From Methanomicrobiales archaeon (GTDB lineage: Archaea > Halobacteriota > Methanomicrobia > Methanomicrobiales > JACTUA01), in NCBI GenBank assembly GCA_015660865.1, contig JACTUA010000002.1, forward strand, positions 60,548 to 124,547: a DNA stretch of 64,000 nucleotides, written 5' to 3'. A program made the position numbers and the translations under genes. Below are positions 1-64,000 of this stretch, piece by piece (the stretch's first letter is position 1; each line of letters opens with the position of its first letter). The notes below the pieces were generated by a model. It was not told the origin of the DNA. It did not search any database and saw nothing but the letters and a program-made list of their open reading frames with translations.

Positions 1-176
1 CACGTTCAAGAAAGGTACGCAGGAGATGTGAAAATGCATCACGGTCGCAACAAAAACAACACAGTGGTCCGGGGCGCGTAGGAATGGGTAAGATGTCTGG
101 CCCGGACGTATAAATCTGGGAGGGTATAAAGCAGGTATATCCACGTCTCTTCTCTTCAGTTCGAAGAAGATATTTT

Positions 177-674
177 TTATGTGGATGTGATCGGTTCCTC
201 GATCTCCTCCAGGAACTTCGCCGCATAGGCAAAGAGCCCGTCGTTCGGGTTGTAGAGGGGATAGATCTCGGAGAACGAGAAGATCGCATCAAAGATATTC
301 GTCCTTGGCAGGACGTCGGTATACTTCAGGAGATAGAGCATGGCGATGGTCGGGGAACGGGAGACCCCGGCGAGGCAGTGGATCAGGACCTTCCGGCCTT
401 CGGTCAGGTGCTTATGGGCGAAATCGAGGGCAGGACGGATGCAGCTGGTATTCACCTGGTCCATCTTCATTGCATCCTCAAATGAGAGGTAGAGCTCATT
501 CCCGCCGGGGGTAAGGATGGCATCCCTGAAAGCCAGCTTACGCGCATTCACGTACTGCCTGTGCATCTCCTTCTCTGCATGGATGATCGCCCATTCGCTT
601 CTCCCCCTGACAAGATCATTGTCGTCGAGATCCCCGATGAACAGGTTCCGGATAATCTCTTCCATACGCCCCAC
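177..674 (-). CDS. dual-specificity (Cys-based) protein phosphatase
   Basis: 165-aa ORF with the P-loop signature HCLAGVSRSPT (HCxxGxxRS/T). Confidence 0.75.
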   Translation of the reverse strand: MGRMEEIIRNLFIGDLDDNDLVRGRSEWAIIHAEKEMHRQYVNARKLAFRDAILTPGGNELYLSFEDAMKMDQVNTSCIRPALDFAHKHLTEGRKVLIHCLAGVSRSPTIAMLYLLKYTDVLPRTNIFDAIFSFSEIYPLYNPNDGLFAYAAKFLEEIEEPITST

Positions 675-726
675 TTCCCCGTGTTTACTCTCTCGTTTCA
701 GATGTGATCAACTTTGTGCCCGCCCT

Positions 727-1881
727 TCATCTCCCGAAGAACTCCGAGACCTTCCTGAGGTTCTCCCGGATCGGGAGCCCCTGGGGGCACTTCTCCTCGC
801 ACTCGCCGCAATCCTCGCAGCAAGAGGCGTATGCCGGGACCCCGTCGAAGAAACCCCCGAGGAACATGGTGTACCTCTGCTGTACCGACTCCTTCGCATC
901 ATACATGTATGCCTGGTTGTAGAGCTCGAAGCACTCGGGGATACTCACCCCGTGCGGGCAGGGTGAACAATACTTGCAGCCGGTGCAGGGGATGGCTATC
1001 CGCTTCCTGAACTCCTTCCTGACCTTCTCGAACACCGCCAGTTCCTTCCTGTCTAGGGAGCCGGGCAGGCCGTTCTCCGCGCATGCAACATTCTGGACGA
1101 CCTGGTCGAAGGTCGACATCCCCGAGAGGACGACGGTTACCTCGGGATGGTTCCAGACCCAGCGGAGTGCCCACTCCGCCGGTGTGTGTTGGGTGGACGC
1201 CTTCTGCCACAGCTCAGTGATTCCAGGGACATCCTTTGCGAGGAGGCCTCCGCGGATCGGCTCCATGACCACCATCCCGAGCCCTTTCTTTGCCGCGTAC
1301 CGGAGCCCCTTCGTCCCCGCCTGATAATCCTCGTCCATGAAGTTGTACTGGATCTGGGCGAAGGTCCAGTCATAGGCCTTCACGATCTCTTTGAAGAGCC
1401 GGGTGGTGTCATGGAACGAGAAGCCGGCATACCGTATCCTTCCATCCGCGATCGCATCGTCGAGGAATTCCAGGACCCCCAGGGATGAGAGGGTCTCCCA
1501 GAACGGCCCAATCAGCCCATGGACGAGGTAGAAATCGATCCGGTCTGTCTGGAGCTTCTTCAGCTGCTCATCCAGGTACCTGTCCATGTCCCCGCGGGAC
1601 TTGATCAGCCAGCTCGGCAGCTTGGTCGCAAGGTTCACCCGTTCGCGGTACCCGCCTTCGAGGGCTTTCCCGACCACCGTCTCGCTCTCGCCGTTGTGGT
1701 AGGGATAGGCGGTGTCGACATAGTTGACCCCGTGATCGATCGCGTACCGGATCATCCGGGTCGCCTCCGGTTCATCGACATGGCCGTCGGGAAAGACCGG
1801 GAGGCGCATGGCCCCGAAGCCGAGGATGGAGAGCTCCGGGTCAGCCTTTTTCATCTTCCTGTACAGCATGGAGGTCACCAT
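727..1881 (-). CDS. aldo/keto reductase with C-terminal 4Fe-4S ferredoxin-like domain
   Basis: 384-aa ORF. The N-terminal region is AKR-like (GFGAMRLP, YVDTAYPYHNGESE). The C-terminus carries Cys clusters CTGCKYCSPCP and CCEDCGECEEKCP. Confidence 0.8.
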   Translation of the reverse strand: MVTSMLYRKMKKADPELSILGFGAMRLPVFPDGHVDEPEATRMIRYAIDHGVNYVDTAYPYHNGESETVVGKALEGGYRERVNLATKLPSWLIKSRGDMDRYLDEQLKKLQTDRIDFYLVHGLIGPFWETLSSLGVLEFLDDAIADGRIRYAGFSFHDTTRLFKEIVKAYDWTFAQIQYNFMDEDYQAGTKGLRYAAKKGLGMVVMEPIRGGLLAKDVPGITELWQKASTQHTPAEWALRWVWNHPEVTVVLSGMSTFDQVVQNVACAENGLPGSLDRKELAVFEKVRKEFRKRIAIPCTGCKYCSPCPHGVSIPECFELYNQAYMYDAKESVQQRYTMFLGGFFDGVPAYASCCEDCGECEEKCPQGLPIRENLRKVSEFFGR

Positions 1882-2023
1882 CTCAGGTAATGTATGAGAT
1901 TCGATCTCCTATTATCCCGCGGCCATATGAATCCTCCATCCCTGGTGGAAGCGCTGATCTGATCATACGTCGTTTGCTTCTCTACGGATCCCGGGAATGG
2001 AAGGGTTCTTGAGGTGCCGGGCA

Positions 2024-2040
2024 GAGATGGTAACCATCTC
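2024..2040. promoter_or_regulatory. perfect 8-1-8 inverted repeat GAGATGGT-A-ACCATCTC upstream of rubrerythrin (candidate operator)
   Basis: Read directly from the sequence. It lies about 65 nt upstream of the rbr ATG (2105) in the divergent AKR/rbr intergenic region. Confidence 0.25.
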
Positions 2041-2104
2041 ATTTCGTCTCAGTTGAACACGCGATACGTTCACCGAACAGACAACAAACGGAGGCAGATT
2101 ACGT

Positions 2105-2677
2105 ATGGAATTCAAGGGTTCTCAGACCGAGAAGAACCTGCTGGCGGCCTTTGCCGGCGAGTCCCAGGCGAGGACACGGTACAGCTTCTTCGCGAGCGTC
2201 GCGAAAAAGGAGGGGTACGAGCAGATCTCGGGGATCTTCCAGGAGACCTCGGACAACGAGAGGGAGCATGCCCAGCTCTTCTTCAACCACCTGAAGGGGG
2301 GGCTCGTCGAGATCACCGCTTCGTACCCCGCGGGGGTCACGGGAACGACCGCCGCCAACCTGAAAGCTGCCGCCGAAGGGGAGAAGTTCGAATGGGGGAC
2401 CCTGTACCCCGGTTTCGGCCAGATGGCCGAGAAGGAAGGTTTCCCGGACGTTGCGAATACGTTCCGGCAGGTCGCAAAGGTCGAGGCGTACCATGAGAGG
2501 CGGTACATGAAGCTGCTCGCGAGCCTGGAACAGGGAAAGATCTTTGCGAAGGATGCTCCGATCAAGTGGAAGTGCAGGAACTGCGGCTATGTCCACGAGG
2601 CCGGCGAGGCACCCCTGAAATGCCCCGTCTGCGCCCATGCACGGAGCTACTTCGAGGTGTGGTGCGAGAACTACTGA
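2105..2677 (+). CDS. rbr: rubrerythrin
   Basis: 190-aa ORF with a ferritin-like diiron N-domain (EKNLLAAFAGESQARTRY, EREHAQLF). The C-terminal rubredoxin motif is CRNCGY...CPVCAH. Confidence 0.9.
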   Translation: MEFKGSQTEKNLLAAFAGESQARTRYSFFASVAKKEGYEQISGIFQETSDNEREHAQLFFNHLKGGLVEITASYPAGVTGTTAANLKAAAEGEKFEWGTLYPGFGQMAEKEGFPDVANTFRQVAKVEAYHERRYMKLLASLEQGKIFAKDAPIKWKCRNCGYVHEAGEAPLKCPVCAHARSYFEVWCENY

Positions 2678-2757
2678 ACCCGAATCTCCCATTCATTCCC
2701 GACGTCCCTGAAATGCGGTGAAGAGATAAGGAACCGTCTGAGGGGCCAGTCAGGGAT

Positions 2758-3408
2758 TCAGGCGGTTTGCTCCTTTTTCTCCCTCTTTCCCCTTACCAGG
2801 CTTGTGATACCATACGCGATCGTGATCACGGTTATCACGAGGACCAGGTCAAAGATGAAGGTCACGTAGTCCTGGATGATCTCGAAGCTCCCGACGAAGT
2901 ACCCGAGCAGCACCGTGATGGTGCACCACAGTGCTGCGCCGAGGATATTCGCGACCACGTACCGGCCGTAGTCCATCGAATCGAGGCCGGCAAAGAAGGG
3001 GGGCAGGTTGACTGCAGGGATAAAACGGCTGATCACCACGGATATGGGCCCGAACCGCTCCATCAGCGCCCGGGTCTTCTCGATATTCTTCGCATGGAGG
3101 ATATGGGGGCAGAACCTCCGGCAGACCGCCAGGTTGAGGAGCCTCCCGGACCAGTAGTTCAGGTCATACCCGACGTAGGCTCCGAGGATCGAAGCGACGA
3201 GCACCCAGAAAAGCGACACCTGGTTGTTTACGACCATCGCGCCGGCCAGGAAGAGAAGGGAATTCTCGGGGACGGGGGTGATGATGAAGACTGCGCCGAG
3301 GAGGATGACAATAAAGACGAGGAGATAAAACCAGATCCCCGAGTGAAATGACGGGCCGAAGAGTGTGGGGGCGGTATCGGGGATCAGGCCGAGTATGCCT
3401 GCGAGCAT
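2758..3408 (-). CDS. DedA/VTT-family membrane protein
   Basis: 216-aa polytopic ORF with DedA-like motifs (PVPENSLLFLAGAM, ERFGPISVVISRFIP). Confidence 0.7.
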   Translation of the reverse strand: MLAGILGLIPDTAPTLFGPSFHSGIWFYLLVFIVILLGAVFIITPVPENSLLFLAGAMVVNNQVSLFWVLVASILGAYVGYDLNYWSGRLLNLAVCRRFCPHILHAKNIEKTRALMERFGPISVVISRFIPAVNLPPFFAGLDSMDYGRYVVANILGAALWCTITVLLGYFVGSFEIIQDYVTFIFDLVLVITVITIAYGITSLVRGKREKKEQTA

Positions 3409-3505
3409 CGCAGCTCACCTATTTCTTCAGCTCTATATGAATCATCCACCTCCTGCCTCCTGCAACACCGTCCCCTTTATTTCCGTGGACGGGAAACCTC
3501 CATCC

Positions 3506-4285
3506 ATGACCATCCAGGTGATCCCCGTCCAGGGGCTTCCCCTGATCAGGAAGGGGGACGATATCCCGGCCCTCGTCTGCGACCACGTCGCCTTCCAGGA
3601 CGGGGATATCCTCGTCCTTGCCTCAACGATATACTCCAAGGCACATGGGTATACCCGGAACCTCTCCGAGATCGTCCCGTCGGAGAGGGCGGAGCGGATC
3701 GCCCGGAGGGACCACGAAGATCCCCGGTTTGTCCAGTCAGTCCTCGACGAAGCGAAGGACGTCCTCCTCGAGCACCCCTTCATCCTCTCGGAGCTCCCCT
3801 TCGGCCATATCGGGGTAAGGTCGGGTGTGGACCGGTCCAACATCGAGGACGGACAGGTCATCCTCCTCCCTCCCGATCCCATGGGAGGGGCACGGGAGCT
3901 GCGTGAGGCGATCCGCACCCGGACGGGAAAGGACGTGGGGGTCATCATCACCGACACCTGCGGGAGGGCTTTCCGCAGGGGGCAGACCGGGAACGCGATC
4001 GGGTGGGCTGGCTTCCCCGCCATCCGTGATTACCGGAACGACACCGACCTCTTCGGGCACGTCCTCCTCATCACCGAGGAGGCAGTGGTGGACGAGATAG
4101 CGGGCTTTGCAAACTTCGTCATGGGGGAGAGCCACCAGGGGATACCGGCGGCGGTCTTCCGGGGCTGCGGCCGGTGGACCGGCCATGACGACATGTACTT
4201 CAGGCCCGAGGAGGATGTTATCCGGAAGGCCATGTGCGCCTATGTGAGCGGCGGGCCCCTCCAGTCCCCGGAACCGCGGAAGTAG
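3506..4285 (+). CDS. cofE: coenzyme F420-0:L-glutamate ligase
   Basis: Sequence from MTIQVIPVQGLPLIRKGDDI onward is CofE-like (GVIITDT, GRAFRRGQTGNAIG). The ORF track starts at 3365. I chose the ATG at 3506 because the upstream 47 codons overlap the DedA gene region and look non-coding. Confidence 0.8.
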   Translation: MTIQVIPVQGLPLIRKGDDIPALVCDHVAFQDGDILVLASTIYSKAHGYTRNLSEIVPSERAERIARRDHEDPRFVQSVLDEAKDVLLEHPFILSELPFGHIGVRSGVDRSNIEDGQVILLPPDPMGGARELREAIRTRTGKDVGVIITDTCGRAFRRGQTGNAIGWAGFPAIRDYRNDTDLFGHVLLITEEAVVDEIAGFANFVMGESHQGIPAAVFRGCGRWTGHDDMYFRPEEDVIRKAMCAYVSGGPLQSPEPRK

Positions 4286-4292
4286 AGACGGC

Positions 4293-5651
4293 TCACGTCC
4301 GCCGGTCCACGAGCCGCTTCGGCCGGCCTGCGAGCCTGGAGATCTCGAGGCTCCCCGGTTCTGCGAACCGGAAGGCGAAGGTGAGGCTCCCTTCATCGTG
4401 GGCCTTCCGGAGGAACGGGTTTTTCCCTATGAATCCCCGGATGAAGCGGTCGCGGATCCCGTCCCGATCGGTCTTTGCGGGGTCCAGGACCTCCATCGAG
4501 ACCTGGAGCACCGTCTCACCTCTTCGGCCGCAGGCATAGAGGAAAGACTCGTACTCCCCCGTCAGGTACTCCATGTTCTCCCGCTGGAAGACACCCCGTT
4601 CCACGTCGATCCTGTTGAGGGAGGCCCCACCGGCCTGGAAGGTTTCTGCATCCCTGGTCGGGTTCATGATCCGCAGGTGCGTCCTCCCGCAGGCGCACCT
4701 CTCCCTCGATATGACTGCCGAGGAGTCCTCGGTATCGTAGTTGATGAGGAGCGTACCGCAGTGTTCCCTTTTGCCGATGAGGGTGGAGAGGACGATCCGG
4801 CCGCATTCCCCGTCCGGGACAAAGGACTTCAATGCCGGGTCATAGATGTCCAGGTGAACGAGGTCCTCGGGGACATGAAGGCCGGTATGCCTGTCGCACT
4901 CCCCGCACATGGTACCCTCGGTGGAGCCGTACGTGTTGTGCACGGGGCAGCCCCACAGTTCCTCCACGTACGCCCTGGACTCGGGGGCAAAGGACTCCCC
5001 TCCGGCCACGAGCCTTGCGATGCCCGACTCGGAAGGCCGGATCCCACCTGCCGAGAGGTCCCGGGCAAGGGTGAGGAGCTTGAAGACTGATCCCACGATG
5101 GCGGTAGGGTGGAACCTCTCAATGACCTGGACCGGAAACCTGCAGGTCCCCTCGGGGATGATGGTCATCCCGATCCCTCGGGCCGCAAGGGTCATGGTGT
5201 TGGCCCCTACGTTCTTCCCGTAGGTGGTGCAGATCACGACACGGTCGCCCCGTGAGAACCCCTGGGAGACGAAGGCCCGGGCATACTTCTCGGCATAGCG
5301 CTCCCAGTCCTCCCAGGTCAGGAAGAAGGCCTTCGGGGTCCCGCTCGTCCCGCTCGTCTCGTGAATGGTGAAGACCTCCTCCCAGTCAACGCTCCGGAAG
5401 AGAAAATCCGCGGTCCCGGGCGGCTGGTTCGCGCGGATGGTCTTCCCCGAGATAATGGGAAGGTTCAGGAGATCCTCGTGGTTCCTCACCGAGGCGGGAT
5501 CGATCCCATTTCCATCAAACCATGAACGGTAGAAGGGTGAGTGCTCGTAGGCGTACCGGACCGTGTATCGCACACGTTCGTCGATGACCTGATTGAGAGC
5601 GGTGCGGTCAGCGGTCTCGATGGCCTCGTTGGAATACCTGGGGGCAGGCAT
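4293..5651 (-). CDS. adenylate-forming ligase, phenylacetate-CoA ligase / coenzyme F390 synthetase family
   Basis: 452-aa ORF with the AMP-binding motif TSGTSGTPK and a PaaK/FtsA-like architecture. It is convergent with cofE across a 7-nt gap. Confidence 0.7.
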   Translation of the reverse strand: MPAPRYSNEAIETADRTALNQVIDERVRYTVRYAYEHSPFYRSWFDGNGIDPASVRNHEDLLNLPIISGKTIRANQPPGTADFLFRSVDWEEVFTIHETSGTSGTPKAFFLTWEDWERYAEKYARAFVSQGFSRGDRVVICTTYGKNVGANTMTLAARGIGMTIIPEGTCRFPVQVIERFHPTAIVGSVFKLLTLARDLSAGGIRPSESGIARLVAGGESFAPESRAYVEELWGCPVHNTYGSTEGTMCGECDRHTGLHVPEDLVHLDIYDPALKSFVPDGECGRIVLSTLIGKREHCGTLLINYDTEDSSAVISRERCACGRTHLRIMNPTRDAETFQAGGASLNRIDVERGVFQRENMEYLTGEYESFLYACGRRGETVLQVSMEVLDPAKTDRDGIRDRFIRGFIGKNPFLRKAHDEGSLTFAFRFAEPGSLEISRLAGRPKRLVDRRT

Positions 5652-5725
5652 ATTATGGAAAGTACGGGTGCAGGGTATTAAAAAGGAAACCTATCCCGGG
5701 GAAGCGAATGCCGGAGACCGAAAGA

Positions 5726-6013
5726 TTACGGGATCCGCCTCTGCACTGCCTTCCTGCTGATCACCTTTTTCCTGGCTCCGATCATGGCGAGGATGAAATA
5801 AACGACGAGGACGAAGGTGGCAAAGACGAGGAGCGGGAGCTCCAGGGTCTGGAGAACCGCGATCCCGAACGTGGCCGAACCGACGATGATGATGATGACC
5901 GCGATACCATAGAGAAGGATCTCGCTCCTGATCCCCTTCAGGGCCTCAAGGAGAACATCCCCGAATGGTGGCTGCTCCGGTTCCGTCGTATACGATCCCC
6001 CTGGCATGGTCAT
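5726..6013 (-). CDS. hypothetical small membrane protein (2 predicted TM helices)
   Basis: 95-aa ORF with two long hydrophobic stretches. No family recognised. Confidence 0.4.
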   Translation of the reverse strand: MTMPGGSYTTEPEQPPFGDVLLEALKGIRSEILLYGIAVIIIIVGSATFGIAVLQTLELPLLVFATFVLVVYFILAMIGARKKVISRKAVQRRIP

Positions 6014-6139
6014 CCCTCCCTGGCATCCTGCCCCTTCACGATCGGGCAGCCCCGGGATTGTTAAGAGGATATTGGCGTTGCTGATAAAAGAGTTATGATG
6101 CGTTCCGTGTAAATGAGGCAGGAGAGGAGAGATGTGGTC

Positions 6140-6823
6140 TTATTCCCCGCTCCCCTCGGCCTTCGCCTGCCGCTTGAAGCTCTCGCGAAGGACGATCTCC
6201 TCGATCCCGGGGTAGAACTCGAAGATCTCCTGGATAACCCGGCTCCGCCAGAGGAGCCAGCGCCGGTCGTACATGATCGCCGGCGGGAGAAGGATGGTAA
6301 CCACCCCGCCTTCCACGGTGACCTCCATGGAGCGCTGGGTGTAAAGCTGGATGAGCCCCTGGACCTGTTCCGGCTGTGACTCGATTATCCCCTCCACCTT
6401 GAACGAGTAGGTCGCGGTCTTCCCTGCGAGAGGGTGGTTGAAGTCCACAACGGCCCTTCTCCCGACGATATTCACCACCGTCCCCTCCCTGTTATCGACC
6501 TCCACCGAGGTTCCGATCTGCGGCTTCTCCTCGAACTTCGCGAAGGACACGGACTCCACGCGGGTATCGTCGTGGATCCCGAAGGCCTTCTCGGGCGGGA
6601 CCTCGACCGACCCCTCGTCTCCGGCTTCCTTCCCGACGAGTGCATCGTCGAGGCCGATCACCACATGCCGGTTCCCCACCCGGACGAGGATGGGCCCGTA
6701 CACCGCCTGGGGGTTGTGGATCCCTGCCTCTTTGGCCACCGCCTCGTCGGTGGTATCGAATACCCGCTCACCGATCTTTCCCGTGTAGCTCAGCCTGACG
6801 AACGACCCTTCCAGCACTCGCAT
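6140..6823 (-). CDS. FKBP-type peptidyl-prolyl cis-trans isomerase (long archaeal type)
   Basis: 227-aa ORF with an archaeal FKBP-like N-terminus (VRLSYTGK...VFDTT, LVGKEAGDE) and an insert/C-terminal domain. Confidence 0.7.
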   Translation of the reverse strand: MRVLEGSFVRLSYTGKIGERVFDTTDEAVAKEAGIHNPQAVYGPILVRVGNRHVVIGLDDALVGKEAGDEGSVEVPPEKAFGIHDDTRVESVSFAKFEEKPQIGTSVEVDNREGTVVNIVGRRAVVDFNHPLAGKTATYSFKVEGIIESQPEQVQGLIQLYTQRSMEVTVEGGVVTILLPPAIMYDRRWLLWRSRVIQEIFEFYPGIEEIVLRESFKRQAKAEGSGE

Positions 6824-6988
6824 TCCCTGTCACCTTGTCTTTATTAGGTCTGGAGGAGGGGATTTATATTTAACCTGCAGCAGATTGGGTAGGGTGGGGA
6901 GTATCATCGGGCGGCACGACATCCGGCCCAACGGGAACCTGACGAGAGGTATGAACGATCCTCGGGGCCCACAACGGGGTGAAGGTAA

Positions 6989-7516
6989 ATGATTGAGTAC
7001 GAGGTGAAGATCCGGGTCGGGAGCCTCCAAACCCTCCGGGCCCGCCTCGCATCCCTTGGGGTCCGGGCCGCCACGAACCTCACCGAGAAGGACACCTACT
7101 TCAATTCGCCAACCCGGGACTTCAGCAGAACCGATGAGGCCCTGAGGATCCGTTCCACGGGAGAAGGCACGAGCCTCACCTACAAGGGGCCGAAGATCGG
7201 CCTCGCGGGGGTCAAGGCCCGTGAGGAGATCATCGTCTCGGTGGACCCGAAGGAGGAGATGGAGGAGATCCTGGCAAGGCTCGGTTTCACCCGTACCGCC
7301 GTGGTCGAGAAGACCCGCGAGACCTACCGCGTGGAAGGGACCTTCGTTGCCCTCGACGAGGTGAAGGGGCTCGGCTCTTTCATGGAGATCGAGGCCCCCC
7401 GGGGGCTGGGGGAGGACGAGGCGATCGCACTCATCGGCAGGGTCAGAAGAGAACTCGGGGTGAAAGGTGAGGAGACCACCCTCTCGTACCTGGAGCTGAT
7501 CCTCGCTACACGGTGA
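6989..7516 (+). CDS. CYTH-domain protein (class IV adenylyl cyclase / triphosphate tunnel metalloenzyme)
   Basis: 175-aa ORF starting MIEYEVKIRV (ExExK signature), with CyaB-like length. Confidence 0.7.
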   Translation: MIEYEVKIRVGSLQTLRARLASLGVRAATNLTEKDTYFNSPTRDFSRTDEALRIRSTGEGTSLTYKGPKIGLAGVKAREEIIVSVDPKEEMEEILARLGFTRTAVVEKTRETYRVEGTFVALDEVKGLGSFMEIEAPRGLGEDEAIALIGRVRRELGVKGEETTLSYLELILATR

Positions 7517-8147
7517 GGAGCTCGACTTTTATATCGCGGGATTCGTCACCCAGGGTGATGAGGGCGCAGTTCCCTTCGGCAGCGGGGCCGGGGTTCACCA
7601 CGATCACCCCGCCTTCCTCCATGATCCCCTTCGCCTCGTGGATATGGGCGCAGCATACCAGGTCGAACCGTTTCAGGTGTCTCCGGATGGCTGTGCTCCC
7701 GACCCGCGCCTCCCCGACGCGGTCCAGGGTCCCGTGGGGCGGGGCATGACAGACCAGGATGTTGTGGACATTCTTCTCCATCCGTGCCATCGCTTCTGAC
7801 AGGAGGGCCTCGATCTCCTCCTCAGAGAGCTCATAGGGGGTGCCGAAGGGGGTCTTGTTGGATCCGCCGATCCCCGTGAAGGTCATCTTCCCCAGGGTCA
7901 TCGAGCTGCCGTGAAGAGAGACCGCGTTCGACTCCTCCAGGGACTTGAGTATCTCCCTGGGATCGCAGTTTCCCGGGATGGCGAAGCAGGGGACATCGAT
8001 CCGTGCAAGGAGCTCCTGGGCATCCTCGCAGGGCCCGAACTGGGTGAGGTCCCCTGAGATGATCACGATGTCGGGGTCCAGGGAGAGGAACGCGTCCATC
8101 TTGCCATACCGGCCATGGAGATCCGCGATGAGGAGGACCCTGGTCAT
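7506..8147 (-). CDS. metallophosphoesterase (calcineurin-like)
   Basis: 213-aa ORF with motifs LIADLHG, SGDLT, GNCD and CHAPP. Its start overlaps the stop of the upstream radical SAM gene (ATGA). Confidence 0.75.
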   Translation of the reverse strand: MTRVLLIADLHGRYGKMDAFLSLDPDIVIISGDLTQFGPCEDAQELLARIDVPCFAIPGNCDPREILKSLEESNAVSLHGSSMTLGKMTFTGIGGSNKTPFGTPYELSEEEIEALLSEAMARMEKNVHNILVCHAPPHGTLDRVGEARVGSTAIRRHLKRFDLVCCAHIHEAKGIMEEGGVIVVNPGPAAEGNCALITLGDESRDIKVELLTV

Positions 8148-9262
8148 AGAAGAATATCAGACGGGAGCCTAGAAAACCTTATGGCCGGGTCCTTCCAGGA
8201 GCCGGTGAGCTTTCCCTCGAGGGCCAGTCTCCCGAGGAGTTTCTCGGTGCGTGGGCTGACGCTGCGTGGGGAGGTACCTGCGAGGGGGGTTCCCGGGAGA
8301 GGGATGAAGGCATGGAGCCGGACATGGCCGGATCGGACCACCCATCGGATGAGATCCAGGGTGGCCGATTCGTCTTCCTCCGTCTCGAAAGGAAATCCCA
8401 TGATAAGGTCCACGACGGGTGTAAAACCATGATCCCTGCAGAGCTCCACCGCCCGTATCCCGTCTGCGACGGTGTGCCCGCGCCCGATCCTCTCAAGGAC
8501 CTGGTCGCTCCCTGACTGGATGCCGAAGGCGACCCGGGTATTGGCACAGAAGCGGCCGATGAGCTCGAGGGCATCGCCCGTGACGAACTCGGGGCGGACC
8601 TCGTTCGGGAAGGTGCCGAAGTAGATGTTCCCCTCGAGGCTGGCAAGGAGCTTCTCCACCTTCTCAAGCATGGGCCGCCTCCCGTCCGATCCATAGGCAA
8701 GGGCGTTGGGGGAGACAAGCCTTACGTCGCGGTAGCGATGGGCGAAGGATGAGATGGAACCCGTGGAACGGTGCCTCATCACGGAGCCGAAGATCCGGGG
8801 TGTCTGGCAGAAGGCGCACCCGAAGGGGCACCCCCGCGAGATCTCGATGTAGCCCTTCATCACGGAGAAGGGTGGGAAGGCATCCAGGAGGACCGCGTGA
8901 TCCGCGGGAAGGGCACCGTCCTTTGTGGTCACACCGGGGACGGGTCCCTCTCTCCCTTCCTCCAATTGAGCGAGGAGCCTGGGCAGGGTGAACTCCCCCT
9001 CGCCGACCACCACATAATCTGCGTACCGGGCGACCTCCCGGGGGCAGGCGGTTGCATGGGGGCCGCCGACGATGGTTATACAGGAGGCGTCCCGAATCTC
9101 ATCCCGGTAGGAGGGCTCGTTCAGGGAGTTGAGGGAGTAGCAGGTGATATCCGCCCCCGGGACGTCTGCGGGACGGAGGTTGAAACCGTAGAGGGAGCAG
9201 GCCGCGAAGAGGGCGGCATAGGAGTTCCTGGCGGCGTTAATGAGCCTCCAGTTCACCCTCAT
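8144..9262 (-). CDS. B12-binding-domain / radical SAM protein
   Basis: 372-aa ORF with the radical SAM motif RGCPFGCAFC preceded by a Rossmann-like N-domain. Confidence 0.8.
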   Translation of the reverse strand: MRVNWRLINAARNSYAALFAACSLYGFNLRPADVPGADITCYSLNSLNEPSYRDEIRDASCITIVGGPHATACPREVARYADYVVVGEGEFTLPRLLAQLEEGREGPVPGVTTKDGALPADHAVLLDAFPPFSVMKGYIEISRGCPFGCAFCQTPRIFGSVMRHRSTGSISSFAHRYRDVRLVSPNALAYGSDGRRPMLEKVEKLLASLEGNIYFGTFPNEVRPEFVTGDALELIGRFCANTRVAFGIQSGSDQVLERIGRGHTVADGIRAVELCRDHGFTPVVDLIMGFPFETEEDESATLDLIRWVVRSGHVRLHAFIPLPGTPLAGTSPRSVSPRTEKLLGRLALEGKLTGSWKDPAIRFSRLPSDILL

Positions 9263-9656
9263 ACTCGAGCTCCCCGGTATCCCCGTCCACCCTCGCCATC
9301 ACCCCGTCCCTGAGGAGGGTGAGGGCGATGCCGGGGCGGTCGATGAGAGGGATCCCCCCGATGATCGCGCCGACAACGATGATGGGTTCCGCCTCCTCGT
9401 TCACCATGCCGGCGGGCGCCTTCCCGTTCCGTGCAAGGGCATAGAGGGTATAAGAGCCGACCGTGGAGCCCTTGCCATGGGGGAAGACGAGGACCTTCCC
9501 TGCAATCCCCTTCCCGGAGAGGGGATGACTCCTCTCGGTGATCTCCCCGGTCTCGGGATCGACCCCGCCCAGGAAGGAGATGGGTTCGGAAGAGACGAGG
9601 ACCGGCCCCCGACCCGTCCCCCTGGAGAGTCCCCTCCCGTGCATGATCACCGCCAT
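9237..9656 (-). CDS. DUF126 / aconitase-X swivel-domain protein (phosphomevalonate dehydratase small-subunit-like)
   Basis: 139-aa ORF with PISFLGGVDPETGEI, GKVLVFPHGKGSTVGSY and a Gly-rich C-terminal part, typical of AcnX small subunits. It overlaps the radical SAM start by 26 nt. Confidence 0.65.
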   Translation of the reverse strand: MAVIMHGRGLSRGTGRGPVLVSSEPISFLGGVDPETGEITERSHPLSGKGIAGKVLVFPHGKGSTVGSYTLYALARNGKAPAGMVNEEAEPIIVVGAIIGGIPLIDRPGIALTLLRDGVMARVDGDTGELEYEGELEAH

Positions 9657-9693
9657 ACCAATAAATCTCTCAAATGCGTACTATATAGTAAGC

Positions 9694-10860
9694 ATGGACG
9701 ACACCGTCTCCAACAACATAGGCAGCGAGGGTGACCTCCTCCAGCTGAAGCTCGAGGTGCAGGAGCTCCAGGCCCAGGTCCTGGACCTCAGGATGAAGAA
9801 CGAGAGCCTCCAGAAGGAGCTCGCCCAGATGCGGAGGGAGAATGCCCAGCTGAAGAGGATGCCCCTCTTTGTCGCGGCCGTGGTTGAGGTGATGGAGAAC
9901 GGGGAGATCTACCTGCGGCAGCAGGGCAACAACCAGGAGTACATCACCCAGGCGAACGAGGAGCTCCACAAGACCCTGAAACCGGGGACCAAGGTTGCGG
10001 TGAACAATGCCCTCTCCATCGTGAAGATCATCGGGAACATCTACGATGCGCGGGTGAGGGTCATGGAGCTCGACGAATCCCCGGACGTGACCTTCGAGAG
10101 GATCGGGGGCCTCAAGAAGGAGATCGAGGAGGTGCGGGAGGCCGTGGAGTACCCGCTCACGAAACCCGAGGTCTTCCGGAGGCTCGGGGTCGAACCGCCG
10201 AAGGGGATCCTCCTCCACGGTCCCCCGGGGACGGGGAAGACCCTGATCGCAAAGGCGGTGGCCCACCAGGCGAAGGCCACCTTCATCCGGATGTCCGGGA
10301 GCGAGCTCGTCCACAAGTTCATCGGCGAGGGGGCGCAGCTCGTGCGGGAGCTCTTCACCCTTGCACGGGAGCGCGCGCCGTCCATCGTCTTCATCGACGA
10401 GATCGACGCCATCGCAAGCCACCGGACCCACGACGGCACAAGCGGGAGCGCCGAGGTCCAGCGGACCCTGATGCAGCTCCTCGCCGAGATGGACGGGTTC
10501 GACAACCGCGGGGATGTGCGGATCATGGCGGCAACGAACCGGGTGGATATGCTCGATCTCGCGATCCTCCGGCCCGGCCGATTCGACCGGCTCGTGGAGA
10601 TCCCGCTGCCCGATGCAGGGGCGAGGAGGGAGATCCTGAAGATCCACTCGGCCCCGATGCATCTCGGGAAGATCGACCTCGAGGAGATCGTGAAGTTGAC
10701 CGAGCAGACCACAGGCGCCGATCTCCAGGCTATCTGCCGCGAGGCGGGGATGAATGCGGTCAGGAGGGGGGCAGACGAGGTGGAGCAGTCCGATCTCCTT
10801 GCCGGGGTCAAAAAAGTGAGGAACGAACCGCCGGCCATGGACAACCGGATGTATACGTAA
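9694..10860 (+). CDS. pan: proteasome-activating nucleotidase (PAN), paralogue 1
   Basis: Contains a coiled coil, an OB region and an AAA+ domain (GPPGTGKT Walker A, VFIDEID Walker B). The C-terminus ...NRMYT fits the HbYX motif. The ATG at 9694 was chosen over the track start at 9538, which overlaps the divergent gene. Confidence 0.9.
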   Translation: MDDTVSNNIGSEGDLLQLKLEVQELQAQVLDLRMKNESLQKELAQMRRENAQLKRMPLFVAAVVEVMENGEIYLRQQGNNQEYITQANEELHKTLKPGTKVAVNNALSIVKIIGNIYDARVRVMELDESPDVTFERIGGLKKEIEEVREAVEYPLTKPEVFRRLGVEPPKGILLHGPPGTGKTLIAKAVAHQAKATFIRMSGSELVHKFIGEGAQLVRELFTLARERAPSIVFIDEIDAIASHRTHDGTSGSAEVQRTLMQLLAEMDGFDNRGDVRIMAATNRVDMLDLAILRPGRFDRLVEIPLPDAGARREILKIHSAPMHLGKIDLEEIVKLTEQTTGADLQAICREAGMNAVRRGADEVEQSDLLAGVKKVRNEPPAMDNRMYT

Positions 10861-10881
10861 CCCCTTCATCCGGTTCCCGGG

Positions 10882-10918
10882 CTGACCCTATCTTTTTTCT
10901 TTGGGCGTAAAGGGTCAG
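10882..10918. terminator. T-tract (TCTTTTTTCTTT) inside a CTGACCC/GGGTCAG inverted repeat between convergent genes
   Basis: Read directly from the sequence. Oligo-T tracts are the usual archaeal termination signal. Confidence 0.35.
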
Positions 10919-11328
10919 GCGTAGTTCATGACAGCATCATCGGCCGCCGGATGAGAGGGACTTCTCCGGCCCCTCTTCATCCTCGCGAAGATCTCGTCGC
11001 CATACATGCCATAGAGGCGGCCGAGGTGGTTCGTCATATGGTGCATCTCGGAACGGTACTCCCGTGAGTACTTCCTTCCGTTCTCCGCGAGCTTGTGAAG
11101 ATACCGGACAAACTGCGGATGGGCCGCAGGGCAACGCTCCTCGATCATCTTCAGGAAGAGGTGCTTGAACTCGAGGTCTGATATCACAGCGAGGATCCCG
11201 TAGTACTCTAAGCGTGCCTTCGGGATTCCCCGGTTCTCTTCCATGATCGCGGCTATCTCGGTCACCGCATTCATGACATCGGTCGCGTTAACCCATGGCT
11301 GGAGGTTCTGCTGCTTCATAGGGATCAT
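10915..11328 (-). CDS. hypothetical protein (predicted all-helical, no family recognised)
   Basis: 137-aa ORF with coding-like composition. It is preceded by an unusually AT-rich 200-bp region. Confidence 0.5.
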   Translation of the reverse strand: MIPMKQQNLQPWVNATDVMNAVTEIAAIMEENRGIPKARLEYYGILAVISDLEFKHLFLKMIEERCPAAHPQFVRYLHKLAENGRKYSREYRSEMHHMTNHLGRLYGMYGDEIFARMKRGRRSPSHPAADDAVMNYA

Positions 11329-11344
11329 CTGTGGGTATGGTTGG

Positions 11345-11360
11345 TATGCAGCGCTGCATA
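11345..11360. promoter_or_regulatory. perfect 16-bp palindrome TATGCAGCGCTGCATA
   Basis: Read directly from the sequence. It lies 17 nt upstream of the ATG of the 10915-11328 gene. Confidence 0.3.
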
Positions 11361-11647
11361 AAAATAAATAGTCTTAAAAGTATATATAATTTGCTATTCA
11401 ACAATATCAAAAAACAATGTATGTTAAACTATTTCACATTGATTAAACATTAGATTATGATTTAAGGCCCAATGCAGGTATATAGAAAAAGAAAAAGACA
11501 TTTATAATTTTATAATGGTTTAATCACCGAGTTAATCACCCTGATAAGAAAAACCCCGGTACCATAAACAGATATCCTCAAATAGGTCCTCTGTCCGAAG
11601 TGGTCCGCCGTCGTTCAGCTGAAATACCGGTAAAAATCCGGCCCTTC

Positions 11648-11893
11648 CTAATTGAATCTCATGAGCATGACGAGGATATTGCTCCCCACGATGGCAAGGA
11701 CGAGCCAGGCGCTCACCCAGAACCAGACCCCCTGGGCCAGGAGAAAGGTCGCCCATAAGAGCCCGACCAGGCTGATGAGCCAGAAGAAGAGCCATGTTCT
11801 CAGGTCGCCTATAGGAACCACCTTACAGAACAGGATCAGAGTCCATGTATCTTGAATTTGTTGGCTTCCGGCATCTCCTGATTCCCGGAGCAA
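11648..11893 (-). CDS. hypothetical small membrane protein (start uncertain)
   Basis: The C-terminal ~55 aa are strongly hydrophobic (WLFFWLISLVGLLWATFLL..VSAWLVLAIVG). The track start is a TTG inside a 9-bp-stem hairpin (11880-11906), so the true start is probably further downstream. Confidence 0.3.
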   Translation of the reverse strand: MLRESGDAGSQQIQDTWTLILFCKVVPIGDLRTWLFFWLISLVGLLWATFLLAQGVWFWVSAWLVLAIVGSNILVMLMRFN

Positions 11894-11974
11894 GCAGCCG
11901 GGAATCCCGGAAGGGCCCAGGAAATCCAGTGGATCTCTTGTTTCCCTGAGAGCACGTACCTGGGCCAGGGGGAT

Positions 11975-13108
11975 TCACCTCCCGGCATCCCTCAACTTCG
12001 TAACATACCTCGAGATAAGGCCTTTTTTCTGCATCTCCTCCCTCCCCTCCTCAATCTTCAGGAGACGCTGATACAGCTTGCGTTCCTCGGCCGTTGTCTT
12101 CTCCGGAGTATCGATCTTTATCCTGACGAGAAGGTCTCCGGTCCGGTTACGCACCTTCACTCCCTTGCCCCCGACCCTGATGATTGTCTCATGCTGTACT
12201 CCCGGGGGGATCTCAACCCGGATCCCCCTTCCATCTGCCGTCTCCAATTCGGTGCTCGATCCAAGAGCTGCCCGGGCAGGCGAGATGTGAACTGCGATCT
12301 CGAGATCATCGCCGTGCCTCGTGAACCTGGGGTGGGGAAGGACCAGTACCTCCACATAGAGATCGCCATCCGGGATCTCGTGATCCCTGGATTCCCCGAG
12401 CCCCTCCTTCCTGATACGCATACCGCTGTCGATCCCGGGGGGAATATGGACCGTCACCCTTCTCGTGACCTGGGTCGCTCCCCACCCGGCGCACAGGCTG
12501 CATGGTGCTTCGGGAATCCTCCCCTTTCCGCCGCATTCCCTGCATGGGGGCGGAGCCGGATCGACGACTCCCATCGAACCCGCGCTTCTCTCCCTCCCGC
12601 TGCCACCGCAGCGGGGGCAGGGGCGGACCTTTCGCACCGTGCTGCCCGTGCCTTCGCAGGAGGCGCAGCGGGAGGCATACGGGACCTCGATCACCTTCTC
12701 GCTGCCAAAGAGAGCCTCCTCAAGGGTGATCTGGATCCGGACGAGGATGTCGGATGCCGACCTGGGCCGGAAGTCCTTTTCGGACCCCCAGGCCCTTTCT
12801 GAGAAGAAGAGATCGAAGATATCGCTGAATCCCCGGAACTCCGAAGGGCCATGCGGACCGGGGAAGTCCCGGGATCCGGCCTGGGATCTCCTGTACCGGT
12901 CATGCCCCATTGCATCGTACCGGCCGCGTTCCTCGTGATCCGACAGCACCCGGTATGCCTCGTTGATCCTCTTGAACCGGTCCTCGGCCCCGGGTTCCCG
13001 GCAGATGTCCGGGTGGAGTTGTCTCGCGAGGATCCGGTAGGCGTGCTTGATCTCCCGGTCCGTGGCATCCCTTGAAACCCCGAGGATCTCGTAGTAGGTC
13101 TCAGCCAT
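11975..13108 (-). CDS. dnaJ: chaperone DnaJ (type I: J-domain plus CxxCxGxG zinc-finger repeats)
   Basis: J-domain YYEILGV...HPD and four CxxCxGxG-type motifs (CASCEGTG, CPRCGGSG, CRECGGKG, CSLCAGWG). Start taken at MAETYYEILGV (13108). No dnaK or grpE is adjacent. Confidence 0.85.
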   Translation of the reverse strand: MAETYYEILGVSRDATDREIKHAYRILARQLHPDICREPGAEDRFKRINEAYRVLSDHEERGRYDAMGHDRYRRSQAGSRDFPGPHGPSEFRGFSDIFDLFFSERAWGSEKDFRPRSASDILVRIQITLEEALFGSEKVIEVPYASRCASCEGTGSTVRKVRPCPRCGGSGRERSAGSMGVVDPAPPPCRECGGKGRIPEAPCSLCAGWGATQVTRRVTVHIPPGIDSGMRIRKEGLGESRDHEIPDGDLYVEVLVLPHPRFTRHGDDLEIAVHISPARAALGSSTELETADGRGIRVEIPPGVQHETIIRVGGKGVKVRNRTGDLLVRIKIDTPEKTTAEERKLYQRLLKIEEGREEMQKKGLISRYVTKLRDAGR

Positions 13109-13374
13109 GCCTGCAACCCAGCTCCGATCTGCCTGACAACCCGCCAGTGGAGGATTCACTCCGAAGGGGGGTGTCCCTTTGGTCCCTACCCGTCCCGTCC
13201 GTCCCGGGAATGAACTATTATACTGAATCTTCTATCAAATATCCTGATATATTATTCCCTGCCCCAATCCCGGCCGATCTGAGCGACCTGGCTCTACCAA
13301 CCGGATGCCGGGATCCGAAGGTCCAGGCGTTCGGCTGACACTCAGGGCGTAATGACCTTCTTCCCGGTACCCTG

Positions 13375-13542
13375 TTATCCTTTCGCGTAATGGTTCACTA
13401 TCCAGCCGGCGGCTACCACGACAACGATGAGCGGGAGCCACGGGATCGGGATCGGGATCCAGTGCATCTCGACAGCAAGCCACAGGAGGCCCAGCACAAG
13501 GACGACGAACGCAAAGGTGGGGAATTTCTTGCCCATTGACAT
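13375..13542 (-). CDS. hypothetical small membrane protein
   Basis: The ~55-aa hydrophobic core is MSMGKKFPTFAFVVLVLGLLWLAV...LPLIVVVVAAGWIV. The upstream part of the track ORF looks non-coding. Confidence 0.3.
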   Translation of the reverse strand: MSMGKKFPTFAFVVLVLGLLWLAVEMHWIPIPIPWLPLIVVVVAAGWIVNHYAKG

Positions 13543-13756
13543 CACCGTTTGGATAAAGGAGCGAGAGAAATGGATAAGAGTTTGTATTTTCCTTTCTGGC
13601 ACGTGAAAGAACCGAATCCGGGGAGCCGATCCACGCACAATTGGCCTCCCTCTTCCTCCCATAGCGGGGACCTGTCCAGGTCATCCCCTTGCCCCCCCTC
13701 CCGCTCGCGTGAGAGAACCTCCACCTATTATGTATCGGGAAGAAGAACACTCGCGT

Positions 13757-15241
13757 ATGAAGTGGGCACTCCTCTCGGTGTGGGACAAGACAGGCCTCGT
13801 CGAGCTTGCCAGGGATCTCGGAGGGCACGGGGTTGAGATCCTCGCATCGGGCGGGACAGGGAAGGCCCTCAGGGAGAGAGGTATCGGTTTCCTTGAGATC
13901 TCCGAGTACACCGGTTCCCCGGAGATGATGGACGGGAGGGTGAAGACCCTCCACCCGAAGATCCACGCCGGCCTCCTCAGCCGGAGGGGGGTGGACGACA
14001 GGGTGATGGAGTCCCACGGCATCCATCCCATCGATCTCCTGGTCACCAACCTCTATCCCTTCGAGATGATGACCTCACAGGGCCTCCCCCTGGCCGAGCT
14101 CATGGAGTTCATTGATGTTGGGGGGCCGGCCATGATCCGGGCGGCGGCGAAGAACTACCGGCATGTTGCCGCGGTGGTGGACCCGGCAGAGTATCCCCTC
14201 GTGAACAGTGCCCTTGAGAGGGGCGGTTTCACCGAGGAGGAGCGTTTCACCCTCGCGAGGAAGGCCTTTGCCCGCACCGCCGCGTACGACGCCGCGATAA
14301 GCAACTATCTCCATTCGCTGGACGGGCCCCTTCCGCAGGTCTACACCGTCCAGGCGCGAAACGGGAGGATACTCCGGTACGGGGAGAACCCCCACCAGGT
14401 CGGGGCCGTGTACGGCGAGGCGGGGATCGCCGGGGAGGTGCCCCTCCAGGGAAAGGAGATGTCCTTCAACAACTACCTCGACATGGACGCCGCAGTGGCC
14501 CTCCTTCGGGAGTTCGACGAGACCTGCTGCGTCTGCGTCAAGCATAACAACCCGTGCGGTGTCGCCACGGGGGATGACCTGAGGGAGACCTATATCGCTG
14601 CCCGGGAGGTCGACCCGGACTCGTCCTACGGGGGAATCGTTGCCCTGAACCGGGAGGTGGATGCCGGAGTGGCAAGGGAGATCTGCAGGACCTTCATCGA
14701 GCTCGTCATCGCCCCATCTTTCACCGGCGATGCCCTCGAGGTATTCCGTGGGAAGGAGAAGATGCGGGTCCTCTCCCTCCATGAGCCGGCCGGAGGGGTC
14801 TCCCTCCGGTCCATCGATGGCGGCCTCCTCGTCCAGAAGACCCCTCCCTTCACCGAGCACTGGAAGGTGGTGACCGAGCGGGACCCCACCGCCTCCGAGC
14901 TCCAGGGGCTCAAGCTCGCCTGGAGGGTCTGCAAGCATGCGAGGTCCAATGCCATCGTCTTTGCCGACCAGACGAGGACCCTCGGAATCGGGGCAGGCCA
15001 GACAAGCAGGGTGGATGCCGCACGGATAGCCGTCATGAAGGCCCGGTTCCCGCTGAAGGGATCTTCCGTCGCATCGGATGCCTTCCTCCCCTTCCCGGAC
15101 ACCCTCGAGGAGGCGGCGAGATCCGGGGCGACCGCCCTCGTCCAGCCCGGGGGATCCATCCGGGACCGTGAGGTCATCGAGACGGCAAACCGGCTGGACG
15201 TGACGATGATCTTCACGGGCGTCCGCCACTTCCGGCACTGA
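13757..15241 (+). CDS. purH: bifunctional AICAR transformylase / IMP cyclohydrolase
   Basis: Has an MGS-like N-domain (ALLSVWDKTGLVELA) and an AICARFT domain (YGENPHQ, KHNNPCG, GGSIRD). Start at MKWALLSV. Confidence 0.9.
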   Translation: MKWALLSVWDKTGLVELARDLGGHGVEILASGGTGKALRERGIGFLEISEYTGSPEMMDGRVKTLHPKIHAGLLSRRGVDDRVMESHGIHPIDLLVTNLYPFEMMTSQGLPLAELMEFIDVGGPAMIRAAAKNYRHVAAVVDPAEYPLVNSALERGGFTEEERFTLARKAFARTAAYDAAISNYLHSLDGPLPQVYTVQARNGRILRYGENPHQVGAVYGEAGIAGEVPLQGKEMSFNNYLDMDAAVALLREFDETCCVCVKHNNPCGVATGDDLRETYIAAREVDPDSSYGGIVALNREVDAGVAREICRTFIELVIAPSFTGDALEVFRGKEKMRVLSLHEPAGGVSLRSIDGGLLVQKTPPFTEHWKVVTERDPTASELQGLKLAWRVCKHARSNAIVFADQTRTLGIGAGQTSRVDAARIAVMKARFPLKGSSVASDAFLPFPDTLEEAARSGATALVQPGGSIRDREVIETANRLDVTMIFTGVRHFRH

Positions 15242-15362
15242 GTCTCCGCCGGCGAAATAAGAAAACGTTTTCAGGAACCGTTTCCTTTTTTTGGCGTTTA
15301 TGGAAGGATTTCAGGGATATGTTTATATACAGGGGGAAAAAGAATCCCGGTACGGTGAGAAA

Positions 15363-16019
15363 ATGGACATCGGCAAAGCATTGAACGAATCTATCGAATA
15401 TGCAAAGGACGCCGTCTGGGGGAAGTGGGCGAGGTGGATCCTCCTCATCATCAGCAGCATCATCTTCCCACTCATCCTTGGGTACGTGCTGGAGATGTTG
15501 CGGGCCAAGAAACCGGCACCTGAACTTGAAAACTGGGGAAAGCTGTTCATTGACGGGGTAAAGCTCTTCGTCATTGGGTTAATCTACCTAATCCCGGTCT
15601 TCATTGTTATGTTCATCTTCTACGGTGCAGGATTCTTCGCTTTCATGACCGGATCCCCAATGGGTGTTATTTCAGGTTTGGGATTCATTGGTACCATCAT
15701 CACTGCAATCGTCTTTATCATAGTCGCCCTCGTGGAAGTGATCGGAATCGCCCGCTTCGCCCGCATGGGACAGATGGGTGAGGCATTTAACTTCACAGCG
15801 ATCCTGGATAGGATCGGGAAGATCGGCTGGGGATCCTACATCATCGCCCTCATCATCGTTGGCATCGTCGCCTGTATCATCGAGATCATCCTCAGGGCGA
15901 TACCATTCATCGGCTGGCTCCTCCTCCTCATCGTCGCCCCGGCCCTGATCATCTTCATTGCCCGGTATTTCTGCCTCGTCTACGACAGCGTTCCGGCCAA
16001 AGCCCCGCCGGCCCCCTGA
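15363..16019 (+). CDS. DUF4013-like polytopic membrane protein
   Basis: Start at MDIGKAL. The N-terminal amphipathic segment is followed by 4-5 TM helices, which resembles the archaeal DUF4013 layout. Assignment is from memory of the family and is not verified. Confidence 0.55.
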   Translation: MDIGKALNESIEYAKDAVWGKWARWILLIISSIIFPLILGYVLEMLRAKKPAPELENWGKLFIDGVKLFVIGLIYLIPVFIVMFIFYGAGFFAFMTGSPMGVISGLGFIGTIITAIVFIIVALVEVIGIARFARMGQMGEAFNFTAILDRIGKIGWGSYIIALIIVGIVACIIEIILRAIPFIGWLLLLIVAPALIIFIARYFCLVYDSVPAKAPPAP

Positions 16020-16093
16020 ACCCAACCTTTTTTCCGCGGAACGAACAGCAACCTTTAAACAGACCCCCTCCAAAAGGGAGGGTTGGTGAGTTT

Positions 16094-16366
16094 ATGTCCG
16101 TGCTCAAGCATGTGGGAGTACTATCTGCTGCAAAGATCATGGCCCTCCTCGGGCTCGTATTTGGCCTGATCTATGGAGCGTTCTTCTCTGCCCTCCTGCC
16201 GATGATGCCAGGAGTTTCTGCCTTTACTACCATGGGGGCAGTCGGGTTAATCATCGGGGGTATTATCTTTGGCGCCATCGGTGGCTTCATCTATGGGGCT
16301 GTCGTCGCCTTCCTATACAACGTCTTTGCAGGCTGGATCGGCGGGGTCCAGATCGATCTGGTCTGA
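16094..16366 (+). CDS. small 3-TM membrane protein, paralogue A
   Basis: 90-aa ORF that shares the N-terminal VLKxxGVLSxAKxM and C-terminal YNxFAGWIGGVxI motifs with the next ORF. Confidence 0.55.
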   Translation: MSVLKHVGVLSAAKIMALLGLVFGLIYGAFFSALLPMMPGVSAFTTMGAVGLIIGGIIFGAIGGFIYGAVVAFLYNVFAGWIGGVQIDLV

Positions 16367-16528
16367 TCCCTGAAATTCCACCCTTTTGTCTGTCCCGTGG
16401 TTGTTGCCCGACCCTTGGTGCGGTCCTGTTTGCAGGAACCGGCAGGATGGCGAAGCCCCTCCTTTTTTCCAGAGAGATTAGGAATTTTTAAATAGCCAAT
16501 GCCCCTTTCAATGACGTGAGGTGGAACC

Positions 16529-16816
16529 ATGGTAGTCCTCAAAAAGATCGGAGTGCTCTCGCTTGCAAAGATGATGACCCTCTTCGGACTGATCTGGGGA
16601 ATTATTTCGGGAATCATTCGTGGAGCTCTCGTTGAGTTGTATGCGCCTATTATGGGGCCGGTCGGGAGATGGGGCCTCACGGCATTCGGAGGGATCGCCA
16701 CCTTCATCCTCATGGTCATCCTGGGGATTATCGGTGGCTTCATCCTGGGTGCCGTCATCGCATTCTTCTACAATCTCTTTGCGGGTTGGATCGGGGGAGT
16801 TGAGATCGGTACCTGA
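16529..16816 (+). CDS. small 3-TM membrane protein, paralogue B
   Basis: 95-aa ORF homologous to 16094-16366. It has its own T-tract and a TTTTTAAATAG promoter-like box upstream. Confidence 0.55.
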   Translation: MVVLKKIGVLSLAKMMTLFGLIWGIISGIIRGALVELYAPIMGPVGRWGLTAFGGIATFILMVILGIIGGFILGAVIAFFYNLFAGWIGGVEIGT

Positions 16817-16956
16817 TAATTTATCTATCCCTCTTTCTCCAACCCCTCTGATCTCCCAAAGATCCCTTTTCGACCCGCGTGGCGCGAACCTATTTATATT
16901 ATGCCTCCGCACCTATCATCGGTGTTCAGCCATGAGGGATTGTTTTATCTGCTGAA

Positions 16957-18435
16957 ATGCGCTTTTTTGACACCACGTTGAGGGATGGTGAACAGACACC
17001 CGGGGTGTCGCTTTCACCCGTTGAGAAACTCGAGATCGCCCGGAAGCTCTCGGAGATCGGCGTCCATGTGGTAGAGGCCGGCTCGGCCGCAGCCTCGGAG
17101 GGCGAGCGGGAGGCGATCCGGCTCATCGCAGAGGATGGCCTCTCTGCCGAGATCTGCACCTATGTCCGGGCGCTCCGCCAGGACATCGACTATGCCGCCG
17201 ACCTGGGGGCAGATTCGGTCCATCTTGTCATTCCGGTGAGCGACCTCCATATCGAGAAGAAGCTCCGGAAGAGCAGGGACCAGGTCTGCGCCATGGCCTG
17301 GGAGGCGGTGGAGTACGCGAAGGGGAGGGGGCTCATCGTGGAGCTATCCGGCGAGGATGCCTCGCGGGCAGACCAGGAGTTCGTCCGGCATATCTTCTCC
17401 GAGGGCGTGAAACGCGGGGCTGACAGGCTCTGCTTCTGCGATACCGTCGGACTTCTCACCCCGGAGCGGGCCGCGGAGGTCGTCCCGGCCCTTGCCGCCA
17501 TCGCACCCCTCTCGATCCACTGCCATGATGACCTTGGGGTTGCCATGGCGAATACCCTTGCCGCGCTCAAGGCCGGTGCAACCTGCGCCCATGTCACGGT
17601 GAACGGCCTCGGGGAACGCGCCGGGAATACCCCGTTCGAGGAGCTCGTCATGGCCCTGGAGGTCCTCTACAATGTCCGGACCGGTATCAGGATCGGCGAG
17701 ATCTACCATCTCGCCTCCCTGGTCTCGCGGCTCACGAAGGTGCCCCTCGCCACGAACAAGGCGATCGTCGGGGAGATGGCCTTCACCCACGAGAGCGGGA
17801 TCCATGCCCACGGGGTCCTCCGGGAATCGAGCACCTACGAGCCCATCCGGCCCGAAATGATCGGGCGGAAGAGGAGGATCGTCCTCGGCAAGCACTCGGG
17901 GACCGCATCGGTGGAGGCCGCCCTCCAGGAGTTGAGCTACCGGGCGGACAAGAGGCAGGTCGCCGAGATCGTCTCCCGGATCAAGAAGCTCGGGGACGAG
18001 GGAAAGCGGGTCACCGATGCCGACCTCATGGCCATCGCCGAGACGGTCCTCGGCCTCGAGGTGAGCCCTGTTCTCACCCTGCGCCAGTTCACCGTTGTCT
18101 CGGGGTCCCACGTGGTCCCCACTGCGTCCGTGACGCTCATGGTGAATGGGAAGGAGATCACCGGGGCCTCAACGGGAGATGGACCGGTCGATGCGGCCAT
18201 CTCGTCCCTCCAGAAGTCGGTGGCTGCCGTGGGGAACATCCATCTCGAGGAGTACCACGTGGACGCGATCACGGGGGGCACCGAGGCCCTTGTCGACGTG
18301 ACGGTAAGGTTAAGTAAAGACGGGAAGATAATTACTTCTCGCGGCGCAAGCACCGATATCATCATGGCGTCCGTCGAGGCGGTCATCGCCGGTATGAACA
18401 GGCTGTTGAGGGAAGAGGATGAAGTCCGGAGCTAA
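16957..18435 (+). CDS. cimA: (R)-citramalate synthase / 2-isopropylmalate synthase family
   Basis: N-terminus [16 protein letters not shown], an HxH metal site (HCHDDLG) and a LeuA-dimer-type C-terminal domain. The ~490-aa length and ilvBN neighbourhood fit archaeal CimA, but the CimA/LeuA distinction cannot be made by eye. Confidence 0.8.
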
Positions 18436-20092
18436 GATACTCATTGAAGGACTCCAGCGCGAGGGGGTCGAGACCATCTTCGGCTACCCCGGCGGAGTTG
18501 TGCTGCCCATCTACGACGAGCTGTACAATGCACCCATCCGGCACATCCTGGTACGCCACGAACAGGCGGCCGCCCATGCGGCGGACGGGTTTGCCCGGGC
18601 GAGCGGGCGCGTCGGTGTCTGCCTGGCGACCTCCGGCCCCGGGGCATGCAACCTGGTCACCGGTATCGCCACGGCCTACATGGACTCCGTGCCCATCGTC
18701 GCGCTCACCGGCCAGGTGCCGACAAATCTCCTGGGGAACGACGCCTTCCAGGAGGCGGACATCTCGGGGATCACCCTCCCCATCACGAAGCACTCCTACC
18801 TGGTGAAGGATACCCGTGACCTCTCCCGGGTGATCAGGGAAGCGTTCTTCGTCGCGAGGACGGGACGGCCCGGCCCGGTCCTCATCGATCTCCCGAAGGA
18901 CATCTCCACGAACCAGGTCGAGGACGTCCCTCTGAAGGATCCGGTCTTCCTCAGAGGTTACCAGCCGACCCTGAAGGGGCATACGAGGCAGATCGAGAAG
19001 GCGCTCTCGCTCCTTGCCACGGCCGAGCGCCCCGTGATCTACGCGGGCGGGGGGATCATCGCCTCGAACGCCTCAGGTGAGCTCGTGGAGCTTGCCGAGC
19101 GGTTCATGATCCCTGTCACCACCACCCTCATGGGTATCGGCTGTATCCCCTGCGACCATCCCCTGAACCTGGGGATGCTCGGGATGCACGGGACCGAGTA
19201 CGCGAACTTCGCGATCACCGAGTGCGACCTCCTCCTTGCCATCGGGGTCAGGTTCGACGACCGGGTCACGGGCAAGGTCTCCACCTTCGCCCCCCATGCG
19301 AAGATCATCCACATCGACGTCGATCCTGCCGAGATCGGGAAGAACAAGCCGATCGACGTCCCCATCGTCGGGGACGCCAGGGCCGTCCTCCAGGCCATGC
19401 TCCAGAAGATCGAGAAGGGGGGCGGACGGGAGAACTGGCTCGAGAAGATCCGGATGTGGAAGAAGAAGCACCCACTCAAGTACGAGGAGGATGGAAAGCT
19501 CAGGCCCCAGTTCATCATCCAGGAACTCTCGAACCTCCTGAAAGGGGAGGGGATCATCGTCTCCGAGGTCGGGCAGAACCAGATGTGGACCGCCCAGTAC
19601 TACTGCTTCAGGAGGCCGAGGTCCTGGCTCACCTCGGGCGGCCTCGGGACCATGGGCTACGGTTTCCCTGCCTCGATGGGCGCTCACTTCGCCCGGCCCG
19701 ACGAGGTCGTCTTTGACATCGCCGGGGACGGGTCATTCCAGATGAACATCCAGGAGCTGGGGACCGTCTCGCACTACAAAATACCGGTGAAGGTCGCCAT
19801 CCTGAACAACATGTTCCTCGGGATGGTCAGGCAGTGGCAGGAGCTCTTCTACGACCGCCGGTACTCCTTCACCGAGCTCCCGCCCGTCGATTTCGTGAAG
19901 ATCGCCGCAGCCTACGGGGTCGACGGGATGCGGGTTGACTCCCCCGACGGGGTGAGGGAGGCGCTGAAGACGGCCATCGAGACCGAGGGGCCCTTTGTCC
20001 TGGACTTCCGGATCGAGCGGGAGGAGAACGTCTTCCCCATGGTCCCGGCAGGGGCTGCCATCAACGAGATGATCGGGGGGCACCCGAGATGA
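18419..20092 (+). CDS. ilvB: acetolactate synthase large (catalytic) subunit
   Basis: 557-aa ThDP enzyme (GYPGG, GPGATN-like [29 protein letters not shown]). Confidence 0.9.
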
Positions 20093-20592
20093 AGCCCCAT
20101 ACCCTCTCGGTCCTCGTCGAGAACAGGCCCGGGGTCCTCTCCCGGGTCTCGGGCCTCTTCACCCGGCGCGGCTTCAACATCGAGAGCCTCGCCGTGGGCA
20201 CCTGCGAGGAGCCCGACATGAGCCGCATGACCATCGTTGTCGTCGGCGACGACGCACAGGTGGAGCAGGTGATCAAGCAGCTCAACAAGCTGATCGACGT
20301 GGTCAAGGTCTCGGATATCACGGAGATGGAGACGGTGGACCGCGAGCTCGCCCTCATCAAGGTATCCGCCGAGGCAGGTTCCACCCGTGCCGAGGTGATG
20401 CAGGTCGCCGATATCTTCCGGGCCCAGATCGTGGACGTGGGGGCAAAGACCGTGGTCCTCGAGGTCACGGGGGGATCCACGAAGATCGACGCCCTGGAGG
20501 GCCTGCTCCGGCAGTACGGGATCAAGGAGCTCGTCCGCACCGGGAAGATATCGGTGCTCCGGGGCTCAAAGACCGTCAAGTCCTCCAAATAG
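20089..20592 (+). CDS. ilvN: acetolactate synthase small (regulatory) subunit
   Basis: 167-aa ACT-domain protein ([31 protein letters not shown]). It has a 4-nt overlap with ilvB. Confidence 0.9.
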
Positions 20593-20612
20593 GGCGATCC
20601 TTAGCCCCTTTT

Positions 20613-20948
20613 TTAATAGATTCCCCGTTTGATACGACCCATCTCCCTGAGCACCGCAGATGGTTTCACCAGCACCCCTTCCCCCTCGAGGAGGCCGGAT
20701 AGGCGGTAGACCGAGGCCTGGGATAGGTTCCTCTCGAGAGCTGCCCGGGCTGCGACCCGTTCCACCGGTTCTCCCGTTCCCCGTGCCCGGGCAGTGATCT
20801 CGGTCACGCACAGCTCCACCCTGCCTGCCTTCCTCTCCCTTCTCGCGATCCCCTCGTATTTCCGGATGATACCCTCGAGCTCCAGGGCAAGCCCCTCCTC
20901 GCCGATCATCCCGATGACCCGGGAAATGAGAGCCTGATATTTTTTCAT
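20613..20948 (-). CDS. hypothetical protein, possible winged-helix DNA-binding protein
   Basis: 111-aa ORF. The C-terminal segment LSQASVYRLSGLLEGEGVL looks like an HTH recognition helix. No family recognised. Confidence 0.4.
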   Translation of the reverse strand: MKKYQALISRVIGMIGEEGLALELEGIIRKYEGIARRERKAGRVELCVTEITARARGTGEPVERVAARAALERNLSQASVYRLSGLLEGEGVLVKPSAVLREMGRIKRGIY

Positions 20949-21045
20949 TTATAGTATAATTGGTAAGTTATCTGGATAATAAAGGTAACGGCCGCCCTAC
21001 CGGGAGGGATTACCCATATATGGCATCGGCGCCTAGGTACAGGTC

Positions 21046-22359
21046 GTGAGATGGGCTGTCCTGGGCGGGGGTCTTGCCGGGGTGACCCTTGCGAGGCTCC
21101 TCCACGAGAGGGAGCACGAGGTACGGGTCTTCGAGCGGGAGCCGGAACCCGGTGGTCTCTGCCGCTCACGGACCGAGAAGGGGTTCACCTTCGACTCGGG
21201 GGGATCCCACGTCATCTTCTCCCAGGACGCAGAGGTCCTCGCTTTCATGCACCGCGTCCTCGGGGAGAACCGCGAGGTGAGGGAGCGGAAGACCAAGATC
21301 TTCTACAAGGGGAGGTACGTGAAGTACCCCTTCGAGAACGGCCTCGCCGACCTCCCCAAGGAGGACCTCTTCTTCTGCATCTACGAGTTCGTGAAGACCC
21401 TCATCGCCGCAGAGAAAGGAGAGCTGGACCCCCCCGCGAACTTCAGGGACTGGATGTACCGCACCTTTGGAAAGGGGATCGCAGAGTCCTACCTCATCCC
21501 CTACAACGAGAAGATCTGGAAGCTCCCGCCCGAGAAGATGTCCTGCCACTGGGTGGAGGGGAGAATCCCGCGCCCGCCGGTAGAGGACGTAATCCGGTCT
21601 GCCATCGGGATCGAGACCGTGGGCTACACACACCAGGCCGTCTTCTCCTACCCACGATCGGGTGGGATCGAGGCCCTCGTTACGGCCATTGCCGGGCCGA
21701 TCAAGAATTTTATTTCAACGAACTCACCTGTCACCTCCGTTACCCGGAAAGGGGACGGGTTCGTCGTCCGTGCCGGTAACCAGACGGTCCAGGCCGACCA
21801 GGTTGTCTCCACCATTCCCCTTCCAGCACTCCTCTCGTGTCTGGAAGATGTTCCGGAGGATGTGACTGATGCATGCCAGGGGCTCCGATCCACGGCACTT
21901 CTCTCGGTATTCCTCGGGCTCGAAGGAGAGGTCCCCCCGTACTCCTGGGTCTATGTGCCCTCACCCGAGATCGGCCTCTTCAACCGGGTCTCCTTCCCGT
22001 CCAACTACAGCCCCTCAGTGGCTCCGCAAGGCCATGCATCCATCCTCGCGGAGATCACATGCATGAGGGAAGATCCCCTCTTTTCCACCCGGGACGGTGA
22101 GATAACTGACCATGTGATCAAGGGTCTCCTGAAGATGGCGATCCTTGAAGATCCCCGCAGGATAGTCTATTCCGCCGTGGAACGGAGCCCCTATGCCTAC
22201 GTGGTGTACGACCTCGGGTACCTGGAGAAGATCGGAGTGGTGAGGCGTTTCTGCGAGGAACAGGGGATCCACCTCGTGGGCCGGTTCTCCCGCTTCGAGT
22301 ATCTGAACATGGACGGCGTCATCAGGAGCGCCATGGACTTTGTGAAGGGCCAGGGATGA
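21046..22359 (+). CDS. FAD/NAD(P)-binding oxidoreductase (amine oxidase / protoporphyrinogen-oxidase-like / UDP-galactopyranose-mutase-like fold)
   Basis: GTG start. The N-terminal dinucleotide fold is VLGGGLAGVTLARLL...VRVFEREPEPGG. It is the first gene of an operon with two glycosyltransferases, joined by 4-nt overlaps. Confidence 0.65.
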   Translation: MRWAVLGGGLAGVTLARLLHEREHEVRVFEREPEPGGLCRSRTEKGFTFDSGGSHVIFSQDAEVLAFMHRVLGENREVRERKTKIFYKGRYVKYPFENGLADLPKEDLFFCIYEFVKTLIAAEKGELDPPANFRDWMYRTFGKGIAESYLIPYNEKIWKLPPEKMSCHWVEGRIPRPPVEDVIRSAIGIETVGYTHQAVFSYPRSGGIEALVTAIAGPIKNFISTNSPVTSVTRKGDGFVVRAGNQTVQADQVVSTIPLPALLSCLEDVPEDVTDACQGLRSTALLSVFLGLEGEVPPYSWVYVPSPEIGLFNRVSFPSNYSPSVAPQGHASILAEITCMREDPLFSTRDGEITDHVIKGLLKMAILEDPRRIVYSAVERSPYAYVVYDLGYLEKIGVVRRFCEEQGIHLVGRFSRFEYLNMDGVIRSAMDFVKGQG

Positions 22360-23333
22360 AGATCAATTTCGTCGTCGAGGACTTCTCGGTCTTCAAGTAC
22401 ATCGGGAGCGCGACCGCAGCACGGGCCATCTACCGGAACATGCCCAGGGACGCGGATCTCGATCTCTCCTGGAACTCGACGCGGGGAAGGGTTGACCTCG
22501 CCCATTTCCACACCTTCGGCCCTATGGCCCTCGCCTACCGGACGTATATGAGAGGGGTGAAGGTCCTCACCGCACACTCGACGCCCCATACAAACGTGGG
22601 AAACATCGCCGAAAGCGGGTTCATCAACCGGCTCTATCCACCCATCTACCGGGGCTTTGACCACATCATCACCGTCTCGAACCCCTGTGACCGGGAGATT
22701 AAAGCGATGCTCCCGGAGATTGCGACCACCATGATCCCGAACGGGGTCGACCGCGGGATCTTCCAGAGATACGAGGACAAGCGCAAGGCATTTCGTGCAG
22801 CCCTCGGAGCTGACGAGGACGAGACCGTGGTCCTCGCCCTCGGGCAGCAGACCCCGAGGAAGGGGATCTACGACTTCCTGGAGCTCGCAGCCCGCACACC
22901 CGACGTTATCTGGGTATGGGTCGGCGGTTTCCCCTACGGGCGCCTCTCGAAGGATTACTCGCGGATCGCGCGGGAGAAGAGGAGAGCCTCGGAGAACGTG
23001 GTCTTCACCGGCTTCGTACCCGACGTCACCGAGGCGTACAGCGGGGCGGACCTCTTCTTCTTCGGCTCGCGGGCCGAGACCTTCGGCCTTGTCATCCTCG
23101 AGGCCCTCGCGAGCGGGCTCCCCGTTGTCGCCCGCGGGATCCCCGAGCTCCGGGAGATCTTCGGCGATGCCGTCGCCTTCTTCGATACCCTCGATGAGGC
23201 CCGGGATCTCGTCCAGTCAAAAGCAAAGCTGCACCTCTCAGGGGACAAGGCAAGGCGGTTCACCGAGCAGTTCGACATCAGACTTATTGCCGAGGCCCAC
23301 GCGAAGCTGTACAGGAGGCTTGCCGAGCCGTGA
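22356..23333 (+). CDS. glycosyltransferase family 4 (GT-B, GT1/GT4 type)
   Basis: 325-aa ORF with a C-terminal E-x7-E-like region (ETFGLVILEALASGLPVV). Confidence 0.8.
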   Translation: MKINFVVEDFSVFKYIGSATAARAIYRNMPRDADLDLSWNSTRGRVDLAHFHTFGPMALAYRTYMRGVKVLTAHSTPHTNVGNIAESGFINRLYPPIYRGFDHIITVSNPCDREIKAMLPEIATTMIPNGVDRGIFQRYEDKRKAFRAALGADEDETVVLALGQQTPRKGIYDFLELAARTPDVIWVWVGGFPYGRLSKDYSRIAREKRRASENVVFTGFVPDVTEAYSGADLFFFGSRAETFGLVILEALASGLPVVARGIPELREIFGDAVAFFDTLDEARDLVQSKAKLHLSGDKARRFTEQFDIRLIAEAHAKLYRRLAEP

Positions 23334-24031
23334 TCTCCGTCGTCGTCCCCGCATACAACGAGGAGGAGAACATCACGGCCTGCCTCGAGTCCCTCAACCG
23401 CCAGACCCTTCACAGGACCGGGTACGAGATCATCGTGGTGGACGGCAACTCGAAGGACCGCACCCGGGAGCTCGCAGCACCCCTTGCCGACACTGTCTTC
23501 GTTCAGACGAGCAAGAGGGTCGGGGGGGCACGGAACGACGGGGCCATGAGGGCGAAGGGCGAGATCGTGGCCTTCACCGATGCCGACTGTGTCATCCCGC
23601 CGGATTGGCTTGAGCGGATCCGGGATGACTTTGCAAGGCACCATCCGGACCTTCTCTACGGCGCAGTCTACCCGAAGGAGCCGGGGTTCAAACACCGTAT
23701 AGCCCTTGGTATGGCCAACACCTTCGCCTGGATCGGCTATCACACGAGAACCCTGTACTACTCCCTCGGGTGCAACACCGTTGTTGACCGCGCTGCCTTC
23801 ATCCGGGCAGGGATGTACCGGTCCATGGATGCCGGCGAGGATATCGAGATTGCCCTGCGGATGAAGCGGCTCGGGAAGGTCCTCTTCGACCCGAAACTGA
23901 GGGTAGGTTTCTCCATGCGCCGTTACCAGCAGTTCGGCACCCTGCGGACCCTGTACCAGTGGCTCTACATCGTCGCCTACGGAGGGGAGACCTCGCGCTA
24001 CTCCTACTCGAGAAAGGAGTACGAAAAATAA
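23330..24031 (+). CDS. glycosyltransferase family 2
   Basis: Begins ISVVVPAYNEEENI and has the DxD motif (FTDADC), the typical GT-A signature. Confidence 0.8.
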   Translation: MISVVVPAYNEEENITACLESLNRQTLHRTGYEIIVVDGNSKDRTRELAAPLADTVFVQTSKRVGGARNDGAMRAKGEIVAFTDADCVIPPDWLERIRDDFARHHPDLLYGAVYPKEPGFKHRIALGMANTFAWIGYHTRTLYYSLGCNTVVDRAAFIRAGMYRSMDAGEDIEIALRMKRLGKVLFDPKLRVGFSMRRYQQFGTLRTLYQWLYIVAYGGETSRYSYSRKEYEK

Positions 24032-24048
24032 TTCGGGGTTTCGGCATG

Positions 24049-24180
24049 ACAGGGAGAAAAGGGCCGAAGGCCGTGGTTCCGGGAAAAGGGCCGATGAAGG
24101 CGGTAGCGGAAAAAGGGCCGAGGGTGGGAGATTCGGAAAACGGGCCGAGGGGGGCGAATGCGGAAAACGGGCCCGGGGAG
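24049..24180 (+). repeat. 27-bp tandem repeat, 4 full units plus partial units at each end (GGGCCGA-N13-CGGAAAA consensus)
   Basis: Units at 24061-24087, 24088-24114, 24115-24141 and 24142-24168 were counted directly. The period is a multiple of 3 and is in frame with ATG 24046 and the thioesterase (9-aa units GPKAVVPGK / GPMKAVAEK / GPRVGDSEN / GPRGANAEN). Confidence 0.8.
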
Positions 24181-24558
24181 ATGACCGGCGAACAGCGGAT
24201 ACAGGCCCTAGGTGCGTGCCCCTTTGCCCGCCTCCTGGGAATGGAGATCGTCGAAACCTGGCTAGGGGGAGCGCGGGTCGTCATGGATACGACGGGGAAG
24301 GAGAACTTCCTCGGGGTCGCCCACGGCGGGGCGATCTTCTCCCTAGCAGATCAGGCCTTCGCCGCGGCCGCGAACCGCGACGGGATCCTCCAGGTGGCGG
24401 TCTCGGTCCACATCCATTACCTCTCGCCAGCCAAAGGGAAGCTCGAAGCCGTTGCCCGGCTCATCGCCGAGACCGACCGGACCTCCCTCATCCTCGTCGA
24501 GGTGAAGTCTGGCGAGCGGGTCGTCGCGACGTTTGAGGGCGTGGCGTACAAGGCGTGA
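24181..24558 (+). CDS. PaaI-family hotdog-fold thioesterase (core; possible N-terminal repeat extension from ATG 24046)
   Basis: The core MTGEQRIQALGACPFARLLGMEIVE...GVAHGGAIFSLADQAF is typical of PaaI/YbgC-like thioesterases (~126 aa). Either ATG 24181 (preceded by GGGGAG) or ATG 24046 is possible. Confidence 0.7.
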   Translation: MTGEQRIQALGACPFARLLGMEIVETWLGGARVVMDTTGKENFLGVAHGGAIFSLADQAFAAAANRDGILQVAVSVHIHYLSPAKGKLEAVARLIAETDRTSLILVEVKSGERVVATFEGVAYKA

Positions 24559-24580
24559 AACGATTTGCAGGTTGTCGCTT

Positions 24581-24793
24581 TGGTGTCCCCACCGTGGGGA
24601 TGATCCATTCCCATGAAACATGGGTCTTCGTTGGTACCGAAAACCATCTGCCACCTCACCCCATACACGAAGGGGGGTGCCCGCGGCGGGGGCGGAAGTC
24701 CCCCGAGAGCCCAACAGTAAAAGAAGCGAACCTCTAAACGATTCTGAAGTGGACATTTTGGATAGGTGAGCGGAGCGAATCCCACAGGAGCAT
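24581..24793 (+). repeat. unclassified GC-rich intergenic element, full copy 1 (core 24581-24764 plus 28-nt box 24765-24792); possible structured ncRNA or MITE-like repeat
   Basis: Aligns with the reverse complement of 42371-42560. The central 60 nt (24664-24723) are 55/60 identical by hand count. It contains the GGGGG-CGGAAGT-CCCCC hairpin at 24688-24704. Confidence 0.7.
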
Positions 24794-24847
24794 CTGACGA
24801 TGGTATTTTATAAACCCTTATATCCCCTCCCGTCCACCGCTCACATT

Positions 24848-25399
24848 ATGACGAGCGCTGAGAAGAAGGCCGTGGAGACGGTGGCAGGCCTCATGGCCCT
24901 CTCCGCGAGGACCGCCCCGAAGGGAAAGGGGCAGGACGCCCTTGTCACCCGGGTCCTCGTGGGGGACGAGGTGAAGGCCCTCTCCCGCGGCATGGATGCC
25001 CTCGGGAAGGAGAAGGAGATCCGTTTCTTCCTCCGCGACGCGAGGAACGTGGGGGCGAGCGACGCCTGCCTCCTTCTCGGGATGAGAAGGGAGCCGACGG
25101 CCGGCCTCGACTGCGGGGCGTGCGGGTTCTCCACCTGCGCCGGGATGCTCATGGAGGACCCGGGGAAGAACCGGACGCTCTTTGCAGGGCCGAACTGCGC
25201 TGTGCGGATGGCGGACCTCGGGATCGCCCTCGGGTCTGCGGTGAAGACCGCATCCCTTCACAACGTGGACAACCGGGTGATGTACTCGGCGGGCGTGACG
25301 GCCCTCTCCCTCGGGCTCCTCGAGGAATGCACGGTGGGCTACGGGATCCCCCTCAAGGCATCGGGGAAGAACATCTTCTTTGACAGGAAGGACCCGTAG
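24848..25399 (+). CDS. DUF2148 / COG4739-like protein with ferredoxin-type Cys cluster
   Basis: Start at MTSAEKK, with an ATTTTATAAA TATA-like box at 24805-24814. Cys motif GLDCGACGFSTCAGM. Family assignment is from memory. Confidence 0.6.
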   Translation: MTSAEKKAVETVAGLMALSARTAPKGKGQDALVTRVLVGDEVKALSRGMDALGKEKEIRFFLRDARNVGASDACLLLGMRREPTAGLDCGACGFSTCAGMLMEDPGKNRTLFAGPNCAVRMADLGIALGSAVKTASLHNVDNRVMYSAGVTALSLGLLEECTVGYGIPLKASGKNIFFDRKDP

Positions 25400-25411
25400 G
25401 AGGAGTGAGAA

Positions 25412-26491
25412 ATGGCCAAGATGATGATACGCGGCGGGGACCTGGACCTGGTCGAGTTCGAGTTCAGCCCTTTTTCCCCGGGCGAGAAGATCAACACCCT
25501 GAACCTGAAGAAGAGATATGAGCTGAAGCCCGTCAGGGACACGATACGGGTGAAAGCCCCGGCCCGTATCCACCTCACGGTCCTTGACATGAACCGCTTC
25601 GCCCCCGGTCACCCGGGTGGTGGCGGGGTCGGCTTTGCCGTCCAGGTGTACTGCACCGCCGAAGTGACCTGCACATCCCGGGAAACTGAGATCGATTATA
25701 ACCGTGAACCCATCCTCCGGCACTTCGTTGAGGTCTTCCGAAAAACAGTCGGTTATAAGGGAGGGTTCCGGATAAAGGCTCGGGATCACGAGTACAAGCA
25801 CGTGGGGATGGGATCCACATCGACCATCACCATCGCAGTCGCAAACGCGATGAATACTGCCCTCGGCTCCCCCCTCTCCCGGGACGAACTCCGGCTCCTC
25901 ATGGGCAACAACTTCGTTGAGGAGACCTCCGAAGGGAACGTGACCTTCGCCTTCGAGACCGGGGTCGGCCCCGCCGTCTCGACCTACGGCGGCATGGCCA
26001 TCATGGGGGACGAGCTCTCCCTCGTGTACCACCATCCTTTCGCCGAAGGGATGAACGTCTACATCGTCATCCCGTCGTCCGAGATCTCCTCGGCCGGCGA
26101 GAAGGAGTTCGAGCTCCTCATGAACCGGGCACGCGACCTCGACTACAAGGACCGGGAACTGAAGTGCTACATGGTTATGATGGATCTCATCCCGGCGCTG
26201 GAACGGGGTGATGTGAAGAAAGCCGGGGATATCATCTGGGAGATCGAGTTCCGGGGATCCAAGAGGGCCGAGGTGAGCCACCATGGGTTCCGGATCTACC
26301 AGTACATGGCAAAGCTCCGGGAGTCCGGCTTCGAGTTCGTGGGTATGTCCTCGGTCGGCCCCACCATCGCTGTCATCACGGATAAGGAGCGGAAGGCGGT
26401 AGAGAAGGCGATCTCCCCGCTCGATCTGTCGATCGCTGTCGAGACGAAGATCGATAACCGGGGGATGGTCATCGGGAAGCGGAAGGGCTGA
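25412..26491 (+). CDS. beta-ribofuranosylaminobenzene 5'-phosphate (beta-RFAP) synthase, GHMP-kinase-like (methanopterin biosynthesis)
   Basis: 359-aa ORF with IRVKAPARIHLTVLDMN and a GHMP-like Gly-rich motif (GMGSTST). Length and motifs fit the MJ1427 family. Confidence 0.7.
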   Translation: MAKMMIRGGDLDLVEFEFSPFSPGEKINTLNLKKRYELKPVRDTIRVKAPARIHLTVLDMNRFAPGHPGGGGVGFAVQVYCTAEVTCTSRETEIDYNREPILRHFVEVFRKTVGYKGGFRIKARDHEYKHVGMGSTSTITIAVANAMNTALGSPLSRDELRLLMGNNFVEETSEGNVTFAFETGVGPAVSTYGGMAIMGDELSLVYHHPFAEGMNVYIVIPSSEISSAGEKEFELLMNRARDLDYKDRELKCYMVMMDLIPALERGDVKKAGDIIWEIEFRGSKRAEVSHHGFRIYQYMAKLRESGFEFVGMSSVGPTIAVITDKERKAVEKAISPLDLSIAVETKIDNRGMVIGKRKG

Positions 26492-26533
26492 ATGAATCGG
26501 AGCCCGGGGCCTGATCGGCCTGCGGGAACCGGT

Positions 26534-27517
26534 TCATTTCTGTCGTATCTTCCCGCGCAGGAGGTCTGAAAACTCCTCCTGATTCTTTTTTCTCACGATC
26601 CGGGCACCTGTTTCCATCCCTGTTCCCCCGTACCCGATGGCCATCCCCCGGGTATTGAACGATATCCCCGGAAGACCATGGCCATCGAGGAGGATGATAC
26701 CGGCCGTGTCAGGTCCGAAGAGGCGGGTGAGGCCGCTGATGCTTTCACTCGCTGCAGCCGGGGCCTCAATGCCTTCAGCCATGAGGCCGACCGCCCGGAG
26801 TGACAGGCCATACATGGCAATGGCCTCACCGACACCTGACGTGGAGGCGGCTCCGGCTCCCCGCATCGCGTAGAAGCCGTGCCCGACGACCGGCGAATCC
26901 CCGACCCTTCCCGGGATCTTGAAGGAGAGCCCGCCGGTGCTCGTTGCCGCGGCGAACCTCCCCTCATCATCCATTGCTATCGCTCCGACGGTGTCACCTT
27001 CCCGTGTTCCGGTCAGGCTGGGTCCGAGCTCACGGACCCAGCGGTGATCCGGGGCCTCGAGATATTCCCTCCTCTTCTTCTCGATCTCCTCCCGGCGTGT
27101 TGCATCGGGATGGAGCTCGCCCGAGATGCCGAAGGCCCCGGCAAGCCTCTCGGCCCCGACCCCAACCACGAGGACGTTCTCTGTTTTATCCATCACGATC
27201 CTCGCGAGCCTGATCGGGTGAGGGACCGAGCGGACGGCCGCCACCCCGCCGGCCCTGAGGCTCTCACCATCCATGAGGCCGGCGTCGAGCTCGATCACGC
27301 CGTCGAGGTTCGGGAGAGCCCCTCTTCCTGCATTGAATTCCCCGGATCCTTCTATCGAGGCGACCGCTTCCACGACGGCGTCCACCGCAGATCCGCCCTT
27401 CAGGGCAGCGAGGGCAGCTTCCACGGCGGTAGCGAGGGCGGGAATCACCTCCCCCTCCCTTATTTTGCCCTCTTCCCACGAACCGGCGCCCCCGTGGACC
27501 AGGATCCGGCCTTTCAT
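26534..27517 (-). CDS. isoaspartyl peptidase / L-asparaginase (Ntn-hydrolase, plant-type)
   Basis: Motifs ILVHGGAG, the autoprocessing site DTVGAIAMD, and GGLSFKIPGRVGDSP. An alternative upstream start lies at 27544. Confidence 0.8.
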   Translation of the reverse strand: MKGRILVHGGAGSWEEGKIREGEVIPALATAVEAALAALKGGSAVDAVVEAVASIEGSGEFNAGRGALPNLDGVIELDAGLMDGESLRAGGVAAVRSVPHPIRLARIVMDKTENVLVVGVGAERLAGAFGISGELHPDATRREEIEKKRREYLEAPDHRWVRELGPSLTGTREGDTVGAIAMDDEGRFAAATSTGGLSFKIPGRVGDSPVVGHGFYAMRGAGAASTSGVGEAIAMYGLSLRAVGLMAEGIEAPAAASESISGLTRLFGPDTAGIILLDGHGLPGISFNTRGMAIGYGGTGMETGARIVRKKNQEEFSDLLRGKIRQK

Positions 27518-27618
27518 CGACACCCTCCTCATCCCTGCCTGCATGGATTCAAAGGATTCTCCCTCCCATCCGATCTACCTGTTGCCTGCAGATGGGTCCC
27601 TGAACCGGCTATCGGTGC

Positions 27619-28989
27619 TCAGCCCTCGCCGCGGAGCATCCGGTTCATGGCCTTCACCGCGGTCTTCGCCGCACCCATGGAGAGGATGACGGTTGCTGCG
27701 CCGGTCGCCACATCCCCGCCCGCAAAGACGTGGGGGAGAGAGGTCCTGCCCTCACCGTCGACCACCACGTTCCCGAGCCTCCCGCACTCGAGTCCCTCGA
27801 GGCAGCGGGGGAGGAGGGGGTTGGGGGATGTGCCGATGGCCACGATGAAGACATCGGCATCCACGACGAACCCGCTCCCTTCGACAGGTTCGAACCAGGT
27901 CCTTCCATCCTGCTCCTCGCCGCAGATCTGCATCCGGACGCACTCCACCCCCTCCACCCGGTCCTTCCCGAGGACCCTCGCCGGGTTCGCGCAGGTGAGG
28001 AACTCCACCCCCTCTTCCTTTGCATGGAGGATCTCGGCCCGCCGTGCAGGCATCTCCTCCTCCCTGCGGCGGTAGATGAGGGTGGCCCTCGCCCCGAGCC
28101 TCCGGGCCACCCGGGCGGCATCCATGGCGACGTTCCCCCCGCCAACCACGGCGACGTGGCACCCGTGCCTGACCGGGGTGTCGTACTCCGGGAACCGGTC
28201 GGCGTGCATGAGGTTCACCCTGGTGAGGAACTCGTTTGCCGAGTAGACCCCGTTCAGGTGCTCCCCGGGGATTCCCATGAAGAAGGGGAGGCCTGCACCG
28301 GTCGCGACATAGACCGCATCGTAGGAGAGGAGGTCACGGATGGGGACGCTCTTCCCCACGAGGTGGTTCAGCCGCAGGTCCACGCCGAGGGAGAGGACAG
28401 CCCCGATCTCGGCCTGTACCACATCCCTGGGGAGCCGGAACGGGGGAATGCCGTACGTGAGAACCCCCCCTGCCTCGTGGAGGGACTCATAGAGGGTGAC
28501 GGCATGGCCCGAACGGGCGAGCTCGGCAGCCGCCGTCAGTCCCGAGGGACCGGACCCGACGACGGCGACGCGCTTTCCCGACGGCAGGGCGACAGGGGGG
28601 AGCTCCACGCCGTTCTCCCGTTCCCAGTCGGCCACGAACCGCTCGATCTTCCCGATGGCGAGGGGCCGGTCCTTCACCCCGAGGACGCAGACCCCCTCGC
28701 ACTGGATCTCCTGGGGGCAGACCCTCCCGCAGACCGCGGGGAGCATATTCTCGGCCTTCAGGATCCTCGCGGCAGACCTGAAGTCGCCCCCGGCAACCGC
28801 CCGGATGAACGCAGGGATATCGATAGAGACCGGGCACCCCTCCACGCACCCGGGCTTCTTGCACGCGAGGCATCGCCCTGCCTCCTCCACGGCCTCATCA
28901 GGCGAGAAGCCGGGCTCGGCCTCACCGAAGTTCCCTTCGAGATCCCCTTCCCCGCAGCCTGCCACCCCCCTCACCTTCCTGCCCCGCAC
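27619..28989 (-). CDS. nfnB: NADH-dependent ferredoxin:NADP oxidoreductase large subunit (NfnB / SudA, GltD-like)
   Basis: 456-aa ORF with N-terminal Fe-S Cys motifs (CLACKKPGCVEGCP, CGRVCPQEIQCEGVC) and two dinucleotide folds (VAVVGSGPSG, VAVVGGGNVAMD). Confidence 0.8.
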   Translation of the reverse strand: MRGRKVRGVAGCGEGDLEGNFGEAEPGFSPDEAVEEAGRCLACKKPGCVEGCPVSIDIPAFIRAVAGGDFRSAARILKAENMLPAVCGRVCPQEIQCEGVCVLGVKDRPLAIGKIERFVADWERENGVELPPVALPSGKRVAVVGSGPSGLTAAAELARSGHAVTLYESLHEAGGVLTYGIPPFRLPRDVVQAEIGAVLSLGVDLRLNHLVGKSVPIRDLLSYDAVYVATGAGLPFFMGIPGEHLNGVYSANEFLTRVNLMHADRFPEYDTPVRHGCHVAVVGGGNVAMDAARVARRLGARATLIYRRREEEMPARRAEILHAKEEGVEFLTCANPARVLGKDRVEGVECVRMQICGEEQDGRTWFEPVEGSGFVVDADVFIVAIGTSPNPLLPRCLEGLECGRLGNVVVDGEGRTSLPHVFAGGDVATGAATVILSMGAAKTAVKAMNRMLRGEG

Positions 28990-29804
28990 TGCCCGTGATG
29001 GAGGTGCTCCATCGCCTCCTTCTCCTCATCGACATACATCCGCAGCCTGGTCAAGAGCCCGTCGAAGTCCACCTGGTGGGCATCGAACTCGGGGCCGTCC
29101 ACGCACGCGAACCGCGTCTTCCCCCCCACATTCACCCGGCAGGACCCGCACATCCCTGTACCGTCGACCATGATAGGGTTCAGGGAGACGAAGGTCCGGA
29201 TGCCCAGCGGCCTCGTTACCTCGGATGTGACCTTCATCATGATGGCCGGACCGATGATCCAGGCTGCGTCCAGGTGCTCCCTGGCGACAACCGCCCGAAG
29301 GAGGTCAGCCGCAAATCCCTTCTGCCCCTTTGTCCCGTCATCGGTCGCGACAAATGTCTCGTCGCAGGCCCCCCGCATCTCGTCCTCGAGGATGAGGAAG
29401 GGTGCCGAGCGGGCGCCCAGGATCCCGATGACCCGGTTCCCCTTCCCGCGGAGTGCCCTCGCGATGAAGGGCGCCCCTGCGATCCCCACTCCCCCGCCGA
29501 TCACCGCGCAGGTACCGTAGGTCTGCAGGGCGGTGGGCCTCCCCAGAGGGCCGACAATATCCCGTATCTCCCCGCCCTCCGGGATCATCGAGAGCCGGCC
29601 GGTGGTCTTCCCCACGGTCATGAAGATCACCCGCACCAGGTCCCCTTTCACCGCCGAGATGGTGAGGGGGATGCGTTCGCCCTGCTCGTCGATCCGGAGG
29701 ACAAGGAACTGGCCTGCCTCCGCATTCCTCGCGACATGCGGGGCATGGATCCAGAGCTGAAAGACCCGCTCCGAGAGAGAGAGAACCTCCTCCACCCTGT
29801 ACAA
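28971..29804 (-). CDS. nfnA: ferredoxin:NADP oxidoreductase small subunit (NfnA / SudB, PyrK-like FAD/NAD and 2Fe-2S)
   Basis: 277-aa ORF with FAD-binding RIPLTI, NAD-binding GGGVGIA and a C-terminal Cys cluster CGSCRV...C. It overlaps nfnB by 19 nt. Confidence 0.8.
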   Translation of the reverse strand: MYRVEEVLSLSERVFQLWIHAPHVARNAEAGQFLVLRIDEQGERIPLTISAVKGDLVRVIFMTVGKTTGRLSMIPEGGEIRDIVGPLGRPTALQTYGTCAVIGGGVGIAGAPFIARALRGKGNRVIGILGARSAPFLILEDEMRGACDETFVATDDGTKGQKGFAADLLRAVVAREHLDAAWIIGPAIMMKVTSEVTRPLGIRTFVSLNPIMVDGTGMCGSCRVNVGGKTRFACVDGPEFDAHQVDFDGLLTRLRMYVDEEKEAMEHLHHGQCGAGR

Positions 29805-29854
29805 ACCTGATCACTCCGGAGTAATCCGGAAGCTGCCTGTCTACAGGGTTGCAC

Positions 29855-31486
29855 CTAATCGCTCTTTATCTTACGCACCCTCACCGCCACGCCGTGGCGG
29901 GAGCGGAGCATCTCGGGCCCGCCCATGGCAGCCCGGCCGGTGGCAGAGAGTCCTTCTCCCAGGACCAGGACCTCGTCCCCCTCGCGGATCCCCTCGTCCA
30001 CCGAGGTGACCCCGGGGGCGAGGATATCCCCTTTCGGGGTGAAGGCATCGATCCCGACACGGTAACCCCCGGAGATGAGAGCCCAGCCCTGGAAGGTGGG
30101 CCTGAGGAGGCCGGTCCTCGCATCGATGGTGAAGAGGATCCTCCCGCCCTTCTCCACCCTCTCCTGGGGGGGCCTTCCCCGGATGACCATGCCGCGGGTC
30201 TCCACCGTGACCCCGAACTGCCAGGCAAGCACGCCCCGCACCATGTCGGTGGGCCGCCTCCTCTCTCCGTCCAGGGCCGAATCAAGGGCCGCGAGGGAGG
30301 CGGGGTCTGTCGGGTGGGTTTCAGCGGTCACCTCGAGGGGGATCCCGCAGGCATCCGCTGCCACCCGCGCTGCCTGGAGGGCACCCCCGTCCAGGTGGGC
30401 GAGGACCCTCCGGTACTGATGCCGCCCGAGGTATCCGGAGATGACCGACGAGATGAGGGCGAGTTCCTCACGGTCCCAGTGACCGGTCACGGGAATATCG
30501 TAATGGGCTGCCGGATATACCCGTTCCAGCTCCCGGGGGACGAGTCCCAGCGGGGAGGTGATAATGAGCTCGTGCGCCCGTCCCCTCACCGCCCTCGTGA
30601 ATTTGTGGTGGGAGAGCGAGGTTGAGTATGGCTTCCGGGCCGAGCAGGGGAGGAGGACCGCCACCTCATGGATGGGGGATGGTGATCGCTCTCTGACCCG
30701 CTTTCCCCAGCGGGTCACCTCGATCCTCCTGAGAGATTCGGAGGTGGTGGCCATGAAGGGAATCGATCGGGCGACGGGAGTAAACGGCTCCAGGAGCGCC
30801 TCCTCCCGGTCCAGGAGCCTCATGATCGCGACCTGGTGGGGGTCTGACCTGCACCGCGCCTCGACCAGGTCACGGAGCCTCGATTCGATGATGAACCTCC
30901 CGATGAGGGCCAGCTCCCGTTCCAGCGCCAGCCGGTTGTGGCGTCCGGTATCACCGCTCACACACCCCTCACAAGTGCAGACCCCGGAGGCAGCAAGGTC
31001 CTCCGGGAATGTCCCCTCGGCGAGGCAGAAGGATCCCCTCGCGGTCTCCAGGTCCACCGCCCGGTGATCAAAGAGGTCGAATCCCGCGTACGCGAGGAGG
31101 GCGACGTTGGAGGGGAGGGCAGATGCAGGGGCGTACCATGCAGTATCAGGAGGGATTCGCCCCTTCAGGGCGGCGAGGTAGCTGACGAAGTCGGGGGGCC
31201 GGGCGAGGATGGTGTGCCAGTTCGCCACGACGACGAGATCCCCGGAGGTCACCGGCTCCTTCCCGAGGGGATGAACCACCACGGGGCTCCCCTCACCGGA
31301 ACGTCGGTACCGGGAGACGAAACCCGCACTGGCAGAGAGAGGAACATTTGTCACTGTCTCCCTGTCAAGGGCGGGGAAGAAAGCCGGTATATCGATGATC
31401 CCCGGGGTGCGCACTCCCAGGTCGCCGTGAGAGTAGATCCCTTCACGGGCGAGGCAGTCCCTTCGGCGGATATCAAAGAGGCTCAA
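29855..31486 (-). CDS. arcS: archaeosine synthase ArcS (TGT-like, C-terminal PUA domain)
   Basis: 543-aa ORF with a TGT-related N-domain and a PUA-like C-terminus ([19 protein letters not shown]...VAVRVRKI). It overlaps the tgtA stop by 14 nt. Confidence 0.7.
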
Positions 31487-32924
31487 CCTGCACCTCTGCC
31501 CTGGGCAGCTCTCCTCTCACCAGGTCTGCCCACTCTGGCTGGCAGAGAATGGTCAGGTGAACTATTCCATGCTCCTCCATGATGGCCCGGATGCCGGCGC
31601 ACCCGCGGGCGACCATCTCGCTATCCCAGGATGGGATCTCGGACTGCCCGATGGGGAAGGTCTCCGAGAGTTCGGGCGGGTACGGGCCGAACGGGGGTTT
31701 GAAGAAGAAGACCGTGTCATACCCGGGAGGGACCCTTCCCGTGAAGGTGACAAGGACCGGGTTCCCGACCGGGATCCGCCGGATGAGGCGGTGGTGCCGG
31801 TACACCTCGGTGCGCAGGCAGCTCTCGCTCCCCCGGTAAAAGAACCGGCGCTTGGAGGCACGGTCCATCGCCTCAAGGGACTCCGCATGCCCGAGAAGGT
31901 CGCGGTAGCCGTCGAGGAGTCTCGGGTGACCCCGGCACCGCTCGTCCACGAGTTCCCAGAGGGTTCCTTCCCGGATGGCCTCCCGGATCCGGGCCATCTC
32001 GAGGAGGGTGATGGCGAGGTTGTGCCGTGCGAGGTGGGCTTCCCTGTCGGGATCCTCCCTGAGATCCTCTGCCGAACGGCCCCGGCAGGTATCGCACGGG
32101 CAGGCGAGCTCGGTGATCTCGTCGAGATGGAAGGATCCCGAGGTGGTGAGATACCGCCCGTCCCTCGCAAAGAGGGCATAGGCCGCCGAGTCGAAGACAT
32201 CGCAGCCCATCGCGACCGCGAGGGCGAGCATCGACGGGTGCCCGGCCCCGAAGAGGTGGACGCATGCCGACGGCGAGAGGCCGCGCTTTGCCGCAAGGAC
32301 CACCTCGACCAGTTCCCGGTACCGGTACGCCTCCATGAAGGGCACCACCCCTCCGATGGGGCAGAAGCTGAAGCCCATGCCCGATACGGCTCCCCCGGCC
32401 TGCTCTCTCAAATCGGGGTACTTCCCTCCCTGGACCGGCGCCGCGAGGTTATCCATGCCAACGATCTCCACGGATTCCTGGATCCTGGCCATCGTGATGG
32501 AGAGATCCGATTCCGCCCTTGTCCGGTCGACCTGGGGAGGGGTTGCGATGTCCAGGGGCACCAGGATATCGCTCCCGATGGATCTCTGGAACTCGAGGGT
32601 CTCCCGGTTCGTGATCCCGACGTCGCCGTACACCGACTGCTGGAAGGCCCCCGAGTCGGTCATGATGACCCCGTCGAACCCGAGGACCCTGTGCAGCCCT
32701 TTTTCCATGGCCGCTTCCCTGAACCGTTCACTCGTTGCGAAGATGTAGGCATTCGTGATGATGGCCCCGGCTCCCATTGCCTGGATCTCGGCCGGCGGGA
32801 TGAGAGGAAGGTGGGGGTTCACCACGGGAAAGAGGGCCGGGGTCTGGACGGTCTTCCCCCCGACGTGGAGCCTCCCCAGGCGTCCGGCGATGTCCTTCTC
32901 GAGGAGCTCAAACCGTATGGCCAT
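31473..32924 (-). CDS. tgtA: archaeosine tRNA-guanine(15) transglycosylase
   Basis: Start at [11 protein letters not shown]. Typical TGT motifs are present ([25 protein letters not shown], zinc site CPCDTC). The ATG overlaps the AMMECR1 stop (ATGA). Confidence 0.9.
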
Positions 32925-33490
32925 CAGACCTCTTCCTCGTGGAAGATCTGCCCCTCGAAGGTGAGGACCTCCACCCCGGGCGACTTCCAGGACCCGGGGG
33001 GAAGCCCGGCCTTGAGGCACGTGTGGTCCAGGAACTCACCGGCAGACCAGCAGTACTCCGTCGCTACCTGAGGAAGGAGGAGGCCGCTCCGGCCATACCC
33101 CTGGGCAATGAGGCCATGGGTCCCGACCCGGACGCAGGCTTCTCTCTCTTTCGGGAGCCCGCCGAGAGATGCCGGCACCGAGAGGACGGTGACCTCCACG
33201 CGGATCTTCGGGAGTTCGCCCGGCTCGACGGGAGGGAACCGGGGATCCTGGAGCGCCGCCGAGGCAGCCGCCTCGCGGATCGCCTGGCCGAGAGGCATAA
33301 CCGGGTAGGGGAGGCCGATGCACCCCCTGAGCTCACCTCCCTCGGTCAGGGTAACGAAAACCCCCCTCTTCTCGCCGAAGACCGGGGGCAGGGACGGCAG
33401 GCAGAACCTCTCGTTCCTGACCGCAGCCCCGAGGGCCTCCCGGGCGAGCGCGACCGCGGCCGCCCCTTCCCCTTCTGAGAGAACCTTCAT
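32924..33490 (-). CDS. AMMECR1-domain protein
   Basis: 188-aa ORF with the hallmark GVFVTL...LRGCIG motif. Confidence 0.8.
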
Positions 33491-33523
33491 GAGACATAAA
33501 TAAAGGGTGCATCCATATTAATA

Positions 33524-33828
33524 GGAGAGGGAGAGGGCGGCTGACGGTGGCTCCCATGGAGCCGCTGAGGAAAGTCCCCCCACCGATCAGGCTCGCAGCT
33601 GCACCCACGTGCAGGTGGCGAGAGCCACGGCAATGACACAGAAACGGCACGGCCCGCCGCCAGCGATGATGCGACGATTTCGTTGAGCGTATCGGCGGGA
33701 AGCGTTGAAACGGTGAACCCCTGCGGGTGCAAGCCAGAAACGGGCGATGGGCTGCCTGGTGCCCGCCCAGGTTTGGCGCAGAGCTGAATGCCGCCATGAA
33801 CAGAAGGGGGCTTACTCCTCCCACTCAC
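33524..33828 (+). ncRNA. rnpB: RNase P RNA (archaeal type A); ends approximate
   Basis: CR-I GAGGAAAGTCC at 33567-33577 and a CR-V-like ACAGAAGGGGGCTTAC at 33800-33815. The P2 strands GGCGG (33536-33540) and CCGCC (33791-33795) pair, and there is a P3-like hairpin GGCTCC-CATG-GAGCC. The region holds only spurious ORFs. Confidence 0.85.
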
Positions 33829-33877
33829 CTTTGCATAATTCGCATGGGTTATATAGATCTGTTTCTCTATTACAGTT

Positions 33878-34432
33878 GTGCATATCCCCACCTCCGAGGA
33901 GATCCGGGCACGGAGGATGATGCTCGGCCTCACCCAGACCGATCTCGCCCGGAAGGCCGGGATCTCCCAGTCCATGATCGCACGGATCGAGTCGGGATCG
34001 GTCGATCCCCGGGTCTCGACCCTCTCGAGGATCGTGGCTGTCCTCTCGCAGAAGGAGGTGCCCCTCTACCGTGCGAAGGACGTGATGCACACGCCGGTCT
34101 ACACCGTCGGGTCAATGGACCCCGTCTCCCGGGCTGTGGAGATCATGGAGAAGAACGATATCTCCCAGGTCCCCGTCGTGGACAGGGGGGTCCCCGTCGG
34201 GTGCATCTCCGAGTCGGCGATCGTCTCCGCCCTCGAGGAGGGAGCCATGCACGGTTCGGGCAGCCGGCCTGTACGCGACTTCATGGAGCCGGGGTTCCCC
34301 ACCGTGCCCCTGGAGGCGGACGTCCGGGACGTGGTCCACCTCCTCAGGGAGAACCATGCAGTCCTGGTGGTGGACGGCGGCCGGGTGGCCGGCGTCATCA
34401 CCAAGCACGACCTCATCCCTCTCTTCTCGTGA
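33878..34432 (+). CDS. XRE-type HTH transcriptional regulator with tandem CBS domains
   Basis: GTG start. [26 protein letters not shown] is followed by a CBS pair ([26 protein letters not shown]). Confidence 0.75.
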
Positions 34433-35102
34433 CGGTGACGAGGGAGACCAGGTCCCGGAGCACCTTCGCCGGATCCTCCGCCTTCACCACGCTCGATGCG
34501 AGGAGGACCCCGCTCGTCCCCAGCTCGAGGGCGATCCGAACACAGTCCCCCGTCTGGATACCGGCGCCCGTGAGGACCTTTACCTTCGGGTTCACCCTCC
34601 GGGCTGCCTCGACGGATCGGCGGATGATCTCAGGGTCGGCCTTGCAGACCGAGATCCCGCTCCCGATGAGCTCGGGTGGCTCGATGGCGACATAGTCCGG
34701 TTCAAGCGCTGCTGCCGCTGCGGTGGTGGGATCGTTATTCGTGCAGACCACCGTCTCGAGGTGTGCTGCACGCGCCGCCTTCACCCCCGCCTCGATCCCC
34801 GCGAGGGTGAGACGCCTCTCTGAGTGGTTGATGAGGGTCCCCACAGCCCCGGCATGCCGGACGGCTGCAGCCGTCACATGGCCGGTGAACGGCCCGGGTG
34901 CCACCCCGTCGATATGCTGGGCAAACACCGGTATCCGGAAATGGTGGGAGATGGGATGGATCTCGGTATAGACCGGCGCCATCCCGATCTGCACGCCGCT
35001 CTCCTCCATGACCGTCTCCGCGGCCTCGGCGATGAGCTGCCCGCGGTTCCCCATGCCCTCGGCAAAGGCCTTGCAGTTGATGAGGATAAAAGGTTCTGCC
35101 AT
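34413..35102 (-). CDS. tpiA: triosephosphate isomerase (archaeal short type)
   Basis: 229-aa ORF with [14 protein letters not shown] and [10 protein letters not shown], typical of archaeal TIM. Confidence 0.85.
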
Positions 35103-35305
35103 AGTCGGATCCCCTGTAGATCACGGAACATCACGAACTATATAAAATAGTGAGATCACCTAAGTAATAGGGGCTTTCTCCGCCTTGGCGGAACAGGAAT
35201 GACGGGTTTTTTCCGTTCTTACCACAAAATGGCGTATTCTCCGAAAGAGGAGGCACTCCGTCTGTTGCCGCCAGGTGATACGATACTGGGAGAGGACTGG
35301 CTGCC

Positions 35306-37411
35306 ATGACACGGCAGAAGGAGGACGACGAGAAGTGGGCGATCTTCGGCGGGGGCAAGGATCCCGAGGAGCTCGTGAAGGACGGCATCGGGCTCTACAC
35401 CCTTGGGAAGTACACCGATGCCCTGGACCGGTTCAATGCCGCCCTTGAGATCGATCCCGCGTCTGCCACGGCCTGGGTCAACAAGGGGGGGACGCTGACC
35501 GTCCTCGGGAGATACGATGAAGCCCATGCTGCCTTCGAGCAGGCCCTCGTGCTGGACAGCGGGAATGCCCTTGTCCTCCGGAACAAGGGGATCACCGAGA
35601 TCTACCTGGGAAGGGTCGAGGATGCGATCCGCTCCTTTGACCTGGCGCTCGGGATCGATCCCCATGACATCACGGCACTCCTCAACCGCGGCATCGCACT
35701 CGTGAAGATGGGCAGGCACGAGGATGGGATCGAGTGTTTTGACAGGGTCCTCGACCTGGACCTGCGGAACACCATCGCATGGGTCCAGAAGGGGAAGACC
35801 TTCGCCATCATGGGGAGGACGAGGGAGGCCATCGAGCTCTTCGAGAAGTCCCTCGCCCTCAACCCGAAGGACCCGGAGGCCTGGCTCCACAAGGGGCTCG
35901 CCCTCGCAGGCATGGACCAGAGGGACCAGGCCCTGGCCGCCTATGAAAGGGCCCTCGAACTCTCCCCCCATCTGCTCCCGGCCATCACGAGCAAGGGGAT
36001 CCTCCTCATCAAGAAAGGGGACTACGAGGGGACGGTGAAGGTCATGGACCAGGCGATCGCGCTCGACAGCAGCGATACAAACGCGTGGTTCGGGAGGGGC
36101 GTGGCCCTGAAGATCCTCGGGAGGTACGACGAGGCACTCGCGAGCTTCGACAGGGCGCTTGCCATCAACCCGAAGGATGCCTCGGTTTTCCAGGGGAGAG
36201 GCGACATCTATGTCCTCGCCGGGCAGTACAAGGAGGCCCTGGAGGCGTACCTGAAGGCCAAGGAGCTGGACCCGTCCCTGGCAGGGCCCCTGGAGGGGGC
36301 CATCGAGCGGTGTATCGCCTTTGTCCAGTTCAACCTCAACCAGTGGCGGGACCAGGGGCTCTTCCTCCTCTCCCAGGACGAGCCCGTAGAGGCCATCCGC
36401 TTCTTCAACCGGGTCCTCGACGTGGAACCGGAGCAGACCGAGGTGCTTCTCAGGAAGAGCGAGGCGCTGGTGGCCCTGGGGAGGCACGAGGAGGCGCTCG
36501 CAAGCCTGGACCGGCTGGTGCAGCTCAGCCCCAGGGATACCGCCGCCTGGCTGAAGCGGAGCGAGGTCCTCATCCAGCTGGGGAGGCCGGAGGAGGCAGC
36601 CGTCTCGCTCGACGGAGTGATCCGGGAACACCCGGAGATAAAGGACGAGCGGGCGATGGAAGCTTACATCCGGTCCGGAGACGCCATGACCGGAAAAGGG
36701 AACTACACGGGATCCCTCTCAAGTTACGAGAGCGCTCTCTCCATAGCGCCGGCAAACCCCTCAGCACTCGTGGGGAAGGGGCGGGCCCTTGCCATGCTCG
36801 ACCGGCCGGTCGAGGCGGCCTCGATCTTTGACAGGGCCCTCCAGCTCGAGCCAGGGAACATGGAGATCTGGGTCAGGAAGGGGATCGTGCTCGACATGAT
36901 GGGCCGCTATGACGAGGCCATCAGCTGCTACGAGCAGGCCCTCGCCCTCAAGCCGCATGACGTGAATGCCTGGTTCAACCTGGGGATCACCCTCCTCAAC
37001 AAGAGCGAGTTCGAGGAGGCTGTCAAGGCCTTCGACCAGGCCCTGGAGTCCGATCCCAGGAACGCCGAGGCGTACTACAACCGGGGCGTAGCGCTCCTTG
37101 GCCTGAAGAAGTACGAGAAGTCCCTCATGTCCTTCAACAAGGCGGTGGAGATCGATGACACGGTCCCCGAGTTCTGGCACAGCAAGGGATGCGTCCATGG
37201 GATCCTCAGGGACTTCAACGAGGCCATGCGGGATATCGACAAGGCCCTCTCACTCAACCCGAAGTTCGCTATGGCCTGGAGGTCGAGGGGGCTCTTCCTC
37301 CAGTTCCTCGGGAAGCTCGATGAGGCGGTGACCTCATACGAGCGGTCCCTTGCCATCGAGTTCGACCCCGATACAGCGAAGGCGAAGGACTCCATCAGGG
37401 AGAAGATATAA
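35306..37411 (+). CDS. tetratricopeptide (TPR) repeat protein
   Basis: 701-aa ORF made almost entirely of 34-aa repeats (W..KG..L...G.Y.EA...F..AL.L.P). Confidence 0.8.
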   Translation: MTRQKEDDEKWAIFGGGKDPEELVKDGIGLYTLGKYTDALDRFNAALEIDPASATAWVNKGGTLTVLGRYDEAHAAFEQALVLDSGNALVLRNKGITEIYLGRVEDAIRSFDLALGIDPHDITALLNRGIALVKMGRHEDGIECFDRVLDLDLRNTIAWVQKGKTFAIMGRTREAIELFEKSLALNPKDPEAWLHKGLALAGMDQRDQALAAYERALELSPHLLPAITSKGILLIKKGDYEGTVKVMDQAIALDSSDTNAWFGRGVALKILGRYDEALASFDRALAINPKDASVFQGRGDIYVLAGQYKEALEAYLKAKELDPSLAGPLEGAIERCIAFVQFNLNQWRDQGLFLLSQDEPVEAIRFFNRVLDVEPEQTEVLLRKSEALVALGRHEEALASLDRLVQLSPRDTAAWLKRSEVLIQLGRPEEAAVSLDGVIREHPEIKDERAMEAYIRSGDAMTGKGNYTGSLSSYESALSIAPANPSALVGKGRALAMLDRPVEAASIFDRALQLEPGNMEIWVRKGIVLDMMGRYDEAISCYEQALALKPHDVNAWFNLGITLLNKSEFEEAVKAFDQALESDPRNAEAYYNRGVALLGLKKYEKSLMSFNKAVEIDDTVPEFWHSKGCVHGILRDFNEAMRDIDKALSLNPKFAMAWRSRGLFLQFLGKLDEAVTSYERSLAIEFDPDTAKAKDSIREKI

Positions 37412-37433
37412 TTGTCCCTCCTGTTTTCGAGCG

Positions 37434-38030
37434 TCAGCGCTTCCAGATCATCTCAAGACTGTACTCGATGATCTCATCTGGCGATAGGCCTGTATTTTCG
37501 GAGGCGATAAGCGCAAGAATGCCGTTCAGGATCTGTAAAACCATCACGGTATAAAACCTGGGTGGCAAGTCCCGTAGGATCCCCTCACGGATGGCTGCAT
37601 CACTCACTTCGAGCAGCCACCTGATCTCATTATAGGCTTGATGCTTCACCTCATCGCCGATACTCGGGGAGTTGTAGAACTGTTCCATGAACCGGACTTT
37701 TTCAGGGTGAGCGACCCCCCACGCAATATACCCCCGGAGAAACTGTTCGAGCCTCTGCTTGGTCGGGAGGGACCTGTCGTCATTCTTCCGCATGCCTTCG
37801 GCGACCTCCTTCTGGATCGAGAGGTACAGCTGATCGATGAGGGTATTTTTATCCGGGAAGTAATGGAAGAGGGTCCCTGTTGAGACGCGTGCTTCTTTGC
37901 TGATCTGTGATGTCGGGGTCCCGTGAAATCCATGGGATGTGAAAAGACGGAGTGCAGCCTCAAGGATCCGCTCCCGGTTACCGCTTGCCCGATTGGTAGC
38001 CAGGGAGAGATCAGGTATCCCTTGACTCAT
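37434..38030 (-). CDS. TetR/AcrR-family transcriptional regulator
   Basis: The N-terminal HTH is ILEAALRLFTSHGFHGTPTSQISKEARVSTGTLFHYF. ATG 38030 was preferred because it follows GGAGGAG. An alternative ATG lies at 38045. Confidence 0.8.
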   Translation of the reverse strand: MSQGIPDLSLATNRASGNRERILEAALRLFTSHGFHGTPTSQISKEARVSTGTLFHYFPDKNTLIDQLYLSIQKEVAEGMRKNDDRSLPTKQRLEQFLRGYIAWGVAHPEKVRFMEQFYNSPSIGDEVKHQAYNEIRWLLEVSDAAIREGILRDLPPRFYTVMVLQILNGILALIASENTGLSPDEIIEYSLEMIWKR

Positions 38031-38069
38031 GGCTCTCCTCCCCATCCCCTGGCTTGAGATCTCAGATGC

Positions 38070-38109
38070 ATGAATAGATTCATCAATATAGACTGACTAG
38101 TCAATATAG
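38070..38109. promoter_or_regulatory. candidate TetR operator cluster in the divergent TetR/exporter intergenic region
   Basis: Read directly from the sequence. The elements are inverted repeat ATGAAT-AG-ATTCAT (38070-38083), direct repeat TCAATATAG (38083-38091 and 38101-38109) and palindrome GACTAGTC (38095-38102). Confidence 0.35.
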
Positions 38110-38134
38110 CATCTGGGATATTAAAGGCAGCTGC

Positions 38135-40468
38135 GTGGGGAGAGGGGATACCCTGATACAACAGATCTTCGAAGGCATTGCAAATACGATCATCAGGCGG
38201 CCGAAACTGGTTGCTATATTTATCCTTGCCCTCTTCTGCATCGGTTTATACGGTATGACCCTGCTCAGCATGGAGACGGGGTGGAAGACCTATATTGACA
38301 AGGATACTCACGCCGGGGCCATTGAGGAAAAATATAATGAGGACTTCAAGTCGGATACGATTATCCTCATTATCGAAGCCGGTGACCCGCTGAGCCCGGA
38401 AATCCTCACGTATATCGATAATCTCGAAACTGATTTGCGGCAGCAGCAGAATATCAAGAGCGTACAGAGCATAACCGATGTCCTGAAGGTGTACAACGGG
38501 GGAACATTGCCCTCGTCGCGGGCTGGCACGAATCGCATTGTCAATTCACTCCCTGAGAGCACCCGTGCCGTGCTCTATCCTTCCAATGTGCTGACCCTCG
38601 TCCAGATTAAGCTCACGCCACGCTTGTCTGATAAGGTCCAGAAATCCGTCCTTGCGAATATGGGATCGGTCGTGGACGCATCCAATGCACCACCGGGTGT
38701 GAAAGTCGAACTTTCCGGTTCCCCGGCATTCAGCCAGCAGATGAGTGCAGGGCTTACGAGTAACATGGGGATCCTCATCGGGGGGGCGCTCATCCTGATG
38801 ATCATCACGATGGGGATCCTCTTTTCCTATGTGCGCCACCGGTTCATGCCCGTTCTTCTCGTAGCTATCGGGCTTGTAACTGCGCTTGGCCTGATGGGAA
38901 TTGCCGGTATCAGTCTGAACATGGCAGTGATCGGGGCCTTCCCGGTCCTCATCGGGCTGGGGATCGACTATGCGATCCAGTTCCATGCCCGGTTCGATGA
39001 GGAGGCGAGGAAAGGATCACTTGAGGATGCGGTCTTCATGACCGTAACCCGCACCGGCCCTGCGGTCATGTACGCGATGCTGGCGACATCCATGGGATTC
39101 CTGGCCATGAACGTCTCGACCGTCCCGATGATCCGCTCGTTCGGTGTCGTGTCCATCATTGGCATCAACACCTGTTTCTGGGTGTCCTGCATCGGCATGC
39201 CCACGCTCGGTCTCCTCCTGAACTACCAGCCCAAGCCGCAGCAGACCGGAGAATGTTATGCCGTGGGAACGGATGCGTGCGATACCATTATTGACAACCC
39301 GAATAACCGCGCCAAGAACGGGAAGAAGAGTTCCTTCTCTTATGGCAAGTTCCTGACTGACACCTCGGTGAAGATTGCGAAGAACCCGATACCGGTCCTG
39401 CTCGTGGCCGGCCTTATCGCCCTGATCGGGTTCCAGATTGATGCGACCATTCCGGTCGAGTCAAACGAGAACACCTTTGTTCCCTCGGATATGCCGGCCA
39501 AGATCAACATGGACAAGGTCACCCGCGTTATCGGTGCAACCAATACCGCAGACCTGCTTGTCCAGGGCTCCCGCGTAACGGACCTCGATACCCTGCTCTG
39601 GATACAGAAGTTTCAGGACTATGAGCTGACGCATCACCCGGAAATGACCGGGACAACCAGTATCGCCACATATGTCCTCCAGTATAACGGCGGCTCAATG
39701 CCGGAGATCCAGGCAGGAGTCGATGCCGCGCTTGCGAAAATACCAGAGGATACGAAAAAATCGTACCTCAGTGACCCGATGTGCGGGATAATAAGGTTCA
39801 GCACCACATCCCTTTCGATGAGTCAGCAGAACAGCCTGAAAGAGCAGGTTAAAAAGGATATTGCGTTCCTCGAACCTGTCGGGATCTCGGTAGAACCAGC
39901 CGGGGACTTCGAGCTGACGACCAGTCTCTTAAGGAGAATGTCAGAATCGAAGGATACCATGACCCTTCTCGGGTTCATCTTTGTCTTCGCCTTCCTGATC
40001 CTCGTCTACCGGCACCTCCACGCCGTTTCCCCGATTATACCGATCATCTTCGTTGTTGGCTGGAACGCGGTCATGATGTCTATCCTCGGTATCACCTACA
40101 ACCCGATCACGGCGACCCTGGGATCGATGGCAATCGGTGTTGCCGCAGAATACACGATCCTTGTCATGGAGCGGTACGCAGAGGAAGAGGAGCGGCTGCA
40201 TGATCATGTTGCAGCCATCCGGGAGAGCGTCCAGAAGATCGGCACTGCCATCACGGTCTCGGGTCTTGCAACATTCTTCGGGTTCTCCGCGCTCTGCCTT
40301 TCCACCTTCCCCATCCTCAGTAACTTCGGCACCACAACCCTGATTGCCGTCGGGTTCTCCCTGATCGCTGCTATCTTCATCATGCCTGCGGTCCTCTCGC
40401 TTGTCGGCGGGCTGTCCGAATGGCTGGAGAAGAGAAAGACACGCGGTATCCTGAAAACGGTTGAATAA
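38135..40468 (+). CDS. RND-superfamily exporter (MMPL / HAE3-like, 12 TM with two periplasmic-type loops)
   Basis: 777-aa ORF with two repeats of the 6-TM module and large hydrophilic loops. It is divergent from a TetR gene. Confidence 0.8.
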   Translation: MGRGDTLIQQIFEGIANTIIRRPKLVAIFILALFCIGLYGMTLLSMETGWKTYIDKDTHAGAIEEKYNEDFKSDTIILIIEAGDPLSPEILTYIDNLETDLRQQQNIKSVQSITDVLKVYNGGTLPSSRAGTNRIVNSLPESTRAVLYPSNVLTLVQIKLTPRLSDKVQKSVLANMGSVVDASNAPPGVKVELSGSPAFSQQMSAGLTSNMGILIGGALILMIITMGILFSYVRHRFMPVLLVAIGLVTALGLMGIAGISLNMAVIGAFPVLIGLGIDYAIQFHARFDEEARKGSLEDAVFMTVTRTGPAVMYAMLATSMGFLAMNVSTVPMIRSFGVVSIIGINTCFWVSCIGMPTLGLLLNYQPKPQQTGECYAVGTDACDTIIDNPNNRAKNGKKSSFSYGKFLTDTSVKIAKNPIPVLLVAGLIALIGFQIDATIPVESNENTFVPSDMPAKINMDKVTRVIGATNTADLLVQGSRVTDLDTLLWIQKFQDYELTHHPEMTGTTSIATYVLQYNGGSMPEIQAGVDAALAKIPEDTKKSYLSDPMCGIIRFSTTSLSMSQQNSLKEQVKKDIAFLEPVGISVEPAGDFELTTSLLRRMSESKDTMTLLGFIFVFAFLILVYRHLHAVSPIIPIIFVVGWNAVMMSILGITYNPITATLGSMAIGVAAEYTILVMERYAEEEERLHDHVAAIRESVQKIGTAITVSGLATFFGFSALCLSTFPILSNFGTTTLIAVGFSLIAAIFIMPAVLSLVGGLSEWLEKRKTRGILKTVE

Positions 40469-40538
40469 GGACTTTCCTTCACAGATCAGAAGATAGTAGG
40501 CTTGTTACCCTAGGAAAAAAAGATCTCCCTCTCTTTCT

Positions 40539-41033
40539 TCACTTCTTGATCGAGATGATATCGCCGAAGGTGGTGGTGATCCCCTTCCCCTTCGATGACT
40601 TCACCTCCTCGGCTGATTCGATGAGGGATATAGAGAGGACCTCCTCGAGCTTCTTCCTCAGCTCCTCTTCAGGAACCAGATCCCCCTTCTCGACCTTCTT
40701 GATGAGCATCTCCCGCTCCATGATCTCCAGGGCGAGCTGCTTCTGGGTCCATCCCTTCGCCATCCGGGCGTTGCGGATCCGGTCTGTGTAATCCTCGGCG
40801 ATGTCCCCCTCTATCCGGTCGAAGAGGTCCCGTCGCCTCCTCTGCACCGGGGGCTGAGGTGCCGGTGGGCCGCCCGCCCTCCTCCGGATCTCGGGCGTAC
40901 CGGTGGAGATTCGTGGTTTCTGGACCTCGGTCCCGTACTTCGAGCACGGGATGCAGACCCTGAGTTCGGCCCCCTCGATGTGGACGGTCCGGGGTGCCCC
41001 ACGGATCTCTCCGCCGCACAATTCGCACTGCAT
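40539..41033 (-). CDS. mbf1: archaeal multiprotein-bridging factor 1 (zinc ribbon plus HTH)
   Basis: The N-terminal zinc ribbon is MQCELCGGEI...CIPC. The C-terminal cro/C1-type HTH is GWTQKQLALEIMEREMLIKKVE. Confidence 0.8.
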   Translation of the reverse strand: MQCELCGGEIRGAPRTVHIEGAELRVCIPCSKYGTEVQKPRISTGTPEIRRRAGGPPAPQPPVQRRRRDLFDRIEGDIAEDYTDRIRNARMAKGWTQKQLALEIMEREMLIKKVEKGDLVPEEELRKKLEEVLSISLIESAEEVKSSKGKGITTTFGDIISIKK

Positions 41034-41087
41034 GGTCTCGAAAACATCTTTATAGTCACATCCTATATACTTATTTGAGGAAAATCG

Positions 41088-42326
41088 ATGGGCGAGACTG
41101 CCTGGCAGGGCCAGGATCCTCCCAATAACGAGGAGATCTACAAGTACCTCCTGGAGAAGATCTCCCAGCTCGAGAACCGGAACCTGGAGCTCCGCGAGCA
41201 GCTCAGGCAGCTCGAGGTAGAGAAGAGGTACACCGAGACCCAGAAGATCCGCTACGAGCGTGACGTGAGGAAGCTCAAGAGCGAGATCGAGCAGCTGAGG
41301 AGCCCGCCCCTCGTCATCGGCACCATCACCGACGTTGTTGACACGAACCGTGTCATCGTCCGTTCATCCTCGGGCCCGAGGTTCCTTGTCCGTACCTCCC
41401 AGTGCATCGAGCCCGACCAGCTCAAACCCGGCGTCCGGTGCTCGCTGAACCAGCAGTCCCTCGCGATCGTCGAGATCCTTCCCTCGAGCTACGATGCAGC
41501 GATCTACGGGATGGAGCTCGTGGAGTCCCCGTCCGAGACCTACGCAGATATCGGGGGCCTCGGGAAGCAGATCGTCGAGATCAAGGAGGCGGTGGAGCTT
41601 CCCTTAAAGAAGCCAAACCTCTTCAAGGAGGTGGGGATCGACCCGCCGAAGGGTGTTCTCCTCTATGGGCCTCCGGGGACGGGAAAAACCCTCCTTGCGA
41701 AGGCCGTGGCCCACGAGACGAACGCCCACTTCCTCAGGGTGGTTGGCTCCGAGCTCGTGCAGAAGTACATCGGTGAAGGGGCACGCATGGTCCGGGAGCT
41801 CTTTGACCTCGCCCAGAAGAAGGCTCCCTCGATCCTCTTCATCGACGAGATCGATGCCATCGGCGCCCAGCGCATGGACGCAGATACCTCGGGGGACCGC
41901 GAGGTCCAGCGGACCCTCATGCAGCTCCTTGCGGGGATGGACGGCTTCGATCGCAGGGGGGACGTGAAGATCATCGGCGCCACGAACCGGATCGATATCC
42001 TTGACCGTGCCCTCCTCCGGCCCGGGCGGTTCGACCGGATCATCGAGATCCCGCTCCCTGATGCCGAAGGCCGTTACGCTATCCTCTTGATCCACACCCG
42101 GGGGATGAACCTGGATAAGTCCGTTCACCTGAAGGAGGTCGCCCGGGCAACCGATACCAAGAACGGCGCGGACCTGAAGGCCATCTGCACCGAGGCTGGG
42201 ATGTTCGCCATCCGGTCCGAGCGAACAACCGTGACCCAGCAGGACTTCATGGCCGCAATCGAGAAGGTGAGCACCGACTTCTCCAAGCACCAGCTCACCA
42301 GCTCCTACGGGGCCATGTTCGCCTGA
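41088..42326 (+). CDS. pan: proteasome-activating nucleotidase (PAN), paralogue 2
   Basis: 412-aa ORF with a coiled coil, an OB region and an AAA+ domain ([15 protein letters not shown]). The C-terminus is ...GAMFA, with Phe where the HbYX Tyr would be. Confidence 0.9.
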
Positions 42327-42330
42327 CGAC

Positions 42331-42365
42331 CTTTTTTAATTCATATAAGTTTTTGCCGATTTTTA
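42331..42365 (+). terminator. three oligo-T tracts after PAN paralogue 2
   Basis: CTTTTTTAAT...GTTTTTG...GATTTTTAC was read directly 5-40 nt after the stop codon. Confidence 0.4.
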
Positions 42366-42370
42366 CGATC

Positions 42371-42598
42371 CAGGTTTCCAATTAAGAATCGGTCCATTCA
42401 GTTGTCGAGTATATTTTTTACTATTGGGCTCTCGGGGGACTTCCGCCCCCGGCGCGGCCACCCCCCGTCGTGTACCGGGATTCGTGGAGGATGGTTTTCC
42501 TGTTATCTGAAGAAACCGAACCTCATTCATGAAAAGGCCTATCCCAACTAGGGGGCGCCACAGCGGCGGAGGTGAGCGGAGCGAATCCCCCAGGAGCG
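42371..42598 (-). repeat. unclassified GC-rich intergenic element, full copy 2 (core 42371-42560 inverted relative to copy 1; 28-nt box 42571-42598 on + strand)
   Basis: The reverse complement aligns with 24581-24764. The box is 26/28 identical to 24765-24792. The hairpin GGGGGACTTCCGCCCCC lies at 42434-42450. Confidence 0.7.
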
Positions 42599-42701
42599 TC
42601 CACAAAGGATCGATTACGGAAGAAGATCGGAAATGCAGGCCGGAAGGTTTCCGTTCCGTCACCTTCATATATCTCTCACGCTCCTATGGTGACTAATTGC
42701 T

Positions 42702-43193
42702 ATGTCAGGTGAGCAGAATCTCGAGAAGGCGACCTTTGCGGCCGGATGCTTCTGGGGTGTTGAAGCGGCATTCCGGCAGATCGAGGGGGTCACGGATACC
42801 GCGGTCGGCTACACCGGCGGGAAGAAGGAGCGCCCGACCTATGAGGAGGTCAGCTCCGGTACGACAGGCCATGCAGAGGCCGTCCAGGTCACCTTTAACC
42901 CGGCCCGGGTCTCGTACGAGAAGCTCCTCTCGGTCTTCTGGTCCATGCACGACCCCACCCAGGTGAACCGCCAGGGGCCGGATATCGGGACGAATTACCG
43001 CTCTGCAATCTTTTATCATACGCCAACCCAGAAGGCCGCGGCCGAGGCGTCGAAGGAGCAGCTGAAGAGATCAGGGAAGTTCGGGAAGAGGCAGATCGCG
43101 ACCGAGATCGTCCCTGCCTCCTCCTTCTGGAGGGCTGAGGAGTACCACCAGCGCTACTTCGAGAAGCACGGGTTCCGGGGTTGCCATATCTGA
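42702..43193 (+). CDS. msrA: peptide-methionine (S)-S-oxide reductase
   Basis: 163-aa ORF with the active-site motif [10 protein letters not shown]. Confidence 0.9.
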
Positions 43194-43271
43194 CGATTCC
43201 TCCCGGAACCCCCGGGGCAAGAATCACAACAGATAAGAAAACCCCCCGGGAACTCTTCTGTGCGATCTGCC

Positions 43272-45188
43272 ATGGTCGGGAAGGGAGGAGCGTACGAGGA
43301 GGTATACCGGAGATCCATCGTGGATCCGGAGGGGTTCTGGGGAGAGGCGGCAGAAGCAGTCAGCTGGTACCGCAGGTGGGACCGGGTCCTCGACAGCGAA
43401 AGGCCGCCTTTCTACCGGTGGTTCCCTGGCGGAATCGTCAATACCTGTTATAACGCCCTGGACCGGCACGTGGAGACCGGACATGGCGACCGGCCCGCTC
43501 TTATCTACGACAGCCCCGTCACCTCCACCGTGAAGAGGTATACCTACAGGGAGCTCCTCGATCTCGTTGCCCGCTGCGCAGGATCCATCGCGGACCTGGG
43601 TATCTCCAGAGGTGACCGGGTCATCATCTATATGCCCATGGTTCCCGAGGCCGTGATCTCCATGCTCGCCTGTGCGAGGATCGGGGCGATCCACTCGGTT
43701 GTCTTCGGGGGTTTCGCCGCTCCCGAGCTCGCGACCCGGATCGACGACGCAACGCCAAAGCTCGTCATCTCCGCCTCCTGCGGGATCGAGGGAAACCGGG
43801 TCATCCCCTACAAGCCCCTCCTTGACCGGGCTATCGAGATCGCACGGGCGAAACCGGAGAGGTGTGTCATTCTCCAGCGCCCCCATCTGGGGGCCTCTCT
43901 CATCCAGGAAAGGGATGTCACCTGGGATGAGTTTATGTCAGGGAAGCCTGCACCCTGTGTCCCCGTGGCAGCAACCGATCCCCTGTACATCCTCTACACG
44001 TCAGGGACCACCGGTATCCCCAAAGGGGTGGTGCGGGATAACGGCGGCCACCTGGTTTCCCTCAGCTGGTCCATGAAGAACATTTATGGGATGGATCCAG
44101 GTGACGTCTACTGGGCAGCCTCGGATATCGGCTGGGTGGTGGGCCACTCCTACATCGTGTACGGCCCCCTCTTCCACGGGTGCACCACGGTCCTCTACGA
44201 GGGGAAGCCGGTCTCCACCCCAGATCCCGGTGCCTTCTGGCGGGTCATCTCCGAACACGGGGTGAAGGCGCTCTTCACCGCCCCCACCGCGTTCCGGGCC
44301 ATCCGGCGCGAGGACCCCGATGGCGATCTCATCAGGAAGTACCCCAGGTCCGGGTTCCGCATGCTCTTCCTCGCGGGTGAGCGGTGCGACCCGGATACGC
44401 TCCTCTGGGCCGAGAAGCATCTGGGGGTACCCGTGATCGACCACTGGTGGCAGACCGAGACCGGCTGGGCGATCGGGGGAAATCCCGTTGGCCTGGAGAT
44501 GCTCCCCGTGAAGCCCGGCTCCTGTACAAAGCCGGTTCCCGGCTACGATATCCATGTCCTGGACACCTCCGGGCGGGACCTCCCTCCGGGCCAGATAGGA
44601 AGCATCGTCGTGAAGCTCCCGCTCCCGCCGGGTTGCTTCCCCACCCTCTGGAAGAATGACAGGGACTACGTGAAGACATACCTCTCCGCGTACGAGGGAT
44701 ACTACCTGACCGCCGATGCCGGTTATCTGGATGATGACGGGTACCTGTGGATCATGAGCCGCACGGACGATATCATCAACGTCGCCGGCCACCGGCTCTC
44801 GACCGGCGCGATGGAGGAGGTCCTCGCCTCTCACCCGGATGTCGCGGAATGTGCGGTCACCGGGGTGAATGACGAGATCAAGGGGGAGATTCCCGTCGGG
44901 TTCATTGTCCTCAAGGCCGGCGTGACCCGAAAGGAGAGAGAGATCATTCAGGAGCTGGTCCGCCTCGTCCGCGACAGGATCGGTCCCATCGCGACCTTCA
45001 GGCTGGCCACGGTGGTCAAGAGGCTCCCGAAGACCCGGTCCGGGAAGATCCTCCGCGGGACCATGAAGAAGATCGCCGACGGGGCGCCCTATACCATACC
45101 CCCGACCATCGATGACCCGGCAATCCTTGATGAGATCAGGGAGAGCCTTGCGGGCCTGGGATACCCGACGGGGAGGGGTGGGAGGTAG
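43272..45188 (+). CDS. acs: short-chain acyl-CoA synthetase (acetyl-/propionyl-CoA synthetase family, AMP-forming)
   Basis: ~638-aa ORF with YTSGTTGIPKG and the C-terminal RSGKILR. The N-terminus is Acs/PrpE-like (DPEGFWGEAA). Substrate cannot be decided by eye. Confidence 0.85.
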   Translation: MVGKGGAYEEVYRRSIVDPEGFWGEAAEAVSWYRRWDRVLDSERPPFYRWFPGGIVNTCYNALDRHVETGHGDRPALIYDSPVTSTVKRYTYRELLDLVARCAGSIADLGISRGDRVIIYMPMVPEAVISMLACARIGAIHSVVFGGFAAPELATRIDDATPKLVISASCGIEGNRVIPYKPLLDRAIEIARAKPERCVILQRPHLGASLIQERDVTWDEFMSGKPAPCVPVAATDPLYILYTSGTTGIPKGVVRDNGGHLVSLSWSMKNIYGMDPGDVYWAASDIGWVVGHSYIVYGPLFHGCTTVLYEGKPVSTPDPGAFWRVISEHGVKALFTAPTAFRAIRREDPDGDLIRKYPRSGFRMLFLAGERCDPDTLLWAEKHLGVPVIDHWWQTETGWAIGGNPVGLEMLPVKPGSCTKPVPGYDIHVLDTSGRDLPPGQIGSIVVKLPLPPGCFPTLWKNDRDYVKTYLSAYEGYYLTADAGYLDDDGYLWIMSRTDDIINVAGHRLSTGAMEEVLASHPDVAECAVTGVNDEIKGEIPVGFIVLKAGVTRKEREIIQELVRLVRDRIGPIATFRLATVVKRLPKTRSGKILRGTMKKIADGAPYTIPPTIDDPAILDEIRESLAGLGYPTGRGGR

Positions 45189-45216
45189 AGCCAGCTCAGC
45201 TGCCCATCTCTATCTT

Positions 45217-45263
45217 GGGGAATCCCGGAAAACAGCTCTCCATGGGGGCGGCTCCCCCACCGG
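45217..45263 (-). repeat. short copy of the GC-rich intergenic element (hairpin GGGGG-CGGCT-CCCCC at 45244-45258)
   Basis: Its reverse complement shares GGGGGAG-CCGCCCCC and the 9-mer CCGGGATTC with copy 2 (42434-42482). Confidence 0.4.
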
Positions 45264-45280
45264 ACCGCATCTTGAGATCA

Positions 45281-45295
45281 GTTTTACTTTTTAAG
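45281..45295 (+). terminator. oligo-T tract GTTTTACTTTTTAAG downstream of acs
   Basis: Read directly from the sequence, ~95 nt after the acs stop. Confidence 0.35.
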
Positions 45296-45529
45296 TATTT
45301 CCCTGGCGGGATCAAGGACGCACGGTTGAAATCCGCGTCCTGATGAATTTAACATACAAATATGATATATTGATTGTCTTTTACAGAATAACATGTTTAA
45401 CTTACCTGATTATATGTTTAGAGCCTAATCTGTCATATAATGGTAATATAACGCTAATATGAAAACTACTATGTATGGATATATTATTATACTACAACAC
45501 ATAATTACTAAATCAGATAGAGAAGGGGG

Positions 45530-48500
45530 ATGAAGCCCATGAGAACAATCATCCTGATCATGCTCGCGACCCTCGCCCTCGGAGCAGCAGCATCCGCCGC
45601 GTACCCCGTGCAGGTCACCGTCGCGAGCGATCATGCATGGATGGTCGCGGACAACAAGGACACCGCCACTATCAGGGCAACAGTCATCAGCGGGACCGGG
45701 GTGAACGCCGGGCAGCCTCTCGCGGGTGCCAATGTAGCCTTCACGGTCAACCCACCATGGCAGCTGAAGGATTCTTTCCTTGTCACCGATGCAAACGGAA
45801 ATGCCACCACAACCCTCTCTGCCACCAAGGCGAGCGGGACTGCCAATATCACGGTGACCGCATTCGCAATGATCCTCACCGATACCTGGGGGTACCTCAA
45901 TTACAGCGCATCCACGAACCTCAGCCAGCCAATTGACCACGACACCCCCAAGTCCATCACGTCTTTCTATAACGGTCAGGTTCAGGTGCGTTCATCAACA
46001 CACATTGCCGTCCTCGTCAGGGATAAGTTCGGGAACCCGGTAGACAACCGGAATGTCGTCGAAAATGTGCGGTTCGATGCTTCTGCCGTGGGCGCCTCCG
46101 GATTTCTCTCCGGCACCTCCTGGGTGAAGTCCATCACAGTGCCGGTGAATGGATCCGGTTACGTGGACGTCCAGTACCTTGTCGATCCCGTGGGCACGAA
46201 TTATGTGTCTATTACTCCTCCATCTCCTCTGAACCAGCAACTCATCAGCATTGAGGGTATCTCCCAGGGAACCCCGTTCTCGGTCTCCTCTATCGTATCT
46301 CCTGGTGGCACCCCCTATCCTTACACCACGATTAAAACCGGAATATTCACCATCGGGTACACCTTCCGTGACCAGTTCGGGTATCTAACCGCGAACCAGC
46401 AGGTAAATATCACCACCAGCATCCCCGGAGAGTCGATGTCCCTGACCACAAACAAGAACGGGATGGTGGTCATCACCTATGGTCCCAAGGATATTGCAGG
46501 TATCTACAATATAACCGCGAGAGCAGCCACGAACCTCTCTGCCTCTGCCACCGCGAACGTCGAGTTCGTGAGCGGCGCCCCGGCGGATGCCCTCTTCACG
46601 GCAAGCCCCCAGACTATGGCAAGCCGGGATGTCATGGACAATATCACCTCGACCCTTATCATGAAGGTCGTTGATCAGAAGGGGAATCCCGTCTCGGGAG
46701 AATTGGTAAACTTCAGGTTTACATCACTCCCCGGCACCGGGTTCAATCAGACAATGCTTCCCGTCCTTGAGAATGGGGTCACCAGCACAAGTGCCACGAA
46801 CGTGGATATCCCCGCAACCTCTGATGACAATGGCGATGCCACGGTCACCTTCCACCCGGGCGCATTCAGCACCGACTTCACCGCCCCGGGCTACAACACC
46901 AGCGCAACGGGAAGCGCCATCGTGCAGGCCCAGTGGTCGACGGTGAAGCGTCAGGTGACCCTCAAGTACCTCAACTCCCGCTACCTCACCATCCAGAGCT
47001 GGGTGAGCCCGTCAACCGTTCAGGTAAACCAGACCGTGGACGTGACAGTACTCGTGAAAGGCGATGGGTGGGCCCTCCAGCCGAAGCCTATCGATGTGAT
47101 ACTCGTAACCGATCGGTCTGGATCGATGCTCGACGACTACCCAGACCGGGAGGTAAGTGTGATGGCCGCGGGGAATGTCTTCAGCAGGCAGCTCGACTTT
47201 ACGCGGGACCGGCTCGGACTCGTCTCCTTCGGAAGTTCGGGGCAGCAATGGGCCAACAGTTCCCAGAACTCCGGCTGGGATAATACCACAAACGATGATG
47301 TCTCCTATGCCCTCGCCAATTATCAGGGAAACGGCAGGACCTACAGCGATAACGCGACCCTGGATCTGGGCCTGAGCAATGTCCCCGCGAGCATCTCCAC
47401 GCAGATCAATTCCACGGTCCCGGGTGGCTGGACCCCCATGCGGTACGCCATCTACACGGCGCTCAACGCGACCAAGAACAAGTGGAATCCCAATTCGGTG
47501 AGGGCAGTGATCGTGCTCTCCGATGGGGATTATAACCACTACGGCGATCCCCTCGCCCGCGTTGCCTCAAAGTCAACGATGAGCACGAATCCCGGTGATT
47601 ACGGCGACCTGACCTCGAAATGGTACAGCTTCTCCGGACTCAATGCCTCGTTCCAGAACATGACCACCTATGCGAATGCCTACAATGTCAAGATCTTCAC
47701 CATCGGGTTTGCACAGTCCATCAGTTCTGGTGGTAAGAAAAACCTTACCGCGCTTGCAAACCTGACCGGCGGGAAGTACTACGATGCGACAGCGGCCAAC
47801 CTCGCCAGTGTCTACACCGACATCGCAGGCTCCCTGAAGGATACGGCGGGTGTCAACACCACCATGAGCCTCTCCTTCCAGAACATCAACGTCACCGTTG
47901 ACAACGTCACCAGCGTCATGGCCGGAAACCAGGTATACAACTACACGTACATCAGCGGGCATTCGACCCTGATCGACACCGGAAACTCCACGATCGCTCA
48001 TTTCGCCGGTTACCCGGTGACCTTCGATAATTCCAGCCAGTGGAAGAGTTCCCAGGGCTTCACCTTCAACATCGGGACCATCCGGCTGGGCCAGTTCTGG
48101 CAGTCCACGGTCACCCTCCAGGTCCTGAAGGGAGGGACCATCAATGTCTTTGATCCGAATTCAAATGTAACCACGCAGGACACCACGAATACCCAGAAGC
48201 TCATGCCCCTGACGATCCCTGGCGCGTACATCGTAGCACTCCCCAACAACTCCGCACCCACGCTCCAGGGCGCGGCACAGCTTGACATCGATGATTTGAA
48301 CCTGACGAATGCAGGTTCGCAGATCTCAGCAGACCTGCACTGGAACCTCAGCTACAATGGGCTCGACCCTATCTCCGAAGACATCATGGTCGCCGCGTAT
48401 AGCACCAATCAATGGAACCACATACCTCTGCAGCAGGTCTCGAACGTCACCACGTTTGATACCGCAAGCATACCCATCGATGACCTTGCAGCCGGGTACT

Positions 48501-48673
48501 ACACCATCCGCGTCGATGTGAATGCCAATGACTCCAACTCGGATACCGCCACGCTTGAGATCTACATCGATGGATCCGGTGTCAGGGGTTTATTCCCCGG
48601 TGAAATACCCACACCACCCGGTGTACCTCCAGTCCCAACCACACCGACCATTTCCTACATCAAGATAAGCTGA
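45530..48673 (+). CDS. large secreted surface protein with Ig-like (Big/invasin-type) repeats and a von Willebrand factor A domain
   Basis: 1047-aa ORF with an N-terminal signal peptide (MKPMRTIILIMLATLALGAAASAA) and repeated beta-rich modules (ATIRATV..G.P..GA.V.F). The vWA domain has MIDAS residues DRSGS (ILVTDRSGSM) and a later VLSDGD. There are many N-x-S/T sequons and no C-terminal TM anchor. Confidence 0.75.
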   Translation: MKPMRTIILIMLATLALGAAASAAYPVQVTVASDHAWMVADNKDTATIRATVISGTGVNAGQPLAGANVAFTVNPPWQLKDSFLVTDANGNATTTLSATKASGTANITVTAFAMILTDTWGYLNYSASTNLSQPIDHDTPKSITSFYNGQVQVRSSTHIAVLVRDKFGNPVDNRNVVENVRFDASAVGASGFLSGTSWVKSITVPVNGSGYVDVQYLVDPVGTNYVSITPPSPLNQQLISIEGISQGTPFSVSSIVSPGGTPYPYTTIKTGIFTIGYTFRDQFGYLTANQQVNITTSIPGESMSLTTNKNGMVVITYGPKDIAGIYNITARAATNLSASATANVEFVSGAPADALFTASPQTMASRDVMDNITSTLIMKVVDQKGNPVSGELVNFRFTSLPGTGFNQTMLPVLENGVTSTSATNVDIPATSDDNGDATVTFHPGAFSTDFTAPGYNTSATGSAIVQAQWSTVKRQVTLKYLNSRYLTIQSWVSPSTVQVNQTVDVTVLVKGDGWALQPKPIDVILVTDRSGSMLDDYPDREVSVMAAGNVFSRQLDFTRDRLGLVSFGSSGQQWANSSQNSGWDNTTNDDVSYALANYQGNGRTYSDNATLDLGLSNVPASISTQINSTVPGGWTPMRYAIYTALNATKNKWNPNSVRAVIVLSDGDYNHYGDPLARVASKSTMSTNPGDYGDLTSKWYSFSGLNASFQNMTTYANAYNVKIFTIGFAQSISSGGKKNLTALANLTGGKYYDATAANLASVYTDIAGSLKDTAGVNTTMSLSFQNINVTVDNVTSVMAGNQVYNYTYISGHSTLIDTGNSTIAHFAGYPVTFDNSSQWKSSQGFTFNIGTIRLGQFWQSTVTLQVLKGGTINVFDPNSNVTTQDTTNTQKLMPLTIPGAYIVALPNNSAPTLQGAAQLDIDDLNLTNAGSQISADLHWNLSYNGLDPISEDIMVAAYSTNQWNHIPLQQVSNVTTFDTASIPIDDLAAGYYTIRVDVNANDSNSDTATLEIYIDGSGVRGLFPGEIPTPPGVPPVPTTPTISYIKIS

Positions 48674-48819
48674 TGAGGTCGACCGGATTCCCCTCCCCCT
48701 TTTTCCGGGATACACAGTTGCCATAGGAAAAAACTATTTTAGGGCCTGAATACCTCCATCCACCTCACCAACACCTTAATACCTCTTCTTCCTGATTTCT
48801 GTACCGGAGGTTCAATGGT

Positions 48820-49488
48820 ATGAAGGTACTCGGGCTCAACGCAAGCCCCAGGGGAAAGGAGAGCCAGACGCTGCGGCTCGTCATCGCCGTCCTCGACGGG
48901 GCCGAGGTGGAGGGAGCCAAGACAGAGCTCCTGGACGTCTGCGATTATGAGATCGGTTTCTGCACCGCCTGCGGCACCTGCTATGCGAAGGGAGAGTGCA
49001 CGCAGACCGACGACTTCCCCGATATCTTCGACCGGATGCTCGACGCCGACGGGATCGTCCTCGGCTCCCCGAACTACATCGACTCGGTCTCGGCCCAGAT
49101 GAAGGTCGTCTTCGATCGGATGGCGGATGCCATCCACTGCCAGATGTTCTCGGGGAAGTACGGGTGCTCGGTCTGCACCGCGGGCGGGGCGAACGAGATG
49201 GAGATCGTCGGGTACATGAACCGGGTACTCACTTCCCTCGGCGCACAGATCGTCGGCGGGGTGGGGGTCGCCTTCAGGGGGAACCCGGACGCAATACTCC
49301 CTGGCGAGAAGAAAGCGTACGAGATGGGTCGGGATCTCGCCGCTGCCATCCGCACGAAGCGCTCCTACCCGGACCAGGAGGCGATCCTCTCGGCCCGCCG
49401 GGATTACTTCTGCCAGCTCGTGGAGGGGAACAAGGACCGGTGGGCCCACGAGTACGAGTGGTGGGTGCAGGCGGGGAGGTTGAAATAA
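48820..49488 (+). CDS. iron-sulfur flavoprotein (Isf) / NADPH-dependent FMN reductase family
   Basis: Flavodoxin-like MKVLGLNASPRG and a compact Cys motif CTACGTCYAKGEC (Cx2Cx2Cx5C) typical of Isf. Confidence 0.75.
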   Translation: MKVLGLNASPRGKESQTLRLVIAVLDGAEVEGAKTELLDVCDYEIGFCTACGTCYAKGECTQTDDFPDIFDRMLDADGIVLGSPNYIDSVSAQMKVVFDRMADAIHCQMFSGKYGCSVCTAGGANEMEIVGYMNRVLTSLGAQIVGGVGVAFRGNPDAILPGEKKAYEMGRDLAAAIRTKRSYPDQEAILSARRDYFCQLVEGNKDRWAHEYEWWVQAGRLK

Positions 49489-49520
49489 GGAAATAGCCGG
49501 GAGCTCCGAACAGGAGATCT

Positions 49521-49577
49521 CGGAAACCTCCAGGGGGACGCCCGCGCGGCGGGGGCGGTGCCCCCAGGAGCGCTCCC
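49521..49577 (+). repeat. short copy of the GC-rich intergenic element (hairpin GGGGG-CGGTG-CCCCC at 49551-49565)
   Basis: GGGGGACGCCCGCGCGGCGGGGGCGGTGCCCCCAGGAGCGCTCC parallels the central block of copy 1 (24671-24712). It ends with the CCCCCAGGAGCG of the 28-nt box. Confidence 0.45.
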
Positions 49578-49731
49578 TAGCATCATCAGGCCGATACACT
49601 CCTCACCTGTTCAAATAAGAATTTTTCTATCACAGATCCTGCATGCCCGCCGATATTCAATTCCGGAGGAAGCCGATCCGCTCTTCCCAAACCCTTCATA
49701 TACTTCCCCATCCCACCATCTTCCTGCTACC

Positions 49732-50631
49732 ATGGCCGACGAAGGTTATACATCATCCACCGTCCAGGGGAGGGAGGTCCCCTGGGACCCGGCACAGCTC
49801 CGGAGGATCAGGGATCACCCCTGCTTTTCTGAGAAGGCCTGCCATGCCTTCGGCAGGATGCACCTTCCGGTTGCACCAAAGTGCAACATCCAGTGCAACT
49901 ACTGCATCCGGGACTTCGACTGCGTGAACGAGTCGAGGCCGGGGGTCACCACCCGCGTTCTTTCGCCAACAGAGGCCATCGAGATGGTAAGAAAGGCCCT
50001 CGAGAAGTTCACCTACATCAAGGTCCTCGGGATCGCGGGCCCCGGCGAGCCCCTGTTCAACGACGAGACCTTCGAGACCCTCCGGCTCGCGAAGATCGAG
50101 TTCCCGAACCTGATCAAGTGTATCAGCTCGAACGGCCTCCTCCTCCCCGAGAAGATCGACCTCCTGGAGAAGTACGACGTGGGGAACGTGACCGTCACCT
50201 GGAACGCCCTCAACCCCGCCACGGGCGCGAAGATCTACTCCTGGGTAACCTGGGAGGGAAAGAGGCTCCACGGCGAGGAGGGTGCCCGGATCCTCCTCGC
50301 GAACCAGCTCAAGGGGATAGAGGAGGCGGTGAAGCGGCACATGATCGTGAAGGTGAACACCGTGTACATTCCCGGTGTGAACGATATGGAGATCCCGGAC
50401 ATTGCAAAGAAGGCCTCAGAGCTCGGGGCCTACACCTTCAATGTCATCCCCCTCATCCCCCAGTATAAGTTCCGGGACGTGAAACCGCCCACTCCTGCCG
50501 ACAAGAGGAAGATGCAGGACGAGTGCTCGAAGTATATCAGGCAGATGCGACACTGCCAGCGGTGCCGCGCCGATGCCATCGGCCGGCTGGGGCACGACGT
50601 GCAGGGCTGCCTGTACAGCGGCGGCGAGTAG
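49732..50631 (+). CDS. nifB: NifB-type radical SAM protein (stand-alone SAM domain)
   Basis: HPCFSEKACHAFGRMHLPVAPKCNIQCNYCIRDFDCVNESRPGVT closely matches the NifB signature. Start at MADEG (49732). The upstream part of the track ORF covers the repeat element. Confidence 0.8.
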   Translation: MADEGYTSSTVQGREVPWDPAQLRRIRDHPCFSEKACHAFGRMHLPVAPKCNIQCNYCIRDFDCVNESRPGVTTRVLSPTEAIEMVRKALEKFTYIKVLGIAGPGEPLFNDETFETLRLAKIEFPNLIKCISSNGLLLPEKIDLLEKYDVGNVTVTWNALNPATGAKIYSWVTWEGKRLHGEEGARILLANQLKGIEEAVKRHMIVKVNTVYIPGVNDMEIPDIAKKASELGAYTFNVIPLIPQYKFRDVKPPTPADKRKMQDECSKYIRQMRHCQRCRADAIGRLGHDVQGCLYSGGE

Positions 50632-50678
50632 ACGGTCCCCCTCGCCACCTCCTTCTTTCCCGGGTTCATCGGAGAACC

Positions 50679-51290
50679 CTAGGACTCCTCCCTCGGGACC
50701 ACCCAGGGCGGGTTGCCATCGCCCTCGTGGTCGTCGTGCTGGACCTCAACCTTCATCCGGCTGACCTTCTCGAAGATCCGCTGCTTCCTCCGGATGGGCC
50801 ACCAGAGATAGAGGAAGATGTTGACAGGCTCCCACATGGCCACCCAGCTCACGATCAGGAGCCCCCCGGCGATCCAGGCGGCGAAGCCATGCTGGGTATA
50901 GGGGGAGATGAGCGTGGATATGACCCCCATGACAAGGAGGAAGGCTATCCCGATGGCGAGGCTCATCCTTCCCTGCCGGAACTTGAGGCGCAGCTCACGG
51001 GCAGCCGAGGCCTCGAGGTAGCTGAAGTGGTTCTGGATGGCCGGCTCCAGGGTCTTCGCCTCCTCGCACTCGGCCTCCTTGCAGGGAAGGTGGATGACGA
51101 TCTTCATCGCCTTCGCGAGGGGGAAGTCCTGGACGATCTCGGTGATATAGGCCTCTGCATCGGGGTCGAGGTCCTTCTCGTGGAACGGGGAGGCGTCGAG
51201 TGAGTTGAAGATCTGCATGACCGTCCGGAGCCTCATCTCGATGAGGATGGCGCCGTTCTCGCTCCGGTAGTGCTCCTCGATCTCGGTCAT
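50679..51290 (-). CDS. hypothetical membrane protein (soluble N-domain plus 2-3 TM)
   Basis: Start at MTEIEEHY (ATG 51290). The C-terminal hydrophobic segments are MSLAIGIAFLLVMGVISTLI and WIAGGLLIVSWVAMW. No family recognised. Confidence 0.5.
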   Translation of the reverse strand: MTEIEEHYRSENGAILIEMRLRTVMQIFNSLDASPFHEKDLDPDAEAYITEIVQDFPLAKAMKIVIHLPCKEAECEEAKTLEPAIQNHFSYLEASAARELRLKFRQGRMSLAIGIAFLLVMGVISTLISPYTQHGFAAWIAGGLLIVSWVAMWEPVNIFLYLWWPIRRKQRIFEKVSRMKVEVQHDDHEGDGNPPWVVPREES

Positions 51291-51396
51291 GGGTGCGTGA
51301 CAGTACTGGTGGAGTTTGCAATGCCCATGAGGGTTTCGGACCCGAGCCCTGCGGTGCCGCCCGCCTGCCCGCAACCATGAAACCCCGGGACAAACC

Positions 51397-52317
51397 ATGC
51401 TTCCGGGCATGGGTACCATCCGGCTCCGGGAAGACCAGCCCCTGGATCTCTCCCTCTCCCTCTCCTGCGGCCAGGCGTTCCGGTGGGAGCAGCGGGAGGG
51501 CTGGTGGGAGGGGGTAGTCGGGGAGAGCCTCTGGAGAGTGCGACAGGAAGGGCGCCGGGTCATCTACAGCGGTACCACAGCACCCGCTGTCAGGCACTAC
51601 CTGGCCCTTGATGAGAATCTTCCCGTGATCCTCGCCTCGATCGACCGTGACCCGGTTGTGTACAGGTCCATCGAAGCCTGCAGGGGGCTGCGCATCCTCA
51701 GGCAGGACCCATGGGAGATCCTCATCTCGTTCATCTGTGCGACAAACACAAACATTCCACGGATCCGGAAGATGATCGCGTCGCTCGCCCGGACCTTCGG
51801 CAAAAGAATCCCAGGGTCGGATGAGGCCGTGTATACATTCCCCGTGCCGGAGGCACTCTTAGTATCCTGTGGCGATCACCTGGCAGCCTGCAGACTCGGT
51901 TACCGGGACCGGTCCGTCGCAGGCACCGCCGGCATGGTGGAGGAGGATCCTGGCATCCTGAACAGGATCGCGGGATTCCCATCGAACGACGCCCGGGCGG
52001 CTCTCCTCTCCTTCCCCGGGGTCGGGCCAAAGGCCGCGGACTGCATCCTCCTCTTCGGGTTCCATCGGCTGGAGTCCTTCCCTGTGGATGTCTGGATCCG
52101 GAGGATCATGCACGATCACTACATGCCGCCCCCGCCCGGAGCGAAAGGATCGTCGGAGAAGGAGGACAGGAGGATCAGGGAGTTCGGGCAGGAGCACTTC
52201 GGGGCATATGCCGGCTACGCGCAGGAGTACCTCTTCTGCGCCCGGGAACTCCTGAATGGGGTGAAGGTCAGGTCCCCTGGCCCCAGCTCTTCTGGTACTC
52301 CACCTGCTCGCCGGTGA
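51397..52317 (+). CDS. ogg: 8-oxoguanine DNA glycosylase / HhH-GPD family DNA glycosylase-lyase
   Basis: Ogg-type N-terminal motif LSLSCGQAFRW and an HhH-GPD region FPGVGPKAADCILLFG. Confidence 0.75.
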   Translation: MLPGMGTIRLREDQPLDLSLSLSCGQAFRWEQREGWWEGVVGESLWRVRQEGRRVIYSGTTAPAVRHYLALDENLPVILASIDRDPVVYRSIEACRGLRILRQDPWEILISFICATNTNIPRIRKMIASLARTFGKRIPGSDEAVYTFPVPEALLVSCGDHLAACRLGYRDRSVAGTAGMVEEDPGILNRIAGFPSNDARAALLSFPGVGPKAADCILLFGFHRLESFPVDVWIRRIMHDHYMPPPPGAKGSSEKEDRRIREFGQEHFGAYAGYAQEYLFCARELLNGVKVRSPGPSSSGTPPARR

Positions 52318-53494
52318 GGCGGTCGATGGAGAGCCCGAGGGTGGCGAGCTTCCGGAGGGCGACCTCCTCGTCGATCTCGAACGGCACCTCGTGGACCCCG
52401 GGTGCGAGGCCCTTTCCTCTCTCCGCGATATAGCGGGTCGAGAGGGCCTGGAGGGCGAAGGAGAGGTCCATCACCTCGATGGGGTGCCCCATCCCTTTCG
52501 GGGTCGCCAGGTTGACGAGCCTCCCTTCGGCAAGGAGGTGGAGGGACCGGCTGCCAAACCGGTAGCTATCTATCCCGTCCCTGCGGACCACCGCGGCCGC
52601 GTTCTCCTCGAGCCACTTCCCGTCAATCTCGACGTTGAAGTGGCCAGCATTTGCAAGGATCGCGCCATCCCGCATAAGGGGGAAGTGGCGCCCGGTGATC
52701 ACCCCGATGTTCCCCGTCGTGGTGATGAAGATGTGCCCGATGGGGGCGGCCTCGTCCATGGTCATCACGGCAAAGCCGTCCATGTGGGCCTGGAGGGCGG
52801 ACCTTGGATCCACCTCGGTGACAATGACCCGGGCCCCGAGGCCGGCTGCCTTCCGGGCGAGCCCGCGACCGCAGAAGCCGTACCCCGCGATGACCAGGTT
52901 CTTCCCTGCCATCAGGACATTGGTTGTGATCATGATTGCAGCGAGGGCACTCTCGCCGGTCCCATGGACGTTGTCAAAGTAGCGCTTCATGGGCGTGTCG
53001 TTCACGGCGAGGACCGGAAAGGCGAGAGCCCCCGCCGCCGCCATGGCCCTCAGGCGATGCACTCCGGTGGTGGTCTCCTCGCAGCCGCCGACGACCCCCT
53101 TCAGGAGCTCCCGCCGTTTCGTATGGAGGACATGGATCAGGTCCATCCCGTCATCGACGGTGATCGAGGGGCGGGCGTCAAGTACCTGGTCGATGGCTCG
53201 GTAGTACTCCTCCACCGTGGCACCGCGCTTTGCGTAGCAGTGGACACCCGGGACCTCGTTCAGCTCCGCAGCGACATCGTCCTGGGTGGAGAGAGGGTTG
53301 CATCCCGTGATATGGACCTCTGCGCCTGCCGCCGCGAGGGTCTCGACGAGGACCGCGGTCTTCGCCTCGACGTGGAGCGCCATCCCCACGGTGAGGGACT
53401 CGAGGGGGCGCCCCTCCTCGAACTCCCGCCTGATGGAGGAGAGGACCGGCATGTACTGGCGCGCCCACTCTATCTTCAGCCGGCCCGTGCTCAC
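52268..53494 (-). CDS. ahcY: adenosylhomocysteinase (archaeal S-adenosyl/S-inosyl-L-homocysteine hydrolase)
   Basis: 408-aa ORF with DDGMDL, ETTTGV and the NAD-binding GYGFCGRG. Confidence 0.9.
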   Translation of the reverse strand: MSTGRLKIEWARQYMPVLSSIRREFEEGRPLESLTVGMALHVEAKTAVLVETLAAAGAEVHITGCNPLSTQDDVAAELNEVPGVHCYAKRGATVEEYYRAIDQVLDARPSITVDDGMDLIHVLHTKRRELLKGVVGGCEETTTGVHRLRAMAAAGALAFPVLAVNDTPMKRYFDNVHGTGESALAAIMITTNVLMAGKNLVIAGYGFCGRGLARKAAGLGARVIVTEVDPRSALQAHMDGFAVMTMDEAAPIGHIFITTTGNIGVITGRHFPLMRDGAILANAGHFNVEIDGKWLEENAAAVVRRDGIDSYRFGSRSLHLLAEGRLVNLATPKGMGHPIEVMDLSFALQALSTRYIAERGKGLAPGVHEVPFEIDEEVALRKLATLGLSIDRLTGEQVEYQKSWGQGT

Positions 53495-54300
53495 GCCAGG
53501 CCCTCCCCCACGCTCAGTGCCCCCCCGATGTTCTGCCCCGACCCCCTGGAACCTGTTCCCGAGGTTTCCGGGTGCTGCAGCCAGAAGTCGATCCCATAAT
53601 CGCCGATACCTGTGACGAGGATGCCATCACCCGTCTGCCAGCCGCGTGTCCCGCCGGAGAAGGAAACCTGCAGACCGTCCTGGTACTCATTGGAGGACGG
53701 CCCGAAGACATCCCAGGTATTCCGGCCGGTGAGGAAGGTGAAGATCGTGAGATGCACATTCCCGGGAGCCGTGAAGTCGGCATAGGTTGATCCTTGATAG
53801 AGCTCGCAGCGCATCTCCGGCGATGCCTGTGAATCCATGTTCCCGCATACGGCCGGAGTCCTCTTCGCGGCCGGTACAAGGACCAGGCCCCCAGTACCTG
53901 CGTTCCTGGTATCGATTGGCCCATCCACCCGCGCGTTGACCGAGAGGAGATAGGGCCTGCCGACAGGGCTGGACGCGATCTCGCGGGCCGTCACCGCGAG
54001 CATGGTGAACTTCTCTGTCCCGATCAGGGAGATGTTCCAGCCCTGGGGTAACCCCTGCAGATCCCCTGCCCCGATCCCCTGGAGGACCGCTGAAGCCTCA
54101 GGCCCTTTCGCGGGGACCGGGATGTAGAAGGTCACGTTCTCGAGGGTTGTGTCGCTGGTAATGCTCACCCGGTATTCATAGGTGCTCGAGAGCGTGGCCC
54201 GGTAGGTGATCTCCATGAACACGTTTATGGAGATGGCAGCCAGGAATATCACGGAGACCACGGCGAGGACCGCGAGCACCCGGAAAAGTGTTCTGTCCAT
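53491..54300 (-). CDS. hypothetical exported/membrane-anchored protein
   Basis: 269-aa ORF with an N-terminal signal anchor (FRVLAVLAVVSVIFLAAISI). The rest is beta-rich. Its stop overlaps the ahcY start (ATGA-type 4-nt overlap). Confidence 0.5.
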   Translation of the reverse strand: MDRTLFRVLAVLAVVSVIFLAAISINVFMEITYRATLSSTYEYRVSITSDTTLENVTFYIPVPAKGPEASAVLQGIGAGDLQGLPQGWNISLIGTEKFTMLAVTAREIASSPVGRPYLLSVNARVDGPIDTRNAGTGGLVLVPAAKRTPAVCGNMDSQASPEMRCELYQGSTYADFTAPGNVHLTIFTFLTGRNTWDVFGPSSNEYQDGLQVSFSGGTRGWQTGDGILVTGIGDYGIDFWLQHPETSGTGSRGSGQNIGGALSVGEGLA

Positions 54301-54361
54301 CCTCTCACCACGGTAACGTTACGCTTCATCCTACATGAACTCATCCGGGTCCCTCTTCCTC

Positions 54362-54461
54362 TCCAAAACCCTAAATAGGGCGTCGCTTATCCCCTATGTC
54401 CGCACCGGAGATCCCCGGTCTTCTACCGGGAACCGGCCTTCCAAAACCCTAAATAGAGCGT
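54362..54461 (+). promoter_or_regulatory. duplicated 22-nt promoter-like box TCCAAAACCCTAAATAGRGCGT (54362-54383 and 54440-54461)
   Basis: Two copies, 21/22 identical, lie 78 nt apart. Each contains a TATA-like CTAAATAG. The proximal copy ends 18 nt upstream of the hisF GTG. Confidence 0.4.
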
Positions 54462-54478
54462 TTCTCATTCCGGTACAT

Positions 54479-55282
54479 GTGCTTACCAAGCGGATCATCC
54501 CCTGCCTCGACCTGAAAGACGGCAGGGTCGTGAAGGGCTGCCACTTCATCGATCTCCGGGACGCGGGGGACCCCGTCGCGCTCGCCCAGCGCTACAACGA
54601 GCAGGGCGCAGACGAGGTGGTATTCCTCGACATCACCGCCTCCCGGGAGAACAGGGGTATCATCCTCGAGCTGATCCGGCGGGCCGCCGACCAGCTCTTC
54701 CTGCCCCTCACCGTGGGCGGGGGTATCCGCAGCCTGGAGGACATCCAGCAGATCCTCCGGGCCGGGGCCGACAAGGTCTCCATCAACACGAGCGCGGTGA
54801 ACGACCCCCCTCTCATCAACCGCTCCGCCACCAGGTTCGGCACCCAGTGCATCGTGGTGGCCATGGATGTACGCCGTCGCCTCGACGCTCTCTCGGGAAA
54901 GACCCCTGTTCTCCTCCCTGGAGGGGAGGTCTGCTGGTACGAGGTGGTGACCTACGGAGGGAGCCGGCCCACCGGTACCGATGCCATGAAGTGGGCCGGG
55001 GAGGCCGAGGAACGGGGCGCCGGCGAGATCCTCCTCACCTCGATGGAGACCGACGGGACAAAGGCGGGGTTCGATATCCCCATCACCCGGGCCATCTCGG
55101 AGGCCGTGGGGATCCCCGTGATCGCGAGTGGCGGGGTGGGGACCCTCGGGCATTTCCACGAGGGCTTCACCGAGGGAAAGGCGGATGCCTGCCTCGCCGC
55201 GTCTGTCTTCCACTACGGGGAGTTCACGATCCGGCAGGTGAAGGAGTACCTGGCTGCCCGCGGGGTCCCGGTACGGCTCTGA
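54479..55282 (+). CDS. hisF: imidazole glycerol phosphate synthase, cyclase subunit
   Basis: GTG start giving (M)[19 protein letters not shown]. Further motifs are [11 protein letters not shown]-like VVFLDITAS and GADKVSINT. Confidence 0.9.
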
Positions 55283-56879
55283 TATCGAACTCCAGGGCCG
55301 CGACCGGGTGCTCCAGCTCGAACGCGGAGAGTACCTCCGGGTGAATCTCCCCGAAACATCCACGCCCTGTCCCGTCCATGACCAGATCCCCCCGCCGCCC
55401 GTCGATGAAGGCAGGGTCCCTGGATTCCGTCACCGTGCAGGAGAGCCCGAGCTCCCGGGTGAGGGCATCGGTTGCGGCATAGGCCTCGGTGAAATCTGCC
55501 GCAGGATGGATGGAGACCGCTGCCACCTTCTGGTAGGTCTCCTTGCCCTCCACCACGTCGCCGATGGCAAAGATACGCTGCGGCAGCTCCCTGTGCCGGT
55601 TGGCCTGGAGGGTCTCGAGGAGAAGGGGGAGGATATCCGTCCTGATGACCGTGTGCTCCTCGCTGATGGGGTACTTCAGATGGAGGGCCGCAGGCGAGGG
55701 GGTCCTCTGCATCCAGGTGAAGAGGACTCTCTCGTTCGTGAGCGTGAAAGGGATCACTTCGAGGTAGCCCATCCCCGTGAAGATGGATCGGATCGTGTCG
55801 GCCAGGATATTCACCGGGTGTTTTGCCCCGATGGTGAAGACCCGGGGGAGGGCAGGGGTGAAGCGGTCGTACCCATAGGCGATAGCCACGTCCTCGTAGA
55901 TGTCCCAGTCATGCATGATATCTGACCGGTAGCAGGGAACCCGGACCCGAACCCTGTCGTCATCGACGGGGGTCGCCCCAAACCGCATCTTCCCGAGGAG
56001 CCCTGCCATGGAACCGGGCGAGAGAGGAATTCCAATAAGCCGTGAACATGCGGAGGCAGTGACTACCCTCTCGGCGGGGGTGAGATCCGGGCACGGCACC
56101 CCGTCGATGGCAACGCTCTCGATCCCGGCCCCTGTCTCGGCGAGGGCGCTGCAGAGGATCCGGACCGCGGTCATGACCGCCCTCCGGTCGGTCCCGGTCG
56201 TATCGAGGAGGATGTTGCGTGTCTTCCCCGTCACCCGGGTGAGCTCCCCGTTGATGATCGGGGGGAAGGAGAGGACCTCGCCCCGGGAGTCAACGATGAG
56301 GGGGAATTTGGGGAGGTCTTGGACGAGATGGGCGTAATCCCTCCCCTTCGGGTGCTCGGTGAGGATCTCCTCCATGGTCATGGGCCGGTCGTAGTCGAGG
56401 GGAACGAAGGAGCGGGAGCGCTCGGATGCAAGGTACCGGAACGGGGGGGTCACCGTATCCAGGTCATGGACACCGATGGCCACCTTCCCCCTGCCCCTGC
56501 CCACCGCCCAGTGGAGCGCCTCCTGGAGGCCCATGAGGCTCTCGATGGCCGCCTCGCCCAGGTTCAGGTCCCGGATCACCGCGGTCCCGAGGTAGGGGCG
56601 AATGGATGCGAGCGCCGGGTCGACGGAGAAGGCCATGCCGGAGGGGGTAACCGGATAGTCCCTGAGTCCGGTCTCGATCGAGAGGAAACCCCGCAGGGCA
56701 TGGGCGACTCCCTCGGTGGAGAAGAGGTCCGGCCGGTCAGGAAAGAACTCTGCATCGGCATGGTCCTCCTCCAGCCGCTCGATCTCGCACCCGATCATGG
56801 GGAGCTTCTGGAGGATAGCCTCGTGGTCAGCCCCGACGAGCTGCTCCAGGTACTGGTAGTTGAGCTTGATGATCGGCAC
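55224..56879 (-). CDS. pheT: phenylalanine--tRNA ligase beta subunit (archaeal type)
   Basis: 551-aa ORF with the N-terminus [16 protein letters not shown] and B3/4 and B5 domain-like regions. Its 3' end overlaps the hisF 3' end by 59 nt (convergent). Confidence 0.9.
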
Positions 56880-56981
56880 CGGGCCTCACCCTTCCTGATA
56901 AAATATCCCCTGTTTCCCTGATATATCCAGCGGATATTCATTCGGGGGTCGCAGGGAGAGGGAGCGCCACCCTGTATGCCA

Positions 56982-57950
56982 TCACTTTGACTCCTCCTTC
57001 CCAAGCACCGTGATCCTCCTCGTGAGGGACTTGTGCACCCGCTGCCTGTGGACCTGGAGCACGGTAAAGAGGGAACCCGCGATACCCTCGATATCCCGGT
57101 GGGTAACCACAACGGCCCTCCGCCCAGGCTGGAGGACCCTGTGTATCTCCCTGAGAGCTCCGGTGTAGAGATCATCGAGGTTCGGGCTCCGGATCCAGGA
57201 CGACGTCCCATACGGGAGATCGGTCACAATTGCATCCACCGACCCGGCCCTCAGGGGGATGGCCCGGGCATCAGCGAGAAAGAGAGGTATCGAAGGGAAG
57301 TTCATCCGGCACCCTGCGAGCATCACGGGATCGGCATCGCTTCCCAGGGGGGATGCCCCGACGAGGGCCGCCTCGCCGAGGAGCCCGCCTGTCCCGCAGA
57401 AGGGATCGTAGAGGGTCCCGCCCGGGTGTACCAGGGAGAGGTTCACCACGGCCCGGGCGGTCCGCGGCAGCATCACCCCGGGGTGGAAGAAGGGCCGGTT
57501 GGAGGGTCTTCGGCGGTCATAGCTGCCCCGGTCGATCCTTGAGAGCACCTGCCCGAGGTAGATCCGGTCGCCGGAGAGGATGAGCCGGAACTCGGCCTCG
57601 GGCCGGGTGAGGGAGACCGGGCCCTCGATCAGGGTTCCCACGAGCCGCTCGATAGCGGGAACGGGTTCCCTGACCTCTGATCCAGTCATCCTCTTCACCC
57701 TCGCGGCGAAGGGCCGGCCGGTAGAGAGGGAGAGGTCACGGAGGAGAGAGGAGAGCTCGTCGAGGGAGGGGCCCGAGGAGCCAAGGAACGCGAGGACTGC
57801 ATGAGTGAGGGCCAGGCGGGCGGTAGCATCCGGATCCGGGCATTCGGCAACCGCCACCTGGGTTCTCGCCTCCAGCACCTCTCCCACGCATTCCAGCTCG
57901 GCTACGGGGAGGGTCGGGTGCTCCCCCGAGAGCTCGAAGATGAGCTTCAT
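56982..57950 (-). CDS. trm11: tRNA (guanine(10)-N2)-methyltransferase (Trm11 / aTrm-G10; THUMP plus class I MTase)
   Basis: 322-aa protein from MKLIFELSGEHPTLP with the SAM motif DPFCGTGG and DLPYG. The upstream 366 codons of the track ORF are antisense to the U32 gene and were rejected. Confidence 0.8.
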   Translation of the reverse strand: MKLIFELSGEHPTLPVAELECVGEVLEARTQVAVAECPDPDATARLALTHAVLAFLGSSGPSLDELSSLLRDLSLSTGRPFAARVKRMTGSEVREPVPAIERLVGTLIEGPVSLTRPEAEFRLILSGDRIYLGQVLSRIDRGSYDRRRPSNRPFFHPGVMLPRTARAVVNLSLVHPGGTLYDPFCGTGGLLGEAALVGASPLGSDADPVMLAGCRMNFPSIPLFLADARAIPLRAGSVDAIVTDLPYGTSSWIRSPNLDDLYTGALREIHRVLQPGRRAVVVTHRDIEGIAGSLFTVLQVHRQRVHKSLTRRITVLGKEESK

Positions 57951-58067
57951 CCTTCCTCTCCTCACCATGGGAAGGGGAGGGAGATAAACCACCGGATGCC
58001 AGGACGGGGTGGTGTTCCATCGCAAGGGAGATGAACGGGTGAGGAGGGTACAGAGTAGGGATCCAGG

Positions 58068-60716
58068 ATGGAAGAACCTCCCTTCACAGGGCTCCCGGAG
58101 CTCCTCGCCCCGGCGGGGTCCATGGAAGCCCTCCGTGCCGCCGTTGCCTGCGGAGCGGATGCCGTCTACCTGGGGGGAAAGAGGTTCTCGGCCCGGCAGT
58201 ATGCAGGGAATTTCGATGACAGGGAGATGGAGGAAGCCGTCGACTATGCCCACGGGAGGGGAGTCCGGATCTATGCGGCGGTGAACACCCTCCTCCACGA
58301 CCGTGAGATCCCCGATGCGGGCAGGTACCTGATCTTCCTCTCCGGTATTGGTGTGGATGCCGTTCTCGTCCAGGACCCCGGCCTTGCTGCCCTCGCCCGG
58401 GAGGTAGTCCCCGGCCTGCCTCTCCATGCCTCGACCCAGATGACGATCCACAACCGTGCCGGGCTGGATTGGGCAGCCCGCCTGGGGCTGAAGAGGGTCG
58501 TCCTGGCGCGGGAGCTCTCCCTTGAAGCTGTCCGGGCAATGGGCAAGAGGGCAGAAGAGCTCGGGATCGGGCTCGAGATCTTTGCCCACGGGGCCCTCTG
58601 CTACTCCTACTCGGGGCAGTGCCTCCTCTCCTCGGCCATCGGAGGCCGGAGCGGGAACCGCGGCCGGTGCGCCCAGCCGTGCCGGAAGCCGTACACCCTG
58701 GTCCGGGGGGATGCCGACGAGTACGGGCGTCCCCGGCGGGCCGCCCCCGCCCCTCTCGCGGATAAGTACCTCCTCTCGACGAAGGACCTCTCCCTCTACC
58801 CGTACCTGGACCGGGTCGTCCGTGCGCCCGTGGCTGCCCTCAAGATCGAAGGGAGGATGCGGTCGCCGGAGTATGTTGCCACGGTTACCGGGATCTACCG
58901 GAAGGCGCTTGATGCCATCGCCGCGGGAGCCTGGACCCCATCTCCCGCGGAAGAGGAGGCTCTTGCCCTCACCTTCAACCGGGGGTTCACAGGCGGGTGC
59001 CTCTGCGAGGGCTGGGAGGGCATCATGGGGAGGGATGCCCCCGATCACCGAGGGATCCTCGTCGGGATTGTGGAGTCCCTGGACCGGAGATCGGGATCCA
59101 TCGCCATCCGGCTCACCGGGTCCACCGTACCTGAGAAGGGGGACGGCCTGGTTTTACGGGAGCCGGGGAGGGAAGACCGGGATCTGGGCATGATCCTCAG
59201 GACCAAGCCGTCGATCGACGCGGGCATCCTCTGGATGAAACCTGATCTGGAAGTGCAGCGGAGGGGCGAAGAGGGGATCCAGCCGGGTTCCAGGGTGTTT
59301 ATCACCAGGAGAGCGAGGCTCGCCGACGCAGCAGGATGCTCGACCGCCGGTACATCGACTTCGCCGGAGTCCAGGATCAGGATCGATCTCACGTTTCGGA
59401 TCGGGGAAGGAGACAGACCGGTCCTTGCGGGATCCGTCCAAGGGCCAGGTATACCCGTCACTGTGATACGGCGAGATGCTGATTTCTCGGCCGAGTCTGC
59501 ACGTGCTCATGGACTCGCTGGTGCCGAGATAGAGGAGATACTCTCCCGGAGAGGTGACGCCCCTTACCGGATCGGCCGGGTCACCGTGGACTGGCCCTCA
59601 GGTTGCTATGCGAAGAAGGGCGATATCGGCCGGATGAGGCGGGATCTTCTCGCAGAGGTGGAGAGATCCCTTATCAGGGCAGGGAGGCCGGATCCCGCGC
59701 TCGTACGCGTGGCCGGAGGGAAACTCGAGAGAGCCCTCGCGAAGGAGAGTCCTGCAAGCCCGGGTTCCTTCCAGGGTAAGGCACCTCAAACCCTGTTCAT
59801 GCTCAGCGATACCCTCAACGGGCTGGAGGGGATCGTGGAAGAGGGATCCGGTTATCTCGCCCTCGAACCGCCTTCTCCGAAGGAGAAATACGCAGGTCCG
59901 GATAGCTGTGGGAATGCGGATGAGGTCATCCGGGAGGCGGCCGGGATCTCCAGGGATACTGGCTGGACCCTTCTCTGGAAGTGGCCGCGGATCACGGGAG
60001 ATCCCTGGATCGAGAGCGCATCGGAGATCCTCCATCATGGGAAAATCCCGGGTCTCGCCGGGCTCGCGGTGGAGGGAGCCGGTGCCGCTCTCGCGGCACA
60101 TGCTGCCCTCCCCGGCCTTCCCCTTCACGGCGGTGCTGGCCTGAACGTCTGGAATGCCCGCACGGTGCAGGTACTCTCATCCCTCTTCCATTCCCTTATC
60201 CTCTCCCCTGAGCTCTCGGCCGGGGATCTCACGGACCTTGTTCCCCGGGCCAGGAGCTCGAGAGTTCCTCCCCTCCTCGGGTTCCTCGTGGAAGGGAACC
60301 TCGAGGTGATGGTTGCCGAGGATCGCCTCGCCTCGCTTCTTCCGGAGAGACGTGTCCGGAACCGCAGCCGCCAGTTCGTCGGGATCCGCGACGGAACAGG
60401 GCGTATCTTCCCGATCGAGTCGGACAGGAGCGGGAGGACCCGGATCCTCAACTCGGTGGAGACCTGTCTTATCGACCAGCTGCCGGCTCTCGGAGCACTC
60501 GGGATCGGGCTCCTGGTCATCGATGCCCGGGGCCGGGGCCCCCGCTACGGGAGGGAGATGGCTGCGGTCTACCGCGAAGCTCTCTCCCTCGCGGAATCGG
60601 GAGGAGGCGGAACGGCCCGTGAGCTCGATCACCTGCGGGAGGAGTGCAGGGCACGGGCGCGGGGGGGGATCACCCACGGGAACTTCCTGAGAGGGCTTCG
60701 CGAAGAGGACGGGTAG
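58068..60716 (+). CDS. peptidase U32 family protein, double-length
   Basis: 882-aa ORF. The N-terminal U32 signature is PELLAPAGSMEALRAAVACGADAVYLGG with a conserved Cys-rich segment (ALCYSYSGQCLLSS...GNRGRCAQPCR). The C-terminal half is a second, weaker U32-like barrel. Confidence 0.75.
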   Translation: MEEPPFTGLPELLAPAGSMEALRAAVACGADAVYLGGKRFSARQYAGNFDDREMEEAVDYAHGRGVRIYAAVNTLLHDREIPDAGRYLIFLSGIGVDAVLVQDPGLAALAREVVPGLPLHASTQMTIHNRAGLDWAARLGLKRVVLARELSLEAVRAMGKRAEELGIGLEIFAHGALCYSYSGQCLLSSAIGGRSGNRGRCAQPCRKPYTLVRGDADEYGRPRRAAPAPLADKYLLSTKDLSLYPYLDRVVRAPVAALKIEGRMRSPEYVATVTGIYRKALDAIAAGAWTPSPAEEEALALTFNRGFTGGCLCEGWEGIMGRDAPDHRGILVGIVESLDRRSGSIAIRLTGSTVPEKGDGLVLREPGREDRDLGMILRTKPSIDAGILWMKPDLEVQRRGEEGIQPGSRVFITRRARLADAAGCSTAGTSTSPESRIRIDLTFRIGEGDRPVLAGSVQGPGIPVTVIRRDADFSAESARAHGLAGAEIEEILSRRGDAPYRIGRVTVDWPSGCYAKKGDIGRMRRDLLAEVERSLIRAGRPDPALVRVAGGKLERALAKESPASPGSFQGKAPQTLFMLSDTLNGLEGIVEEGSGYLALEPPSPKEKYAGPDSCGNADEVIREAAGISRDTGWTLLWKWPRITGDPWIESASEILHHGKIPGLAGLAVEGAGAALAAHAALPGLPLHGGAGLNVWNARTVQVLSSLFHSLILSPELSAGDLTDLVPRARSSRVPPLLGFLVEGNLEVMVAEDRLASLLPERRVRNRSRQFVGIRDGTGRIFPIESDRSGRTRILNSVETCLIDQLPALGALGIGLLVIDARGRGPRYGREMAAVYREALSLAESGGGGTARELDHLREECRARARGGITHGNFLRGLREEDG

Positions 60717-60756
60717 CCCCCAAGGTTTTATCGGGCCTTCCCTACATCTCTTTAGC

Positions 60757-61389
60757 ATGAAGATCGTGGCTACGGTCGTGAACGCCCGGGAGGCTGCCTC
60801 TGCGGCAGGGCTTGGCCCTGATCTCATCGAGGTCCGCATCGATCTCATGGATGCGGACCCTGAAGAGGAGGTCCCGTCCATCCGATCGGCATGGAAAGGG
60901 CCGGTCATCCTCACGAACCGGAGCACGGCCGAGGGGGGAAGGTTCAGAGGGGATCCCGGTGAGTGGTGGGAGAGCCTCCAGCCCCTCCTCCGCTTCGGGG
61001 ATCTCGTAGACGTGGAGCTGCCCGTCTCCTCCTTCAGCCCCGAGATACGCCGGCAGGGGAAGAAGATCATCGCATCCCTGCATGCCGATAGGATGCCCTC
61101 AGTCGGGGATCTCTCAAGGATGGCGCTGGAACTCCGGCGGTACGGAGACATCCCCAAGATCGTCGTCCGGCCGGGGAACGAGCACGATCTCCTTGCCTTC
61201 CTGAAATTCACCCTGGATGCCGGAAAACCTATCTGCACCGGCGTCCTGGGAGAGGAGTACCGCTATGCGAGGGTGATCCTCCCCTTCTTCGGTTCAGAGC
61301 TCGCGTACACCCATGCGGGAACCCCTGCGGCACCCGGCCAGTTCTCCCTCGAGGATTTCAGGAAGATCCAGGCCCTCCTGGGGACCTGA
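60757..61389 (+). CDS. aroD: 3-dehydroquinate dehydratase, type I
   Basis: 210-aa ORF with LIEVRIDL and an archaeal AroD-like length. It lies close to aroC/aroE. Confidence 0.75.
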   Translation: MKIVATVVNAREAASAAGLGPDLIEVRIDLMDADPEEEVPSIRSAWKGPVILTNRSTAEGGRFRGDPGEWWESLQPLLRFGDLVDVELPVSSFSPEIRRQGKKIIASLHADRMPSVGDLSRMALELRRYGDIPKIVVRPGNEHDLLAFLKFTLDAGKPICTGVLGEEYRYARVILPFFGSELAYTHAGTPAAPGQFSLEDFRKIQALLGT

Positions 61390-61413
61390 AAAGTATTTTT
61401 AGGGGGGATGGGA

Positions 61414-62364
61414 TCAGCGCCTTCCGGCCCGCCCGATACCCGCGCATACGAGGGATGCTGCAAGGGCAAGGATCGTAGACGGGATACCGAGGGGGACCGG
61501 TTTTGCGGTCGCAGATGCCTGCTCGGGGGGAGCCGTGGACTGCAGTTCGGTACCCAGAGGAGACGGTGAGGTCACAGGCGCGGATACCTGACCTGCCGGC
61601 TGCCCGGTACCCGGAGCGGTGATGATGGAGAAGGCGACATTATCGACATAGCCCTCGGCGATTGCGCTCGGGTTCGTGGAGTCCCCTATCTTGGACATGT
61701 AGATCCGGTTCATGGTGGGGAAGATGGAGACCTCGCCCAGGGTATACTGCCAGACGGGCATGGAATCGTTGCGCCTGGTCACCGAGAGGGTGAGGGTCCG
61801 GGCATCCACGCGGTAGTCCATGATGACATGGTACCAGGTCCCGTCTGAGAACTGGACGGTCGGCCCGCCGTAGGAGAGGTAGTAGGAGGAGGCTTCCCTC
61901 CGCTGGTTTGAGAGGTCGATCGAGCGGATCCAGATGAGCCTGCCGTAGGGCCCGTTCTCGAACTCGGCGAACATGGTGAGGCGCCGGACCGTCACCTAGT
62001 CATCGTCACCGAGCCCGAACTTCACGCTGCTCTGGAAGTCGGTCCTCTCGGGGAGGATATCGAAGGAGAGGGTGAAGGACTCCCCGTGGTAGGGAACCCT
62101 GACATTCACGTAGGCGCCGCTCCCGTCCCTCATCAGGTAGTGGAACATCCCCTTCTCCGCATCGTAGTAATTGGTTACGGGGTTATTGGTTGACCAGTGG
62201 GGATCGATGGAGAAGTCGGTGCTATACACGAGGGTCTCACCGGTCACGTATGCCGGGGTGGGAAGGATGAGTATACCTGGGGCGAGGAGGAGGATGCATG
62301 CGAGGATTAACCTGCTGACTGATGCCCGGATCCATAACATCATGATCGGTTTCTTCCAGAGCAA
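61414..62364 (-). pseudogene. surface-anchored LamG/concanavalin-like protein gene interrupted by one in-frame TAG (61996-61998)
   Basis: Track ORFs 61996-62364 and 61414-61995 are contiguous and in the same frame (...KFGLGDDD-TAG-VTVRRLTMF...). There is an N-terminal signal anchor. The C-terminus has a Ser/Thr/Pro linker, then PLG, a hydrophobic helix and RAGRR. Confidence 0.5.
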
Positions 62365-62457
62365 GAGTGAGACCTCCGGGTTTAAAAATGATCCAGCAGG
62401 CCGAAAGATCCCGGTTCGTACGTAATCTCCAGCGTAAAACCGTCTAAAGCCCCGGGA

Positions 62458-62661
62458 TCACCATGTGCAGGGAGGGTACCGGCCCTCGAGCCCCTCCCAG
62501 CCCGTGAACCCGCAGTAGATGCATCCGTCCCCGTCGCAGTGATGGCATTTCTTCGATGGCTGGCGGACGAGCACTTCTCCCTTCTTGTCGCAGTAGCAGC
62601 ACCCCGCTCCCTCGCAATGGGCACAGAGCTCGGGGGCGTAGGTCTCTTCTTCCGGTTCCAT
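62458..62661 (-). CDS. small Cys-rich protein with two CxxCxGxGCxYC repeats (zinc-ribbon / DnaJ-finger-like)
   Basis: 67-aa protein starting MEPEEETY with CAHCEGAGCCYC and CHHCDGDGCIYC. Its ATG is 4 nt after the aroC stop. Confidence 0.5.
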   Translation of the reverse strand: MEPEEETYAPELCAHCEGAGCCYCDKKGEVLVRQPSKKCHHCDGDGCIYCGFTGWEGLEGRYPPCTW

Positions 62662-62665
62662 GCGT

Positions 62666-63685
62666 TCAGCTCCCCGCATCCTTGCTTTCCCGGGTGAGGT
62701 TGCGGTACTTCGCCTGCTCGAGGAACGCGTCGAGGATGACGAGGGCAACCATGGACTCGGCGACCGGGAGGATCCGGGGCACGATGCAGGGGTCATGCCT
62801 CCCCCTGATCGAGATCGAGACCTCCTTCCCCCGGCGATCGATGGTCCTCTGGGTTTTTGCGATGGAAGGGGTGGGCTTCACCGCGATCCGCGCCACGATC
62901 TCCTGGCCTGTGCTGATCCCCCCCAGGATCCCACCGGCATGGTTGGTCGCGAACCCCTGCCTTGTCATGGCATCGTTGTGCGTGCTCCCCTTCATCCGCA
63001 CTGCAGCAAACCCCTCGCCGATCTCCACCCCCTTCACGGCACCTATCCCCATCAGGGCATGGGCGAGGAGGGCATCGAGCTTGGAAAAGACCGGGTCGCC
63101 GAGCCCTGCCGGGCATCCCGAGACGAGGACTTCCGCGATCCCGCCCACCGAGTCCCCCTCATCCCGGGCCATCTCGATCTCCTTTACCATCGCGTCCGGG
63201 TCCCTCTTCCCGTGGATCTCAAGGATCCGGCCGGTGATCTGTATCCCGTTCCCTGCGAGGTATTTTGCGGCCACCGCCCCGGCTGCGACCCTAGCCACCG
63301 TCTCCCTTCCCGAGGACCTGCCTCCTCCCCGGTGATCGCGGATCCCATACTTGGCCTGGTAGGTGAAGTCCGCGTGTCCCGGCCGGAAGATCTCCTCGAG
63401 CTCCTGGTAGTCTTCCTCGCGGATATCCTGGTTCAGCACCATCATGGTGAGGGGGGCACCGGTGGTCTTCCCCTGGAAGAGGCCGGAGAGGATCTCCACC
63501 CTGTCGGGCTCCCTCCTCGGGGATTCCAGGGGGCTCTTCCCCGGGCGCCTCCGGTCCAGGAAGGGCTGGATATCCCCTTCCGAGAGCGAAAATCCCGGGG
63601 GGCAGCCGTCGATCACGACCCCGAGTGCCTTCCCGTGGCTCTCGCCGAAGGTGGTAACCCGGAAGCTGCGGCCAAAGGTATTCAC
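62666..63685 (-). CDS. aroC: chorismate synthase
   Basis: 339-aa ORF with the N-terminus [18 protein letters not shown] and GRHDPC. Confidence 0.92.
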
Positions 63686-64000
63686 CTACACCAGCTCCCT
63701 GATGAGGGATTCGGCGACCTGGATACCCGTGACATGCATGAACTGTTCGCGTGCCTGGTGGATGAACATCTCGGTGCCCGGGATCACACGGCAGCCAGCC
63801 CTGCGCGCAAGCGAGATGAGCGGGGTCTCGGGCGGGGTGTATACCAGGTCAAAGACGGTCATTCCCTCCTCCAGGTCCTCTCTGGTGAGGAGAGATGAGC
63901 GGTCCGGGAGCATCCCGACCGGCGTCGCGTTCACGACCACCTCAGGGCTCAGATCCCTTATGGAGGAGAGGGAGGCGGCCCGGCAGCCGAACCGCGAGGC
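63686..64000 (-). CDS. aroE: shikimate dehydrogenase, C-terminal part (gene continues beyond window end)
   Basis: The frame stays open to position 64000. It contains VVNATPVGM and YTPPETPL, typical of the AroE NADP domain. Its stop abuts the aroC start. Confidence 0.75.
   Translation of the reverse strand, partial: ASRFGCRAASLSSIRDLSPEVVVNATPVGMLPDRSSLLTREDLEEGMTVFDLVYTPPETPLISLARRAGCRVIPGTEMFIHQAREQFMHVTGIQVAESLIRELV

Follow-up and report, generated by a model that had tools for sequence, protein, structure and literature searches.

Two intergenic stretches on opposite strands of one archaeal contig resemble each other closely, and the question that they raise is what kind of element they represent. 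They lie in a 64,000-nt window, the whole stretch of DNA that was analysed, from a Methanomicrobiales archaeon (assembly GCA_015660865.1, contig JACTUA010000002.1). The original prediction, made from the letters of this window, described a non-coding element with hairpin-preserving substitutions and named two candidates: a structured small RNA or 3'-UTR element, and a MITE/REP-like repeat. Dispersed copies, and sites whose occupancy differs among relatives, bear out the repeat part of that proposal; the RNA part has found no support. Both stretches are probably members of a lineage-specific, hairpin-forming, extragenic mobile repeat family of the REP/REPIN/MITE kind in uncultured Methanomicrobiales. 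This reading follows from the dispersed copies, tandem arrays, filled and empty sites, near-identical units at unrelated loci and a location mostly at the 3' ends of genes.

The two copies in the window

The first copy occupies the 289-nt gap between the stop codon of a 4HBT thioesterase gene (24558) and the start codon of a DUF2148 gene (24848), and this gap agrees with public gene calls. The resemblance to the second copy is real. A repeat search of the window aligned 24639–24722 (plus strand) with 42416–42499 (minus strand) at 86% identity over 84 nt, and this is the longest inverted repeat of the whole window. The 60-nt core, for which a hand count had given 55 identities in 60, comes out at 93% over 59 nt in a BLAST-type alignment, and the wider alignment bears out the flanks of lower identity with indels. 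The window has exactly two occurrences of the 27-mer GGGGGCGGAAGTCCCCCGAGAGCCCAA, against an expectation of 0 and none in 100 shuffles. Together with the wider, indel-containing alignment, this shows that the resemblance of the pair is not due to chance.

The limits originally given to the two copies (24581–24764 and 42371–42560) had to be corrected by a profile of the family, which is described below. Searched with this profile, the window contains one complete unit, one 5'-truncated unit and weak fragments at 24796–24765 and ~49530–49577. The features are as follows.

42405–42601, minus strand: copy 2, a complete unit with 5' arm, centre, 3' arm and A-rich tail (profile HMM, with ends taken from near-identical paralogous units).
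42538–42601, minus strand: 5' arm (A) of copy 2, GGACGCTCCTGGGGGATTCGCTCCGCTCACCTCCGCCGCTGTGGCGCCCCC..GGGATAGG (more than 90% of columns conserved in 64 units).
42477–42537, minus strand: copy-specific centre of copy 2 (columns that cannot be aligned between non-orthologous units).
42426–42476, minus strand: 3' arm (B) of copy 2, GGTACACGACGGGGGGTGGCCGCGCCGGGGGCGGAAGTCCCCCGAGAGCCC, approximately the reverse complement of arm A (repeat search, alignment and profile matches on both strands).
42405–42425, minus strand: A-rich 3' tail of copy 2, AATAGTAAAAAATATAC... (AAYAGTAARAYGAA is conserved after GAGCCC in isolated units).
42376–42391, minus strand: putative vestigial junction of a following unit, CGATTCTTAATTGGAA, to be compared with GATCMTTCGTGGAC in arrays (judged from array spacers).
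24574–24732, plus strand: copy 1, a 5'-truncated unit (nhmmer match 24574–24722, model positions 41–186, E=1.4e-30).
24574–24606, 24607–24662, 24663–24712 and 24713–24732, plus strand: residual arm A, centre, arm B and tail of copy 1, respectively.
24739–24754, plus strand: putative vestigial junction of a following unit after copy 1, CGATTCTGAAGTGGAC.
24765–24796, minus strand: inverted arm A fragment (model positions 4–37), the missing 5' piece of copy 1 (BLAST, 96% over 28 nt; weak nhmmer match 24796–24765).
49533–49577, minus strand: probable solo arm remnant, GGGGGACGCCCGCGCGGCGGGGGCGGTGCCCCCAGGAGCGCTCC on the plus strand, equal to arm A, minus the loop, in reverse complement (comparison by hand with the consensus arms).
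50632–50678, no strand: unoccupied site, a 47-nt gap between convergent genes that is filled in the relatives L033 and L016.

Copy 2 is matched by nhmmer over 42604–42415 (model positions 2–187, E=5e-43), and its 5' end, GGACGC, lies at 42601. Its arm A includes the reverse complement of the 19-mer GGTGAGCGGAGCGAATCCC, and its centre shares ~47% identity with that of the same-site unit in L037 and little with that of the L015 unit. The unit is antisense to both adjoining genes. The limits first drawn for copy 2 missed ~40 nt at the start of the 5' arm and wrongly took in 3' spacer; the boundary at 42560 cut off these ~40 nt of arm A because copy 1, with which it was aligned, does not have that part.

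Copy 1 begins at model position 41, and its missing 5' piece sits 42 nt downstream, inverted. Positions 24765–24793, which had been taken as a continuation of the element, belong to this inverted fragment (model positions 4–37). To judge from the sequence, copy 1 is thus a rearranged relic and copy 2 an intact unit. The inverted fragment beside copy 1 also explains why the 19-mer GGTGAGCGGAGCGAATCCC is found on the plus strand at both 24765 and 42571 (42571–42589), even though the element itself is inverted between the two sites. The low-identity 3' flanks, 24723–24764 and 42371–42414, consist of the A-rich tail and a putative vestigial junction motif, CGATTCTKAAKTGGA, which resembles the GATCMTTCGTGGAC that precedes units inside arrays. 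At the probable solo arm remnant, the region ~49530–49577 gives weak nhmmer matches on both strands (E 0.3–0.6).

Anatomy and dispersal of the family

The two copies are not a private pair. A degenerate core pattern identified 5 loci in the genome collection, all in the MAG CAZKEV01 ("uncultured Methanomicrobiales archaeon"); this count is a lower bound, as the pattern demanded CCCCCGAGAGCCC and most units carry CCCCCAAGAGCCC. The genes of CAZKEV01 are 87–90% identical at the DNA level to those of the window, which makes this MAG a sister species. A second pattern returned 128 matches in 97 metagenome stretches from peat and sediment, and a profile HMM built from the metagenome matches found 168 copies or fragments, which fall into 116 arrays at 36 distinct genomic sites. 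The full-length units with less than 96% mutual identity number 75. Contigs of 100–800 kb carry 3–6 units each, and a 792-kb contig, obtained from the sample that also yielded the species of the window, has six. Exact protein matches to the window were found in contig JBEKQT010000003.1 of a Methanomicrobiales MAG from peat (GCA_049519435.1) and, among peat metagenomes, in several contigs whose intergenic regions are identical or nearly identical to those of the window, in one case with a single-base indel. Two scans of viral contigs gave 0 copies, and a virus or provirus origin was rejected on these grounds.

Unit anatomy was defined by an alignment of 64 full units together with end profiles. 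Each unit is a GC-rich, imperfect palindrome of ~200 nt, which comprises a 5' arm (A), a centre, a 3' arm (B) and an A-rich tail. The consensus of arm A is GGACGCTCCTGGGGG, followed by a loop with two subfamily forms and then by CCCCCGCCGCTnnGGCGTCCCCC..GTGRGGATAGG; that of arm B is GGTACACGRCGGGGGRTGCCCGCGGCGGGGGCGGWAGTCCCCCRAGAGCCC, roughly the reverse complement of arm A. The arms are ~50–60 nt each, are inverted copies of one another and contain short internal palindromes. The near-invariance of arm B is partly imposed by the search pattern, whereas the conservation of arm A is not. The centre spans 60–75 nt, often includes GATC or GGATCC, is copy-specific and cannot be aligned between non-orthologous units. 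The tail, AAYAGTAARAYGAA..., has ~70–75% A+T over the ~20–22 nt that follow GAGCCC in isolated units.

Because arm B approximates the reverse complement of arm A, the profile matches both strands of some units and full units are predicted to fold as one long interrupted hairpin (minimum free energy). This has an outer stem, GCUC.UGGGGG/CCCCC.GAGC, an 11-bp stem, GCCCCCGCCGC/GCGGCGGGGGC, and then a 10-bp stem, GGCGUCCCCC/GGGGGAUGCC. Predicted RNA folds of full units range from -80 to -107 kcal/mol. When compared with dinucleotide shuffles, the 75 units have mean z-scores of -3.5 (forward strand) and -3.05 (reverse strand). Folding is clearly below shuffles only for this family mean: copy 2 taken as a full unit has z = -1.5 as RNA and -0.2 as DNA, and with the limits of the original prediction z is an unremarkable -1.0 to +1.1 on all four strands.

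The fold dominated by the 5'-arm:3'-arm hairpin replaces the small local hairpins that had been proposed as the main structure. Two of these, CCCATG-AAA-CATGGG and GGT...ACC, lie within the copy-specific centre and have no counterpart in the family alignment, and the substitutions described as hairpin-preserving fall mostly in this non-conserved part. The double change of GCC-CGC-GGC to GGC-CGC-GCC is real, and it recurs in 6 of the 64 family units with 0 single-sided changes.

That the element is non-coding was correctly recognised. There is no frame that is open in most units and no conserved reading frame across units, and the lengths of units, taken modulo 3, fall evenly into the three residue classes. 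A protein-coding reading was rejected for want of a consistent frame, the 101-aa ORF that covers copy 2 being an artefact of GC-richness.

Units occur singly or in head-to-tail arrays of two to three, with spacers of ~50 nt and a period of ~235 nt; Tandem Repeats Finder reports a period of 234 nt and 2.6 copies for L065. Units multiply locally into such arrays, which often open with a 5'-truncated unit and close with a 3'-truncated one, and copies decay by truncation, inversion and deletion. Size variants arise via internal insertions, as seen when L033 is compared with L082.

Among the 64 units, the arms are ~90% identical across copies whose centres cannot be aligned. Yet the centre is retained among orthologues of the same site, so that the centres are old, diverged sequences and not hypermutable ones, and it is the arms that are held. 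A mechanism that renders the centre hypervariable was rejected for this reason, the low identity of centres reflecting the comparison of non-orthologous units. Simple neutral decay of a selfish repeat would not predict such conservation, and the sequence comparison points to some selection on the arms. Candidate causes of arm retention are the copying of intact arms only (as argued for REPINs), concerted evolution, or a host function of the hairpin at gene 3' ends.

Dispersal involves the unit as one discrete block, whose 5' end, at GGACGC, is sharp and whose 3' end is defined. The clearest case is the pair L020_677 and L026_369, which are ~95% identical, centre included, in unrelated flanks; the similarity begins exactly at GGACGC and stops after AAGATGAA. 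Further instances came from orthologous sites, at many of which the number of units differs by one to three. The window is empty at 50632–50678, between convergent genes that end at 50631 and 50679. L033 has one unit at the orthologous site, and the sister MAG (L016) has one full unit plus a 3'-arm fragment, an apparent third match being the opposite strand of the full unit. Similarly, L095 is filled where L098 is not, and L056 has three units where L090 keeps a ~25-nt footprint of the outer ends of the array. In L065 and L097, an array sits where the window has two extra genes (37411–40533). The "empty" sites are not clean excisions, and the sequence between the common flanks differs. No direct repeat indicative of a target-site duplication was found around L020_677, L026_369 or the filled sites L016, L033 and L095, and a TTAC-type target was rejected since it was not found at the filled sites examined.

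The sites that could be classified by the orientation of their neighbouring genes number 29. Seventeen are convergent (59%), nine are co-directional (six with the unit in sense, three in antisense) and three are divergent; one of the 29 site representatives overlaps a called gene.

Genes that might mobilise the unit were sought around the copies. The 1306 neighbouring ORFs, when clustered, proved to be ABC-transporter ATPases and permeases along with syntenic housekeeping genes, and the idea of an associated gene was rejected on this basis. A recurrent insert of ~370 nt between units is the gene for ribosomal protein L40e. No transposase or autonomous relative was present among the genes near copies, no pair of arms encloses an ORF in the loci examined, and a crude regular expression for the HUH-Y1 motif, run over 671 kb around the copies (up to 10 kb each), gave no credible match.

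Structured RNA, host element or mobile repeat

The explanation that the family is one of structured small RNA genes or 3'-UTR RNA elements, which act on the strand equivalent to the plus strand of copy 1, was weighed with the 64 aligned units. It would make the conserved arms a scaffold around a variable middle, and several observations are consistent with it. A model of local hairpins has 96.2% of its cells paired and 0 of 500 column shuffles reach its observed covariation, although related sequences can beat shuffles without any structure. The signal comes largely from one pair, columns 179/185 of the GCC-CGC-GGC hairpin, which is CG in 57 units, GC in 6 and singly changed in 0. One-sided changes are mostly to G:U (U:G in 18 units at columns 72/176, 15 at 22/206 and 7 at 18/210), the invariant hairpin has a GNRA-like GGAA loop, and in co-directional gaps the sense orientation prevails by six to three. 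The clean CG-to-GC swap and the 0/500 result are a hint of constraint at the level of structure. However, all six GC carriers belong to the same arm-A subfamily, and the top pairs of an unbiased mutual-information scan are non-Watson–Crick subfamily markers (C-G to A-A, A-A to G-G). The covariation check gave a compensatory swap in one tiny hairpin and nothing above shuffles for the long A:B stem, in which 92.8% of cells are paired and 218 of 500 column shuffles match the observed covariation. The reverse strand folds as well as the forward one, and the invariance of arm B is, in part, built in by the search pattern. The strand itself had been argued from G:T pairs. G:U cells do exceed A:C cells, by 97 to 20 in the local model, but this excess stems from a few subfamily columns and vanishes when pairs are counted instead (12–14 versus 7–11; 12 versus 7 in the local model), so that the strand call is weak and G:U versus A:C is not decisive by pair count. 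Further observations speak against RNA genes: no conserved, promoter-like or AT-rich box is found at a fixed distance upstream of 23 isolated units, and copy 2 is antisense to both its neighbours. Truncated and inverted copies, and variable numbers at orthologous sites, would be unusual for RNA genes. In keeping with the original prediction, which could match the element to no RNA family, Rfam 15, searched with the whole window at gathering thresholds and with both copies and canonical units (L017) at E up to 10, returned only noise for the repeat. The structured-RNA reading is possible but unsupported, and we consider it quite unlikely. The whole-window Rfam search at gathering thresholds did detect an archaeal RNase P RNA elsewhere in the window.

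A host cis-element between genes, with mobility secondary, would be a different explanation for the same arms. Such an element could be a barrier or terminator between convergent units, a stabiliser of mRNA 3' ends, or a site to which a chromatin or topology protein binds; roles of this kind have been proposed for bacterial REP/BIME. The location of the units fits this, with 59% of classifiable sites convergent and just 3 of 29 divergent, as do the conservation of the arms at all copies and between species at the same site, the very stable predicted hairpins (-80 to -107 kcal/mol as RNA) and an apparent indifference to orientation, as expected of a palindrome. Yet such an enrichment would also arise if insertions simply did the least harm at the 3' ends of genes, and the majority of convergent gene pairs in the window lack a copy. 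Sites are gained, lost and resized freely between close relatives. Archaeal termination uses oligo-T tracts, and the longest T run of the unit is at most 4 on either strand; the element would also be one with no known binding protein. A primary host function is rather unlikely. As for the idea that the resemblance is fortuitous or goes back to a single segmental duplication of intergenic DNA within this genome, the presence of just two clear copies in the 64-kb window would agree with it, but 0 chance matches are expected, and other genomes and metagenomes carry more than 100 additional copies, which refute it and make this reading practically untenable.

For the mobile-repeat reading, a mechanism can be outlined. 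The element would be non-autonomous, and an enzyme that acts in trans and recognises its folded arms would move it. Both the hairpins and the absent duplications would fit a single-strand mechanism of the HUH/Y1 type (RAYT or IS200/IS605-like). The arms may be kept since only intact arms are copied, or by concerted evolution, and the long hairpin, when read through from upstream genes, may act as an RNA structure at the 3' end. Several observations sit less easily with a mobile repeat: no transposase or autonomous relative was found near the copies, the outermost termini of the arms differ, the empty sites are not clean, the arms are conserved across copies whose centres cannot be aligned, and the CG-to-GC swap and the 0/500 result hint at constraint on structure.

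Relation to known repeat systems

The closest architectural and functional analogue of the family is the bacterial REPIN or REP-BIME, which is mobilised by RAYT (TnpA-REP, HUH-Y1). In REPINs, the spacer is highly variable and the REP sequences on either side of it are conserved; the preprint that describes them in this way states that none had been detected in archaea (bioRxiv 10.1101/2021.07.10.451892). Of the HUH-Y1 proteins, archaea had the IS200-type subclass only in a published survey (PMC6006769). Like REPIN/REP/BIME elements, the family is extragenic and multi-copy, has inverted conserved arms with short palindromes around a poorly conserved spacer, is predicted to fold as a hairpin and is without target-site duplication. 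It also forms clusters and tandems, and it persists at the same sites in related lineages beside decayed singlets. The differences concern dimensions and arrangement: the unit is ~200 nt instead of ~100 nt, its arms are ~50–60 nt instead of ~25 nt, its arrays are head-to-tail rather than alternating, and its A-rich tail is asymmetric. The foot of a REP carries a conserved, unpaired tetranucleotide, GTAG or CGTC (PMC3733652). Arm A of the family opens with G-GACG-C, which is CGTC on the other strand, but the outer end of arm B, GAGCCCAAYAG, has no equivalent, and thus GTAG/CGTC is not present on both arms. Moreover, no RAYT gene was found near the copies. The family is not filed as a REPIN because of its unit length, head-to-tail arrays and asymmetric tail and, above all, because no RAYT was identified.

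Prokaryotic MITEs, which are reported in ~20% of archaeal genomes (PMC11602168), are another point of comparison. The family is like them in being small, non-coding, non-autonomous, intergenic and lineage-specific, with inverted-repeat arms and with filled and empty sites among relatives. Unlike MITEs, it is without target-site duplication, is GC-rich rather than AT-rich, forms regular head-to-tail arrays and has arms that are much better conserved than the centre, and the loci examined contain no parent insertion sequence that shares its ends. Of the terminal inverted repeats of TIR-type MITEs, the family has the inverted arms, but its outermost termini differ (5' GGACGCTCCTGGGGG versus TGGGCTCTTGGGGG, the reverse complement of the 3' end), and a tail of ~20 nt lies outside the 3' arm.

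With elements derived from IS200/IS605 (PATEs) and with TnpB omega-RNA regions, the family shares hairpin ends, the lack of duplications and a one-sided conserved sequence beyond the foot of the hairpin. The two end hairpins of IS200/IS605 elements are, however, not complementary to each other, and neither tnpA nor tnpB is present near family copies. The units also have no match in Rfam to RNA families of the IS605-orfB or HEARO type.

The ERIC (IRU) elements of enterobacteria are imperfect palindromes of ~130–200 nt, found in transcribed intergenic regions and present or absent at orthologous sites, and internal insertions give rise to size variants. The family resembles them in its imperfect palindrome, in presence or absence at orthologous sites and in its insertion variants (L033 versus L082); it has no sequence relation to them and belongs to another domain of life. 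ERIC elements are not known to form regular tandem arrays.

Bacterial hairpin families of the REP/REPIN type have been studied extensively; for archaea, the literature consulted describes none. The conserved arms, free centre, absent duplications and arrays make the family a concrete place in which to seek an archaeal counterpart of the REPIN and the enzyme that mobilises it. As a tentative proposal, the family could be a REPIN-like system in Archaea, possibly the first, in which vertically persistent hairpin repeats have their arms kept by a domesticated single-strand enzyme (HUH/Y1-like or other) encoded elsewhere in the genome; at the 3' ends of genes, the arms might also serve as a functional structure of RNA or DNA. 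If the family is MITE-like only, it would be a nuisance for annotation and assembly and a source of rearrangement, as exemplified by the array that replaces two genes at the position of 37411–40533 in relatives. As the number of units varies between close relatives, the sites can serve as typing markers for uncultured methanogens of peat and sediment. The repeat also accounts for several intergenic gaps of unusual length in these genomes, including two in the window.

Gene content and arrays around the repeat

Within the window, positions 37411–40533 hold two genes: one is a minus-strand ORF of 203 aa, the other an MMPL/SecDF-like ORF of 777 aa. Two related loci, L065 and L097, are without this gene pair and at the equivalent position carry a 3-unit array of the intergenic repeat, with the TPR gene on one side and the HTH gene on the other. 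In several related populations, repeat units are also found on either side of a small gene, at the positions that follow:

Small gene between repeat units
L053 2593–2963
L055 4748–5117
L067 3882–4252
L078 308–672
L081 319–698
L041 4116–4432

Judged from its sequence, the product of this gene resembles ribosomal protein L40e.

Truncated, rearranged and interrupted units

Window copy 1 is 5'-truncated and has an inverted fragment of the 5' arm (arm A) nearby. In L015, the orthologue of window copy 2 is preceded by an extra insert of ~65 nt (about 6260–6330) that includes an inverted arm-A fragment, CCTATCC..., and the beginning of a second unit comes after the copy. This layout resembles the surroundings of window copy 1. 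A 45-nt, GC-rich segment at window positions 49533–49577 is like one repeat arm without its loop and, judged by its sequence, is probably a solo-arm remnant of the repeat.

When the match list for all loci was inspected by eye, 5'-truncated units were seemingly ~2-fold as frequent as 3'-truncated ones, and the typical order within an array was truncated–full–truncated. Some units are also interrupted: in L033 (1980–2120), an extra insert of ~110 nt lies within the arm-A loop, and in L082 (about 8190–8260), as well as in L047 and L089, ~70 nt of extra sequence follows GATAGCC. In these four loci, the inserts may represent another small repeat, nested within this one.

RNase P RNA and other repeats in the window

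One structured RNA gene was placed by its family model:

33525–33826, + strand, archaeal RNase P RNA (full-length match to RF00373, 211.9 bits, E = 8e-62)

A repeat search of the window returned a 300-nt direct repeat (10063–10362 versus 41511–41810, 72% identity), the second copy of which sits in an AAA+ proteasome-activating-nucleotidase-like gene (41088–42326); the gene around the first copy may be a paralogue. An 81-nt repeat occurs six times at 35723–37300, within a 701-aa ORF (35306–37411), with start-to-start spacings (102, 204 and 987 nt) that equal or come close to a multiple of 102 nt; this pattern is consistent with TPR-type protein repeats. Finally, the 32-nt repeat TCCAAAACCCTAAATAGGGCGTCGCTTATCCC is present at 54362–54393 and 54440–54471, 78 nt apart and 84% identical, with a third, weaker copy at 20576–20607.
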